Source: an uncultured Chloroflexia bacterium (GTDB lineage Bacteria; Chloroflexota; Anaerolineae; JAAYZQ01). Taken from it: DNA of 64,000 bases. The position numbers and the translations under genes are program-made. This document shows positions 1-64,000 of this stretch, in pieces. The DNA lies in the NCBI GenBank assembly GCA_963700285.1, contig CAVOXA010000010.1, positions 800,001-864,000 on the forward strand. The letters run 5' to 3'. The notes below the pieces were generated by a model. The model was not told where the DNA came from, did not search any database, and saw only the letters and a list, made by a program, of their open reading frames with translations. Positions within the stretch are counted from its first letter, which is position 1, and each line of letters opens with the position of its first letter.

Positions 1-984
1 TTCAACGCCCGCAAGCGCTGGACCGTCAACGAGTACGGTGTGTTTGAGGGCAACCCTACCCTTGGCCCCACTTCTCTCGCAGCGCCGGACAATTTCGGCC
101 AGTTCAACAACAATCGTTACTGGTGGATGTGGGAGCACTACAAGGGCGACTCGGTCTGGGACTGGGGCTGGCCCAACTGGATCGGCGCCCAGGTACCGCC
201 CCTGCGGCCCTACGTCACCCGCTGCCTGCAGGAGACCGGCGCCACGGCACTGCCCCTGACTGTCATCCCCGCCAGCGGCTTCTGGGTCCGGTCTACCGTC
301 CCCGGCAACGACTTCACCCCGCCGCCCTTTGGCGCCTTCCCCGAACCCGCGCCCGTGGGCCAGATGGCCCTCCAGGCCGGCCAGCGTCTGGTGCCTCAAG
401 GCGCGCTGGTCCAATTGCCCGTATACCTGATTAACGGCGCCAACGTGGCCAACGCCAATTTTAACGTCGTCTACGATGCCGGCGTCGCCCGTCCCGAGGG
501 CGACCTTGTCAAAGGCGCGATCCTCGGCCAGGCCCTCTTTGAGTCCAATACCGCCGAGACCAACCGGATCCGCGCAGGCTTCTCGCAGCAGAACGGCATC
601 TATGGCACCGGCGCGGTAACCTACATCCCCTTCCGCGCCGTCGGCCCGCCCGGCTCTCGAACCGACCTCTGCCTTGAGGTGACTACCATCAACGACCCCG
701 GCGGCACCGTGCTGGCCATCGACCGCATCCACGGCTTTATCGAGATTGTCAACGCCGATGGCAGCGGTACCGGGGGTACCGGTCCCGGCAGCAACGGCAT
801 CCTACCCGGCGATTGTGTTCAGGACGGCATCCTTGACGAGCGCGACGCCGCCTGCGCCCTCCAGATGTCGGTCGGCTTGCGGCCGGAACTGCCCTGGATG
901 GACATGGATGGTAGCGGCGACGTCACTTCCCGCGATGCTACCATCATCCTGCAGCGGGCCAACGTCTCGCTGGCTGGCCAATAG
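1..984 (+). CDS. Secreted-type protein (5' partial) with cohesin domain and C-terminal dockerin
   Basis: Frame is open from base 1. Cohesin-like segment VQLPVYL..NANFNVVYD..G.G.V..IPFRAVG, Gly/Thr linker, then two EF-hand-like dockerin repeats GDCVQDGILDERDA and MDMDGSGDVTSRDATIILQ. Confidence 0.8.
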   Translation, partial: FNARKRWTVNEYGVFEGNPTLGPTSLAAPDNFGQFNNNRYWWMWEHYKGDSVWDWGWPNWIGAQVPPLRPYVTRCLQETGATALPLTVIPASGFWVRSTVPGNDFTPPPFGAFPEPAPVGQMALQAGQRLVPQGALVQLPVYLINGANVANANFNVVYDAGVARPEGDLVKGAILGQALFESNTAETNRIRAGFSQQNGIYGTGAVTYIPFRAVGPPGSRTDLCLEVTTINDPGGTVLAIDRIHGFIEIVNADGSGTGGTGPGSNGILPGDCVQDGILDERDAACALQMSVGLRPELPWMDMDGSGDVTSRDATIILQRANVSLAGQ

Positions 985-995
985 GAGGAGTACCC

Positions 996-1733
996 ATGAC
1001 CAGGTCCACGGCTCGCTTGCTGGTTCTCTCGCTGTTGCTGACAGCCGCCCTCGTTGCGGGGCCCGTTGCCTCCGCCCAATCTCTGACGGTCTCTGTCGAA
1101 CCGGCCCAGGCCCCATCCGGGCAGACTGTCGATATCCCCATCCTGGTGAAGGGCTCGCCTGGCTTCTCGGCCATGCACCTGGAGCTGACCTATGATCCCC
1201 AGGTGCTGGCCGTGGAGGCTGTGGAACCCGGCGATCTGGTGGCGGGTAACGCGCTGACAGCATTTAACACCAATGAGCCCGGGCGCGTGGTCATTAGCGT
1301 GGCCGCGGGCGCGCAGGTAGAGGGCGATGGCACCCTGGCTGTGGTGCACTTTCTGGTCGACGGTGAGCGGGGCCAGACCAGCCCCTTGGCTCTGGAGTAT
1401 CCCAAGGCATGGCAGGAATCGGGCTTTGACCTCGTCGTGGACCTCGAACCTGGCGAGTTTACCGTAGCGGCGGACAGCATGCCCCTGCTGCTGGCAGCCG
1501 TGGCCTGCCTGCTGATGCTGGTGCTCTTGCTGGTGGTGGTGCTTCTGATACGGCAACGTCGCCAGCGGAAAACCCAGCCACCACCGCAACCATACCCGGT
1601 CGCTCCCCGGCCGCAGCAGCCCCCAGCGCCGGTGGTGCCGGGCCAGAGACCCAAGTTCTGCGGCAACTGTGGCCAGGCCTTGGAGCCCAGCAAGCGCTTC
1701 TGCATTCACTGCGGCCATCCCGTCGGCGGCTAG
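996..1733 (+). CDS. Membrane-anchored cohesin protein with cytoplasmic Pro-rich linker and zinc ribbon
   Basis: RBS GGAGGAG; signal peptide; cohesin motif GQTVDIPI..SAMHLELTYDPQVL..GDGTLAVVHF; TM helix followed by RQRRQRK; C-terminal CGNC-x10-CIHC. Confidence 0.8.
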   Translation: MTRSTARLLVLSLLLTAALVAGPVASAQSLTVSVEPAQAPSGQTVDIPILVKGSPGFSAMHLELTYDPQVLAVEAVEPGDLVAGNALTAFNTNEPGRVVISVAAGAQVEGDGTLAVVHFLVDGERGQTSPLALEYPKAWQESGFDLVVDLEPGEFTVAADSMPLLLAAVACLLMLVLLLVVVLLIRQRRQRKTQPPPQPYPVAPRPQQPPAPVVPGQRPKFCGNCGQALEPSKRFCIHCGHPVGG

Positions 1734-1752
1734 GTGAGACAGATGCAGCGCA

Positions 1753-2024
1753 ATGATCTGTGCCTATTGTAGCGCCGGACTGATACCGGGCGCCCGCTTC
1801 TGCGGCGACTGTGGGTAGCCCATCCTGGTTGCTTGACCCCTGACCGGGCCGCCAGCCGCGACCTGTACCCACTGTGGCGCGGTCCTGGCACCGGGGCCAG
1901 CTTCTGTGCCGACTGCGGACAGCCGCTGGCAGGTGCCCTCACCCCACCGCCCTTTGCGCCCGTGCCCGCAGCCGCCCATTCTCGAGAGTGTGCGCGCTGG
2001 CCGCTGGGTGGCCTTTGCCCATAG
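1753..2024 (+). pseudogene. Double zinc ribbon protein pseudogene
   Basis: Reads MICAYC..ARFCGDCG*PILVA*..TCTHCGAVLAPG/ASFCADCGQPL, with two in-frame stops and one frameshift. Confidence 0.65.
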
Positions 2025-2185
2025 CTGAGACAGCAACGGAGATGTGCGCATGGACGGCCAGGATGCGGCCAACATCTCTGCCATACCGCTGCAGGGTGGT
2101 AAACCAGTCTCGCTGGTTTCCAGTCCTCATCGAGACACTGACCCAACCTGGACGCGCTAGGGCCTGTTTTTGTCAACTGAAAAGA

Positions 2186-3108
2186 GGTTCTTCCGCAATT
2201 TTCGTGAAATTGCGGTCTGCAGTGTGCGAGTATAATAGGGACTTTACCAAACAGGAGGAACGTCCCCATGCTTGCCCAAGTGCTCTTGCCGTGCTCGACC
2301 AATCTGGAGCTTGACGAAGCAGTTGTTGAGGATGAAGTGATCACCGTAACGGTCAACTCGCAGCGGACAGACGCAGGCTGTCGGACATACCATCAATCGT
2401 CTGCGCGGGTACAGAGCCGCTATTGGCGAATAGTGGCCGATTTATCGTGTGCCGAACGCAGTGTTCGACTTCACTTGCGAGTCCGTCCCTTCTTCTGTGA
2501 CAATGCAGTGTGCAAACGCAAGACCTTTGCCGAAAGGTTTCCAGGAATCGTTGCACCCTATTCCCGGCGAACCAGTCGCCTGGCTGCCACACGGCGTCGG
2601 TATACGTGAAGAGAAAGAAGATGATTCACTGCTGACCAAGTTAGAACAAAGACAACAAGGATACTCGGGCTCGCGTCCATTGGTCAGCCGTTGGGCGGCG
2701 CAGATGCGCAAGCAGGAGCCCACGCTCTCAACAGATGCTCAAGTGCATGTCAAACCGAAAAGGCAGGTGAAACGAGCCTGGTCGGCACGGTACGCCGTTT
2801 GGTTGCTTTTCAGCCAGCTAGAAACATTGTCTGCGACCGCTATGCCAAGTCCATGGAACCTTGGTTGACCGCTGTGATTGAGTCCAAGATTCCAGAACTG
2901 AATGGCTTTGCCCGAAGCCTCAGTCGAGACAAAGATGCGGTTCTCGCTGCTTTGTCATTGCCTTGGAGCAACGGGCAGGTTGAAGGACAAGTCAACCGTC
3001 TGAAACTGATCAAACGTCAGATGTACGGGCGGGCCAAGTTCGATCTGCTCCGCTTGCGGGTCTTGGCCCACTCATGATCGTAGCTTTCACGGAAATTGCG
3101 GAAGAGCC
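2186..3108 (+). mobile_element. Internally deleted ISL3-family insertion sequence
   Basis: 24-bp terminal IRs (2186-2209 and 3085-3108, 22/24 match, starting GG). N-terminal ISL3 zinc-finger region (..FFCDNAVCKRKTFAE) and C-terminal WSNGQVEGQVNRLKLIKRQMYGRAKFDLLR. Only 923 bp and frames are broken. Confidence 0.85.
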
Positions 3109-3398
3109 CCCTTGGGCTTGGCACGCCATGTGGGCCGTACCTTTCTCCACCCCGATGGCACCGACCACGCTCTCTTGGCACGCCTCTATCCCTATGGTTC
3201 CCCCCTCTGGAAAGAACACTGCGACGCCCGCAAAAATGCTGTCGAGGACGAAACAGTCAGACCACCCGTTTGGGCCTCAAGCGCATCTGGTCCTATGGCC
3301 TGGCCGGGGCCACAGCCGACATTGCCTTTGCCGACTTGCTCATCAACTTGCGTACCCTTGGCCGACTGGTCCAGGAGGCTACTCTGCTCTGTGACTAA
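3109..3398 (+). mobile_element. C-terminal remnant of a DDE transposase (frameshifted)
   Basis: YGSPLWKEHCDARKNAVE / GRNSQTTRLGLKRIW across a frameshift resembles the R-x3-E-x2-N-S signature of DDE transposases. Abuts the ISL3 right end. Confidence 0.45.
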
Positions 3399-3777
3399 CC
3401 ATCCACCCACGGCAAATCCGTGGGCGGATGCCTAATCGCCTGCCCTATACCTGCCTGCTGCAAACACCCTCCCGCTGCGGGCCGTTGGCCCCTGCCTACC
3501 TGTCTCCCCCGCGCCCCACTGCCGTTCCCTTGACTCCCACCTCAGCCTCTCACAAGTGCCGCTGTCGACTTTTCGACCAAAACCAGACCCGACACCAAGC
3601 CACAGCAGCGAATTGTCGCTCCCTTGCCCAGCAATCGTTGCACCCCACAACCCTCGAGATTCGTCCAAAAACTCGCTTAACCCTCGCATCCCACTGCCCC
3701 TACACCTCATCTTCTACCAGACTACTACCAGTGCCCACAATTGCTGCGCTATGCCTCCAACTTTTTTCTTTCCCCTC

Positions 3778-3803
3778 TAGAACCTTTCACGCTATAATCC
3801 GTA
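3778..3803 (+). promoter_or_regulatory. Candidate ECF (SigW-like) promoter with an overlapping TATAAT
   Basis: TAGAAC-N16-CGTA resembles SigW TGAAAC-N16-CGTA. TATAAT at 3793-3798. Lies directly upstream of the ECF sigma gene. Confidence 0.4.
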
Positions 3804-3827
3804 TAGACAGTGCATGGAGGACGATGG

Positions 3828-4373
3828 ATGGACCAAGAGCAGACCTGGATCGAAGGCGCGCTCAAGGGGGACACAGCGGCCTTTGGCCGGCTGGTAGAGG
3901 CCTATGAGCGGCCGGTTTACAATCTGACCTATCGCATGTTGGGCGATCCCGCCGAGGCGGAGGACGCCGCCCAGGAGACCTTTCTGCGGGCCTACACCAA
4001 GCTGGCCACCTACCAGCCCAGCCGCAAGTTCGTCAACTGGCTGTTGTCCATTGCCTCGCACCACTGCATCGACCGCCTGCGTAAGAGGGGGCGGGCGCCG
4101 CAGCTCTCGCTGGAGGGGCCACTGCCGCCCCAGTGGCTGACCAGCAGCGCGCCGCGGCCCGACGAGGTGGTGGACAGGAAGCAGAAGCGCGAGCGCGTGC
4201 GGGATTCGCTGGAGACGCTGCCACCCGACTATCGGGCGGCCATCGTGCTCCGCTACTGGTACAACTACTCCTACCAGGAGATCGCCGGCCTGATGGACAC
4301 CACCGAGAGCGCCATCAAGTCGCGCCTTCACCGGGCGCGGCGGATGCTGGCCGGGCAGCTGGAAGCCGCTTAG
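3828..4373 (+). CDS. ECF RNA polymerase sigma-70 factor (SigW-like)
   Basis: AEDAAQETFLRAY (region 2) and YSYQEIA..ESAIKSRLHRAR (region 4); RBS GGAGG. Confidence 0.95.
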   Translation: MDQEQTWIEGALKGDTAAFGRLVEAYERPVYNLTYRMLGDPAEAEDAAQETFLRAYTKLATYQPSRKFVNWLLSIASHHCIDRLRKRGRAPQLSLEGPLPPQWLTSSAPRPDEVVDRKQKRERVRDSLETLPPDYRAAIVLRYWYNYSYQEIAGLMDTTESAIKSRLHRARRMLAGQLEAA

Positions 4374-4387
4374 AGGAAGAATGATTG

Positions 4388-4467
4388 AACCACAGAGACA
4401 CGGAGAACACAGAGAAAGCTCAGAAGGTTTTGGGGTTCTCTGCGTCCTCTGCGTCTCCGCGGTGAAA
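4388..4467. repeat. REP-like inverted repeat (CACAGAGACACGGAG / CTCTGCGTCTCCGCGGT type)
   Basis: Imperfect intergenic inverted repeat aaccacagagacacggagaacacagag ... ctctgcgtcctctgcgtctccgcggt. Confidence 0.7.
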
Positions 4468-4499
4468 GTACAGGGACAGACCGGGCACGGGGGAGAGAC

Positions 4500-5090
4500 G
4501 TGATGGATGATGCGATGGAATGCAAGCAAGGCGAACAGATGACGATGCTTATGTCACTGTCCCTGGACGGCATGTTGGATCGGGATGGCCAGCACCGCTT
4601 GGAGCGGCATGTGGCTGCCTGCGCCTCATGTCGGTGGGAATGGCAGGCCATGCGCCAGGTATCGAACCTGTTCGAGGCGGAACCAATGGTTGGTCCACCT
4701 TTAGGCTTTGCTGTCCGCATCGAGCGGCGGTTGGAGGCGAAGGCTGTGCAGCGGAAGCGGACCTTTGGCGGTGCGGCGGTGGTGACAAGCTGGCTGTCGC
4801 TGGCGGGCATGACGGTCGGCGCCGTGGTGCTGGTCGTTCTCGGGGTCATGGGCTGGCAGTGGTTCGGCTCGCTGGGCTCAGTACAGACGGGGGCCAGCGC
4901 CCTGTCGCAGGTAGCCGGCAACGTGGGCCTGCTGGGTAGGGGAGCCAGTTTCTTCTTGGGCGAGGCGCTGCTGCGTTATGGCCTGCCCCTGGTGGCCCTG
5001 CTGGCCGTTGGCCTGACCGTACTGGCCGGTGCCTGGACCTGGATGGTGGTGAAACGGCCAGGTGGCTCGCGGCGTAATGGATTTGTGTAG
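4500..5090 (+). CDS. Zinc-finger (zf-HC2) membrane anti-sigma factor
   Basis: LDG..L..HVAACASC (HxxxCxxC) followed by TM helices; directly downstream of the ECF sigma. Confidence 0.85.
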   Translation: MMDDAMECKQGEQMTMLMSLSLDGMLDRDGQHRLERHVAACASCRWEWQAMRQVSNLFEAEPMVGPPLGFAVRIERRLEAKAVQRKRTFGGAAVVTSWLSLAGMTVGAVVLVVLGVMGWQWFGSLGSVQTGASALSQVAGNVGLLGRGASFFLGEALLRYGLPLVALLAVGLTVLAGAWTWMVVKRPGGSRRNGFV

Positions 5091-5215
5091 CGGGGCTCGG
5101 TCAGGAGGCCTTCGCCCATCAAAGGTGGCGGGGCTCGGGCCTGACAGTTGGAGACCTTCGCATAGAGAGACCCAGCACCGACTGTTTACGGCGGTGCAAG
5201 ACAAGGAGGTTGGCT

Positions 5216-6505
5216 GTGAAAAAGCGAGTGTTGTCGCTGGGTTTGTTGGTGCTGCTTTTGCTGTTGCTTGCAACTTCGGCCCTGGCGGCGGGGCCCATCG
5301 TATTTGACGAAAACGGGCGGATCTTTGTAGACGAGGACCTGCGGCTGGCGGAAGGCGAGATCTTTTACGGTGACGTGGGCATTTTTGACGGCAACCTCAT
5401 CGTGCCCCAGGGCGCCGCTGTGAAGGGCGATGTGTTTGTCACCAACGGCGACGCCGAGATCGACGGGGCCACCAGCGGTGACTTGGCCGTCATCAACGGC
5501 GACGTGGATCTGGCTGAGACGGGTGTCGTGGAGGGCGATCTCTTTGTTATGAGCGGCCACGTGAAGGTGGCCGGCCGGGTGGGCGGCGACCTTTCGGTCA
5601 TGTTCGGCGAGATGATGCTGGAGGGCACGGCCGACGTCGAGGGCAGCGCCACGGTCTTCTCGGGCAGCTACGAGCGGGAGACGGGTGCCCTGGTGCGGGG
5701 CGAAGAGATCCCCAACGTGCCCCTGCCCAAGGTGCCGTTCATTCCCGAGGTACCGCAGGTACGCGAGATCCCCGAAGTCCCAGCCCTGCCCAAGCTGACG
5801 CCGCCCGCGCCGCCTGTACCGCCCCTGTTCCACCAGCCCACCCTGGGCCAGCGCATCGGCAACTTTTTCGGGCGGGCCATGGGCGCCAGTTTCATGAGCC
5901 TCATCTTTATCGCTGTGGGTATCCTCCTCGTCCTGATATGGCCGCGGACCACCCACCGGGTGGCGGATTGTATTGCCGCCCTGCCGTTGCAGAGCTTTGG
6001 CCTGGGTTTGTTGACCTTTCTGATGGCCTTTGTGCTCGAGGCACTGGCCGTGCTGCTGATGATCCTCATTATCCTGGTGGCCACGCTGATGATCGGCACC
6101 ATAATCCTCATCCCCATTGGCCTGCTCCTGATCTTGCTCTCGGTGCTGGTCCTGCTGCCGGTGCCCCTGGCTCTGGTTGCCGGGGTGGTCCTGGGCTGGG
6201 TCGGCCTGGCCGAGATGGTCGGGCGCCGGCTGCTCAGGGCGCTGAAGGTCGACGCCGTGAAACCGCTGGGCGCCGTGATCGCCGGCCTGGTGGTCACCGT
6301 GCCGCTGGCCGCCATCTTGTGGGTGATCCAGCCGGCATGTTGCGCCTGGCCCTTTATTATTCTGCTTACCAGCGTGGGCCTGGGGGCCGTGATCCATACC
6401 CGCTTTGGTACGCAGAGTTGCCAGAGTTCTGGCCCGCACGAGCAGTTTGAGGCACTGCCCATGGACGCCATGGATGACGAGATCGGCCGGCCTGACGGCC
6501 CTTAA
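5216..6505 (+). CDS. Bactofilin/polymer-forming-like beta-helix membrane protein
   Basis: Signal peptide, repeated V.GD(L/V).V..G motifs, Pro-rich linker and multi-TM C-terminus; RBS AAGGAGG. Confidence 0.75.
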   Translation: MKKRVLSLGLLVLLLLLLATSALAAGPIVFDENGRIFVDEDLRLAEGEIFYGDVGIFDGNLIVPQGAAVKGDVFVTNGDAEIDGATSGDLAVINGDVDLAETGVVEGDLFVMSGHVKVAGRVGGDLSVMFGEMMLEGTADVEGSATVFSGSYERETGALVRGEEIPNVPLPKVPFIPEVPQVREIPEVPALPKLTPPAPPVPPLFHQPTLGQRIGNFFGRAMGASFMSLIFIAVGILLVLIWPRTTHRVADCIAALPLQSFGLGLLTFLMAFVLEALAVLLMILIILVATLMIGTIILIPIGLLLILLSVLVLLPVPLALVAGVVLGWVGLAEMVGRRLLRALKVDAVKPLGAVIAGLVVTVPLAAILWVIQPACCAWPFIILLTSVGLGAVIHTRFGTQSCQSSGPHEQFEALPMDAMDDEIGRPDGP

Positions 6506-6525
6506 AAAGTCAGCATAAACCATTG

Positions 6526-6561
6526 GGGCAAGGTATGCACCTACATGCCTTGCCCTTTTTT
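6526..6561 (+). terminator. Intrinsic terminator
   Basis: gggcaaggtatg / catgccttgccc stem followed by a T6 tract. Confidence 0.85.
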
Positions 6562-6756
6562 GTGTGTTGGGTCTGAGTATAACAGCGAATCCGGAGGCTT
6601 TGCCGAATCGACGCGCGGTAGATTCGGTAGATCCTTTTGGTTGTTGTCATATTGCCTCTAGCCCCGCTCTGGCTGGACACGGATAGTACCGACGAGACAG
6701 TAAGCACACCCAACTTCTCCCTGGCCCAGCGAGGATACGACAAGCTGCCCAAGTTG

Positions 6757-6765
6757 TGGTATAAT
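6757..6765 (+). promoter_or_regulatory. Extended -10 promoter, probably leaderless
   Basis: TGGTATAAT ends 7 nt before ATG 6773; no Shine-Dalgarno sequence. Confidence 0.5.
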
Positions 6766-6772
6766 ATCCGAT

Positions 6773-7768
6773 ATGGACACGCCAACGCCAACTCAGCCTG
6801 CCTGGCCTGATGCCCGCATCCCCGATCCGCCGGGCCAGAGAGCCACGGATCGGGTGGTTCCCGGGCGTCTGGTCGGGCTGCAGGGCCGTTTGGCCCGCCC
6901 TTTCTGGGGCATGATGGGGATCTGGGCCGCCCTATGCGGCGCCGCCGCTTCAAACAAGCTCCATTGGGCCGCGAGTGACCTGCTGACCGTGGTTCTGGTC
7001 CTGCTCCTGGTTGATCTCGCCTGGGGCAGCTTGTGGGATCAGGTCGTGGGCATCGATTGGCGCCGCCTCCGGGCTGGCCGGCACCAGCCTGCCCAGCCAG
7101 TACTGTTTGCTGCCTATCCTGTACGGCGACTTGGCCTACCCTATACCCAGCCCAGATCGCCCGGGGGGCGGATCTTTGGCGGACTCGGCCGCTTTGGGCA
7201 CCGGTGGCGCAATAACTTTTGGCCTGAGGCCGGGCCGGCGGTCTTGGGTTCCCTAGCGGCGGTGGTCTTGGCGGCCGTGGTGTCCCTGCTGCTGCCCGAG
7301 CGGCTTCGCGTGCTCAGCGCCGCGTTGGTGGCGCTCGCGGGCCTGGGTGTCATCCAGCGCTGGCGGGGCCGGGCGCCGCTGGCCGCCCAGGCCACGGTCC
7401 TCGTGGGGCTAAGCTGGCTGGCCGGCAACGCGGCCTTTGCCGGGGTGAGCCGCCCGTCCCTAATCTTGGCCTTTGCTTTCACGCTGTCCGCCTGGGGGAT
7501 GCTGCGCGCCACTGAAGGGCAGCGCTACGGGCTATGGCTGCTCAACGGCGGGCTGGTCGTCGCCGTGGCCCTGGTGGCCGCGCAGAAGCAACCGCTGGCC
7601 GCGGGTGTGATGGGGCTCTTGTTTTTCGGCCAAATTGCACTGCAGCCAGCCCTGAGGCCCATCGGAGGGCCTGCCCTGCATCGAGACGCTGATCCGGGAC
7701 GCATCGTGCACCGGGCCTGGCCATGGCTGCTGGCAGCCATGGTCGTGGCGGCCTGGGCCATGCCATGA
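6773..7768 (+). CDS. Integral membrane protein, distantly UbiA-like
   Basis: About 8 hydrophobic segments; LARPFW N-terminus; canonical Asp-rich motifs not evident. Confidence 0.6.
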   Translation: MDTPTPTQPAWPDARIPDPPGQRATDRVVPGRLVGLQGRLARPFWGMMGIWAALCGAAASNKLHWAASDLLTVVLVLLLVDLAWGSLWDQVVGIDWRRLRAGRHQPAQPVLFAAYPVRRLGLPYTQPRSPGGRIFGGLGRFGHRWRNNFWPEAGPAVLGSLAAVVLAAVVSLLLPERLRVLSAALVALAGLGVIQRWRGRAPLAAQATVLVGLSWLAGNAAFAGVSRPSLILAFAFTLSAWGMLRATEGQRYGLWLLNGGLVVAVALVAAQKQPLAAGVMGLLFFGQIALQPALRPIGGPALHRDADPGRIVHRAWPWLLAAMVVAAWAMP

Positions 7769-8628
7769 CCTGGTTGTGGCTCCTGCTGGCGGCCCTGGGC
7801 CTGGCGGCGCTAGCGCTGCTGGCTTACTGGCAGTTGGTCATCGCCGAAGGAGCCTACGTCGGACCAAAGGTGGTGGCCAAATCCTACGACTGGTTCGCCC
7901 GCCGCTACGACGGCGTCAAGAGCTTTGATCCCTGGGCGGAGCGCTGGTTCGTCGCCGGACCGTTGATGCAGGGGCTGTGGCGGGCCAAGGAGCCGCTGCT
8001 CTTGGATGTGGCGACGGGCACCGGCCGGCTGCCGTTAGCGCTCTTCGGTGAGGGCTTTGCCGGGCAGATCATCGGTTTGGATCTGTCGCTGGGCATGCTG
8101 CGCCAGGCCCGAGACAAACTGGCGTCCAACAGCGACCACGTGCGCCTGGTCTGGCAGGATGCCAGCAGGCTGCCCTTTGACGACGGTGTTTTTGACGCCG
8201 TAACCTGTCTGGAGGCGCTAGAGTTTCTGCCCCGACCCCTGGAGGCCTTGGCCGAAATGGTGCGGGTACTGGCCCCGGATGGCATCCTGTTCCTTACCAA
8301 TCGCGTGGGGCGCGAGGCGCGCCTTTTGCCCGGCCGGGCCATCCCGCGCCCGCTTTTCGAGCAGATATTGGCAGAGTACCCGCTGCGCGATGTGCAGGTT
8401 CGGCGCTGGCAGGAGGACTATGACCTGGCCATGGCGCGCAAACTGGGGCAGTCCGATACGCCGGCTGCGGGATCTTTTGGTGACAGAGACCCGGACCTGG
8501 CGTCGCTGCTGCGTTGTCCGGAGTGCGGTGGGGAGTTGCAACGCGATGCTGGCAACTTGGGTTGCTCCGCCTGTGATCGGGTATATCCCATCCGGGAGGA
8601 AATTGTGCAGTTGGAGGGGGCTAGGTAG
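7765..8628 (+). CDS. Membrane-anchored class I SAM methyltransferase (UbiE/MenG-like) with C-terminal Trm112-like zinc ribbon
   Basis: LLDVATGTG, GLDLSLGML, LPFDDGVFD, EMVRVLAPDG; C-terminal LRCPECGG..CSACDRVYPIREEI; ATGA overlap with the upstream gene. Confidence 0.85.
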   Translation: MTWLWLLLAALGLAALALLAYWQLVIAEGAYVGPKVVAKSYDWFARRYDGVKSFDPWAERWFVAGPLMQGLWRAKEPLLLDVATGTGRLPLALFGEGFAGQIIGLDLSLGMLRQARDKLASNSDHVRLVWQDASRLPFDDGVFDAVTCLEALEFLPRPLEALAEMVRVLAPDGILFLTNRVGREARLLPGRAIPRPLFEQILAEYPLRDVQVRRWQEDYDLAMARKLGQSDTPAAGSFGDRDPDLASLLRCPECGGELQRDAGNLGCSACDRVYPIREEIVQLEGAR

Positions 8629-8728
8629 AAGAACAGACTGCTGGGGTTTTGAGACTTTTCCATCAGATAGCGCGGTACAAACCTCGGGGTTCCTCCGAGA
8701 CGAGTGAGGTCCAAAGGCAAAGACTGCC

Positions 8729-11224
8729 GTGACAGCCGAACACCGTCCTGCCAGTGAATGTCCCAGTTGTGGCCGTTTCATCGGGCCCTACGGCAAGTGC
8801 CCCTACTGTGGCGCGGATGTCGGCCAGCGTATGGTGGTCCGCGCCTTCAAGGTTGGCAGTCTGTTGCTGGCCATCGGCGGTGTGGCAGTGCTGCTATATG
8901 CCGCGAGCCGGACACAAGTTCCGCCGGTAGAGATACGCAGCCTGGTGGGGACGATGAACTGGGCCTACGTCCGCCTCGAGGGAGTGGTCACTCGCCAGCC
9001 CACCCACGATCAGGCTGCCGGAACCCTCAGGTTCTGGCTGTGGGACGGCACAGGCGAGATCCTGGTCATCGCCTACCGCTCCGAAGCGGAAAAGCTGCTG
9101 GCCAGGGGCCTCGTACCGGTAATGGGTGACAACGTGGCCCTGGAGGGCACGCTGCGCATCAAGGATGATTTCCAATACTTGGTCCTCGATGTGCCCCAGA
9201 ATACCAAAGTCCGGCCGGCTGAGCCGCTCCAACTGCCCGTCGCCAGGGTGGACTTGGGCCTGCTGCACCAAACGGTGACGGTCCAAGGTGTGGTCCGCGA
9301 CGATCGCGTACCCTACCAGGGCTTGCGCATCTTGACGCTGCGCGACGATTCGGGCGAGGTTGACGTGACCCTCGCTACAGGGCCGGACACATTCCTGGGA
9401 GACCTGCCTGGGTTGAGCGTGGGCCAGCCGGTGCAGGTGACGGGGGCCGTGGACCAGTACAAGGGCACGGCGCAGATATCTGTAGGCCGCGGGAGCGACC
9501 TGGTGGTGCTAGATGAAGACCTGGCTATCGCGCCGTGGCGCCAGATTGGCGAACTCTCGACGCGGGATGTGGGGGGCATGGCCCTCATCGAGGGAACCAT
9601 CGTCGGGATTGATCCTTTCTCCGCCGGGGTCAAGTGTAGTCTGGACGATGGCACTGGTACAGCGACCATGCTCCTGTGGCAGGACCTGAGCAATTCCCTG
9701 GCAGAAGGGCAGGCGCTCGCCGCGGGGACCCAGGTCCGGGTCCAGGGCGAGGTGGCGGAATACCGGGGTGAGCTGGAGATCATACCTCAGATTCCATCTG
9801 ACGTGGCGGTCCTGGCGACCGGCTCGCCGGTCGTTGACTCGCGGCAGTTGGGTGAACTGGGGCCTGATGACGCTGGCCGAGTCGTGGCGGTGCAGGGGGT
9901 GCTTCGCTCGCTGCAGACCTTCTCCGCCGGGGTCAAGGGTACGCTGGACGACGATACCGGCGCAGTGACGTTGCTGCTGTGGCAGGACTTGTACGAAGCC
10001 CTGCCCGACCCCGTGCGCTTGGCGCCGGGGGCGGTCCTTGAGGTACAGGGCAAAGTCACTCTATACCAAGGCGAACTGGAGATCGTCCCCAGGACCCCGG
10101 CCGATCTGGTAGTGACTGGCCTGGTCGCGCTACCAACGGACCAGCGGGCCATCGACCAGGTCTCGGCCGGTGATGTCGGCCAAAGGATAGAGGTGTCGGG
10201 CCAGGTTGTGGAGGCGGTACCCTTTTCCAAGGGGATCCGCTATACCTTGGACGACGGTACAGGTACCTTAACTTTACTGATATGGCAGAACCTCTACAAG
10301 CAGATACCGGACGCCGGCCTGCTGGCCGCGGGCGCGGAGGTCGCGGTACAGGGCGAGGTAGTCGAGTACCATGGCGAACTGGAGGTCGTGCCCCAAATGC
10401 CGGCTGATGTGCGGGTGATTGCCCCCGCTGCAGTCGCCGTGGCGGCGCCCACAGTGACTGCGGAGGCCGCGGTCTCGCCAGAGGCAGCGCCCTCGCCGGC
10501 CGCGACACTTACACTGGCACCTCCAACTGCGCCGGCCACGACGAGCACCGTCGAGCCTCTGGTCCTGACGCCGGAACCGCCTACGCAACCCGTACCCTCG
10601 GCGACGGCAAAGGCCACGCTCACGCCCTCGTTCGAGACGAGGGCCATCGGCGCTATCTCTGCCGGCGATGTCGGGCGTACACTGACCATCGCCCAGGCCG
10701 GGATCGCCGGGGTCGATTACTTTTCCGCCGGTGTCAAATATACGCTGGTCGATGCGACCGGCAGCATCATTCTCCTGTTGTGGCAGAATATCCTGGAAGG
10801 GATCCCCGAGCGCTACGACCTGGTTCCCGGCAGCCAGGTCCGCGTCACCGGGGGTGTGGATCAGTACACCGGCCAGTTGGAGATCATCCCTGGGGATGGG
10901 GCTGCGCTCAAGGTGCTTTCCAGGGGCGAAGGCCTGCCCATTGAAGAGCGGCAGGCTGGCAATGTGACGGCCTCCGACGAGGGCCGCATCTTTGCCATCG
11001 AGGGATCCGTGACCCATACGGAGAACAAAGGCTGGCTCAAGGTGTGGCTCGGTGATGGGACGGGCGAGATCCTGATCTTTGTGCCGGAGCGCACAGTGCC
11101 CTATCTGCCTTCCGGCATCGGAAATGGGGTGAGGCTGCGGGTCACCGGTGAGGTGGATATTTACCAGAACGTCATCGAGATCATCCCTCTGGCCGGGGCG
11201 GACGTTGAGGTTCAGGGGCCATGA
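8729..11224 (+). CDS. Membrane-anchored protein with N-terminal zinc ribbon and seven tandem OB-fold domains
   Basis: CPSC..CPYC, one TM helix, then seven repeats of V.G.V....LxDxTG.....W....G.xVxVxGxVxxYxGxxEIxP, with a Pro/Thr/Ala linker between repeats 5 and 6. Confidence 0.85.
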   Translation: MTAEHRPASECPSCGRFIGPYGKCPYCGADVGQRMVVRAFKVGSLLLAIGGVAVLLYAASRTQVPPVEIRSLVGTMNWAYVRLEGVVTRQPTHDQAAGTLRFWLWDGTGEILVIAYRSEAEKLLARGLVPVMGDNVALEGTLRIKDDFQYLVLDVPQNTKVRPAEPLQLPVARVDLGLLHQTVTVQGVVRDDRVPYQGLRILTLRDDSGEVDVTLATGPDTFLGDLPGLSVGQPVQVTGAVDQYKGTAQISVGRGSDLVVLDEDLAIAPWRQIGELSTRDVGGMALIEGTIVGIDPFSAGVKCSLDDGTGTATMLLWQDLSNSLAEGQALAAGTQVRVQGEVAEYRGELEIIPQIPSDVAVLATGSPVVDSRQLGELGPDDAGRVVAVQGVLRSLQTFSAGVKGTLDDDTGAVTLLLWQDLYEALPDPVRLAPGAVLEVQGKVTLYQGELEIVPRTPADLVVTGLVALPTDQRAIDQVSAGDVGQRIEVSGQVVEAVPFSKGIRYTLDDGTGTLTLLIWQNLYKQIPDAGLLAAGAEVAVQGEVVEYHGELEVVPQMPADVRVIAPAAVAVAAPTVTAEAAVSPEAAPSPAATLTLAPPTAPATTSTVEPLVLTPEPPTQPVPSATAKATLTPSFETRAIGAISAGDVGRTLTIAQAGIAGVDYFSAGVKYTLVDATGSIILLLWQNILEGIPERYDLVPGSQVRVTGGVDQYTGQLEIIPGDGAALKVLSRGEGLPIEERQAGNVTASDEGRIFAIEGSVTHTENKGWLKVWLGDGTGEILIFVPERTVPYLPSGIGNGVRLRVTGEVDIYQNVIEIIPLAGADVEVQGP

Positions 11225-12540
11225 ACTATCTGGTTCTGGTGGGCGCGGCGCTGGTCGGTACGGTCCTGTCGGCGTTTCTGTCCTGTATCCCGGCGCTGCA
11301 CATCTACAACGTGGCCGCCCTGCTGGTTGTCCTGGCCGTCAAGGTCCGAGGGCTGGTGCCCGACGAGCCTTTGGCCATGTTCATGCTGGGCTTGGTGGTC
11401 GGCTACGCGGTATTGAACACGATCCCCAGCATCTTTCTGGGCGCGCCGGACGATAGTACCGTCTTTGTCGTGCTTCCCGGGCAAAAGTACCTGATGGAGC
11501 GCAGGGGGTACGAGGCCGCAGTACTAACGGGGGTAGGCGGGCTGGGCGGACTGCTGGTACTGCTCCTTCTGGCCCCGGTCATGCCCACGGTTTTGCCCAT
11601 CGTCCGCAGGGTGGTCGGGCCGCACCTGCATTGGATCCTGGGGGCGGTGATCCTGTTCATGCTGATGAGCGAGTGGCCCAAGGGATCTGACCGAGGCAGT
11701 ACCGGCATGGCCAGGTTTCTCGACGCCTGGCGTTCGGTGGGGGCGGGGCTGCTGACCTTTCTGCTGTCAGGCATGCTGGGCTTCATCCTGTTCTACGGCA
11801 ACCTGGTGCCGACAGAGATGGCCTTTCAGAACCTGATGCCGGCCTTTGTCGGTCTTTTTGCCATGCCCTGGGTGTTGCAGAACATCATCTCCCGGGCCCA
11901 GGTGCCGGCCCAACACGTGGCCGGATCGGTGGACCTTTCGCCGGGGTTGATTGCCCGTGGGGTGGGCGCCGGCGCCTTGGGTGGTCTCTTTGCCGCCTTT
12001 TTCCCGGTTGTGACAGGGGGCATCGGTGGTTTTCTGGCGGGCCATGCCACTGCCCAGCGTGATGACCGGCTGTTTATTGTCAGCCAGGGGGCCAGCAAGC
12101 TGATCTACTATGTGGGGGCCTTTATCTTTTTCTTTGTACCGGGGTTGCACCTGACCCGCGGAGGGATGGCCTGGATGCTGAGCGTGCTCTATACGCCCCG
12201 TACGCCGGCCATCTACTGGGTAGCCATCGCGGCGATGCTCATCAGCGGGGCGCTGGCTTTTCTGATGCTGCTCTGGCTCAGCCGGGGAGCCATCCGGCTC
12301 GTGACGCACGTTGACTATCGGTGGATTTCGGCCGCGACACTGCTGGTATTGGTTTCCATTGTGCTGCTGCTGACGGGCTGGGGTGGGCTGCTCATCGCCT
12401 TGGCGGCTACGGGCATCGGCCTGCTGCCGGTGATGTGGGGGGCAAGGCGCATGAACTGCATGGGCGTCCTGTTACTGCCCCTAACGTTGAGTCTGGCTGG
12501 CCATGGGACGACGGTGGCTAGCTGGTTGGGATTGATCTAG
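11221..12540 (+). CDS. Archaeal-type TctA-like (DUF112) permease
   Basis: IPALHIYN, IPSIFLGAPDD..VLPGQKYLMERRGYEA motif; about 12 TM; ATGA overlap with the OB-fold gene; no tctB/tctC nearby. Confidence 0.8.
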   Translation: MNYLVLVGAALVGTVLSAFLSCIPALHIYNVAALLVVLAVKVRGLVPDEPLAMFMLGLVVGYAVLNTIPSIFLGAPDDSTVFVVLPGQKYLMERRGYEAAVLTGVGGLGGLLVLLLLAPVMPTVLPIVRRVVGPHLHWILGAVILFMLMSEWPKGSDRGSTGMARFLDAWRSVGAGLLTFLLSGMLGFILFYGNLVPTEMAFQNLMPAFVGLFAMPWVLQNIISRAQVPAQHVAGSVDLSPGLIARGVGAGALGGLFAAFFPVVTGGIGGFLAGHATAQRDDRLFIVSQGASKLIYYVGAFIFFFVPGLHLTRGGMAWMLSVLYTPRTPAIYWVAIAAMLISGALAFLMLLWLSRGAIRLVTHVDYRWISAATLLVLVSIVLLLTGWGGLLIALAATGIGLLPVMWGARRMNCMGVLLLPLTLSLAGHGTTVASWLGLI

Positions 12541-12568
12541 AATACTGACACCTGGAAAGGGAGGACTT

Positions 12569-13507
12569 ATGTCACATCCGTTTGAAGTAGGCAAGACCTA
12601 TCGGAATCGAAACGGCGAGTACATCGTGCAGGCCGTCGACGGCGACCAGATGACCATCCGCTACGTGAGTGGGGGAACACTGCAGACCAGCGCCGCCATC
12701 CAGGCCCGCATCTGGGAGAACATCCACTTTGAGTACCAGATTGAGCAGGAAGAAGAGAAGCGCAGTCTAGCCAGAGATGCTAGACTAGAGGCCAGAAAAC
12801 GCAAGGCTGCTGCCCAAAAGGCCCTGGCCGCACCCAAGTACGGGGGCTTTCAGGAGGGAGACTTTGAGCTTAAGAAGCGGGGGATCGCCTGGTCGGGCCG
12901 GGAGCAGGCGGGCAAGGCCCTGGCGTACCAATTGGGCCAGCGTGTCGAAGGGAGTTTTGGTTCCTGGATTGTACCCCGCAAGTCGCAGGTCCACGTGGCC
13001 CGCAAAGAGCACTATGATCGGGACGCGCGCGACACCAACGCGATGTTTTTTGTGACCGTGGATGAGGGTGGCGTGAACTATGGTTTCCGGACGGGCAGAC
13101 CCAACGGCAAGGAAGACGCCGGGTGGCCCTGGTCGACCCTCATAGCGATTCTGGCCGATGACAAGGAGGTACGACAAGCTCTTCGGGCGGCGATGAAAGA
13201 CCAGGGCCTGACCCTGGACGTCTATGCTGAGGAGATCAGCTACCAGCAGGTCGGGCAGATCCTGCTCGAGGGCAGAGGATTCCTTTGGCAGCACGAGACC
13301 GCGGAACAAGAGATAACGCAGAAGATGAACTGGAATCAACTCGTAGAATACCTCGAGACCGTGACGCCCAACAAGCGCTGCGATCTCTATCTGCGCAAAC
13401 ACCTCACCGCCGAGGCCGCGCTGGAACTGGGTGCGGCTGCCACGGATGAGATTGCCGGTGTCTTTGAATCTCTGATGCCGGTGTATGACGCCAGTGTGGT
13501 GGCCTAG
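12569..13507 (+). CDS. Hypothetical soluble protein
   Basis: Strong RBS GGAGG; 312-aa ORF with small N-terminal beta domain and a charged helix. Confidence 0.75.
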   Translation: MSHPFEVGKTYRNRNGEYIVQAVDGDQMTIRYVSGGTLQTSAAIQARIWENIHFEYQIEQEEEKRSLARDARLEARKRKAAAQKALAAPKYGGFQEGDFELKKRGIAWSGREQAGKALAYQLGQRVEGSFGSWIVPRKSQVHVARKEHYDRDARDTNAMFFVTVDEGGVNYGFRTGRPNGKEDAGWPWSTLIAILADDKEVRQALRAAMKDQGLTLDVYAEEISYQQVGQILLEGRGFLWQHETAEQEITQKMNWNQLVEYLETVTPNKRCDLYLRKHLTAEAALELGAAATDEIAGVFESLMPVYDASVVA

Positions 13508-13593
13508 TCGCGCTCCAGGTCTCAGTCCGTAGCTTTGTGCGATAGATCGGCCTTTTATCACCGCCTATCTCAGAAGCCTCAGGCCAGGCGTCT

Positions 13594-14115
13594 ATGAAGC
13601 AGTTGCGGGGTACGCCCCTCAAGCGGTTTTTGCGGTCCCTGCCGGCGCCGCTATCGCCGGCAGAGTTGGTTGTGGTCTGCCAAAGCGTGGCCTATCCGGT
13701 CAATGTCGGTTCGATCTTTCGCATTGCCGATGCGCTGGGCGCTGGCGAGGTTATTTTGACTGGCATCACACCCCGGCCGCCCCATCCAACCATCAGCAAG
13801 GTCGGGCGGAACAAGGACCAGCGCGTACCTTGGCGCTACGTCGAGCGGCCCGAAGCCGCCCTAAGAGACCTCCGGGAGCGGAGTTACTGGATCGTCGCCT
13901 TGGAGGTCACAGATCTGTGCCATCCTTACTATGGCGTGGACTACCCCCAGCGGGTGGCCCTGGTGCTGGGCAACGAGGATCACGGCGTCACCCGAGCATG
14001 TCTGGACCTTTGCGATGCGGCAGTCTTTGTTCCTATGTATGGTAGCGGCAAATCGCTGAACGTCCACGTCTCACTGGCCGTGGTTGGCTACCATCTACTA
14101 CACAGGCAACTATGA
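13594..14115 (+). CDS. TrmH/SpoU family RNA methyltransferase
   Basis: NVGSIFRIAD, VLGNEDHGV, VPMYG..KSLNVHVS SPOUT motifs. Confidence 0.92.
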   Translation: MKQLRGTPLKRFLRSLPAPLSPAELVVVCQSVAYPVNVGSIFRIADALGAGEVILTGITPRPPHPTISKVGRNKDQRVPWRYVERPEAALRDLRERSYWIVALEVTDLCHPYYGVDYPQRVALVLGNEDHGVTRACLDLCDAAVFVPMYGSGKSLNVHVSLAVVGYHLLHRQL

Positions 14116-14484
14116 GCGGAAAGCTGGTCATGAGCATGGGCAAGGACGGGCCCACCGCCGCATCGCAGAATGTCATGGATGAATATGGCCTTCGCGTCAC
14201 CCTGCGGGACCGACGGTGGTCTAGTAGTGCGCCGTGGCGTACATTCCTTCCTCTGATGGCAGGTCCGTCTACGATCCCCAGGCTACCTGGGCTGAAACCC
14301 AATACACGATCCGGCGTAATGTATCGTGCGGGGTATGCAGCCAGTTGCTGACTGGCCAGGATCGGTTGCAGTTGGGCCTGAGCTGATGCTTGGTGCTATG
14401 CCTCCTCACATGCCTTGAGCATCGAGCCGACCGCCTGAACGATCTGTGTTCTGCACCATGCCATAGGATAAAACCAGGAGAGAG

Positions 14485-15045
14485 ATGATGAGTGACTTGT
14501 TTGACAAACTAATGGAAAGCGCGGGACAGGTGATTTCGGAGGTAGACAAGGGAGGACAGATCCAATCGGCGGTTGGTGGCCTGCGCCAGCGGATGGTGGA
14601 TGCTGAGCGCAACCGCAAGATCAACCTGGTGAAGCAGCAGATCCGGGACCTGCAGTCGCAGGAGGCCCAAACCATCAGCGCCCTCAGCGCACAGGTACTG
14701 GCCTTGCACGAGGCCGGGACGCTCACCCAGCCGGAACTGAAGAGCCTGTGCAGGAACGTGGATGAGATCCGGGTTCAGATCCGGGAGCAGGAGGCGGAGC
14801 TGAAAGCGATACAACCTGTACAGCCCAAACCAGTTGCTAGCGCCCAGTGCCCCCACTGCGGGGCGTCCGTCACCGCTGAGGGTACCTTTTGCCAAACCTG
14901 TGGCGGTCGCCTGACCAAAGAGCAAAAACCGGATCCTATCCGCTTCTGCGTTCACTGCGGCGCTCAACTACGCGAGGGTGCGCGCTTTTGCCCCAAGTGC
15001 GGCCAGACGGTGCCGCAAGGCCAGGAAACGGCTCCAACATCATGA
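14485..15045 (+). CDS. Coiled-coil plus double zinc ribbon protein
   Basis: Heptad region followed by four CxxC pairs (CPHC, CQTC, CVHC, CPKC). Confidence 0.8.
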   Translation: MMSDLFDKLMESAGQVISEVDKGGQIQSAVGGLRQRMVDAERNRKINLVKQQIRDLQSQEAQTISALSAQVLALHEAGTLTQPELKSLCRNVDEIRVQIREQEAELKAIQPVQPKPVASAQCPHCGASVTAEGTFCQTCGGRLTKEQKPDPIRFCVHCGAQLREGARFCPKCGQTVPQGQETAPTS

Positions 15046-16079
15046 AGGGCATCGCCCATTTTGCTACGGGCCTCGCCGTGGCGAGTTTTTTCCCTGGCGT
15101 TGTCCACAGTGCAGCCCAAAGCTCAAGCTTTGGCTTGGTACTGGGCGGGCTAGCGGGGTTGCTACCGGATACCCTGGACTTCAAATTCTTTCGCTACTTT
15201 GAGCGGGTCGACGACGAGATCGACCCAGCCAAGATCACCACCACTGAGGGATACCCTGATCCCCAGGCCATGGCCCAGCGGATCGCGGCGGCCATGAACC
15301 ATGCCTACAAGCGTAATACCAGGACCAAAGTACAACTGCATACGCTCCGGCTGGGGACTGACCTCTGGCGTCAGTATAGCGTAACCCTGGATGCGGTGAG
15401 CAGGCAGGTCCTGGTTCGTATCGGACCGATTGTGACCACAGGGCAAGTACCCTATGTCGGCAGTGAGATCTCCGGTCTAGCACCTGGACAAGTGCAGGTC
15501 GAGGCGCCTATCCTGCATACCTACGACGCAGAGACCAAGATTGACATTTTCAGCGGCCCCTCTCTGGCCTTCGAGCGCGCCGATGATGCGGTCAAGGTGA
15601 CCTTTGTGCCCTGGCACCGCGTCTGGACCCACTCGCTGCTGATGGTGCTGCTTCTGGGAGCGATAGGCACCCTCATAGGCCCGGTATACGGCTTGGTCAT
15701 GGCCATGGCTGCCCTGGCCCATATTCTGGCAGATCAGATGGGTTGCATGGGCTGTAACCTCTTTTTCCCGCTGACCCGCAGCCGCGCGCCGGGACTCAGG
15801 TGGATGCGCTCCGGTGATGCGATCCCAAATTTCCTGACGGTTTGGATCAGCATGGCCGTCCTGTTTCTGAACCTTGACCGCTTTTCAGAAGCCCCCTCCA
15901 TTCCTGTATGGCCATACCTGCTGGGTATGATCATGGTTCCCTGTCTGTTCTTTCTCGGATTGGCAACATGGGATCGTCTGCGCAGCCACCGGCAGCCAGC
16001 GGCGTACCCGAAGAGGTTGGCTGTGGCAGCCATGGCGGCCGTCGAGGCGTTGGACGAAACCAGCGAGGTGGACATCTAG
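15042..16079 (+). CDS. Membrane metal-dependent hydrolase (YdjM/DUF457-like) with a large insertion
   Basis: MKGIAH, LLPDTLD, HRVWTHSL, HILAD motifs. Confidence 0.8.
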   Translation: MKGIAHFATGLAVASFFPGVVHSAAQSSSFGLVLGGLAGLLPDTLDFKFFRYFERVDDEIDPAKITTTEGYPDPQAMAQRIAAAMNHAYKRNTRTKVQLHTLRLGTDLWRQYSVTLDAVSRQVLVRIGPIVTTGQVPYVGSEISGLAPGQVQVEAPILHTYDAETKIDIFSGPSLAFERADDAVKVTFVPWHRVWTHSLLMVLLLGAIGTLIGPVYGLVMAMAALAHILADQMGCMGCNLFFPLTRSRAPGLRWMRSGDAIPNFLTVWISMAVLFLNLDRFSEAPSIPVWPYLLGMIMVPCLFFLGLATWDRLRSHRQPAAYPKRLAVAAMAAVEALDETSEVDI

Positions 16080-16115
16080 GCGCGATCTGTGTTATAATGC
16101 CCCCGGAGGTGATCG

Positions 16116-16559
16116 ATGAAACCAGGACGCGAGATCCCTGAAAGCACCCTGGCGCAACTCCGGGATGTGTGCAATGCAGACCCCTACCTGGCGGCTATCT
16201 ATATCTTTGGGCGGCAGCGCTCGGGCGATTGCGATCTAGCCGCACTGTTCACTGAAACTCCACCTTGGTCCGCGCGTCTCGATCTCGAGCTAGCCGTGGC
16301 AAAGGCTATAGAGCAGGAGGGAGTCGAGTTGATTGACCTGAGACGCATGCCCCTGGTCTTTCGTTTCGGGGTCGTCGATGAGGGAGAGCCTATCTATGTC
16401 GGGCAGCCCGAGGTGTTGGCCAATTTCATCGAAGAAACTATCGCCCGCTATGCAGCCTTCTATCCCCTTCTAGAGGCGCTCTACTGGAAAGTGGAGACCA
16501 GGCCGGTGCCCGAGGACATGCTGGACGACACACAGCCTGCCGCTTCTGGCATCTCCTGA
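16116..16559 (+). CDS. MntA-like minimal nucleotidyltransferase (degenerate)
   Basis: IYIFG..DCDLA, VELIDL..MPLVFRF..G.PIY; preceded by TGTTATAAT and GGAGG. Confidence 0.6.
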   Translation: MKPGREIPESTLAQLRDVCNADPYLAAIYIFGRQRSGDCDLAALFTETPPWSARLDLELAVAKAIEQEGVELIDLRRMPLVFRFGVVDEGEPIYVGQPEVLANFIEETIARYAAFYPLLEALYWKVETRPVPEDMLDDTQPAASGIS

Positions 16560-16684
16560 TAAGTGCCAGACGGCTTTTCCTTTTCTGCAAGCCCGCATCC
16601 AGTGTGCAGGCCTGTGCCCGATGCGCAGGCTCGCGTCCAATGTGCAGACCTGTATCCAATCATCACAGCCCAAGGAGATACCCA

Positions 16685-17308
16685 TTGATCAACATCACAC
16701 TGCCCGTCGGTATGATACAGACCAACTGCTACGTCGTTGGTTGTGAGGAGACCAAAATAGGAGCCGTCATCGATCCCGGTGGGCACCCGGAGCGCATCCT
16801 TGCCGAGGTGGAGCGCCATGGGCTGGACGTCAAATATGTGTTCAATACGCACGCTCATTTTGATCATACCGACGCCAATGGCGCCATCCTCAAAGCCACG
16901 GGTGCCCAACTCGCCATCCATCCCAAGGACATCCCTATCCTGCAGGCATCTGGCGGTGCGAACTGGTTCGGCGTGAACGCGAACATCAGTCCTGCTCCCG
17001 ATCTTGAACTCTCTGATGGCGATGATTTGGAGATCGGCCAATTGCGGTTCCAGGTGCTCCACACACCCGGCCATTCACCAGGTCATGTCTGTTTCTACGA
17101 GCCGGATGAGGGCGTGGTTTTCGATGGCGATGTGCTCTTTTACCGCGGCATCGGCCGTCACGATCTGCCAGGCGGGGACCAGGAGCAATTGTTGGATAGC
17201 ATCCAGCGCATCCTTTTTTCCCTGCCCGATGATACAGTCGTCTACTCCGGTCATGGTCCGGTGACGGCCATTGGCGAGGAGAAACAGCTCAATCCCTGGA
17301 TGCGCTAG
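16685..17308 (+). CDS. MBL-fold metallohydrolase (glyoxalase II/YcbL-like)
   Basis: THAHFDH, HTPGHS, FDGD.LF, YSGHG motifs; RBS AAGGAG before TTG. Confidence 0.93.
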   Translation: MINITLPVGMIQTNCYVVGCEETKIGAVIDPGGHPERILAEVERHGLDVKYVFNTHAHFDHTDANGAILKATGAQLAIHPKDIPILQASGGANWFGVNANISPAPDLELSDGDDLEIGQLRFQVLHTPGHSPGHVCFYEPDEGVVFDGDVLFYRGIGRHDLPGGDQEQLLDSIQRILFSLPDDTVVYSGHGPVTAIGEEKQLNPWMR

Positions 17309-17529
17309 CCAGGGATAGGGCAGAATGGTTCCCGCGAGCACTCGTTGCATCTGCCATCAACACGTTTTGTGCAGGATGAAGGTTAGTTTCCCATCCCACG
17401 GGATCTGGCCTTTTGCCATCGCCAGGTGCCAGAATCACTTTGACAAAGCCTGGTGACTTGGGTAAACTGTCCCAAGCAGGTTGGGCGTGGCAAATCCGGT
17501 GGCGGAACAGAAAACTAGACAAGGTTCCA

Positions 17530-18855
17530 ATGCGAATCCTACACACAAACGCCGCCTACTGGCCTTTTGTGGGCGGCGCCGAAACCTACTTGCGAGCCAT
17601 GTCCGAACGGCTGGTACGCGATGGACACGCCGTCACTGTGGCAACGACCGATGCTTCTGGCGTCCAAGGCTTCTGGGATCCTCACCAACCCCGCCTACCC
17701 CAGAAGAGTACGACAGTCAATGGTGTGCGCGTGGTTCGCAGTCGTGTGGAACATCTGCCCTTCTCGCCCTGGAGCTTCTATCTTTTGCGTCGCCTTGCCA
17801 CCGACTTGGCGCGGCTGCCGCGTAACACAGACGCTCTCCTTGATGGCATGGCTCCCTACATGCCCCACGTACCGAGCATGGAACGTGATCTGGAGGGACT
17901 TTCACCAGGCTTTGACTTGGTGCATGGTGTCAACATCTCCCTGGAATGGCCCCTTATTGCTGGTTTGCGCTACGCCCGGCGCCACGGGCTGCCTTTCGTG
18001 GTTACGCCCTTTGTCCACGTCGGTGAATGGAAGGTACAGCGTTTCTACACCATGCCTCACCAACTGGCTGCATTGCGTGAAGCGGATTGCGTCATCGTCC
18101 AAACCGGCATCGAGGCAAGGGAATTGATCAGCCTGGGCGTATCGCAGGAGCGCATCGTCCGCCTGGGGATGGGCGTGGACCTTGACCAAGTTAAGGGCGG
18201 TGACGGCACGCGATTCAGGGCCCAGCATGGCATTGATGGCCCGGTAGTCACCTTCATGGGTGCTGTCACCGACGACAAAGGAGCCGTTCACCTGCTGCGG
18301 GCCATGCAGCACCTATGGCGCAATGGCAATGGTACGACGCTGGTCATTGCCGGTCAGCCCGTGGCGCCCACGACTTTTGAGCGGGCGTACGAAGACTTGC
18401 CAGAAACGCACCGGCAGCGCGTTCGGCGCATGGGCGTGGTAGGCGGTCAACTCAAGCAGGACATGTTGGCCAGTACTGACCTGTTCGCTATGCCATCGCG
18501 AGTAGACTCCTTTGGCATCGTTTACTTGGAAGCTTGGGCCTACGGTGTACCTGTCATCGGCTGCCGGTCTGGTGGGGTCCCTGATGTGATCGATCATGGT
18601 CAGGACGGCCTGCTAGTCCCGTATGGGAACCAGGCATTGCTGGCATTGGCGATTGAGTCGCTTCTGGTCGCTCCGGAACGCCGTCAGGCCATGGGCCAGC
18701 GCGGCCGGGCCAAGGTCGAGGCCTGCTACACCTGGGACCACATCTATACCAGGCTTCAGGCCACCTACCGGGAACTGGTGGCCTTGTCTCATGAGGGGAC
18801 CCCTTCGGCAAGTGCAGGGCAGGCTCTTGGCTCCAGTAGTAGAGCAGGATCCTGA
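17530..18855 (+). CDS. Glycosyltransferase family 4
   Basis: MRILH..GGAE; DSFGIVYLEAWAYGVPVI. Confidence 0.92.
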   Translation: MRILHTNAAYWPFVGGAETYLRAMSERLVRDGHAVTVATTDASGVQGFWDPHQPRLPQKSTTVNGVRVVRSRVEHLPFSPWSFYLLRRLATDLARLPRNTDALLDGMAPYMPHVPSMERDLEGLSPGFDLVHGVNISLEWPLIAGLRYARRHGLPFVVTPFVHVGEWKVQRFYTMPHQLAALREADCVIVQTGIEARELISLGVSQERIVRLGMGVDLDQVKGGDGTRFRAQHGIDGPVVTFMGAVTDDKGAVHLLRAMQHLWRNGNGTTLVIAGQPVAPTTFERAYEDLPETHRQRVRRMGVVGGQLKQDMLASTDLFAMPSRVDSFGIVYLEAWAYGVPVIGCRSGGVPDVIDHGQDGLLVPYGNQALLALAIESLLVAPERRQAMGQRGRAKVEACYTWDHIYTRLQATYRELVALSHEGTPSASAGQALGSSSRAGS

Positions 18856-18857
18856 CT

Positions 18858-20195
18858 ATGCGCATCCTGCATGTCGTCCACCAGTATTTTCCCGATCACG
18901 TCGGAGGTACGGAGCACTATGTCCGCACCCTGTCCCGGTCGCAAATGCAAGAGGGGCACCAGGTAATCATCTTTTGCCGGCGCAGTGGGAGCGGGCAGCA
19001 TCTGGATCTTTCGGAGGAGTCCGTCGGCAAGGTCATGGCAGGAAACTCGGGCGGTCTTGGGACGGACGTTGGCAGAAGAGCTGGGTCATCAGGCAGCATT
19101 CATGTATACCAGGCGGTCAATGGCCCCTTTTCCCCCTTCGGGCGGTTCCGTTCTACGCTGGGGGACAGGTTCCTGGCCGGCTGCCTGTCCCGGACTGTGT
19201 CTGAAGTACAGCCTGACTTGGTCCACATTCACCATCTCATGGGTTTGCCCATCAATGCTCTTGCGGACGACGATCTGGCATCGCCGCTCGTCGTGACCCT
19301 GCACGACTATTGGTGGGTATGCGCCAATGCCCAGCTTATCACCGACTATGACGGCCAGGTATGCGATGGGCCGCGCTGGTGGCAAAACTGCGCCCGCTGT
19401 GGGCTGGCCCGTGCGGGCGCGTCAGCAGGTCTACGACAAGCTCTGTCGCCCTTTGTGGTCCCTCTCTTTGCCCTGCGCGCTGCCGCCCTTCGGCGCCTGC
19501 TACCCCGTGTGGCTGCCTGGATCGCGCCCACTGCCTTTGTCGCCAACTGGCATTCAGCCCACGGGTTCCCCGCGGAGCGGATGCACATTGTGGGCCACGG
19601 GATCGAGTTGCCGGAGGAGGACACGGTACAAGCCCCAATGGCTATGCTGGGCCAAAACGGCCGGCCAGCCAACCATTTTGCCTATATTGGTGGGCTCGCG
19701 CACCAGAAAGGGGTGCATGTCTTGATAGACGCTTTCAACGCATTGCCCCCTTCGGCCCAACTGACCATCGCCGGTGACGAAACAGCCTTTCCTGACTATT
19801 GCGCTCTCTTGCGCTCCCTGGCCGCGCATCCAGGCATCGAGTTTGCCGGTAGGCTAGACCGGGAGGGTGTCTGGCAAAAGTTGAACCAGGCCGATATTCT
19901 CGTGGTCCCATCCCTCTGGTATGAAACATCGTCGCTGGTCGTGCAGGAGGCTTTTGCTACAGGTACACCGGTTGTTGCCTCGGACCATGGAGCGCTTGCC
20001 GAGCGCATCCATCATGGAACCGACGGCCTGCTGACGCCGCCCGGTGATGTACCGGCGCTGCGCTCTGCCCTACAACGCCTGATGGACGAACCCGCCCTGT
20101 TGGCCCAATTGCGGAGTGGCATCAAGCCAGTCATGGACATGGCCCAGCATGAGCGCCAGACGGAGCAGGTCTACCAGCAGGTATTGGCCAGGTAA
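18858..20195 (+). CDS. Glycosyltransferase family 4
   Basis: [16 protein letters not shown]; TLHDYWW.C; [10 protein letters not shown]. Confidence 0.92.
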
Positions 20196-20205
20196 CAGGA
20201 TAGCT

Positions 20206-21198
20206 ATGAAGCTAATCATCCAGATTCCGTGCTACAACGAGGAAGAGACGCTGCCCCAGACACTGCATGACTTGCCGCGCGTGCTGCCTGGTGTCGATCA
20301 GATCGAATGGCTGGTCATCGACGACGGCTGCACTGACTGTACCGCCGAGGTGGCGGAAAGGCTGGGCGTCCACCACGTCTTGCGTTTTCGGCAGAACCAA
20401 GGGTTGGCCCGCGCCTACCTAGCCGGTTTGGAGGCATCTTTGCGGCTGGGTGCGGACATCATTGTGAATACGGATGCTGACAACCAATACCGCGGGGACG
20501 ATGTGGAACGATTGCTCGTACCCATTCTGGATGGACGGGCCGATCTGGTGGTCGGTGACCGTGGTGTGAGTACTGTGACCCACTTTTCACCGCTCAAGAG
20601 ATGGCTACAGCGGCTAGGCAATTGGGTAATGCAGCGAGCCACCGGTGTCAGCACCCCTGACGCGACCAGTGGCTTTCGGGCCATGACCCGGGAAGCGGCG
20701 ATGCGCACCCTCGTCATTAGCGAGTATTCTTATACGCTAGAGACCCTGATCCAGGCCGGTGCGCGCCAGATGGCAGTCGAGTATGTACCCGTGCGCACCA
20801 ATCCGCAGACCCGTCCCTCGCGGTTGATGCGCAACATGCCCCAGTACATTGCCCATTCGGGACTGACTATTCTGCGTACCTATACCCTGTACCGGCCGCT
20901 GCGCGTCTTTTTGGGCGTCGGCACGCTCATGATCGCCCTGGGAGTGCTGTTGGGCCTGCGATTCCTCTACTTTTACGTGATCTATCAGGGCGCGGCTGGC
21001 CACATCCAGTCCCTCATCCTGGCCGCGATTTTGCTGATCGTCGGAATCCAGGTTTGTCTCATCGGCCTGATAGCGGATCTGATCGGATTCAACCGCAAGA
21101 TCTTGGAAGAGATCCTTTACCGGATGCGCCGGATAGAGCTGGACCAGGATCCGGAGGATGCGGCGGGAACCGAGGATGCGGTGGGAACCAGCCAGTGA
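20206..21198 (+). CDS. Glycosyltransferase family 2 (polyprenol-phosphate glycosyltransferase-like) with C-terminal TMs
   Basis: [28 protein letters not shown]; two C-terminal TM helices. Confidence 0.92.
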
Positions 21199-23750
21199 AT
21201 CGCAGGCGGTGGTTCCTACTATCAGTACTTGTCGCTGTGGCCCTGGTGGTTGCAGGGGGCTTGTTCCTGGTTGGCAGGTGGCAGAACCAGGGCGGGTTCG
21301 TAGACGCGGACCAGCTTGCCCGAGCGAGCGGTACTGGCGCGGTACTGGAGCCTGGCAAGCCGGTAGGCCAGACCTTTGTGGCCCGCCACGGTGGGCTGGC
21401 GGGGATAGAGTTCTTTTTGACCTCCAACTCCTCTGTCCCCCTGACTCTTACACTGCATCTGCAAACCGATTCTCCGGAAGATATTGATCAATCTGGCCTG
21501 AGCCCATCAGGGCAGACTCTGGTCACCACCCGCCTGCGGCTGCCGCCCCAGGCGGATCCTGGATTCTACCGCTTTGACTTTCCATCTCAGACAAGCTCAC
21601 ATGGGGAGTACTATTACGCCTACCTCGACGCTGAAGCGGAGGGTATCGTAGACGTCTCGGGGCAGCCCGTGCTGCAGGCACAGGTAGCCCTGGCCGATGG
21701 ATCGGCATACCTCGATGGAGCCGCACACCAGAACCACCAGCCAATGGACGCCCAGACGGCCTTTCGACTGGTCTACGCGCCAGAGGACGCCCTGCTCGAT
21801 CTGCTCAAGGCAGCGCTGGGTGGGCTTGGATTGACCGCAGCCGCGACGCTGCTATTTGTCGTGCCAGGTTGGGCACTCTTGGCCTGGCTTCTGCCCGGCA
21901 AGTGTTCGGCCCTTGGAGAACCCTCATGGGCCACAGTACTGGCACTGTCGGCAGGCACAAGTGTGGCCCTGTACCCTTTGCTGCTCTTGTGGACTGACGT
22001 GATAGGCCTACATCTGGGGCCTCTGTACGCCTGGCTTCCGGTTGTCGTGGGGCTGATCGCGCTCGTCTGGCGCTACCGGTCCTGGCGGCCCAGGCGTGGT
22101 TGGGAGGCGCTCCAGCGCTGGGCTGGTTCGCAGGCCATCTGGCCGGATTTGGCCTTGCTGATCCTGTTGGCGTTGGTCTTGGGCGTGCGCCTGCTGGCGG
22201 TGCGCACGCTCGATGCGCCCATGTGGGGTGACTCTTTCCAGCACTCGCTGGTAGCTCAGTTGATGGTGGACAATGGCGGGCTGTTCGCTTCGTGGGCGCC
22301 TTACGCCGACCTGACCACCTTGACCTATCATTTTGGCTTTCAAAGCACGTCCGCAGCTCTGCAATGGCTCACGAGAATACCGGCCCCACAGGCCACGCTC
22401 TGGACCGGCCAGTTGTTGAACGTACTGGCCGTGTTGGCCGTCTATCCATTGGGGCTGCGGGTGACCGGCAGCCGGTGGGCTGCGACCTGGGCAGTTCTGC
22501 TGGCCGGACTGCTGTCGCCCATGCCCATGGCCTACACAAACTGGGGTCGCTACACACAATTGGCAGGCCAGGTTATTCTGCCGGCTGCCATCTGGCTGAC
22601 GTGGGAGGCCATCGAAAGGCCAGAGCGCCGGCGCAAGCTGTTGGTGCTGGTTATGCTGGTAGCCGGGGGCTTGGCACTAACACACTACCGGGTGCTTATT
22701 TTCTACGGGGTTTTTGTTCTGTCACTGTTCCTGGTCGCTCCCGGTCACAGCAGCCGTCGCGAAACGCTACTGCGATTGGTTGCGGTCGGCGTGGGCACTG
22801 GCCTTCTTTTCCTGCCCTGGCTGGTGCGCAATCTCGGCGGTGACAACCTCCAGATGTTTGGGATTCTGACAACGCAAGCCCCGGCCCAGGCGCACCCCAT
22901 CACGTGGGAGTACAATGCCATTGGTGATCTGGAGACCTACCTGGCCCCTTTGTGGTGGCTGGCCATGGTGCTCGGTCTTGGCCTGGGGTTGTGGCAGCGA
23001 CGGCGCGGCGTGTTGCTGATGGCTGTGTGGTGGCTCTTGTTGCTGTTTGCCACCAATCCCAACTGGCTGTCATTGCCTGGTGCGGGCGCCATCTCCAATT
23101 TCGCCCTGTTCATCTTTGCCTATCTGCCAGCGGGCATTTTCTCTGGCATCCTGGTCGCTGCCTTGACCGGATCGTTCAGCCGGCCGGCTGGACAGGGCGC
23201 GGCAGGCCAAAGATGGGCGCAGGTGCTGCTTCTATTGGCCATGGCAGGCCTGGGCATCTGGGGCTTGGGTGAGCGGCTGGGTGACCTGGATCCGGACCAC
23301 CATGCGCTGGTGACTCGCCCCGATGTACGAGCGGCTGCCTGGATCCGAGGCAATGGTCTGCCAGAAGGCCGCTTCCTCGTCAACTCTTTTCCTACCTACG
23401 CTGACAGCTCCATCGTTGGTTCTGATGCCGGTTGGTGGCTTCCGCTGCTGGCTGGGCGCCAGACCACCGTGCCCCCGCTCAACTACAGCAGTGAGCAGGG
23501 GCCTACTCCAGACTACGAGCAAAGGATAAATGAGTTGTCGCGCCTGGTACGTGAGGCTGGCCCGACCAACGAGGCGGTGGTGACCATGCTCCAGGCTGAG
23601 GGGGTGACCCACGTCTACATAGGCCAGCGCCAGGGGCAGGTGAACGATGCGGGTCTGGCAGTACTGGACCCGAACGAATTGCTAGACAGTCCCTACTATC
23701 GCTTGCGGTATCACCAGGATCGGGTCTGGATCTTTGAGCTGATCCAGTAA
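21195..23750 (+). CDS. Large GT-C-like multi-pass membrane protein with N-terminal extracellular domain
   Basis: More than 12 TMs; [25 protein letters not shown] motifs; located in a glycosylation cluster. Confidence 0.7.
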
Positions 23751-23787
23751 GCAAGCGTGAGTGCATCAGTCATGCCAGGGTCACCAT

Positions 23788-24885
23788 ATGCGTATTCTCT
23801 TTCTCTATAGCAGCCATTCACGATATGTCCGAAACCTCGTCCTGAGCCGGGCGCTGCGTCTGTCACACGATGTCGTTGAAATCGCCAGCCCCTCTTCCAG
23901 CCGGCTGAAGGGCAACCTCTCCGTTAGCTTGCGCTTTCTATTCCAGGATCTCTCCGCTTTCGATCTGGTAGTGATTGGCTTTCCAGGACACCTTCTCGTG
24001 CCCTGGGTCCGGTTGTGGACGCCGGCGAAGGCGCGTCCACCGATTCTGTTCGACCCCTTTGTCTCGGCCTATGATACCTTCTGCCTGGACCGGCGCTGGT
24101 TTCGCCCACATTCCATTCCAGGACGGCTGGCCTATGCGTTGGATCTCTGGTCATGCCGTTGGGCGGATCGGCTCTTGGCCGACACCTACGCCCATCGCGA
24201 CTTTTTCATCCACACCTTTGATCTGCCACCAGCCAAAATCGACGTGGCCTACGTCGGTTGTGATGAGACACTCTTTGCTCCGCATCCCGAGCAACCAGCT
24301 TCCCCCGGTGATAACCGCACGTTCAACGTATTCACCTACACCTCCTTCCTACGCCTGCATGGTGTTGAGAAGATGCTCCACGCTGCCAAGTATTTGGAGG
24401 ATCGCCGCGATATCGTGTTTACCATTGCCGGTGCTGGATCCCGCCTGAGTGCCATGCAGAACCTGGCCCACGATCTCGGCCTGCGCAACGTACGTTTTCC
24501 CGGTTGGGTGCCCTTTGACCAACTTCCGGACCGTATCGCCGGGGCCGATCTCTGTCTCGGTGGGCATTTTTCCGATGTGCCCAAAGCCGCCAGGGTAATC
24601 TCGACCAAGACTTTCCAGTTCATCGCCATGCGCAAACCCACAGTCGTGGGCGACAATGCTGCCACCCGCGAGGTTTTTGTCCCCGGCCAGCACGTGTGGG
24701 CTGTGCCCATGGACTGTTCGGAGGCGCTGGCAGAAGCGATCGGTGCCTTGGCCAGCGACCCCAAACTGCGTTGTCGCCTTGCTGATGGTGGCTATGATAT
24801 CTTTCAGCAACGATTTACCACCGAAGCCATTGCCCGGCAACTGGCGCCCGTGATCGAGGAAACTGCATGCGGATCTGCTTCGTAA
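23788..24885 (+). CDS. Glycosyltransferase (GT4-like)
   Basis: MRILF; LHGVE; KTFQFIAMRKP variant of the GT-B motif. Confidence 0.85.
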   Translation: MRILFLYSSHSRYVRNLVLSRALRLSHDVVEIASPSSSRLKGNLSVSLRFLFQDLSAFDLVVIGFPGHLLVPWVRLWTPAKARPPILFDPFVSAYDTFCLDRRWFRPHSIPGRLAYALDLWSCRWADRLLADTYAHRDFFIHTFDLPPAKIDVAYVGCDETLFAPHPEQPASPGDNRTFNVFTYTSFLRLHGVEKMLHAAKYLEDRRDIVFTIAGAGSRLSAMQNLAHDLGLRNVRFPGWVPFDQLPDRIAGADLCLGGHFSDVPKAARVISTKTFQFIAMRKPTVVGDNAATREVFVPGQHVWAVPMDCSEALAEAIGALASDPKLRCRLADGGYDIFQQRFTTEAIARQLAPVIEETACGSAS

Positions 24886-26027
24886 CCCTGGACTTTCCAC
24901 CATTCCGCGGCTCTGGCTTGACTATCTATGCCGAGACGGTCGTCCGTGGGCTGGCAGCCCGGGGCCACGACGTGACGGTGGTTGCCTCCGGCCACCCTGA
25001 GAGCGAGCAAACAGTGGGTAGCGAACCACCAGCCGGTGTCAGAGTCGTTCGGGTATCCAGTGGTCCCGCGGACTGGATCGGCCTGGGTTGGCAGGCAGCC
25101 AGGTACCTGCGCGCCCATCGCGCCGAGTTTGATGTCATCCATTTTGCCAACGTCCACTTTGCCTATGCCTACCGGGGTCCCTTTGTTGCGTCAGCTTTCC
25201 AGTCTTTCCGCCAGCAACTCACAAGCCATCACGGGCGCCCCTACCACACGAATCGGCGCAACTACCTGTTTCGCCTGCTGTACTATTCCGTGGCAAAATG
25301 GGTGATGGAACGGCCAGCCGTAGCGCGCGCCGATCATCTTGTCATGTCCAGCCGTTCGACACAGCAAGAGTTCGTGAGACATTGCGGTGTAGTTCCAGAA
25401 CGGATGACCCTGGTCTACCTGGGCATTGACCTGCAGCGCTTCGAGTCGCTCCCGAACCGAATAGAGGCCCGCCGGCAGTTGGGTCTCCCTGGTGAGATTC
25501 CCCTGCTGTTGTACGTCGGCTTTTCTACTCCCCGCAAGGGGGTCGAGTACCTGGCCCAGGCTCTGCGCGTGATGCAGACACCGGCGCATCTGGTGATGGT
25601 CGGCAAGTGGGAGGCCAACTACCCTGAGCGCTTTTTGGCAGCCCTGGGCGATGCTCGGCCCAGGGTTCACCTGGTCGGCTATGTGCCGGACGATGATCTG
25701 CCGGCCTATTTCGCTGCTGCCGATCTCTTTGTTCTGCCAACCCTACTCGAAGGCTTTGGCATCCCGCTGGTCGAGGCCATGGCTGCCGGCTTGCCCCTTG
25801 TCACGACCTCAGGAGGCTCGGCCGGCGAGGTTGCCGGTGATGCTGGTGTGATCGTGCCACCGGCGGATAGCGGTTCACTCGCCAAGGCCATGGACCGCGT
25901 GCTCAACGACCCTGGCCTGGCGCGCCGGCTGGGCGAGACCGGCAGGGAACGGGCCCGTACGCTCTTTGCCGAGGAGCACATGGCGGCGGCCATCGAAGCA
26001 GTGTACCGTCGTTTCTCAAACGATTGA
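24867..26027 (+). CDS. Glycosyltransferase family 4
   Basis: RKGVEYL; EGFGIPLVEAMAAGLP. Confidence 0.93.
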   Translation: MRICFVTLDFPPFRGSGLTIYAETVVRGLAARGHDVTVVASGHPESEQTVGSEPPAGVRVVRVSSGPADWIGLGWQAARYLRAHRAEFDVIHFANVHFAYAYRGPFVASAFQSFRQQLTSHHGRPYHTNRRNYLFRLLYYSVAKWVMERPAVARADHLVMSSRSTQQEFVRHCGVVPERMTLVYLGIDLQRFESLPNRIEARRQLGLPGEIPLLLYVGFSTPRKGVEYLAQALRVMQTPAHLVMVGKWEANYPERFLAALGDARPRVHLVGYVPDDDLPAYFAAADLFVLPTLLEGFGIPLVEAMAAGLPLVTTSGGSAGEVAGDAGVIVPPADSGSLAKAMDRVLNDPGLARRLGETGRERARTLFAEEHMAAAIEAVYRRFSND

Positions 26028-26132
26028 TGGCTGCTGTGAATACACACCAAAGATAACTTGGCTCTGCGCAAAGTTCACCCTGAACTGGAATCTCAAGAGC
26101 GAACAGGCTCGCTGTGCCCTGGTGCGGTACAT

Positions 26133-26160
26133 TTGACAGCCTCCTGGGATTGCCTATACT
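26133..26160 (+). promoter_or_regulatory. Sigma70-type promoter
   Basis: TTGACA-N16-TATACT. Confidence 0.65.
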
Positions 26161-26191
26161 GGAGATTGAACAACTCCGATCGGGAGACAGG

Positions 26192-27160
26192 ATGCAACGG
26201 ATCGACTGCCCTCTCTGTGATTCCTCAGATTATGTGACCGTCGCTGAGATGCGCGATCGTCTGCTGGGTATTGACGGGCGGTTTCAGATGGTGCGCTGTG
26301 AACAATGTGGCTTGCACTACTTGAACCCCCAGCCAACGATGGCAGAACTGGTACGATACTATCCAGAGGATTATGCTCCCTTCACGACGCCGTCGCCTGA
26401 ACATCTGCCCATCTTGCAGCGACTCAGCGTGCGCTATGGACTGGCCAAGCGCCGCCAGGCTGTCACACGCTACAAGCCTCGCGGGCGTCTGCTGGAGATC
26501 GGCTGCGCCAATGGTATGTTCCTGGATGCCATGCGCCAGACCGGGGACTGGCAGGTACAGGGTGTTGAGGTTAGTGACGCGCCAGTGCGCGTTGCACGAG
26601 AACAACTGGGTCTCAAGATCTTCCATGGTTTGCTGCCAGATGGGCAATTTCCTGACGACGCTTTTGATGCCGTCGTGATGTGGGATGTACTGGAGCATGT
26701 GCACGGCCCCAAGGAGACCCTACTCGAGATCCATCGCGTGCTCAAGCCTGACGGAATACTTGTCTTGCGGGTACCGCAGCTCGATAGCTGGGATCGCAGC
26801 CTGTTTGGCCCCTATTGGGTGGGCTGGGATGCGCCGCGTCACCTGACCCTGTTCTCGCAGCAGACGCTGGGGCTAATATTGGCCCGGACCGGTTTCTGCG
26901 TAGAAAGAATGATGTGCATCTCGGGCAGCTATCCGACTTTTGCGTTGAGCGTGCGGTTCTGGGCCCAGGAGCATCTCTCTGTCCCAGCCCAGAAGCGACT
27001 GTGGGCGGTGCTAAACTCGGCACCCATGCGCGTGTTTGTGATACCCCATTTCTTTTTGATGGACCGGCTGGGCAAGGGCACCGTTATCACAGTCATTGCT
27101 CGACCTGGTGAACAGGTGGGTGTTGTTGATCCAGCCCAACCAAAAGGGCTGTCGCCATGA
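26192..27160 (+). CDS. Class I SAM methyltransferase with N-terminal zinc-binding domain
   Basis: CPLC..CEQC; LLEIGCANG; WDVLEHV; PRHL. Confidence 0.9.
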   Translation: MQRIDCPLCDSSDYVTVAEMRDRLLGIDGRFQMVRCEQCGLHYLNPQPTMAELVRYYPEDYAPFTTPSPEHLPILQRLSVRYGLAKRRQAVTRYKPRGRLLEIGCANGMFLDAMRQTGDWQVQGVEVSDAPVRVAREQLGLKIFHGLLPDGQFPDDAFDAVVMWDVLEHVHGPKETLLEIHRVLKPDGILVLRVPQLDSWDRSLFGPYWVGWDAPRHLTLFSQQTLGLILARTGFCVERMMCISGSYPTFALSVRFWAQEHLSVPAQKRLWAVLNSAPMRVFVIPHFFLMDRLGKGTVITVIARPGEQVGVVDPAQPKGLSP

Positions 27161-27942
27161 AGAGCCAGCGAACGAGTGTGCAAGTGGATCAAAACGAACG
27201 GTTGATACAAGAGCTGATCGAATTGCGGGGACAGCACGTCGTATTGGCCGAGGATAGCGCCCACAGCTACGACGCACTGCACGGCGAAGGCCACCTGCGC
27301 CAGCAAGACTCGTTCTACAAGTGGCTGCTGAGCCTGTTGGAGCCGCGACAGGGGCAGTCGCTGCTGGATGTCTCCTGTGGCCAGGGGGTGCTCCTGGGTT
27401 TCGCCGGGCAGGCAGGCCTGCGAGCGGCAGGGCTTGACCTCTCCTCCTCTGCCGTCACCATCGCCTGCCAGCAGGTTCCGCCGCCCCTCGTTTGCGTCGC
27501 AGATGCAGAACAGTTGCCGTACCCCGATGCAACGTTTGACTATTCCACGAACATAGGGAGCATCGAGCACTATTTCCACCCCCACTGGGCCATCCGCGAG
27601 ATGGCGCGCGTACTGCGGCCTGATGGGCTGGCCCTGATTCTGCTACCCAATACCTTTGGCTTGCTGGGGAATATCCTGCACGTGTGGCGAAAGGGTGACG
27701 TGTTCGACGATGGGCAGCCCCTGCAGCGCTATGGCACCCCTGAGCAATGGCGCAGACTGCTGGAGTTGAACGCCCTGCAGGTGGTTCGTACCCTGAAATA
27801 CGAACGTACGCCGCCCAGGACCAGGGAGGATCTGCTGTGGTACGCGCGGCGCCCGCACAAACTGGGCCGCGTGCTGCTGGCGCCTTTTATCCCGCTGAAC
27901 CTCGCCAGTTTCTTGGTGTACCTGTGTCGCAAAGCCCAGTAG
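27157..27942 (+). CDS. Class I SAM methyltransferase
   Basis: LLDVSCGQG; LPYPDATFD; EMARVLRPDG. Confidence 0.9.
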   Translation: MKSQRTSVQVDQNERLIQELIELRGQHVVLAEDSAHSYDALHGEGHLRQQDSFYKWLLSLLEPRQGQSLLDVSCGQGVLLGFAGQAGLRAAGLDLSSSAVTIACQQVPPPLVCVADAEQLPYPDATFDYSTNIGSIEHYFHPHWAIREMARVLRPDGLALILLPNTFGLLGNILHVWRKGDVFDDGQPLQRYGTPEQWRRLLELNALQVVRTLKYERTPPRTREDLLWYARRPHKLGRVLLAPFIPLNLASFLVYLCRKAQ

Positions 27943-27993
27943 AGTCTGGGAGAGTTCGGTCAGAAGGCATTTGCCCACCAGGGCGCGGCATAC

Positions 27994-28021
27994 TTGACAG
28001 CCCCCCGAGATCGCCTATACT
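27994..28021 (+). promoter_or_regulatory. Sigma70-type promoter (paralog of 26133-26160)
   Basis: TTGACA-N16-TATACT in a context similar to the upstream copy. Confidence 0.65.
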
Positions 28022-28065
28022 GGTGCTCTAATGGCTGCGACAGGGGGCAAGGTGGATCGAGCACG

Positions 28066-29187
28066 ATGAGATACCTGCTGGCACAAGAGGGCACAGAAGG
28101 ACGCTCAGCGACAGCATCCAAGCGGCGCTGGCCCCTTGCTTGGCTGACCGGCCAACGCTGGCGTGGAAGGGCAAATAGCTATACTTTCTACTCCAAAGAG
28201 TTTATCCGTTCTACCACACCGCGCAAGCTGGCAAACCTGGTCACGATCAAAGTACAGCGTAGGCTGCGCCGCGAACGCGTGATGGGCATGCCCATCAACT
28301 ATTTCATCGATCCAATCAACGTCTGCAACCTGCGTTGCCCCTTGTGTCCCACTGGGCGCGGTGTGCTGGCTCGACCACCGGGGCGCATGGACTTGGTTGA
28401 CCTCAAACGGGTCGTGCACGAGATCGCCCCCTATGCATACTGGATAGAGCTGTACAACTGGGGAGAACCCTTGCTGCACCCCGATATCTATGAGATGATC
28501 CGGTACGTGAGCCAGCGAGGCGTCAGCGTTGGCCTTAGCTCTAATCTGAATCGTCTGGATGCTCAAATGGCTCGCCAACTGGTAGAATCGGGGCTGAGCC
28601 GATTGGTGGTGTCCATCGATGGTGCAACACAGGAAAGCTACGCCACGTATCGTCGTCGCGGGCAGCTTGACAAAGTACTGGCGAACCTTCAGTTATTGCT
28701 CAACGCCCGAACTGAACTCGAGAGGCAGACGCCCTTTATAGTCTGGCGTATGTTGGTTGGCAAGCACAACGAGCATGAAATTGAGGACATACGGAGACTT
28801 GCCTACGAGATGGGTGTGGACAGCTTTGCAACCGGGGCACTATTCATAGACACGGACGATCCTGAACAGGTCGAACAGTGGCTGCCTACCGACCCAACCT
28901 ACAGCCCCTACGACTATCAGAAGGACAAGCCGCAAAACCAGTGGAATTGCGACGACCTGTGGGAGAATATGGTGATAAATTGGGACGGGGGCGTCGCTCC
29001 CTGTTGCTGGCTGCATGATCCCCAATTCGATTTCGCCAACATCTCTGATCAGAGTGTACGTGAGATATGGAACGGACCTCACTATGTGAGCGCCCGCCGA
29101 GTCATCAGCAGGCACAAGGGGAAACCCGGCGATGTGCCCACAATCTGTCACCACTGCCGTGGGCAGCCAAGTTACATGGAGTATTAG
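28066..29187 (+). CDS. Radical SAM/SPASM(twitch) protein
   Basis: CNLRCPLC; NWGEPLLHP; C-terminal C..WDG.V.PCC..CHHC. Confidence 0.92.
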   Translation: MRYLLAQEGTEGRSATASKRRWPLAWLTGQRWRGRANSYTFYSKEFIRSTTPRKLANLVTIKVQRRLRRERVMGMPINYFIDPINVCNLRCPLCPTGRGVLARPPGRMDLVDLKRVVHEIAPYAYWIELYNWGEPLLHPDIYEMIRYVSQRGVSVGLSSNLNRLDAQMARQLVESGLSRLVVSIDGATQESYATYRRRGQLDKVLANLQLLLNARTELERQTPFIVWRMLVGKHNEHEIEDIRRLAYEMGVDSFATGALFIDTDDPEQVEQWLPTDPTYSPYDYQKDKPQNQWNCDDLWENMVINWDGGVAPCCWLHDPQFDFANISDQSVREIWNGPHYVSARRVISRHKGKPGDVPTICHHCRGQPSYMEY

Positions 29188-29602
29188 GTGCTGCAGATCG
29201 ACTGTACGCTCTGTGACTCGGTCCAGCCCATGCTCGTTGAGGATGTCTGCGAGCCTTGGCTTCCGGCTGCCATTGCTCGACAGATGGGATCAGGAGCCAT
29301 TTTGACCTTACAGATCGGGACATACCACGCCGCCCTACGCTGTTCTCCATGCGCACCATCGCCCTGATACTGGCACATGTTGGTCACCAGCTGGAGCGCC
29401 TGTCCTGCATTTCGGGCGGCCATCCGACGCTCACGCCAAGCCTGCAGTTTGGGGCACGGGGATATCTTTCAATGCCGGCCTTACAAGGTTTGCAGCGCGT
29501 CTTGGAAGCTCTGGCTGTACGCCTGCTCGTGGCCCCTACTTTCACCTGGTGGGCCAGCTTGGCAACAGTTCTGTTGCCACCATCGCTGCCCGGGCAGGTG
29601 AT
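29188..29602 (+). pseudogene. Decayed paralog of methyltransferase 26192-27160
   Basis: VLQIDCTLCDS resembles MQRIDCPLCDS. DIPRRPTLFSMRTIALIL..ERLSCISG.HPT resembles DAPRHLTLFSQQTLGLIL..ERMMCISG.YPT. The SAM-binding core is missing. Confidence 0.75.
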
Positions 29603-29640
29603 GAAAACCACCCAAGAGAACTAGTGGAGGTTCTGGAAAC

Positions 29641-31068
29641 GTGAGAATCATGTTTGTTGCCCCCCCCTTGCCCAAGGCCAATACGACCGCCCAGCCGTTG
29701 GGGTTTGGCTACATGGCATCGGTGTTGCGCCGGGAAGGGTTCAAGGATATTACGATCCTCGATGCCTGTTCAATGATCATGAGTGTTGAGCAGACCATTG
29801 AGGCCATCAAGGAGCTGGAGCCCGATGTGTTGGGGCTCACGGCCATGACTGTGACCATCAAGAACGCCCTGAAAATCGCTGCTGCGGCCAAGGGGCTGTT
29901 CCCCAACATCAAGGTCGCCATTGGCGGCGTCCACGCCACTGTCTGTCCCGACGAGGTGATCGCCGATCCCAACGTAGACGTCGTCGTGAGAAACGAGGGC
30001 GACTACTCGTTCCTGGAGATTGTGAAGCGCTGGGATTCGGGCGAGTCCCTGGAGGGCGTGCAGGGTACCCACATCCGCGTGGATGGCCAGATCGTTCGTC
30101 ACGAGCAGTTTCCCCGTATTCGCAACCTGGACGACCTGCCTTTTCCGGCGCGTGACCTGATGCCCATGGAGATCTACAAGGCAGGGCTCTCATTTCCACC
30201 CCAGATCCGCACTCGGACGATGATGTACAGTGCCAGGGGTTGCCCCTACGACTGCTCCTTCTGCTCCACAGCGGCCGTCTGGGGGGGACATCACTGCGCG
30301 ATGCGCAGCGCTGGCAACGTCTTGGACGAGATCGAGGAAGTCGTCGAGCGGTTTGGGGTCTACGGTTTCGAGTTCGCCGACGAGCTTACCACCCTGCGCA
30401 AGGACCGTCTGGCCGAGTTCTGCAAGGGGATCCACGAGCGACGCCTGGAAAAAGTACGCTGGGTCGGCTCCTCGACGGTCAAGCAGATGGACTATGACAC
30501 GGCCAAGATGATGGCAGATTCGGGCTGCTCTATGGTGTTTATTGGCGTGGAATCCGGCTCGCCCCAGATCCTGAAGAGTCTCAACAAGCGGATCACGGTT
30601 GACGAGATCATCCACGCCTTTGACGTCACCCGCAGGGCGGGATTGCGCCGCGCGGCTTGCTTTATGTTGGGAGCGCCTGGAGAGACGGCCGAGACGGTCC
30701 AGGAGTCAATAGACCTGGCGCGGCGGATCCGGCCTGACCGTATCTCACTCAATGTAGTCACTCCCTATCCAGGCACACTGTTCTATGAGCAGTACGTGGA
30801 CAAGGACGCAGAGCTGGATTGGGATGAGGCTTTTAGCTCCGATCCAGACAAACCGGAGGAGGCGGAGATCTTTTACAACATCAGCGGGCTCTCCGACGAG
30901 GAACTTCAGCGATTGTGGACCAGGTTCCGGCGCTCGGTCGAACTGTCTCCGAGAAACCTGTTGAACGTACGCATGAACATCAACCGCCTGACTAATGCCC
31001 GAAACCGGCAGCATCTGTGGCAGAACCTGAAGGGGGCTGTTAGGATCATGCTGAGCCGCGGGGTATGA
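29641..31068 (+). CDS. B12-binding radical SAM protein
   Basis: PLGFGY, GGVHAT, RNEGD, RGCPYDCSFC, GVESG, PYPGT; RBS GGAGG. Confidence 0.93.
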   Translation: MRIMFVAPPLPKANTTAQPLGFGYMASVLRREGFKDITILDACSMIMSVEQTIEAIKELEPDVLGLTAMTVTIKNALKIAAAAKGLFPNIKVAIGGVHATVCPDEVIADPNVDVVVRNEGDYSFLEIVKRWDSGESLEGVQGTHIRVDGQIVRHEQFPRIRNLDDLPFPARDLMPMEIYKAGLSFPPQIRTRTMMYSARGCPYDCSFCSTAAVWGGHHCAMRSAGNVLDEIEEVVERFGVYGFEFADELTTLRKDRLAEFCKGIHERRLEKVRWVGSSTVKQMDYDTAKMMADSGCSMVFIGVESGSPQILKSLNKRITVDEIIHAFDVTRRAGLRRAACFMLGAPGETAETVQESIDLARRIRPDRISLNVVTPYPGTLFYEQYVDKDAELDWDEAFSSDPDKPEEAEIFYNISGLSDEELQRLWTRFRRSVELSPRNLLNVRMNINRLTNARNRQHLWQNLKGAVRIMLSRGV

Positions 31069-31130
31069 GAACCTGGTGAACATCCAAACCTCTCCTGCTT
31101 TTTGGTCCATCTGTGTCGAAAAACCTCTTT

Positions 31131-32093
31131 ATGACTGAGTCGCAGCGCCCCGGGGATGGAGACTTGAGTGGGGAAGGTTTGGAGACGAACGCCTGGTCAC
31201 GGGGCTTGCAGAAGGTCCCCTGGCGGCGGATTGCGTCCGCGGTGGTTCTGCTGTTCTCTGTTGGCTATTTGGGATATCGGGTATACGCCAACTGGGACGC
31301 GTTCCGCGCCTATGACTGGCAGATCCAGTATGAATATCTCCTCCCGTCGTTCCTGCTGTACCTGGTCCAATTCGTGGTGATCATCTGGGGCTGGAAGTCG
31401 ATCATGGACTCTCTGGCGCCGGTATTGCCCTTTTCGGATCATATCAGGATCTATGCCTATACCAACATGCTGCGGCGTATTCCAGCCGGCACGGTCTGGA
31501 TGGTTGCAGGCCGCGTGTACGCCTACAAAGGGCAGAACGTGCCTGCACGTGCTTCGGCGCTGGGAAGCTTTATGGAGTTCATGGTTGTCATCTTGACGGG
31601 GCTGCCGCTGGCAGCGCTTGCCGCGGTCGGGCTGGCGCTAATCTCCCCAGCGATCGGCATTGTCCTGGCTCTCGTTGCGGCAGCGTTGGCACTCGTGGCG
31701 CTCCATCCGGCACTGCTGAGCAGGTTGTTTAGGCTAGTGCGGCGCGAAGACTTACCGGTACAGTTGCGCTACCGTACTACGCTAAAGTGGGCAGCGATCT
31801 ATGGCCTGGTATGGCTGCTCAGCGGGATGGGGCTGTTTCTCATTGTCCGCCTTTTTGAAGACGTTCCGCTGGGAACACTGCCTGTGATCATAGGGGTGTG
31901 GGTGCTGTCCAGCCTGGTTGCCTACTTTACGATGCTCAGCCCGAGCGGCCTGGGGATAAAAGAGATGTCACTCACCCTGCTGCTTGGCCTATTCTTGCCC
32001 GAACCGCTGCCACTGCTGGTCGCGCTGGCGATCCGGCTTATTTGGACGATCTACGACATCCTACTTGGCGTGGCAGCGTGGGCGACGACCTAG
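31131..32093 (+). CDS. Lysylphosphatidylglycerol synthase TM / flippase-like (UPF0104) membrane protein
   Basis: Multi-TM; RRIPAG, PSGLGIKE, ALAIRL motifs. Start may instead be 31113. Confidence 0.8.
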   Translation: MTESQRPGDGDLSGEGLETNAWSRGLQKVPWRRIASAVVLLFSVGYLGYRVYANWDAFRAYDWQIQYEYLLPSFLLYLVQFVVIIWGWKSIMDSLAPVLPFSDHIRIYAYTNMLRRIPAGTVWMVAGRVYAYKGQNVPARASALGSFMEFMVVILTGLPLAALAAVGLALISPAIGIVLALVAAALALVALHPALLSRLFRLVRREDLPVQLRYRTTLKWAAIYGLVWLLSGMGLFLIVRLFEDVPLGTLPVIIGVWVLSSLVAYFTMLSPSGLGIKEMSLTLLLGLFLPEPLPLLVALAIRLIWTIYDILLGVAAWATT

Positions 32094-32322
32094 GGAGCCC
32101 GGCTGGGAGTTCGCGCATCGGAATGCATTCGCCCTTCAAGCCAACCCTGGACCGGTTTGGGGCAATGAAGGCGCATTATGGCCCATGATAATGGGTCGAT
32201 AACCCAAATGGGTGATGTCGGTTCGCCGGGGATCTGAGAAGGAAGTAACCGATAAGGCGCAGAGGTCGGGAGACGCAAGGGCGGAACTGTGCTGGGTGGG
32301 GGACAATACCCCAAAGGTGCTA

Positions 32323-32352
32323 TTGACAAGGGACGTCCGGGAGTGTTATAAT
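32323..32352 (+). promoter_or_regulatory. Near-consensus sigma70 promoter with extended -10
   Basis: TTGACA-N18-TATAAT with TGn. Confidence 0.75.
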
Positions 32353-32445
32353 CGTGGCAATGGTGGACAGGAGTTTGCCCTGTTCAGTCTAGAGTAAACA
32401 AGCGTGCTTGGGGTACGCGCAAAAAAGAAAGGGAGGATATCCAGC

Positions 32446-33786
32446 ATGAAGAAGTTTAGCGTTCTCTTGATTTTGGCTCTCTTGGCAGCCTTTATTGTGG
32501 CACCGGGAGCATCCGCCCAGGGTATCACCTGGACCAGTGGTTTCCAGGTGCAGAACCTTGGTAGCTCGGCGGCCAATATCGTCATCAAGTACTACAACCA
32601 GGATGGCTCACAGCCGATTGCCGATGTTTCCGACTCGGTACCGGCCATGAGTTCCAAGACCTATTATCCCATCCATACGTCGGATGGCTTTAACGGGTCG
32701 GTGGTTGTCGAGGGCGACCAGCCTATCGTGGCCATTGCCAACACATTGGGCAATAACCCCCAGTATGCGGCCTCGACTGAGAGCTTTTCCGCAGGGGCTA
32801 CCACCATCGGCCTGCCCCTGATCATGCGCGGCAACAGTGGCTACTATACCTGGTTCAACGTCCAGAATGCCGGATCGGGAGACGCCAACGTAACGGTCCA
32901 GTATATTCCTGGTAGCTCGGGCAGCGCTCACACCGAGGGACCTGTCACCATCAAGCCGGGCGCGGCACACACCTTCGACCAGCGGGGTATGGGGGCGTTG
33001 GGCGCCAAGTTTGTCGGCTCGGCGGTTGTAACCAGCAACGAGCCCATCGTCGCTACCGTTATGCAGGTTGGCGAAACCTTCAAGAACATGATGGGGTACA
33101 ATGGCTTCACTGGCGGCTCCACAGAGGTTAGCTTGCCGCTGATCATGGCCAACAACAGTGGCTTCTACACCGGCATCCAGGTCCAGAACGTGGGTACATC
33201 CGCCACAAGCATCACCATCGACTATGGCAGCAACCTGGCCGGCTCTTTTGCGCCTGCGAACGATACGGCTTCATTGGCGGCGGGCGAGTCCAAGACCTTT
33301 CTCCAGGCTGGCGGCCAGTGGACGGGCACTTATATCGGGTCTGCGACCGTCACCACAACCGGTCAGCCGGTCGTCGCCATTGTGAACCAGGTAAAGCTGA
33401 CCGGCACGGCGCTGGGCACGGCCTACAATGGCTTTGACCCCGCCAAGGCGACCAACAAGGTGAGCGCGCCTCTGATCATGGCCAACAACAGCGGGTACTA
33501 TACCGGTGTCCAGGTCATGAACGTGGGTTCCAGCGCGACAACGATCACTGTCACTTATGGGCCGAACGTCGCGGGCACTTATGCGCCACCGGCAGAGACC
33601 GCCACGTTGCAGCCGGGCGACTCTTACAATTCGATCCAGAACTCGGGTGCGTGGACCGGGAAAAAGTACGTCGGTTCGATGTCAGTTTCGGCATCTGGTG
33701 GCGGCGAGGTTGTCTTGATTGCCAACCAGATCTGGCCCGCGGCTTCAGGGGACCAGTTCATGACCTACGACGGCTTTAACTACTAG
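32446..33786 (+). CDS. Secreted protein with four ~105-aa beta-rich repeats (candidate S-layer/sheath protein)
   Basis: Signal peptide (ASA|Q); repeats WTSGFQVQNLG, YYTWFNVQNAG, FYTGIQVQNVG, YYTGVQVMNVG, each followed by GS.VV; Ser/Thr/Gly/Asn rich. Confidence 0.85.
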   Translation: MKKFSVLLILALLAAFIVAPGASAQGITWTSGFQVQNLGSSAANIVIKYYNQDGSQPIADVSDSVPAMSSKTYYPIHTSDGFNGSVVVEGDQPIVAIANTLGNNPQYAASTESFSAGATTIGLPLIMRGNSGYYTWFNVQNAGSGDANVTVQYIPGSSGSAHTEGPVTIKPGAAHTFDQRGMGALGAKFVGSAVVTSNEPIVATVMQVGETFKNMMGYNGFTGGSTEVSLPLIMANNSGFYTGIQVQNVGTSATSITIDYGSNLAGSFAPANDTASLAAGESKTFLQAGGQWTGTYIGSATVTTTGQPVVAIVNQVKLTGTALGTAYNGFDPAKATNKVSAPLIMANNSGYYTGVQVMNVGSSATTITVTYGPNVAGTYAPPAETATLQPGDSYNSIQNSGAWTGKKYVGSMSVSASGGGEVVLIANQIWPAASGDQFMTYDGFNY

Positions 33787-33864
33787 AGACCTTGCCTCCG
33801 GCGGAGTGAGAGTGCTCGGGTATGGTATGGAGGGTACTCGTAGCCGTTGAGTAAGAAGTCATTC

Positions 33865-33897
33865 CGAAGGCCATCTGGCGGCGCCAGATGGCCTTCG
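33865..33897. terminator. Perfect 15-bp hairpin (terminator or mRNA stabiliser)
   Basis: cgaaggccatctggc / gccagatggccttcg; no clear U tract. Confidence 0.55.
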
Positions 33898-33961
33898 CTA
33901 TGCATAGGAATGCGTCCGCTTTGTCATGCGCGGACGTTGTGTGAAAAAGGGTGTGTTAGAG

Positions 33962-34498
33962 ATGAATCATCAATGGTTGATGCCGTTGCGCCGTCCGTAT
34001 GCCATGCTGGCAGTGGTAGTACTGTTGCTTGTACTCGTTGGATGCGGCTCAGAGATGCCGGCGACTCCAACTACCGAGGTAGTGGCGACTGTCCCGCCGG
34101 CGGATGTGTTGAAGAGCCCGCTTCTGCCTACGGCCGCGCCGGCTGCGGTCCCGGCCGATCGGACGCCGGCTCCAGGGACCGGGCTTGTGCAGGGCCTACT
34201 GCTTCTGGATGGGGAGCCTGCGGCGGAGCGTACACTCTATCTGGCGCCCCTCATCGCCAGCGGGGAGGAGATAGAGATCGCGGCATTGGACCCCGTGGAG
34301 GATGACCGGGCGGAGTCGGATGGGGCGGGAGTCTTTGTCTTTGTAGACGTAGAACCGGGCCGGTATGCGCTGGGAATCAACAGCCCCATCGGGGCGGTGT
34401 TGATCCGGGGGGACGATGGGGACGAGATCGTTGCAGAGGTAGTAGCGGGCGAACTCGTCGATCTGGATGTGGTGAGGATCGTTCCCTTCTCTGAGTGA
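33962..34498 (+). CDS. Lipoprotein with Pro/Thr linker and carboxypeptidase-regulatory-like beta-sandwich
   Basis: Lipobox LVGC; SD..G.FVF.DVEPGRY. Confidence 0.8.
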   Translation: MNHQWLMPLRRPYAMLAVVVLLLVLVGCGSEMPATPTTEVVATVPPADVLKSPLLPTAAPAAVPADRTPAPGTGLVQGLLLLDGEPAAERTLYLAPLIASGEEIEIAALDPVEDDRAESDGAGVFVFVDVEPGRYALGINSPIGAVLIRGDDGDEIVAEVVAGELVDLDVVRIVPFSE

Positions 34499-34568
34499 TG
34501 GGCGAGATGTGACACATAAGCCGGGGAACCGGTGCCCGCGCTGGACCAAGGAAGCTTGGTTTGCGTGC

Positions 34569-34619
34569 AAGACCCCAAGAGTACGAACCTGCGGTTCGTA
34601 CTCTTGGGGTCTTTTGTTT
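34569..34619 (+). terminator. Intrinsic terminator
   Basis: Perfect 21-bp stem (34569-34589 / 34593-34613) followed by ttgttt. Confidence 0.85.
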
Positions 34620-35017
34620 CCTGCTTCTGACTCTGTAGTCGTTTTGCCGATGCATCATTCCTGCCTTGCCCTATCCGGGGCGGGGCGGTTGTATCTTGAC
34701 TATTCTCTGTTTTGCCCCTCCTGCGGCAACATGCTATAATGGCCCAAAGCTTGGGGCCAACTCATCTCGCAATGAAGCGGATCCATGGGGGCGGGGGCCT
34801 GTCGGTAGAGAGTGGGCGCGCCGACCCAGGTGGAGGAGCAGACCTCTTGAACATGATCAAAGAGCCAGTCGCCGCAGTGTACAGGACATATGAGATGGGC
34901 CTGTGCAGGGGCCAGGGGAACTTGGTTTGAGTCCGCACAGAGGACCAAGCAAGCTTGCTTGGCGTGACGGCATCTGGCTCTTTTCTGTGCCCGAGTCTAT
35001 GTGATGAGGAGGGGGAA

Positions 35018-36157
35018 TTGAAACTACACGAATACCAGTCAAAGAGGATCTTTGCCCAATATGGGGTACCGATCCCGCAGGGGGACGTGGCGTCGACACC
35101 GGCGCGGGCGCGGCAAATCGCGAGCCGGTTGAGCTCTAGAGTGGTGGTCAAGTCGCAGGTGCTGGTGGGGGGTCGAGGCAAGGCGGGGGGGATCCGCCTG
35201 GCGGACGACCCGGACGAGGCGGAAGAGGTGGCCGGAAAGATCCTGGGGATGAAGATCAAGGGCCTGACGGTGAAAAAGGTCTTGATTGACGAGGCAGCGG
35301 ATATTGGGCAAGAGATCTACCTGGGCATCGTGATCGATCGGGCCAAACGACGGCCGGTGATGATGGCTTCGGCGGAGGGCGGGGTGGAGATCGAAGAGGT
35401 GGCCCGGGCGACGCCGGAGCGGATCGTGAAGGCGACAGTAGATCCTTTTCTGGGCTTGCAGCCGTACCAGGGGAGGGAGCTGGCTTTCGGGATCGGCCTA
35501 CCAAAGGAGCTGGTACGGGATTTTGTCAAAATCGCGCAGGGGCTGAGTGAGGCTTTTGTTGGCTGCGATGCTTCGTTGGCAGAGATCAACCCGCTGGTAG
35601 TGACGGGGGAGGGAGACCTGCTGGCGGTGGACGGCAAGATGCTGATCGATGACAACGCGCTGTTCCGGCACTTTGAGCTGGGAGAGATGCGCGACGCCGA
35701 CGAGGAGAGTCCGGAGGAGCAGGAGGCGCGCCGCCACGGACTGAGCTACGTGAAGCTGGATGGGGAGATCGGCTGCATGGTGAACGGGGCGGGGCTGGCA
35801 ATGGCGACGATGGATGTCACCAAGCTCTATGGTGGGGCGCCTGCCAATTTTCTGGACATCGGCGGCGGGGCGCAAGCGGACAGGGTGGCTGCCGCCCTGC
35901 GGATTATCCTGCCAGATCCGAACGTGAAGGCGGTGTTGTTCAATATCTTTGGGGGGATTACGCGCTGCGACGAGGTGGCCAAGGGGATCTTGGCGGCGCT
36001 GGAGGAGGTGCCGACCAGCGTACCAATGGTGGCCCGCTTGGTGGGTACGAACGAGGAGGAGGGTCGCCGGATCCTGGCTGATGCAAAGATGGTCACAGCT
36101 GCGACGCTGGCGGAGGCGGCTGAGAAGGCTGTACGTGCGGCGCAAGGGGAGCTGTAG
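35018..36157 (+). CDS. sucC: Succinyl-CoA ligase (ADP-forming) beta subunit
   Basis: [35 protein letters not shown]. Confidence 0.97.
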
Positions 36158-36159
36158 CG

Positions 36160-37026
36160 ATGAGTATTCTTGTCAACAAGGACACGAGACTGGTTGTGCA
36201 GGGCATCACGGGGCGGGAGGGAGAGTTCCACGCTCGGCAGATGGTGGACTATGGCACCAACGTGGTGGCCGGCGTGACGCCGGGCAAGGGGGGAGGCTGG
36301 GTGGCGGGCATCCCCGTGTTTGATACAGTGAGTGAGGCGGTGAACGCCACGGAGGCCAATGCTTCGATCATCTATGTGCCTGCTCGTTTTGCACCCGACG
36401 CCATTCTGGAAGCTGCGGATGCGGGCATCGAAATCGTGGTTTGCATCACCGAGGGCATTCCGGTGCTGGACATGATCCGGGTCCGGGCGCATCTCGACTG
36501 CGTGGAGACGCGCCTGATCGGGCCCAACTGCCCGGGCATCATCACACCGGGGGAGGCCAAGGTAGGCATCATGCCGGGACATATTCACATGCCGGGCCCG
36601 GTGGGCCTGGTGTCGCGCAGTGGGACGCTGACCTACGAGGTGGTGTACGCACTGACAGAGAAGGGACTGGGCCAGTCGACGGCCATTGGCATCGGCGGTG
36701 ACCCGATCATCGGCACGGACTTTATCGATGTGCTGACGTTGTTTGAGGAGGATCCGCAGACAAAACAAGTGGTGCTCATCGGCGAGATCGGTGGGACCGA
36801 CGAACAGCGGGCGGCAGAGTTTATCGCGCGGAGGATGAGCAAGCCGGTGACTGCCTTTATCGCTGGCCAGACCGCCCCTCCAGGCAAGCGGATGGGCCAC
36901 GCCGGGGCCATCATCGAGGGCGGCGAGGGCACGGCTGCGGAAAAGGTGGCGGCCTTTGAGGCAGTAGGTGTGCGGGTAGCCGAGCACCCGGCAGAGATTG
37001 CAGAACTGGTAGCCCAGCTGGGTTGA
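36160..37026 (+). CDS. sucD: Succinyl-CoA ligase alpha subunit
   Basis: [31 protein letters not shown]. Confidence 0.98.
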
Positions 37027-37108
37027 GGACAAGGTTGAGGATGAGCAGAATTCGCAACCTGCCCCCCAATCTTTGCCTCAATCTTCACTTTTGGCTTGTA
37101 CAGGCTTC

Positions 37109-37137
37109 TTGACAATCGCCGCGTACGTTGGTATACT
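37109..37137 (+). promoter_or_regulatory. Sigma70 promoter of the kor-hdr operon
   Basis: TTGACA-N17-TATACT with TGn. Confidence 0.75.
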
Positions 37138-37381
37138 GGTGGCGGGTGTCAGGCCGAGAGAGCTTGGCTGGCGCTCGCGGCGTACCCTTGAAAATGCGGT
37201 CCAGGTGGTGGGCCGGCAATCTGTGGGTATATGGGTCGGGGAAAGTCACTTCGCCTTTCAATGGTTGCTAGCTGCTGGTTCAGCGAAGAACTAGGTTCTG
37301 TCTGACGAGAGCTCTGTCGCATGGTGGCCCTTCCCGGACAGGGGTTGAGAGCTGCTTGTGGATGGTTCTCAAGGAGGGATT

Positions 37382-37765
37382 GTGACCTATTGGAGACAGC
37401 CCCTGGATCGAGACCGGATCCAGGTACCTCATGGCATCGTTCACATTATTGAGGAACGCTGCAAAGGATGCGGTTACTGCGTCGAGTTTTGCCCCCAGGA
37501 TGTCCTTGTCATGTCTGAGCGCACCAACGCCAAGGGCTATCACCCCCCAGAAGTAGCTATTCCTGATGCGCGGGCGCATCAGGTTGGATCTGCACATCCT
37601 ACTTTGTCCGTGCCTGGAAATGTGTCCTCCCATCAGAGTAGCGCCTGCATCAACTGCGGTTTGTGCGCCATGCTGTGCCCCGATTTTGCCATTTATGTGG
37701 AGGATGGGGGGATGCAGGTCCCCGACAAGATCGAGCCGATACACAGAATTGAGGTGAGGTCATGA
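37382..37765 (+). CDS. korD: 2-oxoacid:ferredoxin oxidoreductase delta subunit (2x[4Fe-4S])
   Basis: [12 protein letters not shown] and [16 protein letters not shown]; precedes korA. Confidence 0.88.
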
Positions 37766-39042
37766 CGGACCATCCTGCGGAGACTGGGCTCGGTCAGGGA
37801 ACTTGTCCCGACAACAGCAAAGAGGCAGGAGCGCCCCAGAGTGACTTCAAGGGCGCTTTGACGGGCAAGCATTTCATGCTGGGGGATCATGCCGCGGCCG
37901 AGGGGGCTATCCTGGCCGGATGCCGCTTCTTTGCGGGTTACCCCATAACACCGGCCACCGAGATCGCCGAACGGATGTCGGTCCGGATGCCCCAGGTGGG
38001 CGGGGTCTATATCCAGATGGAGGATGAGCTGGCCTCGATGAATGCCATCCTGGGTGGCTCGTGGGCTGGCGTCAAGTCGATGACGGCTACCAGCGGCCCC
38101 GGTTTCTCGCTGATGATGGAGAACCTGGGCTTGGGCATTATGCTGGAGACACCCTGCGTGCTGGTCAACGTGCAGCGGGGCGGGCCGTCCACCGGTCTGC
38201 CTACCCTTGTGGGCCAGCAAGACATGATGCAGGCCCGGTGGGGCTCGCACGGCGACTATGAGATCATTGCTTTGGCCCCGACTTCACCCCAGGAGCTGTT
38301 CGACCTGACCATCCGAGCTTTCAACCTATCGGAAAAATACCGTACCCCCGTGTTGGTGATGACCGATGCCGAGGTGGGGCACATGACCGAAAAAGTGGTC
38401 ATTCCGCGGCTAGAGGAGATTGAACTCATCGACCGGCCCCAGGTGCGCAGGGGTGACGTAGAGCCAGATCACTTTCGTATCTTTCGGGATTCCATGCAGA
38501 GGAATCCGTCTGGGGCAGGGAATGGAGGTGGCTACGTCTCGCCCATGGCCATCGCCGGCGAGGGGTACCGCATCCACGTCACGGGCCTGACCCACGACGA
38601 GCGGGGCTATCCGGGCATGAACGCGGAGACGCAGGCGTGGAACATTGCACGGCTGATCGACAAGATCCGCGTCCATCGCCATGACATCATTCAGGTAGAA
38701 GAACAGTATCTGGAAGACGCTGAGGTGGTCGTCGTGTCCTATGGCATCTCGGCGCGCACCTCCCTGTGGCCCATCGAACTGGCGCGCCAGGAGGGCATCC
38801 GGGTGGGTTATCTCCGTCTTATCACCGTCTGGCCCTTTCCCGAGGAGCAGATCCGGAAGATTGCCAAAGGGATCCGCGCCTTTGTCGTCCCCGAGATCAA
38901 TATGGGCCAGATCGCCCGCGAGGTCGAGCGCTGCGCTGCGGGCCAGGCGCAGGTATTCGGTGCCAACCGGCCTGGTGGAGATATCCTCGAGCCTGAGCAC
39001 GTGCTAGATGTGATACGGCTGGCTGCCGGTCAGGAGGAATAG
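37762..39042 (+). CDS. korA: 2-oxoacid:ferredoxin oxidoreductase alpha subunit
   Basis: GYPITP, QMEDE, ATSGPG, RGGPSTG. Confidence 0.93.
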
Positions 39043-39045
39043 CCC

Positions 39046-40611
39046 ATGCCTGTAGAAGAAATGCTACGCAGCGAGCGCTTGCATATGCTGGGCTACGAGC
39101 CCCCCGACGAGAGTGACTGGGTGACTGGACTGCATCCCATGGACGAGCTGCTGCGAGGCGAGAGGCTGCCCCACATTTGGTGCCAGGGCTGCGGCCTGGG
39201 CACGGCCTTGACCACGTTTATCAGCGCCCTGCAATGGCTGGAGGAGAACCGAGATTGGGACCTGGACAAGGTAGCCGTAGTGTCCGGTATCGGCTGTACG
39301 GGTCGCATCGCAGGCTATGTTCGCCTGGATTCTTTTCACACAACCCACGGCCGGGCTATCCCCTTTGCCACCGGTCTCAAGCTGGCAAACCCTGAATTGA
39401 AGGTTGTCGTCATTTCCGGCGATGGGGATATTGCCGGTATCGGCGGCAACCATTTCATCCACGCCGCCCGGCGGAACCTGGATATCACCGTCATCTGTGT
39501 CAACAACTTTAACTATGGCATGACCGGGGGGCAGGCAGGGCCGACCACTCCCCACGACGCTCGGGCGGTCACGACGCAGTACGGTAATTTTGAGTACCCT
39601 TTCAACCTGCCCTATTTGGCGGCAGCCAGTGGCGCTTCTTTCGTAGCTCGGTGGACTGTGCTCCACGCCAGGCGGCTGGACTGGACCCTGCGCGAGGCGA
39701 TGGAACACCCCGGCTTTAGTTTTGTGGAGGTCATTGCTCCCTGTTCCACGGCCTATGCGCGCTGGAACCCCGAGGGCAGTGGGCTCGATCCGGAGAATCT
39801 GCGCCGGCGTGGCCTGGAAGTGCTCAAGTACTACCAAAAGGTGGGCAAGATCGCCCAGGATACCCACCCCAAGGATGCGGGCGTGAAGGTGGATGAGCGG
39901 GGTCTGATTTCCGAGCTGATCGAGGGCAAGTTCTTGGACGACCCCAGGCCAGATCTCCAGGCAGCCATCGAACGTCTCTCTTCCGTCGGCGAGAAGCGAT
40001 GGGAAGGGGCCAAAAAGGCCCTGGATGACCGGCCCCAGTTGCCCACCCGGACGGAGCGAGTACCCCGGACCGAGATACAACTGGGGGGCTTTGGCGGCCA
40101 GGGCATCATCAGCGCCGGCAAGATCATCGGCCAGGCTGCCGCCATCTATGACAACCTGGAGGTCTCTTTCACCCAGAGCTATGGGCCAGAGGCCCGAGGG
40201 GGCTCGGCTGGCTCGCAGGTGGTCATTGCCTCTGACCCCATCCACCATCCGCATCTCACACAGCCAACCATTATGATCATCATTTCTCAAGGCGCCTATG
40301 CCAAGTACGCGCCCAACTTGGCGCCGGGCGGCATCCTGATCATCGATGATGGCCTGGTGGTCCTACCAAAAGATGGCTGCCAGGACATCACTGTCTATGG
40401 CCTGCCCGCCACCCAGATTGCCGAGGAACTTGGCAATAACCGGGCTGCCAATACAGTGATGCTCGGCTTTTGGACGGCCATCGTGGGTGTGGTCAGCCGC
40501 GAAGCCATGCGCCAGTCGGTAGCCGACTCGGTGCCTCCCAAGACGCTCGACGTGAACATGAAAGCCTTCGACGCAGGCTATGAGAGAGGCTTGGAGGTCA
40601 AAGTTGAGTAA
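39046..40611 (+). CDS. Fused 2-oxoacid:ferredoxin oxidoreductase beta+gamma subunits
   Basis: WCQGCG, SGIGC, GDGD, YGMTGGQ (beta), then GFGGQG, QSYGPEARGG (gamma) in one ORF. Confidence 0.92.
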   Translation: MPVEEMLRSERLHMLGYEPPDESDWVTGLHPMDELLRGERLPHIWCQGCGLGTALTTFISALQWLEENRDWDLDKVAVVSGIGCTGRIAGYVRLDSFHTTHGRAIPFATGLKLANPELKVVVISGDGDIAGIGGNHFIHAARRNLDITVICVNNFNYGMTGGQAGPTTPHDARAVTTQYGNFEYPFNLPYLAAASGASFVARWTVLHARRLDWTLREAMEHPGFSFVEVIAPCSTAYARWNPEGSGLDPENLRRRGLEVLKYYQKVGKIAQDTHPKDAGVKVDERGLISELIEGKFLDDPRPDLQAAIERLSSVGEKRWEGAKKALDDRPQLPTRTERVPRTEIQLGGFGGQGIISAGKIIGQAAAIYDNLEVSFTQSYGPEARGGSAGSQVVIASDPIHHPHLTQPTIMIIISQGAYAKYAPNLAPGGILIIDDGLVVLPKDGCQDITVYGLPATQIAEELGNNRAANTVMLGFWTAIVGVVSREAMRQSVADSVPPKTLDVNMKAFDAGYERGLEVKVE

Positions 40612-43600
40612 AGGTGCACTCATTGTCGGCGGAAGCATGTCCGGCATCCAGGCGGCGCTCGATCTGGCCAACTCTGGGATACAGGTGCATCTGGTCGAGC
40701 CCTCACCCTTCCTGGGCAACGGCGACGCGATCTGGCAGCGCTGGGGTACGAGCGCCGCGAAGATGCAGACTGCCGATCCTGGGAGACGTGCCGCACCGCC
40801 AACCGTGCCCCAACATCTGTTGAATGCCCGCTTTCTGGAAGTAGCGAAACACGCCAATGTCACGGTATGGACGAACACTTGCATCAGCCGTGCCGGGGTG
40901 GAGGCGCATGGCTTTCATGTTGAACTGCGCCAATACCCTCGCTACGTGGATCTCACCAGGTGCACGGCCTGCATGGACTGCATCGAGGTCTGCCCGGTCA
41001 CGGTGCCAGGTACTGACCACAAAGCCATCTACCTGGCAGACGGCGCCCAACCGGGATGCGCGGTCATCGACAAGCAGGGCAAGGCCCCCTGTTCCAACAC
41101 TTGCCCAGGTGGCATCCATGTCCAGGGCTACGTGGCGCTGATCGCCCAGGGCCGGTTTCAGGAGGCCCTAGATCTGATCCGCCAGGCCATTCCCTTTCCC
41201 GGCATCTGCGGCCGGATCTGCACCCATCCTTGTGAACTCAACTGCCGCCGCGCGGAGGTCGACGAGGCGGTCTCTATCCGCCTGCTCAAGCGCTTCGTGG
41301 CTGACTGGGAACGCCAGCAGGCGGCTGGAGTCCGCGCATCAGAATGCGTCCGCGCATCAGAATGCGTCCGCGCATCAGAATGCGTCAGCCCAACAGGGGT
41401 AGAAGTCCCGAACCTGGAACCTGTCCTGAGTGAATCTGAAGGATCCCCAGTTCCCAATCGCCAACGCGTGGCCGTAATAGGTGCCGGACCTGCCGGCTTG
41501 GCCGTCGCCGATGATCTGGCCCGCAGGCAGTACAGCGTCACGGTCTTTGAGGCCCAGCCTGTGGTGGGTGGGATGATGACCATGGGCATTCCCTCCTACC
41601 GGCTACCCCGTGACGTGATCCAGCAGGAGGTCAAGAGGATCGAAAGCCGGGGTGTTGAGATCCGTCTTGATTCGCCCATCGGCCCCGAGGGTAAGCACAC
41701 GTTGGACGATCTACTGGAACAGGGCTATGAAGCTGTCTTTGTCGGCGTGGGCGCACACAAGAGCTACAGACTGAGGATCCCTGGCGAGGAACTGCGGGGG
41801 GTGGTTCCAGGCATCGAGCTGCTGAAGGCCATCAACCTGTCACACCAGACCAACGACGAGGACGCGCGCATCCGCTGGCAGATGAAGGTCCTCAGCTACC
41901 TGCTGGGCGGTGCAGCCACCCGGGTGGCCATCATCGGTGGGGGGAACACGGCCATGGACGTGGCCCGTTCCCTCAAGCGGTTGGGGATAGACGACGTCCG
42001 GGTGCTCTATCGTCGTACCCGGACCGAGATGCCGGCCATGCCTGAGGAGATCGAAGAGGCGGAACACGAGGGCGTGCCCATCGAGTTCCTCGTCTCACCA
42101 GTGCGGATCCTGGGCAGCGAACCGGGGTCTGGAGCGAATGGGGTCGAGGGCCGGGTGATGGGCCTCGAGTGTGTGCGTATGAAGCTGGGCGAGCCGGACC
42201 ACTCGGGCCGGCGCAGGCCCGTTCCCATTGCCGGCAGCGAGTTCACGTTGGAATTGGACATGGTGGTACCAGCCATTGGCCAGTCGCCCGATCTGACCTT
42301 CCTGGGGCAAGGGCATCGCTTTGCCATCACCCGCGAAGGTACCTTCAACATCGATCGGGTATCTTATATGACCAACCTGCCCGGAGTCTTTGCCGCCGGC
42401 GATGCCATTACCCAGCCGGTATCTGTGATCGATGCCATTGGTTCGGCCAAACAGGCAGCAGCGGGCATTGACGCCTACCTGCGCGGCATGGAGGCCGAGG
42501 AAGTACAGGTATCTGACCGTGAGATGCCCATCTCTCGACGGGTGCTGGCGCCTGAGGAGTTGGTACCCAAGCCACGTCACCCATCGCCCATGATCCCCAT
42601 GGCCCGACGCCTGCGCAGTCACTCCGAGGTAGAACTGGGCTACAACGTGGCCGAGCCAGACGGGGTGGAGATGGCCGTCGCGGAGGCCCAACGGTGTCTC
42701 ATGTGCGGCCCCTGCTCCGAGTGTCTTGCCTGCGAGGCAGTCTGCGAGCCAAAGGCGATCCGCCATGACGATCATGAGCACTTTGAGCAGTTGGAGGTCG
42801 GCGCAGTCATCTGGGCAGACTATACGGATCCATTCTCCTTGGGGTTCAGGCCAGATGACCACGCTGCATCAGTGGACGGAGCGATGTCGGGTGGGGATTG
42901 GGGCCGGTGCCAAGACAACAGAGATGGCCATCCAGGCTTCTATCGGGTGGATCCGGGCGACCCCCTGGCCGGCTCGGCAGCAGCGGCGCGGGCGATGCTA
43001 GAGTTATTCGGCGAGCGACGGCATGCCGGACGTCAGGAACCCATGGTGAGCGCTGCAGGGACGGCCAGAATCGGAGTTTTTATCTGCCAATGCAACGGCC
43101 AGATCTCGGACATCGTGAATACGGCCTCACTTGAGGCCCAGGCCGGGATGTGGGAGGGCGTAGCCTACACCGATACGCTGGCCCAATCGTGCTCGCAGGA
43201 GGCGGCCGATGCCATCTACCAGGCCGTGACCGATCACGATCTGAACCATGTGGTGCTGGCCGCCTGCTCATGCTGCGCCGTGGATCAGGTCTGCTATAGC
43301 TGTACCTACCAGCGGGTGCGTTGCAAGGACAATCTGCTGGGGCGACATTTCGACCGCGGCAACCCATTATTTGAGTTCGTGAACATCCGGGAGCAGTGTG
43401 CGTGGATCCACGAAAACGATCCCCGGACTGCTACGGCTGCGGCCACGGCCATGGTCGCGGCTGCCGTTGCCAATACTCGGCTTTCGGTCGTGCGGCCCCG
43501 GGCATCGCTGCCTCTGGACAAGATGGTTCTGATCCTGGGCAACGGGCCGGCTGCGAACATTTGCCAGGACGCGCTGTCAAATCAGCAGATCCAGGCCCTG

Positions 43601-44185
43601 TGGCTGAGGACCCTACCCGGGCAGATCCGGCAGACGCCGAGTCACTTTACGGCGGTCCATAACAGCTCGCGGCTGGAACATGGATCGGCCCTGGTACTGG
43701 CCCCACGAGATGCCAGAGAGCAGGATCAGATCAACAAAGCCTTTGACACCGCAGGCCGCCAGCCGCGCAGCCGGCGCGATTGGGGCAGCGCTGATACCCA
43801 CCGGCCTGGCGTGTTCTTCTGTGATCCAACGGTGGATGCCATGATTGTCGGTATGGCCGTCGCAGCACGGACTGCAGCCTGGTTGGGCTCAGAACGTTCC
43901 TGGCCCAGAGCCATGGCCGCCCTGGTCGACCCCGATCGCTGCCGCGGCTGTGGGGACTGTGAATTGGTTTGTGAATATGGCGCTATACAACTGCAGCCAA
44001 TCCCGCATAGGCCTATCAGCGTTGCTTCAACCGGGCACGGAGAGATAGAGTATGTAGCCTGGATCGATCCCGCCATCTGCCAGGGCGAGGGCATCTGTGC
44101 CGTTCGCTGTCCGGCAGGAGCCATTTCCACAGGGCACCTCACCGGCGAGCAGATCGAGGCCATGCTGGAGGCTATGCTATCTTGA
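40604..44185 (+). CDS. HdrA-like/GltD(NfnB)-like fusion flavoprotein (HdrL-type) with degenerate HdrA parts
   Basis: GIQAALDLA; ferredoxin motifs; APCSNTCP..CGRICTHPCE; IGAGPAG; IGGGNTA; GVFAAGD; IGVFICQC; NIREQCAW; C-terminal ferredoxin. TTG start after GGAGG. Confidence 0.85.
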   Translation: MSKGALIVGGSMSGIQAALDLANSGIQVHLVEPSPFLGNGDAIWQRWGTSAAKMQTADPGRRAAPPTVPQHLLNARFLEVAKHANVTVWTNTCISRAGVEAHGFHVELRQYPRYVDLTRCTACMDCIEVCPVTVPGTDHKAIYLADGAQPGCAVIDKQGKAPCSNTCPGGIHVQGYVALIAQGRFQEALDLIRQAIPFPGICGRICTHPCELNCRRAEVDEAVSIRLLKRFVADWERQQAAGVRASECVRASECVRASECVSPTGVEVPNLEPVLSESEGSPVPNRQRVAVIGAGPAGLAVADDLARRQYSVTVFEAQPVVGGMMTMGIPSYRLPRDVIQQEVKRIESRGVEIRLDSPIGPEGKHTLDDLLEQGYEAVFVGVGAHKSYRLRIPGEELRGVVPGIELLKAINLSHQTNDEDARIRWQMKVLSYLLGGAATRVAIIGGGNTAMDVARSLKRLGIDDVRVLYRRTRTEMPAMPEEIEEAEHEGVPIEFLVSPVRILGSEPGSGANGVEGRVMGLECVRMKLGEPDHSGRRRPVPIAGSEFTLELDMVVPAIGQSPDLTFLGQGHRFAITREGTFNIDRVSYMTNLPGVFAAGDAITQPVSVIDAIGSAKQAAAGIDAYLRGMEAEEVQVSDREMPISRRVLAPEELVPKPRHPSPMIPMARRLRSHSEVELGYNVAEPDGVEMAVAEAQRCLMCGPCSECLACEAVCEPKAIRHDDHEHFEQLEVGAVIWADYTDPFSLGFRPDDHAASVDGAMSGGDWGRCQDNRDGHPGFYRVDPGDPLAGSAAAARAMLELFGERRHAGRQEPMVSAAGTARIGVFICQCNGQISDIVNTASLEAQAGMWEGVAYTDTLAQSCSQEAADAIYQAVTDHDLNHVVLAACSCCAVDQVCYSCTYQRVRCKDNLLGRHFDRGNPLFEFVNIREQCAWIHENDPRTATAAATAMVAAAVANTRLSVVRPRASLPLDKMVLILGNGPAANICQDALSNQQIQALWLRTLPGQIRQTPSHFTAVHNSSRLEHGSALVLAPRDAREQDQINKAFDTAGRQPRSRRDWGSADTHRPGVFFCDPTVDAMIVGMAVAARTAAWLGSERSWPRAMAALVDPDRCRGCGDCELVCEYGAIQLQPIPHRPISVASTGHGEIEYVAWIDPAICQGEGICAVRCPAGAISTGHLTGEQIEAMLEAMLS
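41330..41386 (+). repeat. In-frame 18-bp tandem repeat x3 (VRASEC)
   Basis: gtccgcgcatcagaatgc repeated three times exactly. Confidence 0.95.
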
Positions 44186-44212
44186 GGTCATCGGAGCAAT
44201 GAGGAACGGCGA

Positions 44213-44617
44213 ATGACGGACACTGAAACGCGCATTGTCATCTTTACCTGCAACTGGAACGCCCACGAGAGCCTGCAGGACGCGGGTCAGCGCCATCTTC
44301 ACTTCCCCTCGGGGGTGATGCCGCTCAAAGTAGACTGCCTGGGGCAGCTCGGTGCCAGCGCGGTCCTGAGAGCATTCGAAAAGGGCGCCGATGGCGTCAT
44401 GCTGGTTGGTTGCCCACCTGAAGAGTGCCACTATGAGTTTGGCAGCCGGCGGGCGATGGAGCTTTTCGACCAAGTCCGAGAATTGGCCAAATTGCTGGGA
44501 TTCGGTGAGGAACGATTGGAACTTGTCCAGGTGTCCGCAGGTGGAGGTGAGGCATTGACCGAGAAGGTACGCCTCTTTGTCAAAGGCGTGTCCGCCAGGA
44601 ACGGGGCTGGGCGGTAG
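44213..44617 (+). CDS. mvhD: MvhD/FlpD-like [2Fe-2S] subunit
   Basis: FTCNW, CLGQ, GADGV..GC...CHY. Confidence 0.85.
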   Translation: MTDTETRIVIFTCNWNAHESLQDAGQRHLHFPSGVMPLKVDCLGQLGASAVLRAFEKGADGVMLVGCPPEECHYEFGSRRAMELFDQVRELAKLLGFGEERLELVQVSAGGGEALTEKVRLFVKGVSARNGAGR

Positions 44618-44666
44618 GCCTGGTACGCCGGCTCTCCCACCAAGCCAAGGAGAGAATCACTCTTTC

Positions 44667-45815
44667 ATGAATTATCAGTCTATCGTTCAGAGGACACGCG
44701 CCTATCTGTGCCTAGATTGCGGCAAATGTACCGGCAGTTGCCCTTTGGCCCGGGTCGATCTGGAGTATTCGCCACGTCGCCTCGTCGAGCGAGTGGTCTT
44801 TGGCGAAGCCGAAGCCGTGATAGCCGATCCTCATCTGTGGAGCTGCATGACTTGCGGGTTGTGCAGTACCCGGTGCCCGTCGGACGTGGACTTTTCGCGG
44901 TTTATCATTGAACTGCGGTCCGAGGCCCTCCAGGCTGGCGAGCGGGGCACCTATGCCCACGACGGCGTCCTGCAAGAGGTTATGCGCCTCCAGACGAAGA
45001 ATGCTCACCAGGAGCGGACCGGCTGGCTCTCGGATGATATGCAAGTAGCGGAGGAAGGCGAGTACCTGTACTTTGTGGGCTGCCTGCCCTTCTTTGATGT
45101 TGTCTTTGCCGACCTGGACGTTAAGGCCCTGGACATCGCTCGCAGTGCGGTGCGGCTTCTGAATAAAGCCGGGATCGCTCCCATCATCAGCAACGAGGAA
45201 CGATGCTGCGGCGCAGATCTGCTGCTGGCGGGAGATGCAGACAGCTTTGGGCGCCTGGCAGAACTCAATGTTGAGGCTATCAAGGCCACCGGTGCGAAGA
45301 AGGTTATCTTTACCTGTGCCGAGTGCTACAACGCTTTCCGGACCGATTACCCAGCGTACGTGGGCGCGTTGCCCTTCGAGATGATGCATCTCACCGAACT
45401 GTTGGCGGAGAAGATCAGGGCTGGAGATCTCACGTTCGAGCCGCTGCCTGGATTGGTAACCTACCACGATCCCTGCCGCATGGGGCGCTACCTGGAGGTC
45501 TACGATCCACCGCGAGAAGTCATCAATGCCATCCCCGAGCTAAAGTTGGTTGAGATGGAGGACAATCGCGAGCGGGCGATGTGCTGTGGCTCTACGGCGT
45601 GGATCAACTGCAGCGGCTGCGCCAAGCTGATCCAAAAAGAGAAGCTGCGCCAGGCCGGGCAGACGGGGGCTGGGGTGATGTTGACGACCTGTCCCAAGTG
45701 CCAAATTCATTTGTCCTGTGCGGCGCGTGATCTGAAGGCTGCTGGCTCTGGAGAGCCGGCACAGGTGGTGGAAGTCGAGGACCTGGTAAGCTGGATTGGA
45801 CAGGCGTTAAGGTGA
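44667..45815 (+). CDS. HdrD-like Fe-S oxidoreductase (HdrC ferredoxin plus two CCG domains)
   Basis: CLDCGKCTGSCP, CMTCGLCSTRCP, YFVGC, CCG twice, YHDPC. Confidence 0.9.
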   Translation: MNYQSIVQRTRAYLCLDCGKCTGSCPLARVDLEYSPRRLVERVVFGEAEAVIADPHLWSCMTCGLCSTRCPSDVDFSRFIIELRSEALQAGERGTYAHDGVLQEVMRLQTKNAHQERTGWLSDDMQVAEEGEYLYFVGCLPFFDVVFADLDVKALDIARSAVRLLNKAGIAPIISNEERCCGADLLLAGDADSFGRLAELNVEAIKATGAKKVIFTCAECYNAFRTDYPAYVGALPFEMMHLTELLAEKIRAGDLTFEPLPGLVTYHDPCRMGRYLEVYDPPREVINAIPELKLVEMEDNRERAMCCGSTAWINCSGCAKLIQKEKLRQAGQTGAGVMLTTCPKCQIHLSCAARDLKAAGSGEPAQVVEVEDLVSWIGQALR

Positions 45816-45909
45816 TGGAAAGCAGACAAGGATGGAGTGGCTGGCAGCCAGTCATCCTTTCCTGGGCAGCACCATGCGTACCGGGATCCCAGCGGTCAAG
45901 GGAGAATTG

Positions 45910-47238
45910 ATGGAACGAAACATTGTCGTGATCGGCATGGGCTACGTCGGCATTCCAGCGGCAGCGCTGCTGGCCGATGTACCAGGACACATTGTCACCG
46001 GTATCCAGCGGCGATCGCGTCGATCTGGTTGGAAGATCGACTGGATCAACGACGGCAAGAACCCCTTTGAGGGTGACGAACCGGGCATGGACGAGCTGAT
46101 CGCCCGGGTGGTTTTGCAAAAAAAGACCTTTCGAGTGACAGATGATTTTGCGGTCTGCAAGGACGCTGACGTCATCCTCATTGACGTCCAGACACCGACC
46201 AACACGGAGCGCATCCCCGAATACCTCAGCCTGCGCACAGTCAGCGCCCAGGCCGCCAATTACCTGCAGCCCGGGACGCTGGTGGTGATCGAGTCTACCG
46301 TGGCCCCCGGTACTACCGAGCACGTAGTCAAACCGATCCTGGAAGAGGGCTCGAGTCTGCAGTGTGGTACAGATTTTCACCTGGCCTTTTCCTACGAACG
46401 GGTTATGCCCGGCAAGTTGCTGGAGTATATCGTCGACTTTCCGCGGGTGGTGGGCGGCATTGACGAGGAAAGCACCCGTCGGGCGGTAGCATTGTACAAA
46501 ACGATCGTCCGCAAAGAGATCACGCCTGCCAGCGTGCTGACGGCGGAATTGGCCAAGACGATGGAAAACGCGTATCGCGACGTCAACATTGCCTTTGCCA
46601 ACGAGATGGCACGGATCTGCGAGGCGATGGGCGTAGACGTCTATGAGATACGAGAACTGATGAACGCCAGGCATGACCGGCACATGCACCTGGCAGGCGC
46701 CGGGGTGGGAGGCCACTGTCTGCCCAAAGACCCCTGGCTGCTCAAGTTCGGCGTGGATACCTACGGAGAGTACCCGGTGCCCTTGCGCATGATTGCCCTG
46801 GCCCGCGAGATCAACGATGAGATGCCCTTTCACCTGGCGGACCTGACTGTAGAAGCGCTGGCCGGGCAAGGCGTTGACCTGGACGAGGCCAAGATCACGG
46901 TACTCGGGGTGGCCTACCTTGAGGACTCGGACGATACCCGAAACACACCTGCAATAGCCGTGATCGACGCCCTCCAAGAGAAATGCGCCAGCGTAGTTGC
47001 CCACGATCCGTTTGTGCGGCATTTGGATGGCTATGAACTGACCCGTGACCTGGAGATGGCGTTGGCTGGCGCCGACGCAGCGGTCGTTGTCACCAAGCAC
47101 CGGCATTACTTTGATCTAGATCTGAACTGGCTCAGGGAAACGATGCGCACGCCCGTATTGATTGACGGCAGGAACGTCTTTGAGGCAACGGCAGTTCGAG
47201 AAGCTGGCCTCACTTACAGGGCCATTGGAAAAGCATGA
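45910..47238 (+). CDS. wecC: Nucleotide-sugar dehydrogenase (UDP-ManNAc dehydrogenase-like)
   Basis: IGMGYVG, IESTVAPG, ERVMPG, ENAYRDVNIAFANE, GGHCLPKD. Confidence 0.88.
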   Translation: MERNIVVIGMGYVGIPAAALLADVPGHIVTGIQRRSRRSGWKIDWINDGKNPFEGDEPGMDELIARVVLQKKTFRVTDDFAVCKDADVILIDVQTPTNTERIPEYLSLRTVSAQAANYLQPGTLVVIESTVAPGTTEHVVKPILEEGSSLQCGTDFHLAFSYERVMPGKLLEYIVDFPRVVGGIDEESTRRAVALYKTIVRKEITPASVLTAELAKTMENAYRDVNIAFANEMARICEAMGVDVYEIRELMNARHDRHMHLAGAGVGGHCLPKDPWLLKFGVDTYGEYPVPLRMIALAREINDEMPFHLADLTVEALAGQGVDLDEAKITVLGVAYLEDSDDTRNTPAIAVIDALQEKCASVVAHDPFVRHLDGYELTRDLEMALAGADAAVVVTKHRHYFDLDLNWLRETMRTPVLIDGRNVFEATAVREAGLTYRAIGKA

Positions 47239-47303
47239 TCTCAGAGTGCGATCGTTGTGTCGTCAGAGGGCTGGACGCGCGAGCGCTCTGAATAGGAACA
47301 CCG

Positions 47304-49022
47304 ATGCCATCTGGCCGGTCTGATTCGTGGCCAATTCAAGTCGCCGCCCCGGCTTTCCTGGGAAGCACTGCCCAGCAAGCCGCGCTCCTGCTGCGCGCCG
47401 CGGGAAGTGGCTTCTATGTCTGCGCGCCCGAGAACGGACCGGCCAAGTTGGTGGTCTCGCACAATCTGAGCGGAATACCCTGGGATGAGGCGCTGCCTGA
47501 GCGCGTAATAGAGTCCCGGGAAGCCGTTTTGGAAACGCACGTGGGCCGGCCGCCTGCGTTGGCCGTGCCTGCTATCTGGGGGGACATGGTGCGGGGCGTG
47601 CTCGTAGTGTTTGACGACACGCCGGACCGTACCTTTGACGAGCAGGACGTCGTTCTGCTCCAGCCGCTCGCCGACCTGGCAGCGACCATGCTTCGCCAGG
47701 CCGAGCGGCTGGCGAGGATGACGGCCCAATTCCGCGCTCTGCACGTGATCGACGTTGCGCTCACCTCCAGCGTGCATCTGGATCGTGTGCTGAGCTTGAT
47801 CCTGGACAAGGCGGTGGGATTGGTTGGCGCCGAGCATGGTTCGTTGCGTTTGCTCAACCCCGAAACCGGAGAGCTGGTACTGAAAGCCTACGTCGGCGAG
47901 GGCTGGACGCCGGAGGTAAGAGGCTACACTTTCCCCATCGGTCACGGGATCACAGGCTTGGTCGCACAGGAGCGCACACCATACCTCAGTCCCGACCTGC
48001 GCCAGGATCCGCAGAACGTCGTACTCTTTGACGAGATGCGCTCGGGCGTGGCAGTGCCCTTGCTGGTCGGCGATGGAGAATCGCACGAGCGCAAAGAACT
48101 GCTCGGCGTGCTGCTATTGGAGAGTACCCGTCGTGCCGCCTTTGACCGGCATGATGTCGAGTTGTTGCAAGCCCTGGCCCAGGAGGCCGTGATCGCCATC
48201 CAGAACGCCACCCAGCGTCAGAAGCTTCAATTGATGCACCAGACACTGCAGGACGAGCAGGAGCGACGGGTGGCTGCCGAAAAATGGACCGTCATGGGCC
48301 AGGCAGCCACGGCTCTGGCCCACCGCATCAACAACCTGATCGGCATTGTGCCCGCCAGCGCTGGTGAGATCCGCCGCACCCTGAGCGAGTTGCAGATGCC
48401 CCAAACCGACAGGGAGTGGATCGAAGCCAACCTGGACCGTATTCAGCGCAACAGCCATTTCGTGCTAAGGCTGGCCGATGCCTTGTTCCGGCCCTTTCAA
48501 GAGACCGGCCCGAGAGCGCGGTTCGATGTCAATAGGTTGCTGAACGAGGCCCTCCAGGCAGCCCACCTGAGCCCGGCCGGGCCCGGCGAACCCAGTCCCG
48601 TGGGCGCAAATGTTGAGGTACACGTCCTCCAGGACTATGCTCAGGCTCTGCCGGAAGTGGAGAGCAATTCGTTGCTGGTCGACGTCTTTTTGGAACTGAT
48701 CACCAACGCTCAGAAGGCGATGGAGGGCCAGCCGCGGAAGTGGTTGGAGCTTGGAACCCGGCTGGAACGGGATGAGGCCGGTTCCTGGGTCGTAGCCGAA
48801 GTGAGCGACACGGGGATCGGATTCACACCGGAACAGATGGTCCATCTGTGGGACATGTTCCAGCAAAGTACCGACGGGCTGGGGTTTGGTCTGTGGTGGG
48901 TGCGAACTTTTATCGAGCAGCAAGGCGGCACCATCGCTTGTGACAGCAGGCCGGGTGCAGGTGCCACTTTTACCGTGCGCTTGCCCTCGGTTTCCGACGG
49001 CGAGCACGAAAAGGCAAAGTAG
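47304..49022 (+). CDS. GAF-domain sensor histidine kinase
   Basis: Two GAF-like domains; LAHRINN H-box; ELITNA; DTGIG; GATFTVRLP. Confidence 0.9.
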   Translation: MPSGRSDSWPIQVAAPAFLGSTAQQAALLLRAAGSGFYVCAPENGPAKLVVSHNLSGIPWDEALPERVIESREAVLETHVGRPPALAVPAIWGDMVRGVLVVFDDTPDRTFDEQDVVLLQPLADLAATMLRQAERLARMTAQFRALHVIDVALTSSVHLDRVLSLILDKAVGLVGAEHGSLRLLNPETGELVLKAYVGEGWTPEVRGYTFPIGHGITGLVAQERTPYLSPDLRQDPQNVVLFDEMRSGVAVPLLVGDGESHERKELLGVLLLESTRRAAFDRHDVELLQALAQEAVIAIQNATQRQKLQLMHQTLQDEQERRVAAEKWTVMGQAATALAHRINNLIGIVPASAGEIRRTLSELQMPQTDREWIEANLDRIQRNSHFVLRLADALFRPFQETGPRARFDVNRLLNEALQAAHLSPAGPGEPSPVGANVEVHVLQDYAQALPEVESNSLLVDVFLELITNAQKAMEGQPRKWLELGTRLERDEAGSWVVAEVSDTGIGFTPEQMVHLWDMFQQSTDGLGFGLWWVRTFIEQQGGTIACDSRPGAGATFTVRLPSVSDGEHEKAK

Positions 49023-49037
49023 GGAGCAAAGCAGGTT

Positions 49038-49508
49038 ATGCGAGGCAAAATCCTGATTGTCGAAGATTTCGCAGACTGGCGAGAGCTGCTGAGCGGCTTG
49101 CTACAGCGCGAAGGCCATGAGACCCAGGCCGTGGACACGCTCCAGGAGGCGCAGGACTATCTTGACCACACCAAGGACCTGGATCTGGCGATCCTGGACA
49201 TCCGGCTGGTCGAGACCGACGAGAGCAACCAGGACGGAATGCGCTTGCTGGCTGAGATCCAGGGACGAAGAGACGCTACCAAGGTGATCATGATCACCGG
49301 TCACGGGACCATGGAGACCCAGCGACGGGCCTTCCGGGAGTACCATGCCTTTGACTTTTTCCGCAAAGAACAGTTCGACTCGGAGGAATTCAGGCAGACC
49401 GTGCACGAAGCGGTCGACCAGGCCGCCCGTGAGCGAAGCACAGTCAAGGAGACGGACTATATGCGTGGCCACCGCTACGAGACGTGGCAGCGCGAAAAAG
49501 ATGGCTAG
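49038..49508 (+). CDS. Single-domain response regulator
   Basis: ILIVED, LAILDI, IMITG, FFRK. Confidence 0.92.
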   Translation: MRGKILIVEDFADWRELLSGLLQREGHETQAVDTLQEAQDYLDHTKDLDLAILDIRLVETDESNQDGMRLLAEIQGRRDATKVIMITGHGTMETQRRAFREYHAFDFFRKEQFDSEEFRQTVHEAVDQAARERSTVKETDYMRGHRYETWQREKDG

Positions 49509-49606
49509 CAAGCAGGACGAATCCCAGAGACGCGTGGCAGTGCTCAGCCGGCCCGTTGTAGGAAACGCTGAGCGCTGAACGCTGACCGCTTCCAAGGAGG
49601 AAAAAG

Positions 49607-52170
49607 TTGTCAACAGACAATCTGCGCATCGGCGTGTTTGTGTGTGACTGCGGCTCCAACATCGCTGGCGCAGTGGACACCGAAGCCTGCCGCGCGTACG
49701 CCGAGACGCTGCCCAATGTGGTCGTGGCCGTAGGGAACAAGTATACCTGCGCCGATCCGGGGCAGCAGGAGATCCAGCGCACGATCTACGAACACAATCT
49801 CAATCGGGTGGTCGTTGCTTCCTGCTCGCCGACCTCGTACGAGCCGATCTTTCGCCAGTGCATCGAGGAGGCCGGGCTCAACCCCTATCTGTTGGAGATG
49901 GCCAACATCCGCGAGCACTGCTCGTGGGTGACCCCCGGCGACCGGCAGGCGGCCACGCGAAAGGCCCAAGACATGGTCAAGGTGGCCGTGGCCCGCTCCC
50001 GGTGGCTCTATCCCCAGGACGAGGAGCAGATCCCGGTCACTCACGCGGCGCTGGTCATCGGCGGTGGTGTGGCCGGCATGCAGGCGGCCCTTGACCTGGC
50101 CGACTCGGGTCACAGGGTCTACCTGGTGGAAAAAAAGCCCTCTATCGGCGGCATCATGGCCCAGCTCGACAAGGTCTATCCCGACATCGAGTGTAGTATA
50201 TGAATTCTCGGGCCAAAGATGATGGATGTCGGTCGACATCCCAAGATTGAACTGCTGGCTTACTCGGAAGTCGAGGATATTACGGGTTATGTGGGCAACT
50301 TTCAGGGCCCGTGTCCGCAAGAAAGCTCGCTACGTGGACGAGAACGAGTGTACGTCCTGTGGCGACTGCGCCACCGTGTGCCCGGTCGTCGTGCCTGACG
50401 AATTCCAGATGGGACTGGGCAGCCGGAAAGCAGTCTACATTCCCTTCCCCCAGGCCGTGCCATCGTCCTACGTTGTGGCCGCCGACGAATGCCTGGGCCA
50501 GAACCCCATCGCCTGTGGCAAGTGCATCGAGGCCTGTGAAAAGAACTGTATCGACTTTGACATGCAGGACGAGATCGTCGACCTCGAAGTGGGCACCATC
50601 GTCGTCGCCACCGGCATGGATGTCTACGACCCCACCGCCACTGGACGAATATGGCTATACCCGTTTTTCTAACGTCATCACCAGCATGGAATTCGAGCGG
50701 CTGGTCTCCACGGGTGGTCCGCTGGGCGGGCATTGGGGGCGGCCCGGGGATCTGCAGCCGCCCAGGCGGATCGGCTTTGTACAATGCGTCGGCTCGCGGA
50801 CACAGGATGCCGAACGAGGCAACTCGTACTGCTCCAATGTATGCTGCATGAACACGGTCAAACAGGCGCAGTACCTGAAGGATAACTATCCCGATATCGA
50901 CATCACGGTCTTTTACATGGACATGCGGGCCTTTGGCAAAGGTTTCGAAGAGCTTTTGATGCGCAGCAAGAGGAACGGCGTGCGCTATATCCGCGGCCTG
51001 CCGGGCGAGGTGCGCCAGAACCCTGACAGCGGCAACCTGTGGGTCACGGTGGAAAACACCACGGCCAACCGCCTGGAGGTCCACGAATTCGAGATGCTGG
51101 TGCTGGCCGTGGGCGCCACGCCGGCCACCGATACGGAAGCGATCCGCCAGCTGGTCAGCCTGTCGCGGGCGCCCAGCGGCTTTCTGAAGGAGGCCCATCC
51201 CAAACTGCGCCCGGTGGATACGCCTACCAAAGGGGTCTATATTGCCGGAGCCGCCGAAAGCCCCAAGGATGTGCGGGAAAGCGTCACCCAGGCCAGCGCC
51301 GCCGCCTCACGGGCCTCCATCCTGCTGAGCAAGAGCCAGTTTTCGGTGGAGGCCATCACCGCCGTGGTGGACGAGGAGCTGTGCAAGATGTGCGGCCAGT
51401 GTGTCGACGTCTGCCCCTTTGGGGCAATCACCTGGCAGAAGAAGCAGGTGGCTCATGTGACCAGTGCGGCCTGCGCCGGGTGCGGCACCTGTGCCGCGGA
51501 ATGCAAGTTCGCCGCCATCGAGATGCGCCACTTCTCCGACCAGGCCATCTATGCCCAGATCGATGCCATCCTGGAGGCGGACCCCCTGGGCAAGATCGTG
51601 ACCTTTGCCTGCAACTGGTGCTCCTACGCCGGGGCGGATACGGCCGGCGTGGCCCGTATGGCTTACCCGCCCAACGCCCGCATCATCCGCACCATGTGCT
51701 CCGGCCGGGTGAATCCCGAGTTCGTGTGGTACGCCTTCAAAAAGGGCGCCCCGGTGGTACTGGTCTCGGGCTGCCACTATGTCGACTGCCACTACCTCGA
51801 TGCCAACCGCAGTACGGTGCGGCGCCAGGATGGCCTCTGGGACGGCCTAGAGAAAGCCGGCCTGCGCCCCCAGCGACTGCAGCTCGAATGGTGCTCGGCG
51901 GCCGAGGGCGGCCGCTGGCAGACCATCATGCGCGAAGCGGAAAAGATGCGCCAGGGCGTGACGCCCGAGGAGGTGGAGCAGAGCCGAGAGGTGCTGGCCC
52001 AGGCCCGGGTGCCCAGCCCGCGCAACCCACGACCAACAGATATCGGCCAGCCCGCGGACTATGCCTGTATGCGCTGCGCCTACCAGTGGGCCGACGTCTT
52101 CCAGATTGCGGAGCGAACCTGCCCGCAGTGCCGCTCCAACAGCGTACGGTGGTTGAAGGCAAAAAGGTAG
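49607..52170 (+). CDS. hdrA: Selenocysteine-containing HdrA-MvhD fusion (Sec UGA 50201-50203; two +1 frameshifts near 50301 and 50640)
   Basis: IGVFVCDCG..ANIREHCSW..GGGVAG..ECSI-UGA-ILGPKMMDVGRHP continues in frame. Later CVGSR, YCSNVCC, EAHPKLRP, PKD; MvhD part CNWCSY..CSGR..GC...CHY; terminal zinc ribbon. Confidence 0.88.
50224..50241 (+). promoter_or_regulatory. Bacterial SECIS-like hairpin (hdrA)
   Basis: GGATGTC-GGTC-GACATCC; loop begins 27 nt after the UGA. Confidence 0.75.
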
Positions 52171-52242
52171 TTTTTCCGTCAGGCTGAATCCCAATCAAGT
52201 TTTTTGCAACTGCCATACTTGACCACAGAGAGGAGACAAGTC

Positions 52243-53115
52243 ATGAGCTTCTGGAAGCGTTTGCTGGCCGTGGTTGTGATGGTGCTCAGCGTGGCCCTGG
52301 TCATCCTGTGCATCGCCGGCATCGTGGGCAATTGGGTTCTGAGCAAGAGCATGACTGACGGCTTCGTCCGCGTCCTCACAAGCGCAGAAAGGGCCCTGGA
52401 GGTCAGCGACACCGCCCTCACGGGGCTCGATGCCAAGCTGGGCAATGCCCGGGACAGGATCACCGAGTTTGAAGGGAACGTCGAAACGGCTAGCGAAAAC
52501 TTTGTCGAGAATCCAGTCATCCTGATCGCGCTCTCCGAGCGGCTGGACCTGGGGATCGCCCCGGCCATCCAGGAGGTGCTCGACACGGTCCAAACGGTCC
52601 GCGAGAAGGTGATCGCTGTCCAAAACACCATCCAGGCCCTCAACGCCCTGCCCTTTGTCTCTATAGGCCAGAACCCGGAACAGGAAGGGAAACTACAGCG
52701 GCTGTCCGAGGGCGCCGCGGCCCTCAACGAGGGCATACAGGAAACCAGGAACGGGGTCAGAGAGGCAAAGGCGGCCGCTGCCGGCGAGATCATGTTCCGC
52801 ATCGGCAAGGGGACTGCCAGGTTGGATACCGGGCTGGAGAGCATTCAAACAGGGGTACAGGGTTTGCTGGTCCAGGTGTCAGCGACACGCGCCCAGGTAT
52901 CGCGGCTGCGCTCGCAACTGCCACTCTGGCTTGACCTGGCATCCATCGCCATCACCCTGATTCTGCTGTGGATCACCTTCTCCCAGGTGGTCGTCTTTGT
53001 CTTTGGCCTGTCGACCTACAGGAATGAGAATCTGTTTGCGCGTTGGTTTGGACCTTCGGCCCAAGTCCTATCGGAACAACCGCTGACAGAGGACGCTTTG
53101 GCCTCGGAAACGTAG
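52243..53115 (+). CDS. Membrane protein with extracytoplasmic coiled coil between two TM helices
   Basis: RBS GAGGAG; N- and C-terminal hydrophobic helices with a helical middle. Confidence 0.8.
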   Translation: MSFWKRLLAVVVMVLSVALVILCIAGIVGNWVLSKSMTDGFVRVLTSAERALEVSDTALTGLDAKLGNARDRITEFEGNVETASENFVENPVILIALSERLDLGIAPAIQEVLDTVQTVREKVIAVQNTIQALNALPFVSIGQNPEQEGKLQRLSEGAAALNEGIQETRNGVREAKAAAAGEIMFRIGKGTARLDTGLESIQTGVQGLLVQVSATRAQVSRLRSQLPLWLDLASIAITLILLWITFSQVVVFVFGLSTYRNENLFARWFGPSAQVLSEQPLTEDALASET

Positions 53116-53208
53116 CACCGCTTGGTTGGCCGGCTGGTGCGCATCAGCCGTTCGTGTGTGAACCTGGAATCGCCTCTCTGAGGCAATGGAAGGCAAGGAG
53201 GGATCAAA

Positions 53209-53628
53209 ATGGAAAGACCAACCGGTATCACCATCATCGCCATCGCGTACTTTGTCCTGGGTTTTCTGTCGCTGCTGTGGAGCGGCCTCGTATTCGGGCT
53301 TGGCGGCATTGGAGCCCTGTTTAGCGGGCTCCTTGGCGCCGAAAACGTAGCGGCCGCCAGCACCGCGGGCGCCTGGTCGGGGTTCCTCGGCATCCTGGCC
53401 GCCATCGTTCAGTTTGCCGTCGCCATCGGGCTGCTGAAAATGAAAAAGTGGGCCTGGGTCCTGGCTTTGGTCGGCGTGGCGCTGACTGTCATCCAGGGCA
53501 TCGCCGGCCTGTTCAGCGGCGGGCCTTTCGCCTTTATGTGCGGATTGCTGGGCCTGCTTGTCCCGGTGCTCATCCTCGTCTACCTGCTGACCGGCAAGGT
53601 GCGGCGCGTTTTTGATGTAGGGGCCTGA
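53209..53628 (+). CDS. Small integral membrane protein
   Basis: RPTGITIIA..GLLKMKKWAW..YLL..VRR.F; RBS AAGGAGG. Confidence 0.85.
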   Translation: MERPTGITIIAIAYFVLGFLSLLWSGLVFGLGGIGALFSGLLGAENVAAASTAGAWSGFLGILAAIVQFAVAIGLLKMKKWAWVLALVGVALTVIQGIAGLFSGGPFAFMCGLLGLLVPVLILVYLLTGKVRRVFDVGA

Positions 53629-53677
53629 CCCCGCCTGCGCCTCCGGCGCAGGTAGGAGTTCTCTGCCGGGGAAAAGC

Positions 53678-54094
53678 GTGGAAGATCTAGAGCTGGTGAA
53701 CCAGGTCAAGACCACCTACATCGGCGACCACCGGGTCCGCATTGCCGCCGCGGATCGCAGCTTTGAGGCCGATCAGCGCACGCACCTGGATCGAATGGGC
53801 GCGGGCTTTTGTCCGTTGGAGCTGGTTGCCGCCGCCCTCGGGGCCTGAATGGTGCTCACCATGGCGGCGGTCGCCGACAACAAAGGGATCAAGCCTACGC
53901 GGCTGGCGGCTTCGGTGGAGGGCCGCACCGAGTTTGTGGGCCGCCAGACCACGACCCGTTTCCTCAGCCGCCTGGAGTTGGGCGAGGGGTTGACCCCCCG
54001 CGAGCAGCGCATTCTGTACAACTCGGCCCGGACCTGTGAGGTCCACAAGATGCTGCGGGGTGAGGTCACCTTCGAGGAACAACTGGCAGACTAG
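53678..54094 (+). CDS. OsmC-like selenoprotein (Sec UGA 53846-53848)
   Basis: The frame from GTG 53678 gives ..EADQ..GFCPLELVAAALGA-UGA-MVLTM..ARTCEVHKML. The UGA is at the catalytic ALGAC cysteine position. Confidence 0.85.
53865..53876 (+). promoter_or_regulatory. Bacterial SECIS-like hairpin (osmC-like)
   Basis: CGGC-GGTC-GCCG; loop begins 20 nt after the UGA. Confidence 0.6.
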
Positions 54095-54344
54095 GCTACC
54101 GAGACCTCGTCCAGGCCTTCCCGGCCAAGATCCACCGTCAGATCACGGTCAAGATCTTTTGGCTCCAGGCAGATCCCCGCCCCCGGGACAGCAAGCGCAT
54201 TGGCGTCGGCTATCGGGCAGATGCGGGGGAGTACCGGCTTTTTGTACCGTGGACGACGAGCAGGAGATGATCATCGTCGAGTTGGTCGGACCACGCAACG
54301 ATGAGGAGATCTACAAGCTGGCAGAGCAACTGGGGATGTTGTAA
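54094..54344 (+). pseudogene. RelE/ParE-like toxin remnant
   Basis: FPAKIHRQITVKIFWLQADPRPRDSK..YRADAGEYRLF / TVDDEQ..LVGPRNDEEIY; no start codon and a frameshift in a T run. Confidence 0.65.
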
Positions 54345-54518
54345 GGCTTGTTCTCTTTGATGTCAGATGGTGGGTGATGATGCGTGGACTGTGGTCCACG
54401 CGGAGCAGGAGCAGGCGAAGCAAGAGCAGGCGAAGCAGGAGCAGAGCCAGAGGTTTGGCGAACGCTTGAACTGTGGTCTACGCAGAGCATAGAGTGGAAC
54501 GAGGGCAGGGCGCCGGAT

Positions 54519-56387
54519 GTGAATCTTAAGATCGAACTCCTGGCTCCGGCCAGGGACCTGGACAGCGGCAAGGCCGCCATCGATAGCGGCGCCGATGCCG
54601 TCTATATTGGCGCCGGGCGCTTTGGGGCGCGGGGCAGAGCCGGCAATTCGCTGGACGACATCGCCGCGCTGGCGGCCTATGCCCACACCTATTGGACGCG
54701 CGTGTATGTCACCGTGAATACCCTGCTGCACGACGACGAGCTGCCCGAAGCAGTGCAACTGCTCCACCAGCTCTATGACATTGGCGTGGACGCCGCCATT
54801 ATCCAGGACGTGGGCCTGCTGGAAAGCGATCTCCCGCCACTGGCCCTCATCGCCAGCACGCAGATGCACAACCATACCCCCGAGCGCCTGGCCTTCCTGG
54901 AGCAAATCGGGATCCGGCGCGCTATCCTGGCCCGAGAGTTGAGCCTGGCACAGATTCGGGCCATCCGCGACCGCACTTCTATCGAGCTGGAGGCCTTTGT
55001 CCACGGCGCGCTGTGCGTGAGCTACAGCGGCCAGTGCTACATGAGCTACGCGATCGGAGGGCGAAGTGGCAACCGCGGCGAGTGCGCCCAGCCGTGCCGG
55101 CGCAGGTACACGCTCGTTGACGGCGATGGCAGGGAGGTGGTGAGGAACCGCCACCTGCTCTCGCTTCGGGATCTCAACCTCTCCGGGCACCTGGACGACC
55201 TGCTCGATGCGGGTGTTACGTCCTTCAAGATCGAGGGACGGCTCAAGGACCAGGCCTACGTCACCAACGTGGTGAGCTGGTACCGCCGCGAACTGGACCG
55301 TGTGCTTGCGGCGCGGGGCGGTGGCTCCAGTTCCGGGGGCCCCAATCCCTGGGGGCGCAGCTCTTCAGGCCGCAGCAGCATCGACTTTGAGCCCGACCTG
55401 AGCAAAACCTTCAACCGAGGCTACACGACCCATTTCCTGCAGGGGCGGGGGGAGCCGGCCGGGGCCCCGGATTCTCCCAAGATGGTGGGCGAGTACCTGG
55501 GCACGGTATCCGCCGTGCGAGGGCCCCACTTTGTGCTGGAAACTACTATCCCGCTGCACAGCGGCGATGGCCTGTGCTGGTTTGACGACCAGCACACGCT
55601 GGGGGGAACGGTCGTCAATGCCGTACAATCCGTTGCACCTGATTCCCTGGCCGTGAGGGTCACCCCAGACAAGATCACGGGCATCCACGAGGGCTTGAAG
55701 GTCTATCGAAACCACGATCACACCTTTCTGCGGCAGATCGAGCGCAGCCGGCCGGTGCGCAAGATCGCGGTGCGCCTGCGCCTGGAGAACAAGCCGGAGG
55801 GCTTTGTCCTGTACGCCAGGGATGAGGACGGCAACGTCGCGGCCGCGATGCTCGCAGCGGAAGCAGTACCCGCGCACAAGCCCGAAAGAGCCGGGGCCGC
55901 GGCGCGCAAGCAACTGGGCAAGACCGGAGATACGCCCTTTGCCTGCACACATGTGGATCTGGCCTGGGATCGGCCCTATTTCCTACCGGTCGCTGCGCTC
56001 AACGCCTTGCGCCGCGAGACGCTGGAACGTCTGGTTGCAGCACGCGCCGCCAACCGGCCTCGGATGCGGGGCGAGATCCTGCGAAATGAGGCCCCCTATC
56101 CAGAGACCGCGCTGACCTACCGCGGCAATGCGCTGAACCAGCAGGCCGTGGCTTTCTACCGGCGCCACGGCGTGGAGGAGGTCGCACCGGCCGCCGAATC
56201 GGGGCTCATGATGGGCGGCAGGGTGGTCATGCGCACCCGTTACTGCATCCAGCACCAACTGGGGCTGTGCGACGGCGTGTCCAAAGCCGGCCGGCTGAAG
56301 GGACCGCTGTACCTCGTCGATGAGGACGGGCACCGCTACCGCTTGCGCTTTGACTGTGGGGTTTGCGAGATGGAGGTACTCTACTGA
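54519..56387 (+). CDS. Peptidase U32 family protein (RlhA-like) with DUF3656-type C-terminus
   Basis: ELLAPA, GADAVY, ASTQM, FVHGALCVSYSGQC, NRGECAQPCR, FKIEGR. Confidence 0.92.
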   Translation: MNLKIELLAPARDLDSGKAAIDSGADAVYIGAGRFGARGRAGNSLDDIAALAAYAHTYWTRVYVTVNTLLHDDELPEAVQLLHQLYDIGVDAAIIQDVGLLESDLPPLALIASTQMHNHTPERLAFLEQIGIRRAILARELSLAQIRAIRDRTSIELEAFVHGALCVSYSGQCYMSYAIGGRSGNRGECAQPCRRRYTLVDGDGREVVRNRHLLSLRDLNLSGHLDDLLDAGVTSFKIEGRLKDQAYVTNVVSWYRRELDRVLAARGGGSSSGGPNPWGRSSSGRSSIDFEPDLSKTFNRGYTTHFLQGRGEPAGAPDSPKMVGEYLGTVSAVRGPHFVLETTIPLHSGDGLCWFDDQHTLGGTVVNAVQSVAPDSLAVRVTPDKITGIHEGLKVYRNHDHTFLRQIERSRPVRKIAVRLRLENKPEGFVLYARDEDGNVAAAMLAAEAVPAHKPERAGAAARKQLGKTGDTPFACTHVDLAWDRPYFLPVAALNALRRETLERLVAARAANRPRMRGEILRNEAPYPETALTYRGNALNQQAVAFYRRHGVEEVAPAAESGLMMGGRVVMRTRYCIQHQLGLCDGVSKAGRLKGPLYLVDEDGHRYRLRFDCGVCEMEVLY

Positions 56388-56535
56388 GTGGGCTGGAGTA
56401 CAAAGCCGCCCCAGGTAACGGGTGATTCTGAGTAGTCCATGGCTCGGGGCGCCACTCTACGCGGAAAAAACTCGGTTCTTGGAAGGCCATCATCCAGAGT
56501 GAAACGAAGGATCTCTACTGTGCATAGCCGATATT

Positions 56536-56630
56536 CCCTTCGGTGCTCCTTTGATGATTCAGGAAATGCTCAGGGCATGCTTGACCCCACTACACTTTGT
56601 TCAGAGCATGTCCTGAGGGCAGCTGAAGGA
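56536..56630. repeat. REP-like inverted repeat pair
   Basis: cccttcgg..gctcagggcatgc / gcatgtcctgag..ctgaagga between convergent genes. Confidence 0.65.
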
Positions 56631-56671
56631 TGACGTAATTCCAGTTTCTTGGTAGCTCCTCAAGGGCCGAA

Positions 56672-57637
56672 TCACTTGAGAAGCGCAGCCGTCCGTAGCT
56701 GCTCCAAAACTCGCTCCACCTTCGCGCCGTTTGAAGCCGAATACAAAAGATCGAGCCGGTCGTTTTCCGGCAAGTGCAGCGACGTGACCAGGAGCCCGTC
56801 CTTTTTCTCATCAAGCGAAACCGAGGCAATCTTTGCCAGGGGGACAAAGGTCCGGGTGGCTCCATACTTGGAGTCCTTGCTGGGGTTGTCTCTGATCAGA
56901 ATCACTTCTCGATCCGTGAGGATGCTCAGGTGCGCGGGCGAGATCGTCCTGGACAGAGGTCTACCAAACAGAGATAGCCATTGGGCCTGGATCTCGGGCT
57001 GCCAGAGAACCCCGGCAAGCCTCTCCCCGGGCTGAATGCTCCCCTTGCCCAGGTTCAGCAGCTTGAGGCTCAGGCCGGCAATTTCGCTGAGCTTGGCTCG
57101 TTCCGCATTCAGATCGGTACCCGCCGGCTGGAGCGTACTGCCCCTGACCTTGTTCAGTATCGGGCCAAAGAGATGTTCGGAAACAGTATTGAACTTGAGC
57201 GTGACGGTCAGAATGCCGTCGCTTGTGATGCCTCTGATGTTGAGCCAGGATTGCAGCAGGAAGGATCCTACATCCACGTAGTGAATGTCTCTGAGGCGGA
57301 AAGCGATTGGTTTGAGCTGGCTGCCCTTGTTTTGCAGGACGTAGAGGTTGCTGTCCTGGCAGCAGACCAGCTTTTCCTGCTCTTGTCTCAAAAAGCCCTC
57401 GTACTTGGGTGTCAGCACGGCGTAGGGGAACACCCCATCGCTGTGAGGTGATGCGTCAAAAAAGTTCTTGTAGAGGTCCGGTACCTCGTCGTACGATTCG
57501 ACCGCCTTGGCCCAAGATCGCATCGACTGCCGGGCTCCGGTCAGCCACCTTGGTTTCCCTGATCTTGAGATGCGCCTTGCGTCAGAATGCATACCTGGCT
57601 CTCCCATCGCTGAACACAGCGAGGGGCATGATACCAT
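56672..57637 (-). CDS. Hypothetical protein (possible tandem PH-like domains; start uncertain)
   Basis: 321-aa ORF with lower GC and normal composition; weak internal duplication. Confidence 0.6.
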   Translation of the reverse strand: MVSCPSLCSAMGEPGMHSDARRISRSGKPRWLTGARQSMRSWAKAVESYDEVPDLYKNFFDASPHSDGVFPYAVLTPKYEGFLRQEQEKLVCCQDSNLYVLQNKGSQLKPIAFRLRDIHYVDVGSFLLQSWLNIRGITSDGILTVTLKFNTVSEHLFGPILNKVRGSTLQPAGTDLNAERAKLSEIAGLSLKLLNLGKGSIQPGERLAGVLWQPEIQAQWLSLFGRPLSRTISPAHLSILTDREVILIRDNPSKDSKYGATRTFVPLAKIASVSLDEKKDGLLVTSLHLPENDRLDLLYSASNGAKVERVLEQLRTAALLK

Positions 57638-57746
57638 TGTTCAAGGGGCAGCACAAGCCGGATCCTCCGCTTTGCGACCCTTACTCCCCTCGAGGAGCAA
57701 TTGCGCCCAGATGCGAGCGCCCTCAGGTGCGAGCGGACGGGGTCAC

Positions 57747-58313
57747 CTATGCGGCTGCTCGTTTCATGGATATTCCATTCCTCTCGAAATCGACCGGCAG
57801 CCTGACCTCGAAACAGATCGCTCCCGGCTGGGATCGGACGTTGATCTCACCGTGGTGTTTCTGTACGACGAGGTTGTGGCTGATGTTCAGCTCCAGCCCG
57901 GTGCCTTCGCCTGGCGCCTTGGTGATAAAAAGGGGGTCAAAGATCTGGGGCAGAACGTCCTCTGGGATCCCGGGGCCCGTATCGTGGATCTCTACCACCA
58001 CTCAGGCGTCCCGCTGGTAGGTCTTCAGGACAAGTTCACCCTGGCCCTCCATAGCGCTGGCCGCGTTATCGATGATGTTGGTCCAAACCTGGTCCAACTT
58101 GCTGCCGTAGGCCTGGATGCGAGGCAGGTCCGGGGCATAGTCGCGCCGCACGTCAACGCCGCCCTTGAGTCTTTTGCGCAGCATGACCAACGTGTTATCC
58201 AGACCCTCGTGGACGTCAACGTTCTGTACCGACGCCTGGTCCAGGTAGGTATAGGATTTCAGCGCCCTGACAATTTCGACAATCCGGCCTGCCCCGTGTC
58301 CGATCTCTTCCAA
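57747..58313 (-). pseudogene. Histidine kinase C-terminal fragment with nonsense codon
   Basis: LDQVWTNIIDNA, DTGPGIP, IFDPLFITK..GEGTGLEL; TGA at 58002-58004; N-terminus missing. Confidence 0.85.
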
Positions 58314-58329
58314 ACTTCGCTGTCTCTTT

Positions 58330-58575
58330 CGTCAGAAGGGGAAAAAGAGGGCTTCCGCCCACGACCCGGTCTCACCTTCAGCCCTGGCGATCCTTCCGCC
58401 AAGTAGCGGTCGATCCAGTCTTTGACCGCCTCTGGCTCGTAAGGCCGCAGCAGGCCGTGCATTGCAGCCTGGCATATCGACTCGCTGGCAGTCACCTTTA
58501 GGATCGCGACTGCGCGTGTGCACACGTACGGTTTGGGACGATGATCGCGCGCCGTTTCAAGTTCTTTCTTCTGGC
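58330..58575 (-). mobile_element. IS630-like transposase HTH fragment
   Basis: ELETARDHRPKPYV..A.AILKV..WIDRY.AEG..GL..RPGRGRKP; truncates the kinase. Confidence 0.6.
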
Positions 58576-58636
58576 ATGACTTGGATGCAATTCGTAGTGT
58601 GGCGGCAGTGCTCAGAATGACAGTGTGGTAGCAGTG

Positions 58637-59689
58637 CTAGTCCTGGTTTAGGGCGGTGCTGAGGTTCTCGCTAAGCGCTTTGGCTTCGTCCAAAGCCTCG
58701 GCCTGGGTCCAGAGGAGGATCCCGCGGCGTCCGAAAAAGCCCACCAGGTCAAGGCTGTATTGCAGCAAGTCGGGTGGATTGCCCTGGGCAAAGTCCCAGG
58801 AGTAGTATCTGAGGCACAACGCGGTCTGGCCGCCGGTGATTTCCCGTACTTTTGCCCAGTCGTTCTGCGGCGCGACGAGGTCGAGCCCTCGCAGGCCCGG
58901 GGTCTCTAGCATACCGGGCAGCACGTGCACGATGTCGCCGCAGGAGTGCAGCACAGTACCGCCAAAGGCCTCCGAGAGGCGAGCGTTATAGGGCAGACCA
59001 AACTCGCGGTAGGTACGGGGGGACATGACGGCCGCGGTGTCGTCGCTGATACGGATGCCCAGGTCGGGGGGCAGGTACCAGGGCTCGTGGGACAGGGAAA
59101 AGAGCCGCTCGATCCGTCGCATTTGCAGTTGCACGAACCGGATCGTGGCCTCCGTTACCTTTTCCAGCAGGACGTGAACCTCCCTGGGACAAAGCAGCGT
59201 GGCCGTGATAAAGGCGCTGTACTCCCAGATCAGCGAGGCGGTCACCAGCGGGGAAGGTACATTGACCAGCCGCAGGGGCAAGTCGCTGTGGGCCTGGAGA
59301 TAGTCGATGCGCTCTAGAGCCAGTGTGTTCATACCTGAGGTGGCCGGATCGGGCATCTCTAGTGCGTACACGTCCTGAGGATCGCCGCCAATGAGGGGTT
59401 TGATCCAGGGGTCGGCAGTAGGATCGGTGACCCACTCACAGCCAAAGGCTGCGGCCACAACACCGATGCCCAGGTTGGGCTTTAGGTTGGGGATGAAATA
59501 GTCATCCACCTCGGCCAGTTCGCGAAAGTGTTGTTCCTGCCAGGCCAGGTCAGCGGCCACATCGTCGAGGAACTGGGTGGTGGCATGGTGGGACTGGCCG
59601 ACCTCGATCATGAAGGGGACCTGATCGCTGTCCTCCAGCAGCCAGGTGTCGCGGATCACTGCTCGTTTTTGTGCCTCGGTCAAGGGCAT
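58637..59689 (-). CDS. Uroporphyrinogen decarboxylase (URO-D)/MtaA-CmuA-like family protein
   Basis: ISDD....MSP..YREF..PY; LHSCG (HxC); RBS AGGAGG. Confidence 0.8.
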   Translation of the reverse strand: MPLTEAQKRAVIRDTWLLEDSDQVPFMIEVGQSHHATTQFLDDVAADLAWQEQHFRELAEVDDYFIPNLKPNLGIGVVAAAFGCEWVTDPTADPWIKPLIGGDPQDVYALEMPDPATSGMNTLALERIDYLQAHSDLPLRLVNVPSPLVTASLIWEYSAFITATLLCPREVHVLLEKVTEATIRFVQLQMRRIERLFSLSHEPWYLPPDLGIRISDDTAAVMSPRTYREFGLPYNARLSEAFGGTVLHSCGDIVHVLPGMLETPGLRGLDLVAPQNDWAKVREITGGQTALCLRYYSWDFAQGNPPDLLQYSLDLVGFFGRRGILLWTQAEALDEAKALSENLSTALNQD

Positions 59690-59704
59690 GATGCCCTCCT
59701 TCCT

Positions 59705-60751
59705 TTAGAGCCAGTTGGCACCGGCTCTGCGCATAAGGTCAGGGATGTCTGCTGGCCGGCCGGTCTCGCCCGACTGGACCGCACCCAGGACTACGGCCAG
59801 GGCGCTGAGCGCTTGCCGGGCGCCCACTTCGGCCTGCCCGCCAGTGCGAACCGCGCGCGAAAAATCGACCAGCGCTTCCTGGATCATCGCAATGGGGTCG
59901 GCGAAGGAGGCCGGCGGGACCACCCAATCTTCCGGTTGGCCGTCCAAAGGTTGCCCTTCGAAGCTCAGTCCCCTGTAGCGATCATATACACCCACGGCCG
60001 CATCGCCATAGATGCGGATCCAGGCTGCCGGGGCCGAGGCATAGCCCGAGCCCAGGTAGCCCAGCATGCCATTCTCAAATTCTAGCAGCGTGACCGTCGT
60101 GTCGTCAATGGGGGCGGCCAGGAAACGGTGCTTCTGCCAGCCCTGAACCCGTACGATGGGGCCCAGCCAGTATTGCAGCGTGTCGATGTGATGGATGCCG
60201 ATCTGGATCAGCGGCCCGCCTGGGCACTCGCTCCGCTCCCAGCGCCATTCGTTGGGCTCAATACGGACGCCGGTGCTAGAGGAGATGTTAGCATCGACCA
60301 TCAGCAGCTGGCCCAGTGCGCCTCGTTCCAACAGCTCTTTCATTCGACGCTGCGGACGCTCCCAGCGGCACAGGTGATCGGTGCCCAGTACCAATCCCGC
60401 CTGTTCGACAGCCTTGACCACATCGACACCCTCTTCCACTGTCGCCGTGATCGGTTTGTCAACAAAGACGTGCTTGCCATGCTCGACGGCCAGCAGGATC
60501 TGTTCGTGGTGAACGCGGTTCGGGGTGATGAGGGCGACCGCTTCTAGATCCTCGCGGTTCAGCATGTCTTGGTAGCTGGGCAGCGGCTGGTAGCCGTACC
60601 TGGCTGCGAATGCCTGGCGGGTCGCCTCGGTGCGGGCAAAACAGTGGGTGATCTCTACTTCGGGTGTGGCGGCTGCGGCCTCAGCCACCCGCTCTCCCCA
60701 GTAGCCCAGCCCAACCAGGCCGAGCCGGACAGGATTCTGCTTTAGATCCAT
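59705..60751 (-). CDS. Gfo/Idh/MocA family oxidoreductase
   Basis: GLVGLGYWG, TPNRVH, GKHVFVDKP, GG.L..IGIHHID. Confidence 0.93.
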   Translation of the reverse strand: MDLKQNPVRLGLVGLGYWGERVAEAAAATPEVEITHCFARTEATRQAFAARYGYQPLPSYQDMLNREDLEAVALITPNRVHHEQILLAVEHGKHVFVDKPITATVEEGVDVVKAVEQAGLVLGTDHLCRWERPQRRMKELLERGALGQLLMVDANISSSTGVRIEPNEWRWERSECPGGPLIQIGIHHIDTLQYWLGPIVRVQGWQKHRFLAAPIDDTTVTLLEFENGMLGYLGSGYASAPAAWIRIYGDAAVGVYDRYRGLSFEGQPLDGQPEDWVVPPASFADPIAMIQEALVDFSRAVRTGGQAEVGARQALSALAVVLGAVQSGETGRPADIPDLMRRAGANWL

Positions 60752-60820
60752 GCTATTTGGTCCTCCTTCTGTGAAAGCGCGCTGATGAACCTACAACTTG
60801 ATCAGGCAATAGATGAACAC

Positions 60821-60922
60821 GTCATTCTGAGCGTAGCGAAGAATCTCTTCTGCGCTTTTCAACTAATTCCATTTGACGAAGTGGAGATTCTTCGCCTCCG
60901 CTGCGCTCCGGCTCAGAATGAC
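60821..60922. repeat. REP-like inverted repeat (GTCATTCTGAGC..GAAGAATC / GATTCTTCG..GCTCAGAATGAC)
   Basis: Clear intergenic inverted pair; a half copy occurs at about 58610-58621. Confidence 0.8.
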
Positions 60923-61029
60923 GGGCTTCTAGAAGCTTGGACTTTTTCTATGCAGCTCGATCTTGTTACCAGTCTGAGCTGTCAAGACCCATACGCATTC
61001 ACTACAATCTTACGAGGTCGCGTTGCCGA

Positions 61030-62349
61030 TCAGCGTGCCATCCCGGCCAGCACCGCGTCAAACTGTTCCAGTGCCCAGTCTATGTCCTCGAGGGTGTGGG
61101 CGCCGCTGATGCCTGAATGGCCAATGGCGTGGCCGATGGTTTGAAAGTAGATGCCCCGCTGGAAGCAGCCTCGCACAAACCGGTGCATCATCTCGCTATC
61201 CAGTTTGACCGCCTCCTGGTAGTTGTGCACCGGTTCATCGATGCCAAAATAGATGCCAAAACGCGCGCCCAGACCCTGCACGCGCCCGGGCAGGCCATGT
61301 TTGGCAAAGAGTTGGTTCAGGCCTTCGTAGAGACGGCCGGCCAGGACGCGAATGTGCGGATAGAAGCTGGGCCGACCGAGTTCCCCAAGGGTGGCCAGCG
61401 CGGCCAGCACCCCGAATTGATGGCCGCTGTAAGTTCCGCTCTGAGATACCACCCCCAATGGGGCCAGTTCGTCCATGATCCCGGCCTTGCCGGCCAGGAT
61501 GGCGATGGGCACGCCGTTGGCAACCGCTTTGGCCAGCGTGCAGAGGTCGGGCGTGATGCCATAGTAGCCCTGCATGCAGTCCACGCCCGTGCGAAAGCCG
61601 GACAGGATCTCGTCAAAGATCAGCACAATGCCCTGCCGGGCTGTCACGTCGCGCACGTGGGCCAGAAAGCCGGGATCGGCGGGGATACAGCCCGAGTTGT
61701 AACAGACCGGCTCCATGATGACGGCCGCGATCTCGCTCCCCTCCAGGGCGATGGCCTGGCCAAAGGCGGCCGCATCATTCCAGGGCACGATGGTGACGAG
61801 ATTGCCAAACTCCTCCGGCACGCCAGCCGTCAGGGGAGTCCCCCTGCTGAACTTGACCTCGTCCGTCAGGCTATGGCGGGGACCATAGTAGATCAACTCG
61901 TGCATGCCGTGAAAGTGACCTTCAAACTTGAGGATCTTGGGACGCTGGGTGTACGCCCGCGCCAGGCGGAGGGCGACAAGCGTAACCTCAGTTCCGGAGG
62001 GCAGGTATCGAACCCGTTCTGCGCAGGGGATGACCTCACAGATCTGTTGGGCCAGCCGGGCCGTGTATTCGGTCTCGCAGCCGCAGATCAGGCCCATGTC
62101 CAGTACCTTTTCCACGGCCTGGCGGAGGGCGGGATGGTTGTGACCCAAGATGGTGGCCCCGTGGGACAGGTTGAAGTCCAGGTAGCGGTGTCCGTCGACG
62201 CCCCACAAGTAGGCGCCGTCTCCCCGCTCAAAGTAGGCGGGATGGCCCAGACTGCCGTTGAACCGGCCGGCCGCGCCAACGCCGCCTACCAGGTACTCCT
62301 GGGCGAATTCGTAGAGCGGGGCGTTTTCTGTGAATGTGGTGTCTTGCAT
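61030..62349 (-). CDS. Class III PLP aminotransferase (glutamate-1-semialdehyde aminomutase-like)
   Basis: SGTEV, FEGHFHG, IFDEILSGFR, LAKAVANG, SGTYSG; diverged from canonical HemL motifs. Confidence 0.88.
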   Translation of the reverse strand: MQDTTFTENAPLYEFAQEYLVGGVGAAGRFNGSLGHPAYFERGDGAYLWGVDGHRYLDFNLSHGATILGHNHPALRQAVEKVLDMGLICGCETEYTARLAQQICEVIPCAERVRYLPSGTEVTLVALRLARAYTQRPKILKFEGHFHGMHELIYYGPRHSLTDEVKFSRGTPLTAGVPEEFGNLVTIVPWNDAAAFGQAIALEGSEIAAVIMEPVCYNSGCIPADPGFLAHVRDVTARQGIVLIFDEILSGFRTGVDCMQGYYGITPDLCTLAKAVANGVPIAILAGKAGIMDELAPLGVVSQSGTYSGHQFGVLAALATLGELGRPSFYPHIRVLAGRLYEGLNQLFAKHGLPGRVQGLGARFGIYFGIDEPVHNYQEAVKLDSEMMHRFVRGCFQRGIYFQTIGHAIGHSGISGAHTLEDIDWALEQFDAVLAGMAR

Positions 62350-62390
62350 GGTTTGCCTCACCTGCCATCTACAGACCTCACGGTTGCCTT

Positions 62391-64000
62391 CTATTCCTTG
62401 GGCAGTGTAGGGTCTTCGCGCGTGATTACCTCCAGCAGGGCGGCTCGACCAGATCCAACCTGCTGAATGCACCGCTTCAGGGCGGGTTGAATCTCCTCAG
62501 GCTGTTCGACGCGCTCCGCATATCCCCCCAGAGCTTCCGCCACTTGGCTGTAGCGGTTGCCCGGCATAAAGCGGAGTCGGTAGCGTTCGGACGAGACGGG
62601 GAGCAACTGATCATAGCCCCCCAACCTCCCGTTGTTTAGGACCACGGTCAACACGGGTATTTGGTTGCGCACAGCGGTCTCGAAATCCATCCCCACCATG
62701 CCAAAAGCTGCGTCACCCATCACATTGACGGAGAGCCAGTCTGGCCGAGCGAGCTTTGCTCCCATCGCCAGCCCCAGGCCGGTGCCCAGTTGGGTCGACT
62801 TGCCCCATCCCAGGTACGTTCTGGCGGCGATGGCCTCATAGAAAGGCAGCATCTGGTCTCGGGGATTGCCTGCATCGTGGGTTACTACTGTCGACCGGCG
62901 GTCAACCGCGCGCATTAGCTCCCAGACGACCCGATAGGGGTTGATGGGCACTTCATCAGAGGTCAGGCGTGGCATCCAGGCCCGCATAAATTGATCGCGT
63001 ACCACCCGGACCTCGCGGATCACCCCATCCTGCCCCCGCCGGCCGTCGGGCCCGGTCTGCGCCTGGACCCGTTCTATCATTTGTTGGAGGACGGCCCGGG
63101 CGTCACCAATCACCCCGATGGAGATCGAGTAATCCTTGCTGAGGTCGCGCTCGTCGATGGTGATCTGCCCCATCACCTTTCCGGGCGGGATGGGAGTCAC
63201 AAAGCTCGAGCGAGTGAAGCTGGTGCCAATCCCCAGCACGAAATCCGCCTTGTCCAGAAAGTGGGTCACCGTGCGGGGACGGGAGTTGCCGCCAGCGCCC
63301 AGGGCCAGCGCGTGGTCTTCGGGGAAAGCGCTCTTGCCGTTCATCGTGGTCATCACTGGAAGCTGAACCAACTCGGCCAAGCCTCGCAACTCTTCCCACG
63401 CCTGCGCAAAGTGAATGCCCTGCCCGGCCACGATCACTGGGCTCCGCGCCTTTAGCAATGCCTCGACGACCTCATTGACCAGTGCGGGGTCTCCTAGCGG
63501 AGCAGAACGCTTTGGCGGTAAATATTCAAAACGGTCATCGGCCAATTCCTCGGCCAGTACGTCTCGAGGCACCTCCAGCACAACCGGTCCAGGACAGCCG
63601 TTGCGCAACAGCGTGAAGGCCCTCTGCAGCATCTGCGGGATCCGTTCGACCAGGTTGATCTGGTCAGTCCACTTGGTGATGGGTTGGAAGCTGGGCAGCA
63701 CGCGGAAATTGGGCGAGACTCCCTGGGACGGTCGGGCATAGGCGCCGGGAAGCAAGAGGATTGGGCTGCTGTCTGAGTATGCCTGGGCCACCGCGCCAAA
63801 GGCATTCTCGATGCCTGGGCCGTCCTGCACCAGGCAGACCCCGATGCGCCGGCCGTTGGTCAGCCGTGAATAGCCATCGGCGATGTTGATCGCTACCCGT
63901 TCGGTGCGCGCCATGATGGGGCGGATGCTCTGCCCGGCACAGGCGTCGATGATCTCATTATGGGGAAAACAGGTTACGAACTCGACTGCTTCTTGCTTCA
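62391..64000 (-). CDS. Thiamine diphosphate-dependent enzyme (acetolactate synthase-like superfamily), 5' partial
   Basis: ERVA..IADGYSR, GPG, GPVVLEVP.D, GDAAFGM..NN; frame open to the window end. Confidence 0.9.
   Translation of the reverse strand, partial: KQEAVEFVTCFPHNEIIDACAGQSIRPIMARTERVAINIADGYSRLTNGRRIGVCLVQDGPGIENAFGAVAQAYSDSSPILLLPGAYARPSQGVSPNFRVLPSFQPITKWTDQINLVERIPQMLQRAFTLLRNGCPGPVVLEVPRDVLAEELADDRFEYLPPKRSAPLGDPALVNEVVEALLKARSPVIVAGQGIHFAQAWEELRGLAELVQLPVMTTMNGKSAFPEDHALALGAGGNSRPRTVTHFLDKADFVLGIGTSFTRSSFVTPIPPGKVMGQITIDERDLSKDYSISIGVIGDARAVLQQMIERVQAQTGPDGRRGQDGVIREVRVVRDQFMRAWMPRLTSDEVPINPYRVVWELMRAVDRRSTVVTHDAGNPRDQMLPFYEAIAARTYLGWGKSTQLGTGLGLAMGAKLARPDWLSVNVMGDAAFGMVGMDFETAVRNQIPVLTVVLNNGRLGGYDQLLPVSSERYRLRFMPGNRYSQVAEALGGYAERVEQPEEIQPALKRCIQQVGSGRAALLEVITREDPTLPKE

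Follow-up and report, generated by a model that had tools for sequence, protein, structure and literature searches.

Does a Chloroflexota bacterium carry a relative of the gene pair that methanogens need for DNA uptake, and if so, what does it do there? The window, i.e., the whole 64,000-nucleotide stretch of DNA analysed here, holds a gene for a membrane-anchored OB-fold protein directly followed by a gene for a TctA-like membrane protein. The initial annotation read the two as a ComEC-independent DNA uptake system, and added that a TctA-like transporter had been found indispensable to transformation of Methanococcus maripaludis. This result is real, and the resemblance goes further than the annotation had it, since the partner gene examined there also encodes an OB-fold protein with a single transmembrane (TM) helix: MMJJ_13020 (OB fold, one TM) and MMJJ_13030 (TctA-like, 11 TM) are essential for transformation in M. 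maripaludis (Fonseca et al. 2023, PMC10133366), and the TctA-like permease SAMN04488571_104187 of Methanoculleus thermophilus is likewise essential for DNA uptake (PMC10133366). For naturally competent archaea, the TctA-like protein is the leading candidate for the role of DNA transporter (PMC10133366). The features of the locus are as follows.

8729..11224, + strand: gene 1, membrane-anchored protein with seven OB folds (open reading frame with GTG start, 831 aa; PF01336, AlphaFold2, Foldseek)
8759..8809, + strand: Cys4 zinc-ribbon-like motif C11/C14/C24/C27, predicted cytoplasmic (sequence)
8852..8908, + strand: one membrane-spanning helix at residues 42-60, a predicted signal anchor of N-in/C-out orientation (hydropathy, K/R bias)
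8921..10420, + strand: OB repeats 1-5 of gene 1
10424..10633, + strand: disordered Ala/Pro/Thr linker separating OB5 from OB6 (residues 566-635)
10634..11215, + strand: OB repeats 6-7 of gene 1
11221..12540, + strand: gene 2, TctA-like polytopic membrane protein of the 'long' non-canonical subfamily (open reading frame, 439 aa; PF01970, tree)
15042..16079, + strand: YdjM-like membrane metal-dependent hydrolase, third co-inherited gene (345 aa; PF04307, neighbourhood, co-occurrence)

The overlap of the first two genes (ATGA at 11221-11224), the Cys4 ribbon, the single TM helix and the seven OB folds were all borne out by the open reading frames, hydropathy, a profile search (PF01336, E 2.5e-42) and an AlphaFold2 model, in which seven beta-barrel units are seen (mean pLDDT 88.5; residues 65-162, 168-261, 269-362, 370-463, 471-564, 636-730 and 739-829). 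The Pro/Thr stalk described earlier exists as an Ala/Pro/Thr stretch (pLDDT <50 at residues 571-632), but it lies between OB5 and OB6 and is not a membrane-proximal stalk. The N side of the TM helix is richer in K/R in 110 of 127 homologues, a charge bias from which the OB array is predicted to stand outside the cytoplasm, in agreement with the initial annotation. OB1 is the sole repeat present in every homologue seen and carries a conserved MN[WFY]A motif. A promoter scan gave no site upstream of gene 1, and its two sites were no excess over the mean of 2.3 in shuffled sequences.

What might such an array bind? By profile and structure comparison the repeats resemble nucleic-acid-binding OB families, with Foldseek matches to HIN200, CST and RPA; a sequence search of the PDB with the gene 1 protein returned nothing significant. 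Aromatic residues are conserved at three OB columns (47%, 71% and 81% of 600 repeats), which may correspond to the stacking positions of RPA/SSB. Single-stranded DNA binders of this type combine an OB fold and stacking aromatics with a basic binding surface; the fold and aromatics are seen here, and each of the seven repeats is net acidic (-1 to -8). There is also a partial match to the OB region of the ExeM/NucH extracellular nucleases (NF033681, E 3.2e-9, far under the whole-protein cut-off) and one to the stress OB-fold family NF033674, where the summed score of 44.5 exceeds the 35-bit cut-off and no one stretch passes it. Extracellular nucleases of the YhcR/ExeM type have a role in DNA foraging and carry similar outward-facing OB repeats; unlike them, the gene 1 protein has no nuclease domain, and the catalytic part, if any, would be the separate YdjM-like protein. 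Many gene 1 homologues carry YhcR-derived names at JGI.

Gene 2 matches PF01970 (TctA) at 122.9 bits (cut-off 28.9; E 1.8e-35), the only such match in the genome. The expected signature IPSIFLGAP..LPG..RGYEA is present at residues 68-99, while the earlier count of about 12 TM helices holds approximately, with 10 hydrophobic segments in the single sequence and 12 on the alignment average. Canonical TctABC systems (TC 2.A.80) have the PF01970 membrane domain in common with gene 2. However, canonical TctA proteins are about 500 aa long, complete ones score about 300-560 bits against PF01970 compared with 123 for gene 2, they come with TctB and TctC (seen intact in one instance, L227) and they are separated from gene 2 by a very long branch. 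No match to TctB (PF07331) or TctC (PF03401) was found anywhere in this genome (89% complete), which extends the earlier observation that none is nearby. The proposed position outside canonical TctA also stood: gene 2 falls within a non-canonical TctA-like group (SH-aLRT 100), and placing it with four canonical bacterial TctA was rejected in a 23-row tree (p-AU 2e-45). A sister relationship of gene 2 to all canonical TctA survived the test (p-AU 0.265), leaving the root position unfixed; because of this we do not claim the order of events hinted at by a quick tree, in which the long type arose from the short type.

This non-canonical family is now split into a widespread 'short' subfamily of about 390 aa and a patchy 'long' subfamily of about 440 aa, which comes with the OB array and hydrolase and includes gene 2. 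The grouping of gene 2 with the Thermococcus kodakarensis-type proteins has full support in a quick tree (SH-aLRT 100), and gene 2 is 40% identical to BAD86236.1 of that species, annotated as DUF112 family. One reading of these data is that gene 2 is a carrier of carboxylates or other small solutes that works without TctB/TctC, with its neighbours as accessories, much as has been proposed for stand-alone archaeal TctA; a passage in Makarova et al. (PMC5898192) suggests that archaeal arCOG04469 could be carboxylate transporters. The PF01970 match fits this, and the gene 2 model finds its best structural match in YS1/OPT, a carrier of small solutes (Z 11.4, rmsd 5.9, 295 aligned residues, a Z in the range where the tool warns that a common helical arrangement can be the cause), so that the modelled fold looks carrier-like rather than pore-like and the earlier term 'channel' is conjectural. 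Foldseek found no match to the model at E <= 0.001, and a PDB sequence search with the protein gave nothing significant. We consider the solute-carrier reading highly improbable, however: in BLASTP none of 12 canonical TctA was significantly similar to gene 2 (the best at E 0.037), whereas short-type proteins are 22-31% identical to it and archaeal long-type proteins 40-44%, the genome is without a TctB/TctC match, and a near-obligate linkage to the OB array and a hydrolase would be left unexplained. No permease lengthened by fusion turned up in a search aimed at such proteins, a negative that the tool rates as weak evidence; two permease fusions were seen among representative sequences.

That linkage departs from the initial annotation, which had described a two-gene, stand-alone unit and overlooked a third gene. 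Among 72 genomes, the OB gene occurs in 28/29 with the long permease and 0/43 without it, and the counts for a YdjM-like hydrolase are the same (28/29 and 0/43); the hydrolase was not found in four of eight extra genomes, chosen because their locus lacked it. The genome studied here has all three, namely the long-type permease, its partner with zinc ribbon, TM helix and OB1, and the hydrolase, which stands 2.5 kb downstream of the permease, three genes off. As anticipated, the pairing of OB gene and permease is conserved in other genomes, both bacterial and archaeal (neighbourhoods surveyed with a 16-locus query set), and the genes lying between the two at other loci are not conserved, which leaves no fourth component. 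Long-type permeases were found in Chloroflexota, Kiritimatiellota/Verrucomicrobiota, Lentisphaerota and WOR-3 bacteria. The long-type operon of the heat-loving archaea Thermococcus and Desulfurococcales has the same permease subfamily and the gene order OB array, permease, hydrolase, but differs in that the Cys4 ribbon is missing from its gene 1 homologues, the array has 5-9 repeats, the genes are contiguous and the hydrolase contains an inserted OB fold of the PF01336 type. Our literature searches found no functional study of that operon and no paper on the trio of OB array, permease and YdjM-like protein.

The hydrolase scores 52.1 bits against PF04307 (cut-off 29), and H6, D43, D46, H192, H197, H227 and D231 are invariant in an alignment of 51 sequences; a PDB sequence search gave no significant solved relative. 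According to PMC8557891, YdjM is kin to S1/P1 nucleases and phospholipase C, and a phospholipase function has been proposed for it. The latter opens the way to a module for envelope or lipid handling, in which the hydrolase would act on phospholipid or a surface polymer, the acidic OB repeats would bind a ligand that is cationic or polymeric, and the permease would move a lipid-linked or small product. The acidity of the repeats and the NF033674 match are in line with this. On this view the archaeal paralogue's defect in transformation would be an indirect effect, the M. maripaludis screen having also yielded surface-biogenesis genes, e.g., an archaeosortase (PMC10133366). We regard this as quite unlikely, given the conserved aromatics, the best structural and profile matches to RPA/HIN/CST nucleic-acid binders, and the OB fold inside the archaeal hydrolase. 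Furthermore, bacterial and archaeal membranes differ in their lipids, and the trio is present in both.

How, then, does the trio relate to transformation? It appears to be a sister family of the gene pair that methanogens need for DNA uptake. In the M. maripaludis pair, too, a TM-anchored OB gene is directly linked to a TctA-like gene of the non-canonical kind, without TctB/TctC, whereas the window adds a Cys4 ribbon, seven OB folds, a co-inherited YdjM-like hydrolase and a comEC-bearing bacterial host. The permeases also differ in type: that of the window is long, and the C-terminal tail of MMJJ_13030 (TILYFLKI-stop, eight residues, primer-derived) fits a pattern found in 28/34 short-type and 0/83 long-type sequences. 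MMJJ_13030 ends like the short subfamily and therefore appears, judging from these eight residues, to be a paralogue of the window permease and not a member of the same subfamily; the orthology implied by the initial annotation is accordingly not supported.

Nor does the module stand in for a missing comEC, as 'ComEC-independent' had suggested. An intact comEC is present in this genome as a separate gene, with its membrane domain and THADIDH motif, and comEC was matched in 54/55 bacterial genomes carrying the permease; therefore the module does not replace it. The ComEC competence domain (PF03772) has no match in the gene 1 or gene 2 protein. ComEC combines an OB fold, a membrane domain and a metallo-nuclease, and the trio would mirror this layout by analogy of parts only, with no homology. 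On this analogy the trio could be a second transformation route, a ComEC split over three genes (OB domain, membrane passage, and a metal nuclease for the other strand) that brings in long single strands to be used in recombination. In its favour, two methanogens depend on the paralogous pair for transformation, and T. kodakarensis, described as naturally transformable, encodes a long-type permease. We nevertheless think this unlikely: almost all bacterial carriers have comEC, the methanogen protein studied carries a C-terminus of the short type, 16/30 Thermococci-group genomes examined keep the short type without the long type, and the modelled permease fold is carrier-like. In addition, this genome shows no pilus ATPase (PF00437) over the cut-off and has a dprA that is divided between two frames. 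Equally unlikely is the wider reading that Thermococcales and several phyla of bacteria have in common a second machine for DNA import, one that is unrelated to ComEC, is made of a repurposed tricarboxylate-type carrier, an expandable array of 1-9 OB repeats and its own membrane nuclease, and would deliver transforming DNA in parallel to ComEC. If the module does transform, it would give bacteria a non-ComEC uptake route. That the OB array takes the place of a pilus was rejected as a general rule: a PF00437 ATPase is over the cut-off in 46 of 49 genomes, a set made up of 42 carriers and 7 non-carrier kin.

Our preferred explanation, put forward tentatively, is that the trio is a membrane module by which nucleic acid is captured, cut and taken in as food. 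Outside the cytoplasm the OB array would capture single strands of nucleic acid, the YdjM-like metal hydrolase would cut it, and the TctA-like carrier, perhaps in a complex with the other two, would import the short products; for long-type members binding, cleavage and transport are predictions from sequence. Carriers retain another DNA uptake route (comEC in bacteria and, in Thermococci, the pair of the short type); this speaks for a separate function of the trio. Several further observations favour this explanation: M. maripaludis requires a pair of the same architecture to take up DNA; the repeats resemble nucleic-acid binders and match the OB region of ExeM/NucH; YdjM is kin to S1/P1 nucleases; archaeal hydrolases have an inserted OB fold; the three genes are co-inherited; and the permease model is carrier-like. 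Against it stand the acidity of the repeats, the NF033674 match, the phospholipase proposal, the extra genomes in which no hydrolase was found, the distance between hydrolase and permease here and the possibility that the structural match reflects a common helical arrangement. Furthermore, the only experimental link of the wider family is to transformation and not to feeding.

If the module does forage nucleic acids, it would point to anaerobic heterotrophs turning over extracellular DNA/RNA by a route that has gone unrecognised. Both permease types often occur together in the genomes of Thermococcus, which is genetically tractable, so that a transformation paralogue and a feeding paralogue can be directly tested against each other. 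A plasmid search gave two distant cyanobacterial matches only. Short RNA-library contigs (depth 2-3) lie over gene 1, gene 2 and neighbouring genes, which does not show transcription, and in sequencing runs only small shares were seen.

The unit in this region was initially annotated as a two-gene operon. Both of its ORFs are real (831 and 439 aa) and overlap by ATGA, but the unit extends to a co-inherited third gene, a putative hydrolase:

8729-11224, + strand: seven-OB-fold membrane-anchored protein P0001, an ORF of 831 aa
11221-12540, + strand: TctA-like permease P0002, an ORF of 439 aa with a PF01970 match
15042-16079, + strand: YdjM-like hydrolase, after three unrelated genes downstream of the permease

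This grouping was followed in 72 whole genomes not selected by neighbourhood (the window's own, 17 from the family, 24 other Chloroflexota and 30 from the Thermococci group), 29 of which carry a permease of the long type (~440 aa). The Zn/TM/OB1 module is present in 28 of the 29 (exception G002), as is the hydrolase (exception G414; an internal stop interrupts one copy), and neither occurs in any of the 43 genomes without a long permease, although related genomes are not independent in these counts and the OB1 profile was derived from related loci. Eight extra carriers, selected because the hydrolase was missing at the locus, all had the OB gene and only four had the hydrolase. The pairing of OB gene and permease is conserved. 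Gene neighbourhoods were surveyed for the best 80 of 265 metagenome relatives and the best 80 of 171 genome relatives: an OB gene lies near the permease in 38/43 metagenome and 58/63 genome loci with at least 2 kb upstream, and in 14/17 and 35/35 where each side spans at least 5 kb. At the latter loci the YdjM-like gene was found in 10/17 and 28/35, its usual place among these best 80 of each set being directly behind the permease. The module is rare and patchy: a sample of 400 Chloroflexota genomes gave four strong matches and one weak one, and 10 of 17 genomes of its own family have it.

Several loci depart from this layout. Many Anaerolineae have a separate 2-OB gene between array and permease, and a second, divergently oriented lipoprotein-like OB-array gene stands beside a Thermococcus operon (L103:2465-3898, − strand). 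Two single records are permease fusions, P0280 and P0324, one with OB-like repeats (judged by eye, without a profile match) and one with Cys4-TM. At L013 and L139 (2500-5740) the usual OB-gene place upstream of the permease is taken by three genes, two without assigned identity and one presumably DNA-methyltransferase-like.

The annotated anatomy of P0001 stands as regards the Cys4 motif, the single hydrophobic segment and the seven OB repeats; the supposed Pro/Thr stalk is instead an Ala/Pro/Thr linker that joins OB5 to OB6. Seven repeats occur in 65 of 121 proteins (P0001 and 120 listed homologues), five in 30, six in 24, and eight and four in one each; the range in fetched loci is 1 to 9, and 68 of the 120 listed homologues have the Cys4 motif within the first 70 residues. 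As K/R residues are more numerous before the membrane helix than after it in 110 of 127 homologous N-termini (equal in 13, fewer in 4), the zinc ribbon is predicted to lie inside and the OB array outside. The OB model, a predicted structure, matched HIN200, CST and RPA in Foldseek, and the best match of the OB1 profile was archaeal RPA32 (E 6e-4), but the acidic net charge of every P0001 repeat and the fact that a stress OB-fold family likewise scores on it count against simple DNA binding. GC3 is 0.76 for gene 1 and 0.80 for gene 2, and similar in neighbouring genes.

A 69-row permease tree (quick method, SH-aLRT support) separates canonical TctA (13 rows, SH-aLRT 100) from a non-canonical group (SH-aLRT 100), in which a long clade of ~440-aa proteins is nested (35 rows, SH-aLRT 100); the remainder are short proteins of ~375-430 aa. 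The long clade unites P0002 with Thermococcus, Desulfurococcales, WOR-3, Kiritimatiellae/Verrucomicrobiota, Lentisphaerota and Anaerolineae; T. kodakarensis BAD86236.1 is a named long-type member. In keeping with the archaeal affinity first noticed, P0002 shares 40-44% identity with 8 archaeal long-type proteins and 22-31% with 21 short-type proteins, and none of the 12 canonical TctA compared matched it significantly. Placement inside a canonical subclade was rejected (p-AU 2e-45), while placement as sister of all canonical TctA was not (p-AU 0.265), so the tree fixes neither the root nor the order of events. The window's genome (89% complete) contains a single PF01970 gene; neither TctB nor TctC matched anywhere in it, which widens the absence previously noted nearby. 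A solute carrier working free of TctC (PMC5898192, PMC5812351) is highly improbable in our estimation. P0002 has 10-12 hydrophobic segments, and its predicted structure is confident (pLDDT 92.4). Foldseek returned nothing at E <= 0.001 for this model. The top-ranked VIA-align match was the YS1/OPT transporter (Z 11.4, rmsd 5.9, 295 aligned), and further rows at Z 5.7-6.7 included DASS/ArsB-type carriers; the fold thus leans towards a carrier, at a match below the tool's safe level for helical proteins. Elsewhere, L227 in one Thermococci-group genome (G551) is a complete canonical tctC-tctB-tctA set alongside other TctA-like genes, and L228:4503-5861 (G512) represents a more remote 452-aa TctA-like family of some Thermococci-group genomes, unmatched by the long/short profile.

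An OB and TctA-like pair is already in print for methanogens, where the transformation requirement given in the initial annotation is confirmed. M. maripaludis needs both MMJJ_13020 (OB fold, single TM) and MMJJ_13030 (TctA-like, 11 TM) to be transformed, the permease homologue is essential in M. thermophilus, and pili and a secreted thermonuclease are further required; DNA transport by the TctA-like protein is the authors' proposal and not a demonstration (Fonseca et al. 2023, PMC10133366). Both systems set an OB and TM gene beside a TctA-like gene, but the methanogen permease is probably short whereas that of the window is long. The published MMJJ_13030 reverse primer translates to TILYFLKI-stop, and since tails of this pattern occur in 28/34 short-type and 0/83 long-type sequences, these eight residues make the tested gene most likely short-type, and so a paralogue of P0002. 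In the Thermococcus phylum group, 90 of the 100 genomes searched matched PF01970, many with two non-canonical copies. At the fetched loci the short type is often coupled to a TM and OB gene with 1-3 OB matches, most of them weak, several other short-type loci have no such neighbour, and the long type has a 5-9-repeat OB array and a hydrolase as its flanking genes.

The module had been proposed as a ComEC-independent DNA uptake system, yet it does not substitute for an absent comEC: the gene is intact in the window's genome (827 aa), and PF03772 matched in 57 of 58 bacterial carrier handles (54/55 with three duplicate handles counted once). Over all genome handles it matched in 64 of 70, the misses being five archaea and one Anaerolineae, and three matches are fragments only. 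Also present in the window's genome are HhH matches of the comEA type and a dprA match broken across two frames (G000:C9:180205-180823; a true frameshift or an assembly error), while no PF00437 pilus/secretion ATPase exceeded the cut-off in this 89% complete genome and most relatives have one. Competence is described for P. furiosus and T. kodakarensis in PMC5099854. Import of long strands for transformation is, in our judgement, unlikely.

Seven His/Asp residues of the hydrolase are invariant across 51 sequences, archaeal copies contain an OB fold, and YdjM-type hydrolases are kin of S1/P1-phospholipase C (PMC8557891). An envelope or lipid role for the module seems distinctly unlikely. We tentatively propose that it serves feeding: the OB array would capture nucleic acid, the co-inherited hydrolase would cut it, and the carrier-like permease would import the products. 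We lean this way because the sister pair has a proven link to DNA uptake, the OB array is of nucleic-acid type, the hydrolase is S1/P1-phospholipase C kin with an OB fold gained in archaea, the permease appears carrier-like, and nearly all carriers retain another uptake route. That the module handles nucleic acid at all, for feeding or transformation, is reasonably probable.

Open-licence PMC and bioRxiv full text turned up no publication on the long subfamily, on its link to the hydrolase or on bacterial copies; subscription papers or supplementary tables could hold such. Established by the tests of this analysis are the long/short split of non-canonical permeases, a probable paralogy of P0002 and the tested methanogen gene, and the genome-level co-inheritance of the trio and its coexistence with comEC.

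Between permease and hydrolase, a 312-aa ORF (12569-13507) has no Pfam/NCBIfam match and has homologues in 11 close loci, and a coiled-coil and double zinc-ribbon protein (14485-15045), with homologues in 7 close loci, overlaps the YdjM-like gene by ATGA. A strong sigma-70-like site (16069-16098; 11 of 12, extended -10) lies upstream of an ORF at 16116. Two cohesin-domain proteins stand side by side at 40-1733, the second of which carries a TM helix as well as a zinc ribbon at its C-terminus, and short ORFs overlapping in several frames (2268-3077) resemble a decayed ISL3-type transposase. The gene run at 3810-6505 appears to comprise presumed ECF sigma and anti-sigma factors and a bactofilin-domain membrane protein (PF04519).
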